Origin: an uncultured virus (IMG/VR IMGVR_UViG_3300033150_001117)
Lineage: Duplodnaviria > Heunggongvirae > Uroviricota > Caudoviricetes
Direction: 5' to 3' (one strand)
DNA: 20,000 nucleotides
Virus record (IMG/VR): IMGVR_UViG_3300033150_001117
The notes under the pieces are model-generated. The model was not told the origin of the DNA, ran no database searches, and saw only the letters and a list, made by a program, of their open reading frames with translations. Shown one piece after another: positions 1-20,000 of the stretch; the first letter of the stretch is position 1; each line of letters opens with the position of its first letter. A program made the position numbers and the translations under genes.

Positions 1-102
1 GGCGAGCGGGCGCAGGCCACGGCTCGGCGGTCATTCACTTGGGACATTTGGGCCGAGCGGTTCGTGGACGCGGTGAAGCAAACCTTGGAGGCAAGACGGT
101 GA
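1..102 (+). CDS. C-terminal fragment of a GT-B glycosyltransferase (5' end outside window)
   Basis: Frame 1 reads GERAQATARRSFTWDIWAERFVDAVKQTLEARR*, a typical GT4-like C-terminal helix similar to the end of the next gene (FTMEHWARRFLDAA). TGA at 100-102 overlaps GTG at 99. Confidence 0.6.
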   Translation, partial: GERAQATARRSFTWDIWAERFVDAVKQTLEARR

Positions 103-1043
103 GAATCCTATATTTGACCTCTAAGTTTTTGTGGGATCGCAAGAGCGACCGCGGCCGGGTCCACCACGTCGAGGCCGTCGCCAGACAGCCGGGAATCGAT
201 CTGCGGTTGCAGTGCGGCGCGCCGGGCTGGCCGCCTCCTCCGCCGGATTGGCGAGCCGACTTGCTGTGGGTATACGACCCGCCACGGAAAGATCGCGGAT
301 GGCAGTTCTCCATTACCGGACTTCGGGACCGCCCTGAGCCGCGAATTCTTTTGTTCTACGATGCATATGAGAGGCCCAAAGTGCGGGCCGAAATCGACTC
401 GTGTGACCCCGCGCTGGTGATCTTCGCCCAAGAGAGCGATGAGCGGAACTGGCGGGCCGAGCTGGAGGCTGAAGGCCGAACGGTGGCGAGGATCCCCAAC
501 TGTGCCCACAAAGCAGTGTTCTACCGCGAGGGCGACTGGCAGCGGCCGATCGACTGCCTGCTGACCGGGGCCAGAAATCCGGACGTCTATCCGCTGCGCG
601 AGAGGTTCGCCCGACTTGTCAACGACGGGAAGTTGCCCGGAGAGGTCCGTCCCTTCCCCGGCCACCGCAGGAAGAGCATCGAAGACGCGAGGGTCCAGTT
701 TGCCGACTACGCTGCTCACCTTCGCGTCGCCAAGGTTGCTCTGCTGGACGGCTCCATTCACAGACTCGCTCTTCAGAAGTACATGGAGGCCGCGGCCGCG
801 GGCTGCGTGATGGCAGGCGAGATGCCGGACGATCGGTTGTTCCGGGACACGCTCGGCAAAGCGTTGGTCGAAATCGACAGCAGCATGAGCGACGAGCGGA
901 TCGCGGTCGTCATTAAGGATCTGCTCGTTCAGCCGGCAGAGATGAAGCGGCGTAGCCAGATCGGCTCCGACCAGTACCTTGCCGGCTTCACGATGGAGCA
1001 CTGGGCCCGTCGTTTTCTGGATGCTGCCGGCCGAGTCGCTTGA
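99..1043 (+). CDS. Glycosyltransferase, GT-B fold (CgeB/Glyco_trans_1_2-like)
   Basis: Starts (M)RILYLTS and contains YPLR, KYMEAAAAGCVM and FTMEHWARRF motifs. GGAGG at 87-91 and GTGA coupling favour a start at 99 over 39. Confidence 0.75.
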   Translation: MRILYLTSKFLWDRKSDRGRVHHVEAVARQPGIDLRLQCGAPGWPPPPPDWRADLLWVYDPPRKDRGWQFSITGLRDRPEPRILLFYDAYERPKVRAEIDSCDPALVIFAQESDERNWRAELEAEGRTVARIPNCAHKAVFYREGDWQRPIDCLLTGARNPDVYPLRERFARLVNDGKLPGEVRPFPGHRRKSIEDARVQFADYAAHLRVAKVALLDGSIHRLALQKYMEAAAAGCVMAGEMPDDRLFRDTLGKALVEIDSSMSDERIAVVIKDLLVQPAEMKRRSQIGSDQYLAGFTMEHWARRFLDAAGRVA

Positions 1044-1052
1044 GTGTTCGCC

Positions 1053-1478
1053 TTAGAACACGTCCGGCAGCTCTTCGCCGATGAACACAGCCTCCGGACC
1101 CTCCCAGTCGTTGACCCGTTCACTGCACTTGTCGACGGCCTCCTGAGCGCTGCTTGCTCTCGTGGTCGCGTGGTGGCGAAGACCAGTGACCCGCCAGTAG
1201 CCGTGCTTGCCGTTGTCCGGGTGATTGGCCAGCCGCTCCCGCCGCTTCTCGTCAGCCGCCTGGAAGCAAGGCCGCAGGGCGGCTGCGAGTTCGTCGAAAG
1301 GCGGGACGGCGTCCCTCCTGGCTTTACAGCCGGGGTTCGCAGCAAGGTGTTTCTCGTGCATGGCCTTGATTGCGTTGTAGCTGTCCATGAATCCCCCGCC
1401 GGGGATCTGGTGGTCGAACAGTTCGTCGCAATAGGGACAGGCACTTAGGACGTGGTTGCCGACTTGGGCGATTTCCAT
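1053..1478 (-). CDS. Hypothetical phage protein (CPYC motif)
   Basis: 141 aa ORF with GGGGAG upstream of ATG; last gene of the minus-strand arm, convergent with the GT. Confidence 0.65.
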   Translation of the reverse strand: MEIAQVGNHVLSACPYCDELFDHQIPGGGFMDSYNAIKAMHEKHLAANPGCKARRDAVPPFDELAAALRPCFQAADEKRRERLANHPDNGKHGYWRVTGLRHHATTRASSAQEAVDKCSERVNDWEGPEAVFIGEELPDVF

Positions 1479-1582
1479 GATCGTTCTCCCCGTGTGTCCT
1501 GGAGATCGCGGGTGTACCGTTTGACGTGCTTGGCCATCCTCGGCTCGCGTTTCACGAACGCCAGCACCTCCACGCGGTTGAA

Positions 1583-1771
1583 CTAGGCATCATCTTGCCA
1601 CGTTCGCGACCGCCACCGCGACCGCGACCCCGACCCGGAGCCCGACCGCGACCCGGAGCCACACCGCGAGCCAGACCGCGACCAAAACCCCGACCCCGAC
1701 CACGAGCGTGACCACGACCCCGAGCCCGACCGCGACTGCAGGCGTGATCTCTTATTCGCAGGCATCAGCAT
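1583..1771 (-). CDS. Ser/Gly/Arg/Trp-rich repeat peptide, unit 5 (62 aa)
   Basis: MLMPANKRSR leader then (S-X)n; G-run before ATG. Confidence 0.6.
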   Translation of the reverse strand: MLMPANKRSRLQSRSGSGSWSRSWSGSGFWSRSGSRCGSGSRSGSGSGSRSRWRSRTWQDDA

Positions 1772-1772
1772 A

Positions 1773-2003
1773 TCACCCCCCCCACGCCTCAGACCGCGAC
1801 CACGAGCGCGAGCGCGACCCCGAGCGCGACCCAGACCACGACCGCGACCGTGACCACGCTCGCGAGCGCGACCCCGACCGCGAGCCAGACCACGACCCAG
1901 ACCCAGACCCCGAGCCTGACCACGACCACAACCCCGAGCCTGACCACGACCCGGACGACAGCCACATCCGCGGGCGTGATCTCTTATTCGCAGGTGTCAG
2001 CAT
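1773..2003 (-). CDS. Ser/Gly/Arg/Trp-rich repeat peptide, unit 4 (76 aa)
   Basis: MLTPANKRSRPR leader, (S-X)n core, ends SEAWGG*. Confidence 0.6.
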   Translation of the reverse strand: MLTPANKRSRPRMWLSSGSWSGSGLWSWSGSGSGSGSWSGSRSGSRSRAWSRSRSWSGSRSGSRSRSWSRSEAWGG

Positions 2004-2242
2004 ATCGCCCCCCCCCACGCCTCAGACCGCGAGCCAGAGCCAGACCGTGGCCCCGACCGCGACTCGGACCACGTCCGCGACCCCGACCACGAGCGTGACC
2101 ACGACCCCGAGCCCGACCGCGAGCCAGACCACGACCCCGACCCAGACCCCGATGCCGATCCTGACCCCGTCCACGAGCCAGACCACGACCGCGACCACGG
2201 CCACAACCGCGAGCGCAACCTCTTGTTGGCAGGTGTCAGCAT
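1997..2242 (-). CDS. Ser/Gly/Arg/Trp-rich repeat peptide, unit 3 (81 aa)
   Basis: MLTPANKRLR leader, ends SEAWGGAIC*; ATGCTGA start/stop overlap. Confidence 0.6.
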   Translation of the reverse strand: MLTPANKRLRSRLWPWSRSWSGSWTGSGSASGSGSGSWSGSRSGSGSWSRSWSGSRTWSESRSGPRSGSGSRSEAWGGAIC

Positions 2243-2451
2243 ATCGCCCCACCCCCCGACCGCGACCACGCCCGCGAACCAGACCCCGACCGCGACCGCG
2301 AGCCACACCACACCCCCGACCTTGACCCCGAGCCTGACCACGACCGCGGGCGCGACCATGACCACGACCCCGCCCCCGACCCCGACCGCAACCACGCCCG
2401 CGACCCCGACCACGAGCGCGGGCGTGATCTCTTGTTCGCAGGCATCAGCAT
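2236..2451 (-). CDS. Ser/Gly/Arg/Trp-rich repeat peptide, unit 2 (71 aa)
   Basis: MLMPANKRSRPR leader, ends GGGAIC*; ATGCTGA overlap. Confidence 0.6.
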   Translation of the reverse strand: MLMPANKRSRPRSWSGSRAWLRSGSGAGSWSWSRPRSWSGSGSRSGVWCGSRSRSGSGSRAWSRSGGGAIC

Positions 2452-2684
2452 ACCGCCCCCCCCCACGCCTCAGACCGCGAGCCAGACCGCGACCACGCCC
2501 CCGACCGCGAGCCAGACCGCGACCCCGATCGCGACCACGAGCGAGAGCGCGAGCCACACCGCGAGCCAGACCGCGACCACACCCCTGACCCCGACCACGA
2601 CCACGACCACAACCCCGACCCTGACCACAACCCCGACGACGGCCACGTCCGCGGGCGTGATCTCTTATTCGCAGGTGTCAGCAT
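2445..2684 (-). CDS. Ser/Gly/Arg/Trp-rich repeat peptide, unit 1 (79 aa)
   Basis: MLTPANKRSRPR leader, ends SEAWGGAVC*; start overlaps the stop of the Sm-like gene. Confidence 0.6.
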   Translation of the reverse strand: MLTPANKRSRPRTWPSSGLWSGSGLWSWSWSGSGVWSRSGSRCGSRSRSWSRSGSRSGSRSGAWSRSGSRSEAWGGAVC

Positions 2685-2935
2685 ATCGCCCCCCCCCACG
2701 ATTCGATCGCTGCTCGCATCACACGCCACTTCGAGGGCAGAGCTTGAGCGTCTTTCCATTCGCCCGCAGTCCATGGGCCCGTCTCGTATACCACCTCTGC
2801 TTTGTCCAGTTCGAGGTGGTCATCGCTGACGCCGACGAGTGTCCCGGCGTAAATGTAGATGCCACAGATCAAGACGACGTTTTCGCCGATCATCGACTCG
2901 AAGCCGCCTTCTGTGGTTTCAATCAGACGTTTCAT
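2678..2935 (-). CDS. Small Sm/LSm-like (SH3-type beta-barrel) protein
   Basis: FESMIGENVVLICGIYIYAGTLVGVSDDHLELDKAEVV matches the Sm1 pattern (helix-IG.xV.h...Y.G.L.G.D....L..A). AAGGAGG lies upstream of ATG 2935. Confidence 0.65.
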   Translation of the reverse strand: MKRLIETTEGGFESMIGENVVLICGIYIYAGTLVGVSDDHLELDKAEVVYETGPWTAGEWKDAQALPSKWRVMRAAIESWGGAIC

Positions 2936-3320
2936 CGCAACCTCCTTTTCTTTCTGCGGCAATAGCCGCGTTCATTCTGCCCCGGCACTGCCACGTCGCC
3001 AAGTCGATCTCAAAATCTTCAGGGCCGTGGCCAAAATACGAATAGCTGGATTTCGCGCTAGTGGCTCCCCGTTTCGCCTTTTCGTGATTGCATAACCACT
3101 TGGCTAGCGGCGGGTCGCCCCGATGGTAGGCATTGGCATCAGCGTACAAGGCCGCTGCGTAAAGCCCACAGGGATGCTTGTAGTTGGCGGCATAATGCAG
3201 CAGAGCGTCCTCGGGCGCCATTCGAGTTGCCTCTCCCTGGACGAATCCCTTGCACGTATCCGAAAAAACCGGCGCTGCGAAGCTTTCGGCAACAACAAAA
3301 TACTCTGACATTTCAGTCAC
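2919..3320 (-). CDS. Hypothetical phage protein
   Basis: 133 aa ORF of protein-like composition within the operon; start may be ATG 3311. Confidence 0.65.
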   Translation of the reverse strand: MTEMSEYFVVAESFAAPVFSDTCKGFVQGEATRMAPEDALLHYAANYKHPCGLYAAALYADANAYHRGDPPLAKWLCNHEKAKRGATSAKSSYSYFGHGPEDFEIDLATWQCRGRMNAAIAAERKGGCDETSD

Positions 3321-3555
3321 TCATAAGGCGGACTCTGCATGGCCACGGCAATCTCCTTGAGCACCTGTCGCGTTACCCGCCGGCGTTGCGACTGGCGTAC
3401 CTCCGCCAGAATCTACGTTTGGTCATGGGCACATTGGGGACATCCTCTGGGTTCGTCGCCGCGCCGGGATTACGCCTGGCCCAGTCCGGGCCAAGCCTGT
3501 AAAACCCGCAAGACAGCCAGCAGATTACACGGAACATTGTCCTTGCTCCTTTCTC

Positions 3556-3593
3556 AAAAGCGCGGCGGGCCGGGGTGCGTTTACCGCCGCGCT
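3556..3593 (-). terminator. GC-rich hairpin with short U tract, possible terminator or processing site
   Basis: AGCGCGGCGG (3559-3568) pairs with CCGCCGCGCT (3584-3593), followed by T residues on the - strand; spans the stop of the upstream gene. Confidence 0.35.
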
Positions 3594-3985
3594 AGATTCG
3601 CTCCCGTCCTTCCAGGCACTTCTCGCAGGCGGCTAATTTCCTCGGCCTGCCAAAGGATTGCGTAACGCATCGCCAGGTCGAGGGTCTCGCTGCCGTCGCC
3701 CGGCAGCGGCGGTAAATCCGTCTCGCGTATGATCCTCACCGTGCTGTGCACGAGAGCCGACATCTCAGCCATTGTTGTCTTCTCTGACAGCCGCTCGCCC
3801 TCGGTTATGGTGGCATCCCGGACCTGTTCGGGTTGCGGCCACAACGACGGATGCACGATCTTACGAAGTTGTTCCAGCAGATGCTCAGCAAACCCCGTCC
3901 CGGGGTGCTTGGCTGCCTCGTCGCTGATCAACGAAATCACGGTTTCGACGGCCTCGCGTGCCGCGACGTTCTGTTCTGTGCTCAC
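3581..3985 (-). CDS. Hypothetical protein
   Basis: 134 aa helical ORF, GTGA-coupled to the recT stop. Confidence 0.6.
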   Translation of the reverse strand: MSTEQNVAAREAVETVISLISDEAAKHPGTGFAEHLLEQLRKIVHPSLWPQPEQVRDATITEGERLSEKTTMAEMSALVHSTVRIIRETDLPPLPGDGSETLDLAMRYAILWQAEEISRLREVPGRTGANLARR

Positions 3986-4779
3986 GCCCCGTCCCCTTCG
4001 TCCATTGATGCCAGGTCGATCGTTTTATCACCAGCCGGCGGCGGCAGCAGATCCACCCCGAGGTCCTGTGGCTCGCCGAGTTCGGCTTGCTCTTCCAGGC
4101 GTAAGGCCAGGGACAATTCCGTCGTCAGCCGCCAATAATTTGCCGCGGCCCGTACCGGCGTCTTACGGACCATCGCCGGGTAGTGCTCTCCCTTCCACAG
4201 CGGGCCGCCTCGCTTCTCGACTTCGTCGATCTCCGCCCTCGACATGTACCTGTGGGCCAGCCCGCCGCCGGCCGTCTCGTAGAGGCAATACGCCCCAACC
4301 AGCCGATCCCTCACGGCCTTGGCCGTCAGCGCTCGCCCGGGCGGCACTGAGTGCTGGACCACCGGCCGCGAGTCCCGCACGCCGACGAAGAACTCTTCTC
4401 CCTGCAGCACCAGGTCGGCGTAGACCCACCGCAGGTAGTTGTTTCGCGTAGCCAGGTTGATGTAGCCCTGGTAGCTGATCTCCAGGTTGCATCGGGCCTT
4501 CGGATCGGATCGCCGCAGCTTGCGAGGGACGAAGTAGGCGAGCTTCATCATCCGGCCAGGCACCAGGCCGATCATCGCCGCGTGGGCCGCCGAGACCAGG
4601 ACGGACTCCGGCGTGCACGATCCCTCCTTGAGTTCGTTGGCCGCGACGACGACGGCCGCCGCGAACTGCTGCCGGTCGATCGCCCCCGTGTTCAACAGGG
4701 GCACGATACGGTCGAGTTCCTTCGAGACGTACTTTGCCAGCTCGTTGCGAGCCGCCGGCAGGATTAGCTCGGGTCCCAT
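3982..4779 (-). CDS. recT: RecT-family ssDNA annealing recombinase
   Basis: Motifs AYFVP, LEISYQGYINLA, VGAY, YMSRAEID and W...YPAMVRKTPVRAAANYW; immediately downstream of an exonuclease gene. Confidence 0.9.
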   Translation of the reverse strand: MGPELILPAARNELAKYVSKELDRIVPLLNTGAIDRQQFAAAVVVAANELKEGSCTPESVLVSAAHAAMIGLVPGRMMKLAYFVPRKLRRSDPKARCNLEISYQGYINLATRNNYLRWVYADLVLQGEEFFVGVRDSRPVVQHSVPPGRALTAKAVRDRLVGAYCLYETAGGGLAHRYMSRAEIDEVEKRGGPLWKGEHYPAMVRKTPVRAAANYWRLTTELSLALRLEEQAELGEPQDLGVDLLPPPAGDKTIDLASMDEGDGA

Positions 4780-4780
4780 A

Positions 4781-5746
4781 TCACGTTCCTTCTGGTCGTT
4801 GTTTCGCCCACCAAGGCAGGCCGCCGCGGTGAATGGTCGGGTACGCCCCCGGCCACTGATTCGTGTCCGTCGCTACTGCAAACAACGCAAGTAGCCGTCG
4901 ATATTTCAGCCTCCCCATGTCTAATGTTTCCGTGTCCGCTTGTACACAATTTACATCGTGCGGCCAAGAGTCCTCGATAGCGAGCCAGACGAACTGCCGC
5001 TCGATGCCGTCCGCCGCCTTGAGCCCGTCGAGGTAGAGGGCGGCCTGGGTGTCGTAATGCCGCTCCTCGATCGAGCGGGCGAACGCCGCGTCACAGTGCT
5101 TGCCCCGCCGCACCTTCTTTAGATCCACGCAGCACGGCGGGATCGACTTCGGCTGCGGGATGTCCTTGTCCACGCGGCCCTTCATGCGGATCACCGCCTG
5201 CCGCTCCTGGCCCTGCGCGACGTAGCTCACCGGCTGGTCCCAGACGAACGAACGCTCGACGCCGCCTTGGGCCTTGAGCAGCTTGACCGCCGGGTGCTGC
5301 TGTATCTCAGCAGCGAGGTTCTCGATGGCATCCGCCTGCAAGGCCGTGATGGTCCCCGGCGGCCGCTCGGCCCACTCCGGGGCGTGCGTGCCGCAGTACC
5401 AGTGGCCGTCGAAACGCTTGATCGCCTGGTAGCTGCACGGCTGCCCCTTGCTCTCGCCGGATTGGAGCACGGCGTGGCACTGCCCGGCAATCGGGTGCCG
5501 CTCGGCGAACTTTGCCGGCTCAAGGAGTCTCGTGTGCATCGCCCAGCCGAAGTCGATGTCCTTGGACTCCGGCTCCTCGATCTTGCCGTCCAGGTACGCC
5601 TTCAGGTGTTTCATCGATACCGTGCCGTCATCGAGCAACGCCTTGGCAAGCGTGCTGTTGTTCAGGTGTGGCCATGCGAGATATTCGTTGAACGGCACTC
5701 CCGGGTAGACGCCCGGCGGCGGCTCGGCTGTCGGTGGCTGAATCAT
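4781..5746 (-). CDS. RecE/exonuclease VIII-like PD-(D/E)XK nuclease (DUF3799-like)
   Basis: PGVYPGVPFNEY, FGWAMH..LLEP, KGRVD, VDLK, YDTQAALYLDG and WPG.Y motifs; AAGGAGGGG RBS; paired with recT. Confidence 0.85.
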   Translation of the reverse strand: MIQPPTAEPPPGVYPGVPFNEYLAWPHLNNSTLAKALLDDGTVSMKHLKAYLDGKIEEPESKDIDFGWAMHTRLLEPAKFAERHPIAGQCHAVLQSGESKGQPCSYQAIKRFDGHWYCGTHAPEWAERPPGTITALQADAIENLAAEIQQHPAVKLLKAQGGVERSFVWDQPVSYVAQGQERQAVIRMKGRVDKDIPQPKSIPPCCVDLKKVRRGKHCDAAFARSIEERHYDTQAALYLDGLKAADGIERQFVWLAIEDSWPHDVNCVQADTETLDMGRLKYRRLLALFAVATDTNQWPGAYPTIHRGGLPWWAKQRPEGT

Positions 5747-5764
5747 CGTGTCCCCTCCTTTAGC

Positions 5765-5836
5765 GCCCGCGCCGCTTCCAACCCCGGAGGGCAGTCGGGG
5801 CCGTCGGCGAATTCCGGCTCGCCGCGCGGCGCGGGC
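5765..5836 (-). other. Predicted three-way-junction structured leader upstream of recE-recT
   Basis: An 11-bp perfect stem (5765-5775/5826-5836) encloses hairpins at 5782-5800 and 5805-5824. Confidence 0.5.
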
Positions 5837-5845
5837 AATAACCTC

Positions 5846-5854
5846 TATTATACC
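5846..5854 (-). promoter_or_regulatory. -10 element GGTATAATA for the recE-recT operon
   Basis: Consensus TATAAT at 5847-5852 in GC-rich DNA; the same 9-mer occurs at 11426-11434 (-) and 11558-11566 (+). Confidence 0.55.
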
Positions 5855-6078
5855 TCAAAAGCCGCGTGCAAAGCGGAAAACACCAGGCTTCCTATGCCGC
5901 CACACAACAGAAATGCAAGCACGGCAAGCACGACGACCACGAGGCAAGTTACGTTAAGGGTCCGCTCTGTGCCTGCGGCGCCGAGGAACCCGCGACGTAT
6001 CGGCTGACCGCACCTCGGGCACCTATCTGCCTCCGGGCTGACCGGCAGGTTGCAACCGGGACAAGCAGTGAGTCTCAT
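5848..6078 (-). CDS. Zinc-ribbon membrane protein
   Basis: CPGC...CPRCG followed by a long hydrophobic helix; GGAGGG RBS. Confidence 0.75.
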   Translation of the reverse strand: MRLTACPGCNLPVSPEADRCPRCGQPIRRGFLGAAGTERTLNVTCLVVVVLAVLAFLLCGGIGSLVFSALHAAFEV

Positions 6079-6107
6079 TGTGCGCCCTCCTGGTTGTGTC
6101 TAGAGTA

Positions 6108-6644
6108 TTACGCTGCGCCTTCCATTGTTTTCCGGAGGCCGGCGTATGCCGCGACCACCGGGGAAAACTCCTGCATGAACTCGTCGTACCGCTCGTAGCG
6201 CCGCAGCCAGGCCAGAAAATCCGCGTGGGCCCGCTCCAGCACGGACTGCCTAAGCGACGGATTGTCGGCCACCCTTCGCGTGGGCACGTAGTTCTTTTCG
6301 GGAATCCTGCCGTACCGCTCCCGTTTTATGGCCACGTAAGCTACCACCGGCCGCGAGATCACCTCACTAGTCTTTACATCGATCCGCACTACGTTTATAT
6401 GCCGGAGGACGTCCTGCGCGGCCTGGCGCCAGTATATCCTTGCGGCCTTTGTGCGGTTGACCTCGATCAGCCCATATAAAGGACTGCTCTTGCGTTTGCA
6501 CTCCCGCACCAGCTCTTCCGGCGTCGGTTTCCGGTCCCTGAACTTGGGCTGGGCTCGCCACTTGAGCAGCGCGTTTTTCTGTTGCTTGTTGCCGTACCGC
6601 AAGTTTGGTGATAGCTGGTACAGAACCTTGATTTTACTTTTCAC
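6108..6644 (-). CDS. Basic hypothetical protein downstream of the pentamer array (candidate accessory of the RAMP-like system)
   Basis: AAAGGAG RBS before GTG 6644 (the ORF-track extension to 6773 is just array read-through). TPEELV...SPLY.LIE....AA..YW.Q.A...LR.I resembles a recurrent phage family. Confidence 0.75.
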   Translation of the reverse strand: MKSKIKVLYQLSPNLRYGNKQQKNALLKWRAQPKFRDRKPTPEELVRECKRKSSPLYGLIEVNRTKAARIYWRQAAQDVLRHINVVRIDVKTSEVISRPVVAYVAIKRERYGRIPEKNYVPTRRVADNPSLRQSVLERAHADFLAWLRRYERYDEFMQEFSPVVAAYAGLRKTMEGAA

Positions 6645-6670
6645 AATCGCTCCTTTCGATAAAAAGAAAG

Positions 6671-7135
6671 TCCGCTCCGGCCGTTCCACTCCGTTCCCTT
6701 CCGATCCACTCCGCTCCATTCCTTTCCGGTCCGTTACGGCCACTCCACTCCGTTCCGGTCCACTCCGTTCCAATCCGCTCCGGTCCTTTCCACTCCGGCC
6801 GCTCCTGTCCTATCCCCTCCATTCCATTCCGATCCTCTCCGCTCCAATCCGCTCCAATCCGGTCCTTTCCAATCCGGCCGCTCCTCTCCAATCCTATCCT
6901 CTCCTATCCCGTCCCATCCGCTCCCGTCCCATCCGCTGCGGCCGCTCCTTTCCCCTCCACTCCATTCCACTCCACTCCCTTCCGATCCTCTCCGGCCGCT
7001 CCAGTCCCTTCCGCTCCGTTCCCGTCCAATCCGATCCTGTCCTCTCCGCTCCGCTCCGGCCGTTTCGATCCGATCCGCTCCGGCCGCTCCAATCCGTTCC
7101 GATCCGATCCGTGCCGCTCCCCTCCTGGCCGCTTC
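6671..7135 (-). repeat. Punctuated pentamer array (NN-GGA)n, probable non-coding guide-RNA array
   Basis: About 85 TCCNN units on the + strand with near-invariant TCC and highly variable NN. Phase shifts by one base at (C)GGCC(G) sites 6678, 6737, 6796, 6875, 6939, 6993, 7057, 7081 and 7126. Ends in CTTTCTTTTT on the - strand. Confidence 0.95.
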
Positions 7136-7153
7136 GCTTGCGAGCTACTTCAA

Positions 7154-7882
7154 TCAGCGGACGGTGAAGCCGCCGCACTCGCCCTGCTTCTTCTCCGCTC
7201 GCATCTCGCACAACCCGATGTACTGCCCCGCGTGCATGAAGAGGTTCGTTATCTGCTCTTCAGTAAGCACCGCCCGGTTGAACTTGATGCGGAGCGTGAT
7301 CGTCCAGCCGTGAAACATGGGCCGGTGGCGCATGTCGGGAACGGTCTTGACGCAGCTACCGATATTCACGGCCCGCACGTCGCGCTCCAGCTTCTCGAAT
7401 TGCAGCTCGCAGAGCCCGGCCTCGTCGGCCATCACTTGAAAGGACTTGGCTATCAAGCCGATCGTCGTGTTGTCCGTGATCCCCGTGGTGCGGATGGCCG
7501 AGCAAACACACTTTTGGATGCCGCTCGCAGGGATGCCGTATTTCGCCTTCGGGTGCGGCGGCCGCTGCTTGCTGCTCGGCATGACATAAAACGCCTTGGC
7601 ATATGCCTCGTCGTGACTGGCCCGAGGTTTCTTTACGTGGCCCGCCTTCCCGCGGCCGCCGTACTGTCCGGCAATCTCTTCGGCCACGTTCATCTTGTTG
7701 TTGACGAGCAGCGGCCGATCGCCGACCAACAACAGGGTCATCTCACCTTGCTGCAAAGGCGGGATCACTACGGTCTTGGTCTCCGCCTTGCCTTTCGCGG
7801 AGGCCGGCTTCAAGCTACCCTTGCCGTCCCGGTTAGTAACGGGCTTCGCCGCGACTCTTCGCGTTTCGGAAGTTGTACGCAT
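7154..7882 (-). CDS. Stand-alone RAMP/Cas7-like RNA-binding protein (Vipr-like), 242 aa
   Basis: RAMP hallmarks: first strand LLLVGDRPLLVN, YGIPASGIQKCVCSA (cf. IPGSSLKG), RHRPMFHGWTITLRIKF, and C-terminal G-rich loop AGQYIGLCEMR..K.GECGGFTV. GAAAGGA RBS before ATG 7882. Confidence 0.75.
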   Translation of the reverse strand: MRTTSETRRVAAKPVTNRDGKGSLKPASAKGKAETKTVVIPPLQQGEMTLLLVGDRPLLVNNKMNVAEEIAGQYGGRGKAGHVKKPRASHDEAYAKAFYVMPSSKQRPPHPKAKYGIPASGIQKCVCSAIRTTGITDNTTIGLIAKSFQVMADEAGLCELQFEKLERDVRAVNIGSCVKTVPDMRHRPMFHGWTITLRIKFNRAVLTEEQITNLFMHAGQYIGLCEMRAEKKQGECGGFTVR

Positions 7883-8031
7883 GGTTAATTGTCCTTTCGA
7901 TTGAGGAACCGTGAATTGAATACCTTGAAACTGTCCGCCCGCCCGGAGCCGGCTACGCCGCCGGCGCCCGGCGACCACACTCCGATTCTCAGGGATTTTA
8001 CCGGGCCGAGCCCGGGCGAGCGGCACGATCG

Positions 8032-8271
8032 TCAGTTGTCTCCTGCCTCCTGACTCCCGGCTCCCTGGCTCCTGGTTGCCTCAAGCAATGCGTTGCACCG
8101 CTTGGCGACGGCCAGGAGCCCGGCCACCGCGTTCTCGGCCTTGTCCAGTAACACGTCGTCGGATTCGTACTGCTTGTAAAGCAGCACCAGGTCGATCGCG
8201 CGATCCAACTGATCGCAGTCCTTCTGCGTCGGCTCGGGGCGAGTCTTGCCCGCCACTGTCTTCGGCTTCAT
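8032..8271 (-). CDS. Hypothetical protein
   Basis: 79 aa with AAGGAGG RBS. Confidence 0.65.
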   Translation of the reverse strand: MKPKTVAGKTRPEPTQKDCDQLDRAIDLVLLYKQYESDDVLLDKAENAVAGLLAVAKRCNALLEATRSQGAGSQEAGDN

Positions 8272-8306
8272 GACGTCCTCCTTCGATTTTGCAGCCGAGC
8301 CCGAGC

Positions 8307-10214
8307 CTAACGCCAGCCCAGGATGCGGCAGCCGTACTGTTTGGATTGTATCGCCAGATCGTATCCGCCGCGGCGGAATATCGCTCCCTCATCCGTGCGC
8401 TCAGCGATTTCAGGAAACGTCGATTCTTTAGTCGTCTTGTAGGCGACCCAGTCCTGCCCCTCCCGTCTGATGCGGCACTCGACGCCGGCCGGCACCGTGT
8501 AGACGATCTCCAGGTCGCGGAACCCGCATGGCCGGCCACGCCGCTTGGCCATCCACCGGCGCTTGCCGTCCTCAGGCAGGAACGACCAGCCACCCGGCCG
8601 CGTGGCGAGGTGCGTCATCACGTCGCTAGCCTCGGCCAGCGACATCTCCGGATCGAAGCCGCGGCTCCGCAGGATGCGCATCTGCTTGTAGCTGCTGCGG
8701 CCCTCGCGGGACCGCCTGGCCGACTCCGCGAGGAGCTGCCTGGCCTGGGTGTAGCTCAAACCCTTGTCCGGAATGCCGAGCTCCTTGAGTTTGGCCACCT
8801 GATCGTCGTCCGGCGGCAGGCCGCGCCACCAGGCCGGCGACGCCTCCTCGACGAAGCCGACCGCATCGGCGAAGATCACGAACGGGTCGATGGTCTTCCG
8901 CGTGGCCTTGGCCTCGGCGATTACCTTGGCTCGGGCGGCCGCCCGTATGTCGGCGGCCTGCGCCTTGACCGCCAGCACCTCTTCCAGCACGTCGGCCGGT
9001 GTGTCCCCCGCGGCGGCGAACACGCGGGCAGCCGCCTCGTCCCGCAGTTCGGCATCCAACTTCCCGCCGAGCAGATCGGCCGTGGTTGCCAGCTTGTGCT
9101 TGAGCGACGCGCCCACGAGATCAATTACCAGGCAGTCGGTTTTGCCCTCCACCGGAGCCAGCGGCCCGCCCCGCAGGCCTCGCCCGACCATCTGTGCGAG
9201 GAGCATCCGGCTGAGCGTGGGCCTGGCAATCACGATCGCCGATACGGCCGGGAAGTCGGTGCCTTCCAAGAAGACGCCGCAGTTGACCAGCGTTTGGAAC
9301 TCCCGCCGCCGGAACGCCTCGACAATCGCCCGGCGCTCCTCGTCCTTGGTCCCTCCCGACACCCACCGCACGCCCCTGTCCGTGTAGCGAGGCAGAATCT
9401 CCGCGACAAGCTGGGCGACGCGAACGGTCGGCGTGAAGACCAGCGTCTGCCGATCCCCGATCATCGGAACCACCGGGGCCACAATCTTGTGTATCGCCTC
9501 TTCCTGCCCAATTACCGCTTCCAGATCCTCTGCAGACAGGTCGCCGCTGCCCGTCTTGCGGACCTCCGACCAGTCGAGATCGTCTAGCCGGACGTACTGC
9601 TGCTTGACCGGGGCGAGCCAGCCGTCCCGGATACCGTCGATCAGCTCGTAGTGGTACGCAACGTTGTCGAAGAATGTGCCGAGGGGGATCTCGTCCGCAC
9701 GATCAGTGGTAGCGGTAATTCCACATACCTTTGCCGGCTGGAAATAGCCAAGGACTGTCTGGTACGACTCCGCCACAGCATGGTGGCACTCGTCGAGAAT
9801 CACGAAGCCGTGAGCGTCCGGCGCGAACTGCTCGCGCCGGTTCTCTCTCAGCATCGTCTGGATCGAGGCCACGACCACGGCTCGGCCGGCCATCGACGGC
9901 TGCCTGGCAATCGACCGCTCGCCCTTCTCGATGGCTGCCGGTTCGCCGGTGAAATGCTCGCACGCCTCGGCCGCCTGCTCGATCAGCTCGTCGCGGTGGG
10001 CGAGCCAGAGCACGCGCGGAGGCAGCCCGAAGTCTGAGGCCAGGTCGTAGTTGCACCACGCGTCGGCCAGGTACGCGCCGAGGATAGTCTTGCCGGTGCC
10101 GCACGGCATGGAGACCAGCAGGCGATCGTGTTGCCGGAGCTTGGTGCACACCGCGTGCACCGCCTCGTTCTGGTAGGCGCGGAGTTCGATCATGCCAGGT
10201 ACTTGTTCCCGCAT
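8307..10214 (-). CDS. Superfamily 2 DExH helicase (ResIII/IRC3/YejH-like)
   Basis: Q motif LRAYQ, Walker A MPCGTGKT, LAHRDEL, DECHH, GITAT, FLEGTD and QMVGRGLR. Confidence 0.92.
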   Translation of the reverse strand: MREQVPGMIELRAYQNEAVHAVCTKLRQHDRLLVSMPCGTGKTILGAYLADAWCNYDLASDFGLPPRVLWLAHRDELIEQAAEACEHFTGEPAAIEKGERSIARQPSMAGRAVVVASIQTMLRENRREQFAPDAHGFVILDECHHAVAESYQTVLGYFQPAKVCGITATTDRADEIPLGTFFDNVAYHYELIDGIRDGWLAPVKQQYVRLDDLDWSEVRKTGSGDLSAEDLEAVIGQEEAIHKIVAPVVPMIGDRQTLVFTPTVRVAQLVAEILPRYTDRGVRWVSGGTKDEERRAIVEAFRRREFQTLVNCGVFLEGTDFPAVSAIVIARPTLSRMLLAQMVGRGLRGGPLAPVEGKTDCLVIDLVGASLKHKLATTADLLGGKLDAELRDEAAARVFAAAGDTPADVLEEVLAVKAQAADIRAAARAKVIAEAKATRKTIDPFVIFADAVGFVEEASPAWWRGLPPDDDQVAKLKELGIPDKGLSYTQARQLLAESARRSREGRSSYKQMRILRSRGFDPEMSLAEASDVMTHLATRPGGWSFLPEDGKRRWMAKRRGRPCGFRDLEIVYTVPAGVECRIRREGQDWVAYKTTKESTFPEIAERTDEGAIFRRGGYDLAIQSKQYGCRILGWR

Positions 10215-10224
10215 CGAGGTCTTG

Positions 10225-10479
10225 TCATTTTTCAGTAATCGCCCTTGCTATTCCAACCAGGATGACGCCGAGTACTTGGCACGGCACGTAGACCCAGTAT
10301 AGGACCCAGGTCCAGACTGGCATTTCATTTGCGTTCAGTACCATGAACAGCAGGATGAGCCATATTGGAGTTGTGATTAGAAGGTTCCACATAACACACA
10401 GGCAACCGATCGTCTGTTTTCGGACATTTTGATTATTTGTCATCTTCAATTTCTTCCTTCGTTTATTTGGCCGTTTCAT
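10225..10479 (-). CDS. Small two-helix membrane protein
   Basis: Basic N-terminus and two hydrophobic segments; ATGA-coupled to the upstream gene. Confidence 0.65.
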   Translation of the reverse strand: MKRPNKRRKKLKMTNNQNVRKQTIGCLCVMWNLLITTPIWLILLFMVLNANEMPVWTWVLYWVYVPCQVLGVILVGIARAITEK

Positions 10480-11384
10480 GCCAGGTACTTCGCCTCGTAC
10501 CGCGGTTTCGTCAGCCAGCCTTTCCCGCTACAACGGTCGCAGGAGGCCCGCAGCTTCCCTGCCTCCCGGCACTCCGGGCAAACGACGTGCGGCATCGCGT
10601 CTCGGACGTGCTTGCGAATCTCGTTCACCCAGCCGGCTATGACCTTGGGCTCGATCCCTTCGCCCGCCCCGCTGGGCAGCTTTGCCAGCCGCTCAGCAGG
10701 CTCGATCACGGCCTCTGAGAGGCCGTCCCAATAGCCGACGATCCCCAGGCGGTCGACGAACACCTGGCGGCACCAGCCCGGCACTTCGTCGTCGAGCTTA
10801 TCGAAAACCGGCTCGCCCAACTTGGGTGCCCCCTTCTTCTTCCGGCCGCCTTTCCCCCCTATCGCCGAGGTCTCCAGTACCTGGCCGGTCTTTGCCCGGC
10901 GGCGCTTGCCTGCTTTGCCTGGCTTGCCGGGTCCGCTTAATAATTTATTAAGAGCCGCCCGGCGCTTCTGGACCATCGAGGTGCTGACGCCGCAGAGCTC
11001 GCCTATCACGCCATCCGTGTTTTCGGCACATTCTTTGTCGGCCAGGCAGTTCTCGACGGCCCGCTTCTTCTCTGCGTTGGTCAAGCGGACCCCGTGTTCG
11101 CGGTTGGCGCCGCTGGCATAGAAGATCGCCTCGCTCCGGGTGCCTTTCCGGACGTCGCAGACTGGCTCTTCGACGCCGATCCGCTTGAGTGCGGCCAGCC
11201 TTTTCACCCCGTCGGCCAACCAGTTGTCTTTGCCGTCGAAGAATACTACCGGGGGAGGCATCGCTTTCTGGTCGAGGCGAAGGGTGTCCGCATACTCGGC
11301 CACGACCGGATCGTCGTCCTGAATCCGAGGCAGGACGCTCGGGTCGATCTCGACCGCATTGACGGGCAACTTCATTTTCGGCAT
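10476..11384 (-). CDS. ParB/Srx N-terminal domain protein with HTH and C-terminal Cys4 finger
   Basis: PPPVVFFDG...LADGVKRLAA, AN..HGVRLT..EK, IGELCGVSTSMV (HTH) and CPEC...CDRC; GGAGGT before ATG 11384. Confidence 0.8.
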   Translation of the reverse strand: MPKMKLPVNAVEIDPSVLPRIQDDDPVVAEYADTLRLDQKAMPPPVVFFDGKDNWLADGVKRLAALKRIGVEEPVCDVRKGTRSEAIFYASGANREHGVRLTNAEKKRAVENCLADKECAENTDGVIGELCGVSTSMVQKRRAALNKLLSGPGKPGKAGKRRRAKTGQVLETSAIGGKGGRKKKGAPKLGEPVFDKLDDEVPGWCRQVFVDRLGIVGYWDGLSEAVIEPAERLAKLPSGAGEGIEPKVIAGWVNEIRKHVRDAMPHVVCPECREAGKLRASCDRCSGKGWLTKPRYEAKYLA

Positions 11385-11425
11385 CGGTCCACCTCCGTTT
11401 CGGGTGCCTTGACTACGGTACACAT

Positions 11426-11566
11426 TATTATACCGTCACGGCAGATGAACCTGACAGCCGGGTTCTCGCGTCGTAAACCCTGAGTTGGCAAGGGGTTAAG
11501 GGGGACCTGATATATTTATTAGGCGGCCGCCGCGGATTTCGCCGGCCCGCCGGCCGTGGTATAATA
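11426..11566. promoter_or_regulatory. Divergent promoter region with back-to-back GGTATAATA elements
   Basis: GGTATAATA on - (11426-11434) and on + (11558-11566, extended TGnTATAAT); AT-rich tract at 11510-11521; switch point of gene orientation. Confidence 0.7.
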
Positions 11567-11571
11567 TAGGA

Positions 11572-11937
11572 ATGAGCTATCTGAGATTGACTCTGCCTTA
11601 CCCGCCGTCGGCGAACCGCCAATGGAGATCCCCCGGCGGCCGGGTCAAGCTGTCCAAGGCCGCGCGGGTCTACCGACAGGACGTCTATGCGGCGGTCGTC
11701 GACCAGCGGGCCAGGTCGCTGAGCGGGCGGCTGATCTGCTCCGTAACGGCCCATCCGCCCGACAAACGGCAGAACCGGGACCTGGATAACGTCGCGTTCA
11801 AGGCCGTCCTGGACGCCCTGGAGACCGCCGGCGTGATCCCCGACGATTCCCAAGTCGTAGAGCTGCACGCGTACTGGGGCAACGTGGACCGCCCTCACGG
11901 GCGTCTTGAGGTAGAGTTGACGGCCCTGAACGAATGA
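11572..11937 (+). CDS. rusA: RusA-family Holliday junction resolvase
   Basis: LPYPPSAN, PPDKR.RDLDN..KAVLDAL and GVIPDDSQV motifs. Confidence 0.92.
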   Translation: MSYLRLTLPYPPSANRQWRSPGGRVKLSKAARVYRQDVYAAVVDQRARSLSGRLICSVTAHPPDKRQNRDLDNVAFKAVLDALETAGVIPDDSQVVELHAYWGNVDRPHGRLEVELTALNE

Positions 11938-11990
11938 GCTATTGTGCTCCGAACTGTTTTCACGTATCTTGCGCAAGGAGGATCGAAGGC

Positions 11991-12719
11991 ATGCGAGACA
12001 ACGGTAAGTTAGTTCTTTTGAGTGGTCTGACGTTTGCCGCCTTGCTGGCCGTTCGGCCGGCCCTCGCCCTGAAGACGCAGCCAACGCCTGCCGCCGCCGA
12101 GGTGGTCGGTCCGTCAGAGGTCGAGCCCGGCATGCCGGCGGTATTCACGCTCCGGGGCATGTCGCACGAGCACATCGGCGATTTCGACTGGCAGCTCTTC
12201 CGCAAGCCCAAGGATGCGATGGTGCTCGACCTCGCCGACCGAGCGGGTAACCCGGTGATGGTGGTCTGGACTAAGACGACAGGTGTCTATGCGATCATCG
12301 CCGATGTGAACGTGCCCGGCGAGTATCGGCTGATTATCCACGAGTTCACAGTTGGGGGACCTGTGCCCCCGCCGCCCCCTCCGCCGCCTATTACCGACGT
12401 GGCGACGCGGGTGCTGGCGCTCGCCCGGAAGGTGCCCGGCGGCGCGGCGCAGGTACGCAAGGAGTGCCGCACTCTGGCTGCGGCGTACCGCGGTCTGGCG
12501 GCCAAGATCGAGGCCTTGACGCTGGTCAAGCGGGACGAGATGCCGGTCAAGGTACGGGAGGCAAATAAGTCGGCCCTCGGGACCAGGCTGGCCGACTGGC
12601 AGCCGTTCGTTAAGGAGTGGGGCAAAATGATGGATGAATTAGAGCCCGAGCGGGGGCAGACGATTGCCGCGATAGGCAAGCTCCTGGCAGAGAGCGCCGA
12701 AGGGCTCGCGGCGTACTGA
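11991..12719 (+). CDS. Secreted/membrane-anchored protein: signal peptide, Ig/PKD-like beta domain, poly-Pro linker, helical domain
   Basis: Hydrophobic N-terminus ending ALA, VVGPSEVEPG beta-sandwich start, PVPPPPPPPP linker; alternative start at 11934. Confidence 0.7.
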   Translation: MRDNGKLVLLSGLTFAALLAVRPALALKTQPTPAAAEVVGPSEVEPGMPAVFTLRGMSHEHIGDFDWQLFRKPKDAMVLDLADRAGNPVMVVWTKTTGVYAIIADVNVPGEYRLIIHEFTVGGPVPPPPPPPPITDVATRVLALARKVPGGAAQVRKECRTLAAAYRGLAAKIEALTLVKRDEMPVKVREANKSALGTRLADWQPFVKEWGKMMDELEPERGQTIAAIGKLLAESAEGLAAY

Positions 12720-12765
12720 ACTCAAGGCGGCGACTGACAGTGCGTAACTACAGGGAGATCTTGCA

Positions 12766-13854
12766 ATGGACTTCGTAAAGCTGGTTCCGGCCAGCAACAC
12801 GCTGGCGAACTACTTGGATCTCAACGCCGACGTAGTCGCGACGAGGGGACTACGATGGGCGATGGGCCTGATGGTCAAGCGGGCATACGACCGGGGTTTT
12901 GTCGGCTGCTTCTGCCGGGAGGGGCCGGACTGGGCCCGGAAAATTGAGGCCTACGAGGCCGACAGGTTCCGTCGGGAGAGCGGTCCGAACGCGAGCCTGC
13001 TCGACCAGATCGGTTCCAGGCTGCAGGACGGCTCGGGCAAGCGGTCGCCGCCGCTGGCCCTGGCTACCAGGTTCGATCCGCGAGCGCTGCGAGGAAATCA
13101 AGCATATGGTAATTGTACGGCAGCGTCCCTCGGTTGGGACGCGATGAACATGCTCAATGCGATCGAGGTAGCAATCAAGGAAGAGCCGCAGCGTTTCGGC
13201 GAGCCGTTCGCTACCGCGTTGATCTACGGCAGCCGCGGCCACGGCGGCCAGGGCATGGCCCTCTCGACAGCGGCCAATACGGCGGCCCGGTGGGGCGTCA
13301 GCCGCCGGAAGCTCTACTGCGGTCGGTACGACTGCCGTGAAGAGGATCGCGACGAGAACTACGGCAATTCGTGGGGAGACGGCGGGGTGCCGCAATGCCT
13401 GGCTGACGAGTGCAAGGCGGACGGGGTGGTGACGAAGGTCGGCTCGTTGCCGCGGCTCGATGGGAAGATGCTCAAGGATCTGCTTTACAGCGGCGTGATG
13501 ATCCACCACGGCGGCACGCTGACCGGGACCCGGTCGGGCGATCCGCTGACTCGTTTGACCGACGTCGGCCCGCACGCCCAGACGACCCTTGGCTACGACG
13601 ACACAGACGAAGCCCGGGAGCATTGTAGTCTGCCGGATGATGAGTTCGTTGTGTTCCAGCAGCAAACGTGGGGCGACTACTTCTCCATCTCCCGGTGGCG
13701 GCCCGATCTCTGGGGCGACTACGTGCCTGGCACCTGGCCATTGAAGGCAAGCGACGCCCTGTGGGTCGTCAACCAAGGTGGTTACGGGTACTATACTCTC
13801 GACGGTCTGAAGCCGAGCGACCTCGACTGGTCGGACATTTTAGAGCAAGGCTGA
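12766..13854 (+). CDS. Papain-like (clan CA) cysteine peptidase
   Basis: NQAYGNCTAAS (oxyanion Gln and catalytic Cys), HAQTTLGYDD (His) and QQTWG (cf. NSWG); GGGAG RBS. Confidence 0.75.
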   Translation: MDFVKLVPASNTLANYLDLNADVVATRGLRWAMGLMVKRAYDRGFVGCFCREGPDWARKIEAYEADRFRRESGPNASLLDQIGSRLQDGSGKRSPPLALATRFDPRALRGNQAYGNCTAASLGWDAMNMLNAIEVAIKEEPQRFGEPFATALIYGSRGHGGQGMALSTAANTAARWGVSRRKLYCGRYDCREEDRDENYGNSWGDGGVPQCLADECKADGVVTKVGSLPRLDGKMLKDLLYSGVMIHHGGTLTGTRSGDPLTRLTDVGPHAQTTLGYDDTDEAREHCSLPDDEFVVFQQQTWGDYFSISRWRPDLWGDYVPGTWPLKASDALWVVNQGGYGYYTLDGLKPSDLDWSDILEQG

Positions 13855-13858
13855 CGCT

Positions 13859-14134
13859 ATGACGGCGGTTCTGATTTCTGTCGCCTGTTTCGGTGGAATG
13901 TGGTCCGCCGCTACGGTGAATGATCTGGATTGGGCGCTGGTCTCATTTCGTCGCCCAGCCGCCGCCGAGCACACCGGCCAACCAATCGTGCGACCGGTGC
14001 GGCTGCCGGCGAGAACCACGCGGCCGCCTTGCGGCTGCACCAGGTCGGCGATCCACCGATCAAGCGGGACCGTTGCTGGCCGGCGGGCTGCCGGCCTCGT
14101 CCCGTCGTTGTTTCCCAAACTGTTCCGACGCTAA
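13859..14134 (+). CDS. Small putative secreted basic protein
   Basis: Hydrophobic N-terminus and Arg-rich tail LFPKLFRR; fills the gap between neighbouring genes. Confidence 0.45.
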   Translation: MTAVLISVACFGGMWSAATVNDLDWALVSFRRPAAAEHTGQPIVRPVRLPARTTRPPCGCTRSAIHRSSGTVAGRRAAGLVPSLFPKLFRR

Positions 14135-14155
14135 CCTTTTCACAGGAGGCCGAAC

Positions 14156-14455
14156 ATGGCCCTCACGCCTTACCCAGAGCTGTCGATTGAGGCAATCACG
14201 AACCTCATTCGCATCACCAAAGCCAAGACTTTCGTCGAGGAGAAGGTCCTGTTCGCCTCCTCCGCGTGGAACCTGGCTGGGTCAGTCCTGTCCATCGTGG
14301 TCGGCGAGCTGCCGCAGGCAGACGCCCTGCCAGCCGAGTTGACCGAGCTGAAAACCGCGCTTGCGCAAATGCAGGCCGCCGAGGCCATGCCTGTTTGGCT
14401 GGCGTTGCTGGTCGACCTGCTGTTGAAGCTGCTCCGCGAGCTGTTGCCGGACTGA
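14156..14455 (+). CDS. Small protein with hydrophobic C-terminal helix
   Basis: AGGAGG RBS; VWLALLVDLLLKLL; TGATG-coupled to the next gene. Confidence 0.7.
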   Translation: MALTPYPELSIEAITNLIRITKAKTFVEEKVLFASSAWNLAGSVLSIVVGELPQADALPAELTELKTALAQMQAAEAMPVWLALLVDLLLKLLRELLPD

Positions 14456-14649
14456 TGCCCAACCAAACTTACGACACGGCCGAGGCCGCTGACGTGCTCG
14501 GCGTCTGCGAGGTAACCGTGCAACGCTACTGTCGCCGGCTCGGCCTCGGGCGGCGGGTCCGGGGCCGTTGGCGGATCGGGGCCGGCGAGCTGCGGGAATT
14601 CCGGCGGCGCAGGCCCCAGCGGGGGCGGCCCCGAAAAGTTGCGTCCTAA
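14455..14649 (+). CDS. Excisionase/MerR-like HTH (HTH_17) DNA-binding protein with AT-hook-like tail
   Basis: MPNQTYDTAEAADVLGVCEVTVQRYCRR...WRI...RGRPRK; true start at 14455 inside track ORF 14266-14649. Confidence 0.8.
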   Translation: MPNQTYDTAEAADVLGVCEVTVQRYCRRLGLGRRVRGRWRIGAGELREFRRRRPQRGRPRKVAS

Positions 14650-14687
14650 GTCCTTGCTGCACAGGGAGTTACGAACCCAGAATTGTC

Positions 14688-14716
14688 TTGACAAAAGGTC
14701 CCGTATACAGTATCCT
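14688..14716 (+). promoter_or_regulatory. Sigma70-type promoter
   Basis: TTGACA (14688-14693), 17 bp spacer, TATCCT (14711-14716), followed by an AT-rich stretch. Confidence 0.7.
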
Positions 14717-14756
14717 TTAATAATAAGGAGCGGGACATGCGAGCGACGATCAAAAC

Positions 14757-14811
14757 CCGAGGCCCCTGCCGGCAAGAGCATGTCCCGCTCCCCGGTGGGG
14801 GCTTCGTTTTT
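14757..14811 (+). terminator. Intrinsic terminator-like stem in the leader (possible attenuator)
   Basis: CGAGGCCCCTGCCGG pairs with CCGGTGGGGGCTTCG (14792-14806; three G-U pairs), followed by TTTTT. Confidence 0.5.
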
Positions 14812-14824
14812 CGAGAGGAGTGGG

Positions 14825-15202
14825 ATGGTGAGTAAGAAAAGCTACGAAACGACCAAGCTGCAAGACAAGCTGGCCGAGCGGCTGGCGGCAACCAAATGGA
14901 CGCCGGGGGGCCGGACCTTTGCCGGCCGCTGGTGGGGACGCGGCCAGCAGGCCGAGCGATTCTATTTTGGCGAATCGGCCACGTGGAGAAAGAACGGGAA
15001 GCGGGTGCGAGGCATCCGTGTCTGGCTGCAGTTCGACGATCCGGCCACGCTCGATGGTGTCATGCTGCAAGTCGAGGCGCCCAAGGCGTGGTACCGTTCG
15101 ACGCTGGCGGAGCGGCACACGAAGGCTGCGCTGATCGCGATCGAATTGGCCGATCACGCGAAGGACGCGCTGATCGCGACATGGTTGGCCCCCAACTGCT
15201 GA
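14825..15202 (+). CDS. Hypothetical protein
   Basis: GAGGAG RBS at ~14815-14820 before ATG 14825/GTG 14828. Confidence 0.65.
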   Translation: MVSKKSYETTKLQDKLAERLAATKWTPGGRTFAGRWWGRGQQAERFYFGESATWRKNGKRVRGIRVWLQFDDPATLDGVMLQVEAPKAWYRSTLAERHTKAALIAIELADHAKDALIATWLAPNC

Positions 15203-15251
15203 GGAGCGGATCGAGTTGCTTTAACGAACATCAAAACAAGGAGCAAGTGCA

Positions 15252-15440
15252 ATGCGAAAAACTGAACGATTGCCACGCCGGGAGTTTCTCAACTGTTGTC
15301 CGGAGGAAAGCCTTGAGGACTTCCGACGCCGACTGGAGGAACAGTGGGAACACGGCTGTGAGGAAGTCGAGTTCACCGTTGACTCGATGGGGCGGATCGA
15401 CAGCGAGTCAAGTCCTCGACCAGCCTGCCCGGAGAAATGA
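15252..15440 (+). CDS. Small acidic hypothetical protein
   Basis: AAGGAG RBS; ATGA-coupled to the XRE gene. Confidence 0.6.
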   Translation: MRKTERLPRREFLNCCPEESLEDFRRRLEEQWEHGCEEVEFTVDSMGRIDSESSPRPACPEK

Positions 15441-15703
15441 CCATGGCGGGACGGACCATCCGGCGGCCAGATGAGATTTGGCCACAGATCCGCGAGTGTC
15501 GGGAGGCGAAGGGTTGGACGCAGACCGAGCTGGCCAAGCGGATCGGGGTCGCGCCGTCATACATTTCGTTGATCGAGGGGGGCGGTCGGCCGGAGTTGTC
15601 GGTCGGGATGCTGCTGCGCCTGGCGGACGCGCTGGAGACCGGCTGGTGCTACGACGGCGATCGGATCATGTTCCGCCAGACCAGCCTGACCCCTGACCCC
15701 TGA
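15437..15703 (+). CDS. XRE/Cro-CI family HTH regulator
   Basis: IRECREAKGWTQTELAKRIGVAPSYISLIEGG...LLRLADALE. Confidence 0.9.
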   Translation: MTMAGRTIRRPDEIWPQIRECREAKGWTQTELAKRIGVAPSYISLIEGGGRPELSVGMLLRLADALETGWCYDGDRIMFRQTSLTPDP

Positions 15704-15725
15704 CCCCTGACCCCTGACCCCTGAC
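15685..15725 (+). repeat. Perfect heptamer tandem repeat (CCTGACC) x ~5.9
   Basis: Read directly; spans the XRE stop codon and abuts the TAAGGAGG RBS. Confidence 0.95.
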
Positions 15726-15740
15726 TAAGGAGGCTCGCCA

Positions 15741-16220
15741 ATGCTACCTGTAATGACCAGCCGCCAAGTCCGCAATGGCCAGTTGCGCGTGATGGGCGTG
15801 CAGCCGACGGCGTCCTACCACACGTCGGTCGGCCCCGGTGACGAGGTGGCCGTGCAGGAGGTCCGGCGCGAGCCGTTTCGGGCGGAGCGATTCTACGCTC
15901 GTGTGATTGCAGTGATAGACCACGGCTGCTACAAGCTCGTCAGCTACGAGCGAATCGAGGGCGGCAAGACTGGCGTGGCCCGCGTATTTGCCGCCGGCCC
16001 GCCGGATTGGGGCGTGATCGAGTTCCGGGTGATCCGTAAGGTTCACCGGCCGCTGCCTTCGCGGCAGGATCGCGGCGGCCCGCTATCGTCGCCGGATAAC
16101 CCCGTTGTGCGGCTGGCCAAGCCGGGGCGATGCCCGGTGTGCCGTCGGCTGTACGAGTGGCGGCCTCGCATGGGCTGGCCGTGCCTGGAGTGCCGAAGAC
16201 AAGAGGAGAACGAGCCGTGA
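15741..16220 (+). CDS. Hypothetical protein with C-terminal CxxC..CxxC zinc ribbon
   Basis: TAAGGAGG RBS; CPVC...CLEC. Confidence 0.7.
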   Translation: MLPVMTSRQVRNGQLRVMGVQPTASYHTSVGPGDEVAVQEVRREPFRAERFYARVIAVIDHGCYKLVSYERIEGGKTGVARVFAAGPPDWGVIEFRVIRKVHRPLPSRQDRGGPLSSPDNPVVRLAKPGRCPVCRRLYEWRPRMGWPCLECRRQEENEP

Positions 16221-16963
16221 AGGTATACAACACCACAAAGTACCCCAATTATTTCTTGCGGCGCATGGTTGCATGGTGCTGCCGGGAGATCGGGCTGCCG
16301 CTGAGACATGTTCGGGAGGCAACGTTCCGCAAGGGCGGGCGGTACCATCCGCGAGGTATTGCGGCATCGGGGCGCGCCTATTTCAACAGCGGACGGATCG
16401 TAGTCACGCACGGCTGTGCTGAGCCGATTTTTATCGACTACCAACAACGGAATGTAGCGCAGGTCAATAAAAGCCACGGGACGAACTGCCGCGATCCAGT
16501 GAACGTCGGAGGCCGAATCGTAGAGCGAGAGCAGGCAGCAGACCTGTTGCAACAGGAAAGGAGCGAGGGCGAGAGAGCTGTGCTTGACAGTTTGGTCAGC
16601 ACAACGGCCCACGAGCTGGTGCACCTGTGGTTCTACCACCAGGTCTCGATGACGCGGCGTGGCCGCCGGTCGGGCGGCTCCGAACGAGAGACATGCTGGC
16701 ACGAGAGGCAAGTGATGAAGAAATTCAGGGCCAGCCGCGACGAACTGCTCACTGCCTGGGGGAAGGAGCCGATGAAGAGGGCCGTGAAACCAAGGGTATC
16801 GCTCCAAGAGAAACGGGCCCAGGCGGCCAGGAAGAAACTCGCCGAGTGGACGCGGAAGCAACGGCTCGCCGCAACGAAGGTCAAGCAGTACAAGGCGAAG
16901 GTTCGCTACTACGATCGGGCAATGGCTGCGAAGAAAAGGGGGGCAAGTGATGAGTCTGATTGA
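16217..16963 (+). CDS. HExxH zincin (SprT-like) metallopeptidase-domain protein with basic coiled tail
   Basis: SGRAY strand, TTAHELVHL and downstream SE; GTGA-coupled start at 16217 with GAGGAG RBS. Confidence 0.7.
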   Translation: MKVYNTTKYPNYFLRRMVAWCCREIGLPLRHVREATFRKGGRYHPRGIAASGRAYFNSGRIVVTHGCAEPIFIDYQQRNVAQVNKSHGTNCRDPVNVGGRIVEREQAADLLQQERSEGERAVLDSLVSTTAHELVHLWFYHQVSMTRRGRRSGGSERETCWHERQVMKKFRASRDELLTAWGKEPMKRAVKPRVSLQEKRAQAARKKLAEWTRKQRLAATKVKQYKAKVRYYDRAMAAKKRGASDESD

Positions 16964-18503
16964 ACAACTGAGGCACGCCCGCCGGGTATCGGTGCCGCTC
17001 GTGGCGGTGCAGACGCCCGACCCGGCGGCCACGATGCAAACGATCGCCGCGTCGGACCTCAACGGCAAGCCCCCGCCGATCGTGGCGTGGGACATCGTGA
17101 GGGGCTGCCGACCGATCAATCTTGCCGGCAAGGAAGTCGCCGCGATCGACGGCGAGGACTCGATCGGGAATCCCGTCGCCTTCCTGGAGGCGGCCGTGAA
17201 GTTCCCGCCCCGGACGATCGCGTTCGTCTGCAACGCGCAGGAGTGCATGGACGCGCCTGTGTTCAGGCAAGGCGTCTGGAACCTCCGCGACCAGTTCAAG
17301 CGTGACCGGCGGATGCTCGTGCTATTGGCGCCGTCACTGGAGCTGCCGCCGTCGCTCAAGGATGATGTGGTGATGTTCGACGAACCGTTACCCGACGCGG
17401 AGGCCCTGGCTCGGATCGTGCGTGAGCAGGACGAGGCTGCCAATATCTGCTCGACCTGCGGCGGCAACGGCACGGATGCCGGGCTGGAGTGCGAAGAGTG
17501 CCACGGCTCGGGCAAGAGCAACCGCAAGTCAGCCGACGAGGGGACGGTCGCCCGGGCGGTCGCCGCAACGCAGGGCCTCTCAGCGTTCGCTGCCGAGCAA
17601 GCTGTGGCCATGTCCCTGCGCCCCGGCGGGATCGATCTCGACCACCTCTGGGAGAGCAAGCGGCAGCAGATCGAGCAGACGCCGGGCCTGTCGGTCTGGC
17701 GGGGCGGTGAGACGTTCGCCGATGTGTGCGGTTTAGCGCACGTGAAGAAGTTCCTTGGGCGGGTGCTCACGGGCAACCGTAAGCCTGACGCGGTATGCTG
17801 GGTGGACGAATTGGAGAAGATGGTCGCCGGCAGCGATGGGCAGTTCTCGGACTCCTCCGGCGTCTCGCAGGGAATCCTGCAGGCCCTGCTGACACACATG
17901 CAGGACCACGAGGCCCGCGGCCTGATCCTGCTCGGTCCCCCGGGAACCGGCAAGTCGCTACTGGCGAAGGCGACCGGCGGCGAGGCTGGCGTGCCGACGA
18001 TCGCATGGGACAGCAACGCGATGAAGGCCTCGCTGGTCGGTCAAAGCGAGGGCAACGTCAGGTCGGCATTAAAGGTGGTCTCAGCCGTGAGCGGCGACCG
18101 CTGCCTCTGGATCGCCACCTGCAACTCGGTCAGCGGCATCCCCACGGCGCTGCGGCGAAGGTTCGGCTACGGGATGTACTTCGTCGATCTCCCGGACTCG
18201 CAAGAGCGGAGCGCCATCTGGCGGTACTACCTGGCGCGACACGGATTCAGCCCAAAGAAAACAGAACTGCCGGCGGACGATGGCTGGACTGGGGCGGAGA
18301 TCCGCACGTGCTGCGAGCTGGCGTCCGACCTGAATTGCAAGCTCAGCGAGACGGCGGCTTACATCGTCCCTGTAGCCCTGGCCATGCCGGACGAGATCCA
18401 GGACCTCCGGAAGGAGGCGGACGGCAAGTACATGTCGGCCAGCCGCCCGTCAGTGTACCGCGCTCGCGGCGACGAGGCGCGTGGCCGGGACATCTGTGTA
18501 TAA
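16950..18503 (+). CDS. Ycf46-like AAA+ ATPase with permuted motif order and CxxCxGxG zinc-finger insert
   Basis: Degenerate N-terminal ATPase-like domain (LELPPSLKDDVVMFDEPLPD), GPPGTGKS, LVGQSE, IATCN, LRRRF, FVDLPD..ER..IW and GWTGAEI. Confidence 0.88.
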   Translation: MSLIEQLRHARRVSVPLVAVQTPDPAATMQTIAASDLNGKPPPIVAWDIVRGCRPINLAGKEVAAIDGEDSIGNPVAFLEAAVKFPPRTIAFVCNAQECMDAPVFRQGVWNLRDQFKRDRRMLVLLAPSLELPPSLKDDVVMFDEPLPDAEALARIVREQDEAANICSTCGGNGTDAGLECEECHGSGKSNRKSADEGTVARAVAATQGLSAFAAEQAVAMSLRPGGIDLDHLWESKRQQIEQTPGLSVWRGGETFADVCGLAHVKKFLGRVLTGNRKPDAVCWVDELEKMVAGSDGQFSDSSGVSQGILQALLTHMQDHEARGLILLGPPGTGKSLLAKATGGEAGVPTIAWDSNAMKASLVGQSEGNVRSALKVVSAVSGDRCLWIATCNSVSGIPTALRRRFGYGMYFVDLPDSQERSAIWRYYLARHGFSPKKTELPADDGWTGAEIRTCCELASDLNCKLSETAAYIVPVALAMPDEIQDLRKEADGKYMSASRPSVYRARGDEARGRDICV

Positions 18504-18514
18504 TGGAGGGTACA

Positions 18515-19423
18515 ATGAACGCTTCGCACAATCAGACGATGGCAGAGGCCATTCAGTCGGGCACCGTCATCTTGGAGGTGATCTTCCACAAGCCGGGAAT
18601 GACCCGCAGGGGCGACCTCGGCAAGGTCGAGACGGCCGCGGATAAAAACCAGCTTGGCCTGTCGAAAAAGATAATCAACTCGCCGGAGTACCGGGCGGTG
18701 CTGCACGTGGCCAAGGCCTGTCGGGAGTACCTCAAGGCCCTGGAGCTGGAGGCCCCATTCAAGACGGGGCGGCACCTCCTGCCGCTAAAGTTATTGCAGA
18801 AGGCGTACAGTCGCGTGGAGGAGGCCGAGACGGCCTACTCGGAGGCGGCGGACGCTTTCGTGGCCGTCTACCCGGCCCAGATCGAAATGGCCAAGGCGTC
18901 GCTGGCCGACCAGTTCGACCCGGCCGACTATCCCGACGCCGCCGAACTTCGCAAGCAGTTCTGGGTCGAGCGGCGGGTGTCGAGCTGGGACACGCCCGGC
19001 GAGGCGAAGATCGGCGAGTACCTGTACGAGCGGGAGTCGGCGCGCGTGGCGGAGGAGCTGTCGAGCGTTGCCGAGGACGCTAAGTTCGCCCTGCGTGAGG
19101 GGCTGCGGGGGCTGGCTACGGGGCTGGCGGAGAGCCTCGGCGAGCGGCCGGACGGCAAGCGAAGGCGGCTGAGCGCGTCGACGCTGGCGAAGGTCAGCGA
19201 CTGGCTGGCTTCCTTCGACGCCCGCAACGTATTGGGCGACTCGGAGCTGGCCGCCGTGGTGACGGACCTGCGGAGCGTCATCAACGGCCGCGGCCTCACG
19301 GAACTACGGACCAACGACGGCATGAGGGCGGCTGTGAAGGCCGAGCTGGAGAGGGCGGGCAAGACGCTGGACGACTTGCTGGTCGACGCGCCGGCGAGGG
19401 CAATTAGCTTCGGGGACGATTGA
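18515..19423 (+). CDS. DUF3150-like helical protein
   Basis: GGAGG before ATG 18515; G.HLLP, F...YP and FDPADYP pattern; adjacent to the AAA ATPase. The track ORF extension to 17795 is spurious. Confidence 0.6.
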   Translation: MNASHNQTMAEAIQSGTVILEVIFHKPGMTRRGDLGKVETAADKNQLGLSKKIINSPEYRAVLHVAKACREYLKALELEAPFKTGRHLLPLKLLQKAYSRVEEAETAYSEAADAFVAVYPAQIEMAKASLADQFDPADYPDAAELRKQFWVERRVSSWDTPGEAKIGEYLYERESARVAEELSSVAEDAKFALREGLRGLATGLAESLGERPDGKRRRLSASTLAKVSDWLASFDARNVLGDSELAAVVTDLRSVINGRGLTELRTNDGMRAAVKAELERAGKTLDDLLVDAPARAISFGDD

Positions 19424-19424
19424 A

Positions 19425-20000
19425 ATGGCTGAGACTACAGAACCATCGATTCGGTTCGTGGCCGAAGAAGTCCGGGCGACTTTGGCCAAGCGGAAGTCGC
19501 AGTTCCGGCGGGTGATCAAGCCGCAGCCGGATATCTCCCTTCTGAAGCCCGGTATCGTCCTAAAGGCCCATAAGTGCCCCGTGCTCGGCCCGTCGCACCA
19601 TGGTAAACGCGAGTGGGGTCTTTACGCTGAGCCCTTTGATCCGCGTAGCGTGCCCGCATTTGCCTACGATTGCCCCTACGGCCAAGTCGGGATGAAGCTG
19701 TGGGTCCGGGAGACTTGGGCCGAGGTTGAACTTGATGACGTTCAGGGCGACGTGATCTTCTGGAAGGCCACGGATGCGGCCCGCGAGATATCACCCGGCA
19801 TTACACTTGCCAAGTGGCGTCCCTCCATCCACATGCCCCGCTGGGCCTCTCGGATTCTCTTGGAGATCACGGGAATTCGCATGGAGAGGGTGCAAAGCAT
19901 CAGCGGAGAAGATTGCATCGCCGAAGGGTGCAAAAGTTGGAACGCGACATACTTGGACCTGCACTCCCCGATCCGGACGCCAGGGGACCATCTCTACGGG
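19425..20000 (+). CDS. Phage ASCH/PUA-like protein, truncated by window end
   Basis: Not in the ORF track. Reads MAETTEPSIRFVAEEVRATLAKRKSQFRRVIKPQP...CPYGQVGMKLWVRETW...WRPSIHMPRWASRILLEITGIRMERVQSISGEDCIAEG. Confidence 0.85.
   Translation, partial: MAETTEPSIRFVAEEVRATLAKRKSQFRRVIKPQPDISLLKPGIVLKAHKCPVLGPSHHGKREWGLYAEPFDPRSVPAFAYDCPYGQVGMKLWVRETWAEVELDDVQGDVIFWKATDAAREISPGITLAKWRPSIHMPRWASRILLEITGIRMERVQSISGEDCIAEGCKSWNATYLDLHSPIRTPGDHLYG

Follow-up and report, generated by a model that had tools for sequence, protein, structure and literature searches.

We describe a conserved two-gene module of uncultured phages in which the gene for an acidic protein of about 85 aa, with a predicted Sm/LSm fold, is coupled to the gene for a small basic protein predicted to be disordered. 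The product of the second gene begins with a short Lys/Arg leader, which is followed by 20 to 40 Ser-(Gly/Arg/Trp) dipeptides. We consider it very probable that the microprotein genes are truly coding and belong to a conserved module. In the stretch of viral DNA analyzed here (20,000 nt, referred to as the window), comparison of the units strongly supports a tandem amplification to five diverged copies that took in the second gene and the final ~22 nt of the Sm-like gene. No description of an Sm-like plus Ser-X module was found in the open-access literature, and the module appears to be undescribed so far.

The module lies on the minus strand of the window, and all the elements of the original prediction, an Sm-like gene followed by five coupled mini-genes with ML(T/M)PANKR leaders, were found where they had been claimed to be (Table 1). 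The five mini-ORFs, of 62 to 81 aa, follow the 85-aa gene and together span positions 1583 to 2684. An in-frame TTG at 2962 is a second possible start for the 85-aa gene, upstream of its ATG. The Sm-like gene ends in WGGAIC*, and the echo of this ending that had been noticed in the mini-genes was confirmed, with GGA(V/I)C* in units 1 to 3 and WGG* in unit 4; the latter ending arises because the G-run there consists of eight G residues, followed by TGA. Alignment also bore out the claim that the 3′ end of the Sm-like gene, with its ATGCTGA coupling, was amplified as part of the unit. The junction common to gene and units is 22 nt long (GTGGGGGGGGGCGATATGCTGA) and consists of an SD-like G9 run and then the ATG of the next ORF, which overlaps the TGA stop (ATGCTGA). 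An ATG, a G-run 4 nt upstream of it and a stop/start overlap are present in all five units.

Table 1. Features of the Sm-like/Ser-X locus in the window
Feature	Position	Strand	Basis or characteristics
Sm-like-fold protein gene, 85 aa, acidic	2678..2935	-	ORF; ATG 2935, stop 2678
Junction common to Sm-like 3′ end and unit ends	2678..2699	-	Sequence and alignment of five units
Unit 1, 79-aa Ser-[Gly/Arg/Trp] repeat microprotein gene	2445..2684	-	Leader MLTPANKR, end GGAVC*, net charge +12
Unit 2, 71-aa microprotein gene	2236..2451	-	Leader MLMPANKR, end GGAIC*, net charge +13
Unit 3, 81-aa microprotein gene	1997..2242	-	Leader MLTPANKR, end GGAIC*, net charge +9
Unit 4, 76-aa microprotein gene	1773..2003	-	Leader MLTPANKR, end WGG*, net charge +12
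Unit 5, 62-aa microprotein gene	1583..1771	-	Leader MLMPANKR, unique end WQDDA*, net charge +10

Genes for a helicase, a PD-(D/E)XK exonuclease and RecT lie upstream on the same strand, and the array is the last feature in the window before a gap of ~100 nt and the next gene. This arrangement strongly supports the view that the region forms the distal part of a minus-strand phage operon for early functions (DNA metabolism). A search found no promoter-like sites and two terminator-like sites, both on the plus strand only and not above the count in shuffled sequences. A tRNA search found none, and Rfam 15 gave no match at an E value of ≤1 on either strand of positions 1000 to 3500, a kind of search that an undescribed RNA would escape.

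The Sm-like fold proposed for the 85-aa protein was borne out by fold prediction of 2678-2935 and by fold searches. The AF2 model (pLDDT 92.2, pTM 0.81) has a helix at 12-15 plus strands and shows the features that we took to define the fold, a short N-terminal helix and then a strongly bent five-stranded antiparallel β-sheet barrel. The best Foldseek matches were archaeal and eukaryotic Sm/LSm proteins (best E value, 9e-4; probability, 1.00). VIA gave a best Z score of 10.4 (6ppv; 67 aligned residues, rmsd 2.0), and 37 of 48,161 chains reached a Z score of ≥8; among the matches listed, nearly all were Sm, LSm, or Edc3-LSm proteins, the others being Sm-fold subunits of NatC complexes and one uncharacterized Pyrococcus furiosus protein. 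The 85-aa protein is thus predicted to have the Sm/LSm fold.

Profile searches gave no significant match that would place the protein by sequence in PF01423 LSM, LSM14, or Phage_Hfq. Pfam returned no family at an E value of ≤0.01 for the window protein, and over the 81 members of our family alignment it returned LSM for one (E = 0.042) and LSM14 for one (E = 0.13); a PDB sequence search with the family profile gave no match at an E value of ≤10. The window protein shares 39 to 67% identity with the 80 other aligned members, and a 99%-identical copy is present in the protein collection. In the family consensus, Asn37, which follows strand 2, is nearly invariant, and the C-terminal part reads ...AIES(F/W)G. 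The window protein has a charge of −6 and a pI of 4.55, and the family median charge is −3. Such an acidic charge is unusual for an RNA binder. There were no fused Sm-plus-repeat proteins among 24 longer relatives, which mostly carry N-terminal extensions or upstream read-through, one of them (P0008) being a tandem double Sm domain. One related locus, L033, had been a candidate fusion and was found on inspection not to be fused.

Judging from sequence comparisons, the pairing of the two genes is widespread in uncultured phages. A pattern-based locus search identified Sm-like homologs in 203 of 271 candidate stretches from viral contigs; homologs were also present in at least 579 among the 598 candidate stretches listed from metagenomes and in 5 of 7 from genomes, and a profile search retrieved 545 cluster representatives at an E value of ≤1e-3. 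A word-index protein search returned only 7 homologs and so badly underestimates the family next to the pattern-based locus searches, and the exact junction DNA pattern had no match in viral contigs. The survey of homolog neighborhoods proposed with the original prediction upheld the pairing. In 134 of 165 related loci, the ORF directly 3′ of the homolog encodes a short basic leader followed by a Ser-X repeat. Among the 31 loci without a called Ser-X ORF, 16 have ≤234 nt remaining after the gene, and reading by eye revealed a short or variant array in 9 of the other 15. The window units and related loci L001, L084-L092, and L098 have MLMPxNKR-type leaders in common. The 107 loci that could be compared for copy number carried zero (8 loci), one (75), two (18), or three (6) copies; 24 of the 107 were therefore multicopy, and the five copies in the window are the highest number seen. 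The neighbors in 25 diverse loci were replication and recombination genes. Since synteny is conserved across related loci, the pairing is more than chance. Only one GenBank phage record carries the module, with neither gene annotated, and a search of 50,697 such records turned up no module-bearing phage in culture with its host. These are a hidden class of abundant phage genes missed by gene callers and databases.

The repeat peptides have a median length of 63 aa, a median net charge of +11, and a composition of 39% Ser, 16% Gly, 15% Arg, and 12% Trp. Those of the window have net charges of +9 to +13 and five to nine Trp residues each. The AF2 model of the unit 1 peptide (pLDDT 47.4) was without secondary structure, so the peptides are predicted to be disordered, and this model supports the original idea of RS-like disordered peptides that may partner the Sm-fold protein. 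Trp was found in 99 of 99 arrays, its share varied less than a binomial distribution (standard deviation, 0.083 versus 0.102), and the X residues were well mixed along these arrays. The five window peptides and two relatives' peptides were absent, with these boundaries, from a collection of 15 billion proteins, and a homology search with unit 1 gave no matches.

Our best guess is that the peptide is a polycation that binds nucleic acids and works alongside an Sm-like ring. Arg and Trp would serve as “stickers” and Ser and Gly as “spacers.” On RNA or ssDNA in early infection, the peptides would either act together with the acidic Sm-like protein, assembled as a ring, or have it as their chaperone, and copy number would set the peptide:ring dosage. 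We put this mechanism forward tentatively. For the explanation as a whole, that is, the identity of the module, the amplification, and a polycation with a ring, the balance tips slightly in favor. A more speculative proposal is a two-part condensing or chaperoning system, in which the acidic Sm-like ring might load or buffer a protamine-like (Ser-[Gly/Arg/Trp])n peptide onto RNA or ssDNA early, and a stop-proof set of codons (Ser codon plus NGG) might allow hexamer slippage and gene amplification (one to five copies) to adjust peptide length, charge, and dosage rapidly while the frame always stays intact.

Arg/Trp peptides are membrane-active and poly-GR binds rRNA. We considered whether the repeat peptides, which can be likened to (RW)n antimicrobial peptides or to poly-GR/PR dipeptide repeats, might be anti-host effectors that harm membranes, ribosomes, or the nucleoid, with the Sm-like protein acting as a chaperone or antidote and not as an RNA binder. 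The charge and Trp content of the window peptides and their acidic partner (pI 4.55) fit such a role, as does the variable copy number, and the strict gene order and coupling resemble those of toxin/antidote pairs. However, neither a signal peptide nor a hydrophobic stretch is present in the peptides, their hydrophobic moment is low owing to the alternating Ser, and the genes around the module serve replication and recombination rather than lysis. We regard an effector role as unlikely.

All six Ser codons serve as the dominant codon in some array (TCT in 40 of 111 arrays, TCG in 37, AGC in 18, TCA in 9, AGT in 6, and TCC in 1), AGY accounting for 24 of the 111. Even the window's MLMP-leader clade includes arrays with TCG, AGC, TCA, and TCT, and there were at least 14 switches between TCN and AGY on a 93-row tree of the Sm-like protein. 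The X residue was Gly, Arg, or Trp at 2,201 of 2,380 positions (92.5%) overall and at 107 of 112 in the window. An ATG lay within 30 codons upstream in the Ser frame of 89 of 99 arrays (5 to 16 in the other frames), and a stop lay within 5 codons past the array in the Ser frame of 81 of 99 (6 to 25 in the other frames), statistics that are partly circular in that the 99 arrays were collected via the Ser-frame ORF. Because Ser is kept across all six codons, X is mostly Gly, Arg, or Trp, and a start and a close stop occur in the Ser frame only, we infer that the repeats are read as protein. The earlier observation that every core stays open is true but uninformative: only one of the six frames, a plus-strand one, has a stop within the window cores, so that it is the starts and the comparison with relatives that define the reading frame. 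A reading as poly(Arg-Gly)/(Leu-Gly)/(Ala-Gly), which would make the variable base silent, was rejected; its constant residue shifts among arrays (L in 35, R in 25, G in 20, A in 13, and V in 4), and it has a start in just 5 of 99.

The arrays also carry a signal at the nucleotide level. X codons end in G in 2,159 of 2,380 cases, with Gly encoded by GGG 842 times versus 31 for its other codons and Arg by AGG or CGG 663 times versus 11 for the others. This is far above what selection on the protein alone would lead one to expect, and a nucleotide-level constraint therefore coexists or competes with the protein-level one. Essentially every array shows GG with a period of 6 nt, and in regular arrays variation is limited to one base per hexamer. 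On these grounds the functional entity could be the nucleic acid itself, an (NGG + 3 nt)n repeat, as RNA or DNA, to which the Sm-like ring binds or which forms structures of the G-quadruplex type, with translation incidental; the five open frames in the window fit this, as does the folding of TCT-type arrays, which is far better than that of shuffled sequences (median z, −4.5; −7.1 for L098). Yet the remaining three bases of the hexamer are whatever encodes Ser, through all the switches between TCN and AGY, and a sequence-specific nucleic-acid motif would not lead one to expect this. RNA folding is not conserved, the z scores being +4.7 (median) for TCA arrays, +2.1 for TCG arrays, and +0.36 for window unit 1. 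Conservation in the Ser frame extends to the leader peptide, the start codon, and the position of the stop, and no Rfam family matched positions 1000 to 3500 of the window. The NGG codons can be explained without a nucleic-acid role, in that Trp is encoded by TGG only and the units interconvert by one base change. We thus consider a nucleic-acid entity quite improbable, and the original suggestions of a constraint mainly on the hexamer or of a repeat-RNA/Sm-ring system, at odds with the retention of Ser in both codon families and with a folding propensity that differs by codon type, were not supported. A conserved RNA hairpin was rejected because of the same dependence of the folding z scores on the Ser codon.

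It is very unlikely that the run of NGG codons (AGG, CGG, GGG, and TGG, which are often rare) is a translational sensor or brake on downstream genes, the peptide itself being unimportant. NGG codons are used almost exclusively, and the array sits in an operon with coupled genes, but the Arg codon tracks genome G+C (CGG in the window and L001, AGG in AT-richer arrays), which points to composition rather than rarity; moreover, Trp content stays within narrow limits, and the window array is the last before the gap.

The comparisons strongly support evolution of the arrays by hexamer turnover within a codon set of any Ser codon plus NGG, where a change of the variable first base gives only Gly, Arg, or Trp and never a stop. 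The arrays resemble non-coding microsatellites, yet they carry a clear protein-level signal and illustrate this mode of protein evolution.

Over their first 90 nt, unit 1 is closest to unit 4 (82/90) and unit 2 to unit 5 (75/90), with other pairs at 64 to 72, as had been noticed earlier. Amplification probably occurred by unequal recombination within the hexamer arrays, including a block duplication of units 1/2 to give units 4/5. The window thus adds five copies and a route of amplification in which the duplicated unit carries the Sm-like 3′ end. Contigs of another public run contain the junctions of units 1, 3, 4, and 5 in the same order, and one contig from a related strain lacks unit 2; these DNA contigs are unitigs that break in repeats, leave bins 2305-2478 without cover, and cannot settle copy number. 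One RNA sequencing run gave no contig on this stretch. The description of the cores as hypervariable, in the sense of directed diversification, was not supported; a search for a diversity-generating cassette found no RT family among the window ORFs, and the repeats found were the units themselves. It is least probable of all that the five units are an assembly artifact or decaying junk duplicates, or that the peptides are RiPP precursors as once suggested: short-read assemblies do break in the array, and the window arrays are more degenerate than most (NGG at 79 of 112 X codons, GGC or CGC at 24), but the other run's contigs carry four distinct unit junctions, ATG, G-run, frame, and family-typical composition are kept in 5 of 5 units, multicopy loci are common, and no Pfam family of RiPP maturation enzymes was found among 27 window ORFs and 150 neighbor ORFs from 25 loci, many of which are without any family.

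The eukaryotic Sm/LSm proteins SmB, SmD1, SmD3, and LSm4 bear Arg-Gly dipeptide tails. The phage module likewise combines an Sm-fold core with a basic, disordered, Arg/Gly-rich dipeptide-repeat region. Unlike in eukaryotes, the phage repeat is encoded by a separate, translationally coupled gene in one to five copies, its dipeptide is of the Ser-X kind, in which Trp joins Arg and Gly, and the core is acidic, with no Pfam LSM match to the window protein and no fused form among the longer relatives. If peptide and Sm-like protein act jointly on nucleic acids, the module would be a prokaryotic-virus counterpart of Arg-tailed Sm cores, split into two genes and with tunable dosage. C9orf72 poly-GR and poly-PR arise by pathological non-AUG translation of a non-coding expansion. 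In outline the two cases are alike in that translation of hexanucleotide repeats yields an Arg-rich dipeptide polycation with an affinity for RNA or low-complexity partners, such binding being our proposal for the phage peptides, whereas the phage arrays have a dedicated start, leader, and stop, conserved across hundreds of phages.

As outlined in PMC9879509, Borg Sm ribonucleoproteins carry N-terminally fused repeats with units of 4 to 17 aa and preserve the Sm1/Sm2 motifs. To that extent they resemble the phage module, in that a mobile-element Sm protein is tied to a disordered region encoded by perfect, fast-evolving tandem repeats, but the phage repeat is unfused, is a dipeptide, and occurs in bacterial phage contigs (PMC9879509). 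The abstract of PMC12152347 presents T4 GoF, MotB.1, and Frd.2 as LSm-like early proteins with a suspected RNA role and mentions no repeat-peptide partner. As far as that account goes, these proteins and Pfam Phage_Hfq (PF23874) are like the 85-aa protein in being phage early proteins with a predicted LSm-like fold, but a Pfam search with the window protein and the 81 aligned members detected no sequence relation. Phage_Hfq was the Atlas lead for the Sm-like protein, at 0.79.

The genes of this module, the 85-aa Sm-like gene and the one to five Ser-X genes that follow it, have strong support as real, co-translated genes of early DNA-metabolism regions in phages. They encode an acidic protein predicted to adopt the Sm fold and basic Ser-(Gly/Arg/Trp) peptides predicted to be disordered. 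An AlphaFold2 model of the 85-aa protein, built on an alignment of 81 family members, had a mean pLDDT of 92.2 and a pTM of 0.81 and shows strands after a short helix. In a Foldseek search of the PDB, archaeal and spliceosomal Sm/LSm chains came top (best E 9e-4, probability 1.00). VIA, which is independent of Foldseek, was run over 48,161 chains and gave an S. pombe Lsm protein as the best match (Z 10.4, 67 aligned residues, rmsd 2.0); 37 chains reached a Z of at least 8, and among the matches listed almost all were Sm, LSm or Edc3-LSm, the others being Sm-fold subunits of NatC and a P. furiosus protein that is uncharacterised. Fold prediction, a check named with the original prediction of an Sm-like gene, thus agreed with it. 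The window's protein had no match in Pfam or PHROG, the LSM profile matched 1 of the 81 family members (E 0.042), no PDB sequence matched the family profile, and the closest Atlas clusters were unnamed viral proteins. By these sequence comparisons the protein is placed outside every known Sm sequence family. It is acidic (pI 4.55, net charge −6; family median charge −3). One related protein, P0008, carries the Sm-like domain tandemly duplicated.

The minus-strand region that holds the module is a phage early/recombination operon. All five units start with ML(T/M)PANKR and continue with Ser alternating mainly with Gly, Arg or Trp.

The module and its upstream neighbors in the window
Feature	Position	Strand	Remarks
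Sm-like gene, 85 aa	ATG 2935 to TGA 2678	minus	ORF; C terminus WGGAIC*
Unit 1, 79 aa	2684 to 2445	minus	ORF; end GGA(V/I)C*
Unit 2, 71 aa	2451 to 2236	minus	ORF; end GGA(V/I)C*
Unit 3, 81 aa	2242 to 1997	minus	ORF; end GGA(V/I)C*
Unit 4, 76 aa	2003 to 1773	minus	ORF; end WGG*
Unit 5, 62 aa	1771 to 1583	minus	ORF; end QDDA*
Two ORFs of no assigned function	between Sm-like gene and RecT	minus	upstream
RecT	3982-4779	minus	upstream of Sm-like gene
PD-(D/E)XK exonuclease	4781-5746	minus	upstream
SF2 helicase	8307-10214	minus	upstream

An alignment of the units (mean column identity 77%) showed that GTGGGGGGGGGCGATATGCTGA is common to the 3′ end of the Sm-like gene and the unit ends; in it a G-run lies 4 nt ahead of an ATG, which in turn overlaps the stop TGA before it. 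The last ~22 nt of the Sm-like gene are thus part of the amplified unit, as had been proposed. Unit 4 ends differently because its G-run has 8 G instead of 9, followed by TGA. Tandem Repeats Finder reported periods of 6, 12, 18, 30, 42 and 54 nt and higher-order periods of 239 and 209 nt.

A word-index protein search returned just 7 homologs of the 85-aa protein. A pattern-based locus search found relatives in 203 of 271 candidate stretches in IMG/VR, at least 579 in metagenomes (579 of 598 among the matches listed) and in 5 of 7 candidates in species genomes; 165 loci were kept for comparison. Searching 1.84 billion cluster representatives with the family profile brought up 545 proteins at E<=1e-3, 366 of them at E<=1e-10. 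Directly 3′ of the Sm-like homologs lay a strong 6-nt periodicity. At nine loci inspected by eye we found one small ORF, its start overlapping or abutting the upstream stop (ATGA, GTGA or ATGTTGA), that encoded a short basic leader and then (Ser-X)n. The survey of homolog neighborhoods suggested earlier, automated as a search for at least six Ser-X dipeptides in an ORF starting −40 to +200 nt from the stop, located such an ORF directly downstream at 134 of the 165 loci. Of the 31 others, 16 had at most 234 nt of sequence left after the gene, and 9 of the remaining 15 had a short or variant array (L008, L010/L116, L033, L054/L055, L077, L091 and L137); the other 6 had no array within 420 nt of the gene. 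One of these six, L118, has three Ser-X ORFs ~676 nt further downstream. There, and in L113, an extra gene of roughly 200 codons separates the Sm-like gene from three Ser-X ORFs, so coupling is not a strict requirement. In the variant array at L077:2960-3200 many Ser codons (TCA) have become Ala (GCA), giving a mixed Ser/Ala-X repeat. In three related proteins (P0009, P0015 and P0023), the N terminus of the gene call is a hexamer array that precedes the Sm-like domain and is read in a Val-rich frame; some contigs, therefore, also have a mis-called array ahead of the Sm-like gene. The neighbors at 25 diverse loci were helicases, RecT, PD-(D/E)XK nucleases, AAA_24, Gp157, DNA methylases, primase-helicase, clamp and clamp loader, HU and HNH, which places the module in DNA-metabolism/early regions with no constant third partner.

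The 99 distinct peptides had a median length of 63 aa (range, 27 to 105) and a median net charge of +11 (range, 4 to 17; +9 to +13 for the window's five), and consisted of 39% S, 16% G, 15% R and 12% W. Their leaders are Lys/Arg-rich and 4 to 15 residues long, exceeding this only if a degenerate start of the array is included, and K-Q-K-(Y/W)-R is frequent. AlphaFold2 on a window peptide (15-sequence alignment) gave a pLDDT of 47.4 and no secondary structure, in line with the peptides being disordered. A homology search with unit 1 returned nothing at E<=1e-3, and none of the window's five peptides or those of L098 and L001, two related loci, occurred with these boundaries in a collection of 15 billion proteins.

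We tentatively favor a possible joint mechanism in which the peptides would be nucleic-acid-binding polycations, Arg and Trp providing electrostatic and stacking contacts and Ser and Gly flexible spacers. A ring of the acidic Sm-like protein would be their partner or their buffer, and copy number would set the peptide:ring ratio. Sm cores that bear Arg-Gly tails, or acidic proteins that chaperone basic nucleic-acid binders, might offer parallels to such a pairing. Among the longer relatives inspected, no fused Sm-repeat form was found to back the link. It seems to us unlikely that these strongly basic peptides are instead cationic effectors aimed at the host, for which the Sm-like protein would be a chaperone or antidote.

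The closest analogues of the module include eukaryotic Sm/LSm proteins that bear Arg-Gly tails. Others are the Borg Sm proteins, which carry N-terminal tandem-repeat disordered regions (PMC9879509), for the Sm-like protein the T4 LSm-like early proteins (PMC12152347), and for the Ser-X peptides the C9orf72 dipeptide-repeat proteins. In all the Sm analogues the repeat, as described, is fused to the core and is not Ser-X, whereas the module's repeat is a separate Ser-X gene. The open-access literature searched contained no description of an Sm-like plus Ser-X module, which is apparently undescribed there. Only one of 50,697 GenBank phage records, a metagenome-assembled genome, contained the gene, and neither module gene was annotated in it.

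The original prediction stated that every core stays open in frame. The cores are indeed open, but this is uninformative: they are stop-free in all minus-strand frames and two of the three plus-strand frames, so openness within the window cannot decide the frame. Comparing the arrays of different phages settles it. Across 111 distinct arrays and 2,380 dipeptides, the first codon was always Ser (TCT, 896; TCG, 668; AGC, 465; TCA, 186; AGT, 128; TCC, 37), and the dominant Ser codon was TCT in 40 arrays, TCG in 37, AGC in 18, TCA in 9, AGT in 6 and TCC in 1. TCN and AGY have nothing in common but their meaning, Ser. The suggestion that the constraint may act on a TCN-NGG hexamer is not supported by this use of all six codons, AGY included. 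Even the window's clade (MLMPxN leader, ATGNTGA coupling) differs between arrays, with TCG in the window and L001, AGC in L083-L087 and L092, TCA in L088 and TCT in L090 and L098. A quick maximum-likelihood tree of 93 Sm-like proteins required at least 14 TCN/AGY changes for 17 AGY rows, and the ten label shuffles listed gave 13 to 17. Either codon families have a rapid turnover or phages swap arrays with one another, and on both readings the bases chosen for the Ser half are decoupled from the partner protein. For the 99 complete peptides, an ATG lay within 30 codons upstream in the Ser frame in 89 (5 to 16 in the other five frames) and a stop within 5 codons past the array in 81 (6 to 25), counts that are partly circular because the arrays were collected via the Ser-frame ORF. 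The frame in which the variable base is silent was rejected: its dipeptide would differ between arrays (Leu-Gly, Arg-Gly, Ala-Gly or Val-Gly), and a start is almost always lacking.

The X residues were Gly (873), Arg (674), Trp (654) and others (179), and 2,159 of the 2,380 X codons were NGG. Gly was GGG in 842 cases versus 31 for its other three codons, and Arg was AGG or CGG in 663 versus 11, a bias that protein selection alone does not predict. TGG is the single codon for Trp. Our preferred explanation is that the X codons would interconvert by one first-base change (AGG/CGG, Arg; GGG, Gly; TGG, Trp; none a stop) while slippage would homogenize the rest of the hexamer. Trp was present in 99 of 99 arrays at an under-dispersed share (sd 0.083 versus binomial 0.102), and identical X neighbors were not above expectation (569 observed versus 600 expected, of 2,077). 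The composition therefore looks held and well mixed rather than run-derived, which is compatible with interchange and slippage. Instead or in addition, GG every 6 nt could have an RNA/DNA role, such as putative G-quadruplex-type structures. TCT arrays far outperformed shuffles in folding (median z −4.5); (TCT-NGG)n RNA is self-complementary via G-U pairs, and L098:6240-6460 forms one long hairpin (z −7.1) of a kind absent from TCA- and TCG-type arrays. TCG and TCA arrays folded worse than shuffles (median z +2.1 and +4.7), and unit 1 of the window had a z of +0.36. Conserved RNA secondary structure was ruled out, as the sign of z varies with Ser codon type, and Rfam had no match in the searched window region. 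That function resides in the nucleic acid is improbable in our judgment, and that the arrays serve as an NGG-codon translational brake very improbable.

Ser-X ORFs were counted at 107 distinct loci that extend 300 nt or more past the Sm-like gene: 8 had none, 75 had one, 18 had two and 6 had three; the window's five copies are the highest number seen. In the first 90 nt the best-matching pairs were units 1 and 4 (82/90) and units 2 and 5 (75/90), against 64 to 72 for the rest. The start-to-start distances of 681 nt (units 1 to 4) and 680 nt (units 2 to 5) fit the predicted block duplication, with a block about three units long. Although the arrays of the window are degenerate beyond most others (GGC/CGC at 24 of 112 X codons), start, G-run, frame and composition persist in all five copies. 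Logan contigs from a public DNA run (X1) represent a related strain (11 differences in 659 nt of flank). Both flanks are represented in them, as are, in short fragments, the junctions of units 1, 3, 4 and 5; the contigs thereby give independent support, showing several distinct units outside this sequence as well. In one contig, position 2245 is connected to 2493 through 7 other letters, so that 247 nt, or one unit, is skipped, and another is one base short in the C/G homopolymer at 2008 (2006-2014, the unit 3/4 junction). These may reflect homopolymer/copy-number polymorphism or a unitig artefact; the contigs hint at copy-number polymorphism, and since unitigs break in repeats they do not fix copy number. 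Least credible of all are the readings of the array as artefact, as junk or as RiPP precursors.

In L001, the closest IMG/VR relative, a DUF1559/prepilin-type N-methyl protein lies at L001:7047-7949 (E 1e-54); this family is typical of Planctomycetes, a hint at which hosts the window's clade may infect. After the window's array comes a 141-aa ORF (1053-1478, minus) with a CPYC motif, no Pfam family and a sole, weak PHROG match (phrog_6065, E 0.005). It converges with a glycosyltransferase-like ORF (39-1043, plus; weak match, E 2e-4, under the Pfam cut-off), a possible boundary of the phage region. The 518-aa protein encoded at 16947-18503 (plus) combines an AAA ATPase core with a match to the DnaJ-type CXXCXGXG zinc finger, and it matches phrog_8638 (E 4e-44), a family with no assigned function; its gene is overlapped by a 542-aa ORF of no family (17795-19423). 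At 11400-12000 gene orientation switches, the early operon on the minus strand diverging from plus-strand genes; with a GC skew sign change near 12 kb and an HTH_3 (Cro/CI-type) gene at 15437-15703, this layout resembles a temperate-phage control region.

Follow-up and report, generated by a model that had tools for sequence, protein, structure and literature searches.

A phage-borne, Ycf46-like AAA ATPase family with the Walker B segment encoded ahead of Walker A

Introduction

Few enzyme folds have been studied as much as the AAA core, for which one invariable motif order is usually given. Its sheet has the strand order 5-1-4-3-2. In type II classic AAA proteins (p97/VCP, Cdc48, Rix7, AFG2) two AAA-shaped modules are stacked, as they are in the protein considered here. 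The closest normal-order kin of this protein are encoded by phages and mobile elements: EVC24_084 of Rhizobium phage RHph_I4, gp65 of Aeromonas phage HJ05 and Javan368_0002 of a Streptococcus satellite phage. JGI names such relatives “SpoVK/Ycf46/Vps4 family AAA+-type ATPase”, and P0356, a protein 83% identical to Javan368_0002, is called “Uncharacterized AAA domain-containing protein ycf46” in UniRef.

Non-standard motif orders have been described for the circularly permuted GTPases: PMC2430557, among others, gives the order G4-G5-G1-G2-G3 for YlqF/YawG/RsgA and G3-G4-G5-G1-G2 for cpRAS. In the accessible part of PMC7824862, the only permutation concerns methylases. An exchanged order of Walker B and Walker A was not found described in the literature searched, subscription journals lying outside the scope of the search.

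Here we analyse a gene from a 20,000-nucleotide stretch of DNA (the window) of an uncultured virus of the Caudoviricetes (IMG/VR IMGVR_UViG_3300033150_001117). Its product has all the classic AAA marks, namely Walker A, Walker B of the hhhhDE type (VCWVDE), the sensor-1 asparagine and the arginine finger, but not the classic chain order Walker A, Walker B, sensor 1.

Structure of the ATPase gene

The ATPase reading frame codes for 518 amino acids when read from GTG at 16947 and for 517 from ATG at 16950. The ATG is likelier to be the start, because a purine-rich run, AAAAGGGGGG, lies just 5' of it and the 98%-identical protein P0002 begins there. The following features were mapped:

16947..18503, + strand: whole gene of the two-module AAA ATPase (open reading frame list and translation; TAA stop at 18501-18503)
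16947..17696, + strand: N-terminal AAA-like module, which lacks Walker motifs (alpha/beta core and helical lid, residues 1-250; common to normal-order Ycf46-like relatives)
17448..17501, + strand: CxxC...CxxC zinc-ribbon-like insert in the lid of the N-terminal module (CSTC...CEEC; residues 168-185)
17715..17774, + strand: entry helix of the active module, FADVCGL...VLTG (residues 257-276; model helix 264-275)
17778..17912, + strand: relocated segment composed of the Walker B strand AVCWVDELEK, a loop and the helix SGVSQGILQALLTHMQD (residues 278-322; DE at 17805-17810, D287/E288)
17913..18098, + strand: Walker A segment (residues 323-384: beta1, P-loop, alpha1, beta2, pore loop, alpha2)
18099..18191, + strand: sensor-1 strand, arginine-finger helix and strand beta5 (CLWIATCN at 18102-18125, with N393; LRRRF at 18150-18164)
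18192..18431, + strand: helical lid of the active module (model helices 418-431, 449-462 and 481-491; aligned to the p97 D2 lid)
18515..19423, + strand: downstream DUF3150-like gene, 302 aa, a conserved companion of the permuted ATPase

The CxxC insert gives a weak match to DnaJ_CXXCXGXG (E 0.0039, below the cut-off), and a CxxC...CxxC-type motif is present in a minority of the family (20 of 427 sequences). The entry helix is collinear with DVGGLENLKDWL in BLASTP alignments and is the counterpart of DVGGL...LK.WL in normal-order relatives; it coevolves with helix alpha1 and strand beta5. Within the Walker A segment, the P-loop GPPGTGKS occupies 17934-17957 (residues 330-337), the longer string GLILLGPPGTGKS beginning at 17919, and the pore loop MKASLVGQSE is found at 18021-18050. 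GWTGAEI (18282-18302) sits at the place of the classic AAA G-x-S-G-A-D-I stretch.

Walker B precedes Walker A in the window protein

Along the chain, the Walker B motif (DE, 17805-17810) comes first, followed by Walker A (17934-17957) and then by sensor 1 (18102-18125). No hhhhDE motif is located between the P-loop and sensor 1; the sole other DE-like match in the protein is MPDEI (residues 477-481), within the C-terminal helices. The preliminary description had placed DE ahead of Walker A at these very positions and had the strand CLWIATCN follow the Walker A block with no DE between them, and both observations stand.

Pfam AAA (PF00004) matches the protein well above its cut-off of 21.2 bits, with a score of 57.3 (E 3e-15), but the match falls into two stretches, the best of which spans only positions 1-53 of the 131 in the profile. 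In a phmmer comparison with Cdc48 (6oaa_B), residues 323-375 of the query align to 521-573 and residues 282-325 to 582-625, i.e., out of order; the latter alignment is weak by itself (i-Evalue 30), and the Walker A segment aligns to Cdc48 248-302 as well as to 521-573. When the window protein is compared with the proteins of RHph_I4 and Javan368 by BLASTP, the alignment is forced to be collinear and their Walker B block becomes a gap. Since BLASTP is blind to the swap, profiles of separate segments were used instead. Profile-based counts also replaced regular-expression motif counts, which missed Walker motifs with unusual residues.

The family profile of residues 278-322 matches the three normal-order relatives behind their P-loops (per-sequence E 1e-9 to 7e-14), while the Walker A segment profile matches normal-order relatives ahead of their Walker B. 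Overall, the segment profiles find the A-block and then the B-block in these proteins, with per-sequence E of 1e-9 to 1e-23. Split, out-of-order matches to normal AAA and Ycf46-like proteins, as had been predicted from the letters, were observed both with Cdc48 and with the normal-order relatives, and the proposal of a natural segment-permuted P-loop NTPase is supported.

Catalytic residues are conserved

In the alignment of 399 family members, K336, E288, N393 and R405 are invariant (399 each), D287 is present in 394 and R404 in 374. Position 337 is serine or threonine in all 399 sequences, and G449 is found in 394 of them. Two positions deviate from common AAA usage. The textbook Walker A is GxxxxGK[ST]; in the family, the residue before the P-loop lysine is glycine in only 166 of 399 sequences; alanine (191), serine (26), cysteine (10) or threonine (4) take its place in others. 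Loss of this glycine in the family might alter nucleotide handling. Classic AAA pore loops usually have an aromatic residue at a position which is leucine in 342 of 399 family members.

Both deviations would be in line with a family that has the rewired fold and has become a slow or switch-like nucleotide binder, not a processive unfoldase. We regard this as unlikely: the invariant Walker B glutamate, sensor 1 and arginine finger are hard to explain without hydrolysis, an S-L-V-G pore loop is also found in the normal-order proteins of RHph_I4 and HJ05, and the P-loop of the window protein itself, GPPGTGKS, has the textbook form.

Predicted fold and coevolution

The AlphaFold2 model of the ATPase is a two-tier AAA fold with mean pLDDT 95.0 and pTM 0.88. 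Strands of its C-terminal module are located at 282-286, 324-329, 351-354, 386-392 and 410-412. The relocated segment forms the first of these strands and a helix at 306-320 (block pLDDT 82-96). The full model aligns to p97/Cdc48 D1-D2 (7lmz_C, Z 19.1, 405 residues aligned, rmsd 5.4), and the C-terminal module to p97 D2 (3cf0_A, Z 16.4, rmsd 2.4, 25% identity) with 202 residues aligned of the span 246-495; about 50 residues of the module are left out of the alignment, which is what a block in a new place should give.

Coevolution was evaluated on a small set (399 sequences, effective number 281, 23,220 pairs). D281-R385, C284-W388 and D287-T391 coevolve with a constant offset of 104, i.e., in parallel register, and L289-A390 also scores high. 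These pairs rank from 14 to 44. The top 100 contain five pairs that link the DE strand to the sensor-1 strand, where 0.43 would be expected (p 7e-5). Between the relocated helix and alpha2 there are couplings at ranks 5, 8, 9 and 27. Couplings of the DE strand with beta2 are weak, the best being at ranks 160-183 of 23,220, so support for the sheet order is weaker on the beta2 side.

Coevolution and the confident model, which are not fully independent because both draw on the same family alignment, place the relocated DE strand next to the sensor-1 strand of a single parallel sheet and its helix on alpha2. The structural check suggested initially, which concerned the placement of the DE strand, came out in favour of the permuted reading. 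The swapped family seems to keep the normal AAA fold and active site.

The position of the segment could in principle be read in another way: the DE segment may be a leftover of the N-terminal module or a linker, in which case the C-terminal module has lost its Walker B and is a pseudo-ATPase which binds ATP and does not hydrolyse it. With two AAA-shaped modules in the protein, a Walker B of the first module just before the second P-loop is conceivable. However, the segment is homologous to the Walker B and SGVSQ...LLTHMQ helix of the active module of normal-order relatives (E 1e-9 to 7e-14), its strand and the sensor-1 strand of the C-terminal module coevolve in parallel register, its helix coevolves with alpha2, and the N-terminal module is already closed in the model by its own helical lid (residues 198-243). 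Together with the invariance of E288 (399/399), this makes loss of hydrolysis by such a route very improbable.

The swapped order is a property of a large family

In all 427 relatives examined, segment profiles found Walker B first, then Walker A and then sensor 1: 347/347 proteins and viral ORFs, 79/79 ORFs from bacterial genomes, and the protein of the isolated Tunturiibacter phage Tunturi_3. Each of the three segment profiles matches once in every one of the 347 and 79 sequences, so the earlier remark that the catalytic parts are each present once extends from the window protein to its relatives. Relatives are encoded on 273 viral contigs, and at least 485 loci in genomes code for them too. 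A wider search gave 3,372 matching clusters at E <= 1e-30, of which 150 were covered here. Carriers of the swapped order include, besides Tunturi_3, complete chromosomes such as that of Nitrospira moscoviensis. The swapped ATPase is a large phage and prophage family.

A 28,214-nt contig from a separate run covers positions 17400-18500; it differs by 18 substitutions and has neither indels nor joints there. The order is not private to the window contig, and homologues that share it exist, so that these checks proposed in the preliminary description also favour its reading. Whether the order is an error of sequencing or assembly, or a rearrangement peculiar to this contig, is a fair question for a window taken from an uncultivated viral contig; nothing was found in favour of such an origin, and with 427 of 427 relatives from many assemblies alike (Tunturi_3 and the N. 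moscoviensis chromosome included) and the region crossed without joints by a contig of another run, we can practically discount it.

Inteins break the P-loop or the sensor-1 site in five members of the family, which suggests strong constraint on these sites.

Relationship to normal-order Ycf46-like proteins

The swapped family and its normal-order relatives are phage-borne and belong to the same length class of about 500-560 aa. The N-terminal AAA-like module is common to the family and the three normal-order relatives (N-domain profile E 1e-10 to 4e-15). Since the ycf46-named normal-order relative has this same N-terminal domain, the kinship with Ycf46 assumed at the outset is supported. The blocks of the active module are shared as well, with profile matches at E 1e-7 to 1e-23: these are DSxGVSQ..L..LLT.MQ behind Walker B, the S-L/Y-V-G-Q-S-E pore loop, the ATxN of sensor 1 and the LRRxR arginines. 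The difference is in their order: the relatives have Walker A, Walker B and sensor 1 (58 of 63 viral loci fetched), whereas in the window family Walker B comes first.

A tree on 217 common columns, which is unrooted and whose blocks were aligned with the help of swapped-family profiles, places 56 swapped and 43 normal-order sequences on either side of one branch with support 0.996. A single origin of the rewiring, with a Ycf46-like ancestor of normal order, is most likely. No duplication intermediate with two Walker B blocks was seen among the 347 and 79 swapped-family sequences, and no protein with two Walker B blocks among the 63 loci fetched with the normal-order alignment. In one of these 63 loci, about 400 inserted residues divide the Walker A block.

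A DUF3150-like gene accompanies the swapped ATPase

Of 80 viral loci, 77 have an ORF homologous to the downstream DUF3150-like gene in the flanking sequence that was fetched; by tblastn the number is 69. Pfam DUF3150 is matched by 23 of 62 members of the companion family (best E 2.6e-11); the window's own copy matches no Pfam family. The DUF3150-like protein has a confident structure model, for which Foldseek found no PDB match at E <= 0.001, and a wide VIA-align search yielded nothing more specific than generic helical bundles (best Z 9.3, where helical proteins need about 13). Complex prediction for the ATPase with its DUF3150-like neighbour (score 0.01, mark 0.32) is evidence neither way.

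PADLOC and PHROGs gave no family for the DUF3150-like protein or for the 149-aa and 88-aa neighbour proteins. A 277-aa upstream ORF has a weak partial match to GajA (AAA domain) in PADLOC, E 0.0046. In three phage loci with normal-order relatives, the profile of the DUF3150-like companion has no match among the adjacent genes. A DUF1257 gene is located near the RHph_I4 ATPase, and 41 of 80 loci of the swapped family contain a gene with weak similarity to DUF1257. In the literature searched, outside subscription journals, no phage function was found for DUF1257 or DUF3150. Two metatranscriptome runs of the same study contain next to no sampled sequence words from the region.

Proposed organisation and mechanism

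We consider it highly probable that the product of this phage-borne gene is a classic AAA ATPase of the Ycf46-like, two-module kind whose C-terminal module is active and rewired while the fold is the usual one, and that this arrangement probably had a single origin. The N-terminal module is AAA-shaped and devoid of Walker motifs; the C-terminal module would be the active one. There, a unit of about 45 residues (Walker B strand and helix) is encoded ahead of the unit comprising beta1, P-loop, beta2, pore loop and alpha2. The new connections alpha2 to beta4, alpha3 to beta1 and entry helix to beta3 would each shift by 1-2 strand positions. As these shifts are short, the ATP site would be built from the normal residues, presumably K336/S337, D287/E288 and N393, plus R404/R405 of the neighbouring subunit.

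The product is predicted to form a ring and to remodel proteins with the energy of ATP. The DUF3150-like protein encoded nearby is probably involved as partner or substrate during early infection or replication; substrate and role are guesses from gene context. We lean slightly towards a wider view: one ancient move of the Walker B unit left the core a working ATPase, which spread in phages of many bacterial phyla with an AAA/ASCE topology undescribed in print, and became tied to an uncharacterised DUF3150-like partner with which it would serve a phage function.

A natural family with all catalytic residues and with the Walker B unit first suggests that the AAA fold tolerates an internal block swap. 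It offers a natural test case for how chain connectivity relates to folding, inter-subunit communication and ATP-driven movement: the helix behind Walker B, which normally leads into the sensor-1 strand, leads here into the P-loop strand. Because profile annotation sees only half of the domain, such proteins are easily misread as truncated or inactive.

Comparison with known systems

The p97/Cdc48 group provides the best PDB sequence matches of the window protein (E about 5e-15). Unlike p97-type proteins, the window protein has a first module without Walker motifs, lacks a p97-type N-domain and differs in the chain order of its active module.

IetA/IteA, an anti-phage ATPase, was considered and rejected: the NCBIfam IteA model gives 41.6 bits against a cut-off of 510, and the PADLOC IetA model only a partial match (322-376, E 9e-12).

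A swapped member from a cultured source is Tunturi_3 gp103 (PP885686.1, annotated as “ATPase”), which is full-length and has 36% identity over 97% of the query. Its Walker B block (residues 280-320) is followed by the Walker A block (323-382), an order on which the annotation is silent. gp103 has no CxxC insert, and a DUF3150-like gene, coding for gp96, is located about 2 kb downstream. As the phage and its host, Tunturiibacter psychrotolerans, are an isolated, cultivable pair, Tunturi_3 constitutes a cultivable system for the ATPase and its conserved DUF3150-like companion.

Pfam and NCBIfam scans of the window protein returned no GTPase family. The circularly permuted GTPases resemble the window family in being natural P-loop NTPases with a non-standard motif order and a preserved fold. 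They belong to another P-loop class, and theirs is a circular permutation of the whole domain that creates new termini, whereas in the window family two adjacent internal blocks of the AAA core are exchanged inside a longer protein with unchanged flanks.

Motif layout of the ATPase

The ATPase is encoded by an intact ORF, and its residues are numbered here from the GTG codon. The ATG at 16950, one codon after the GTG, is the likelier start judging by the sequence: AAAAGGGGGG lies just before it, and the database protein P0002, which shares 98% identity with the window ATPase, begins there.

Features of the ATPase gene:
16947-18503, + strand, intact ATPase ORF, 518 codons counted from GTG
residues 282-291, DE at 17805-17810, + strand, Walker B AVCWVDELEK
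residues 304-320, + strand, helix after Walker B, SGVSQGILQALLTHMQD
residues 330-337, 17934-17957, + strand, P-loop GPPGTGKS
residues 359-368, + strand, pore-loop stretch MKASLVGQSE
residues 386-393, 18102-18125, + strand, sensor-1 strand CLWIATCN
residues 402-406, + strand, arginine-finger stretch LRRRF

The preliminary description had reported that no DE occurs between the P-loop and sensor 1, and a search for a second Walker B in this interval indeed found none. Its coordinates hold as well, apart from the longer string GLILLGPPGTGKS, which starts at 17919.

The lid of the N-terminal module carries a zinc-ribbon-like CxxC...CxxC insert (CSTC...CEEC; 17448-17501, + strand). Only 20 of the 427 family sequences have this motif, and the DnaJ_CXXCXGXG match to it is weak (E 0.0039). 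A 657-codon antisense ORF (16043-18016, - strand) was rejected as a gene. Antisense ORFs cluster across 74 of 80 loci because the sense ATPase gene is conserved, and this one is therefore a shadow frame of G+C-rich DNA.

Walker B precedes Walker A

The window ATPase matches Pfam AAA with 57.3 bits (cut-off 21.2). The match consists of two stretches, and the best of them spans only profile positions 1-53 of 131. Alignment to Cdc48 (6oaa_B) by phmmer is inverted: query residues 323-375 correspond to 521-573 and residues 282-325 to 582-625, the latter match being weak taken alone.

A tblastn search of 50,697 phage records with the window ATPase matched 12 records, with gp103 of Tunturiibacter phage Tunturi_3 as the sole full-length relative (36% identity, 97% coverage). 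In the remaining records the match starts at the P-loop and runs onward, with extra length. The P-loop is followed by Walker B in EVC24_084 of Rhizobium phage RHph_I4 (303/358), gp65 of Aeromonas phage HJ05 (298/353) and Javan368_0002 of a Streptococcus satellite phage (277/332). Segment profiles were built from the alignment of the swapped family for the N-terminal part, block C (278-322, Walker B strand and helix), block B (323-384, Walker A and pore loop) and block D (385-420, sensor 1), and run on these four phage proteins with a search space of one. The three normal-order proteins have block B at 271-355 and then block C at 331-392, the latter matched with E values of 1e-9 to 7e-14, while Tunturi_3 gp103 has block C (280-320) ahead of block B (323-382). 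Because the N-terminal profile matches the three normal-order proteins too (E 1e-10 to 4e-15), they are relatives over the whole length and more than generic AAA proteins.

The swapped order in the window ATPase is thus confirmed by the inverted Cdc48 alignment and by the segment profiles, which provide the split, out-of-order matches expected in the preliminary description. Its interpretation as a segment-permuted P-loop NTPase is supported. The Ycf46 label used there is backed by P0356, a database protein 83% identical to the normal-order Javan368_0002 and named "Uncharacterized AAA domain-containing protein ycf46" in UniRef.

Distribution of the swapped order

In a word-indexed protein search, the window ATPase had 1,476 protein matches at E ≤ 0.001; the top 120 are all near full length with 45-98% identity. 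At E ≤ 0.001 an exhaustive profile search gave 29,280 proteins, a number that fell to 3,372 at E ≤ 1e-30; both counts may include either block order, and the best 150 of the 3,372 were inspected. All 347 sequences checked (267 proteins and 80 viral-contig ORFs) have the C-B-D order with one copy per block, as do all 79 ORFs taken from contigs of bacterial genomes. Relatives are encoded on 273 viral contigs and in at least 485 loci of species-representative genomes. The 80 genome loci kept belong mostly to Acidobacteriota, others to Nitrospirota (including the Nitrospira moscoviensis chromosome), Planctomycetota, Armatimonadota, Myxococcota and Verrucomicrobiota.

An artefact, or an order private to the window contig, is ruled out by these relatives and by a 28,214-nt contig from another public run, which covers 17400-18500 unbroken and has 18 substitutions but neither indels nor joints. 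Homologues sharing the order, proposed earlier as a check, exist throughout the family sequences examined.

Predicted fold and coevolution

The AlphaFold2 model built from the family alignment has a mean pLDDT of 95.0 and pTM of 0.88. Its active C-terminal module contains five strands (282-286, 324-329, 351-354, 386-392 and 410-412). An AAA core normally has five, a count reached here only with the DE strand included. Structural alignment of the full-length model matches two-tier AAA proteins (p97 7lmz_C, Z 19.1, 405 residues, rmsd 5.4), so the N-terminal part is AAA-shaped as well. The C-terminal module aligns to p97 D2 (3cf0_A) with Z 16.4 and rmsd 2.4 over 202 residues within model span 246-495; the roughly 50 residues left unaligned are as expected for a moved block, which an aligner working sequentially has to pass over.

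Mean-field direct-coupling analysis of residues 250-470 was run on 399 unique family sequences (effective number 281) and scored 23,220 pairs separated by at least six positions. D281-R385, C284-W388 and D287-T391 all have the same offset, 104, and lie, together with L289-A390, at ranks 14 to 44. The top 100 include five pairs that link the DE strand to the sensor-1 strand, where 0.43 would be expected (p 7e-5). The relocated helix is coupled to alpha2 (G309-E368, H317-S379, H321-S379 and A313-V371, ranks 5-27) and to alpha4 (L311-P399, rank 2). Known neighbours were recovered, e.g., beta1-beta5 (L328-V413, rank 20). The DE strand is less strongly coupled to beta2 (ranks 160-183), yet these pairs stand above those of beta2-beta4 (428 and lower). 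The sheet order of AAA proteins is 5-1-4-3-2, and the couplings taken together are consistent with it, the relocated strand occupying the beta3 slot. Each new connection in the swapped chain would be displaced by no more than one or two strand positions, which may be why the swap is tolerated.

Conservation of catalytic residues and inteins

K336, E288, N393, R405 and G333 are invariant across 399 family sequences; S/T337 is present in 399, D287 in 394 and R404 in 374 of them. In 342 of the sequences, Leu occupies the pore-loop position. Position G335 (17949-17951), preceding the P-loop lysine, is occupied by Gly in 166, Ala in 191, Ser in 26, Cys in 10 and Thr in 4 of the 399, an unusual departure from GxxxxGK[ST].

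Five swapped-family members of 653-896 aa contain inteins (Intein_splicing plus LAGLIDADG or HNH domains), inserted at profile position ~309 in the P-loop (P0201, P0243) or at ~368 in the sensor-1 strand (P0123, P0231, P0244). Inteins typically occupy conserved functional sites, and their placement agrees with both sites being essential.

Origin of the swap

An alignment of four normal-order relatives was used to fetch 63 viral loci. Block order was B-C-D in 58 and C-B-D in two, while one was cut at the contig end, one had block B alone and one a split block B. The last of these is a normal-order relative of 963 codons (L223:3102-5990), its Walker A block broken by a ~400-residue insert, possibly another intein.

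A FastTree tree was built from 217 concatenated block columns for the 103 of 299 ORFs and proteins having all three blocks and coverage ≥ 70%; those left out were mostly unrelated ORFs from the fetched loci. Among 99 unique sequences (56 swapped, 43 normal-order), a single branch with support 0.996 sets all swapped ones on one side, the tree being unrooted and the blocks aligned to swapped-family profiles. This fits one origin of the swapped order. Such permutations are usually reached when a region is duplicated and the outer copies are lost. The B-C region may have been duplicated and its outer copies then lost, giving the C-B order; no protein with two C blocks, which would be a relic of the duplication, was found in the 63 loci.

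Companion gene and neighbourhood

By its gene content, the window is phage-like.

Neighbouring genes:
3985-4779, - strand, RecT
4784-5746, - strand, PDDEXK exonuclease VIII-like gene (DUF3799)
8310-10214, - strand, SF2 helicase (ResIII + Helicase_C)
10479-11423, - strand, ParB-like gene, weak
18515-19423, + strand, companion gene of 302 aa, directly 3' of the ATPase

Clustering placed homologues of the companion in 77 of 80 viral loci and tblastn in 69, where most lie downstream in the same orientation. Pfam DUF3150 is matched by 23 of 62 companion-family members (best E 2.6e-11), the window copy itself having no Pfam match; in the Atlas, the companion sits among viral clusters with DUF3150 in 17-18% of members. 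Its model is confident (pLDDT 94.2), and comparison with PDB structures gave no informative match. The Tunturi_3 homologue is gp96 (L001:9696-10655; E 3e-83 to the companion-family profile). The record annotates gp96 as "HNH endonuclease", which is probably wrong judging by this similarity. Genes around the three normal-order relatives gave no match to the companion profile.

Smaller genes also recur near the ATPase: a weak DUF1257-like gene in 41 of the 80 loci, an 86-aa gene in 36 and a 109-aa gene in 32. On L005, past the window's end, the weak DUF1257-like gene codes for 149 aa (5564-6013; E 0.0021, under the cut-off), and an 88-aa gene recurring in 36 of 80 loci lies at 6218-6484, both downstream of the ATPase. 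In the normal-order RHph_I4, a DUF1257 gene is located two genes after the ATPase. The ORF at 19425-20000 (+ strand), continuing past the window end, matches phrog_874 of unknown function (E 3.5e-42); it has homologues in only two of 80 related loci and so lies outside the conserved module.

None of the known defence families fits. Our best guess is that the ATPase may be a ring-forming remodeller acting with or on the DUF3150-like protein, in early infection or replication.

Comparison with known systems

Literature searches on a Walker B-first order in AAA+ proteins and on Ycf46 in phages gave no description of it. PMC7824862, a candidate, proved irrelevant, the permutation there concerning methylases. 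PMC2430557 describes permuted motif order in P-loop GTPases, a precedent in principle for the swapped ATPase. However, the GTPases are another class, and there it is the whole domain that is circularly permuted.
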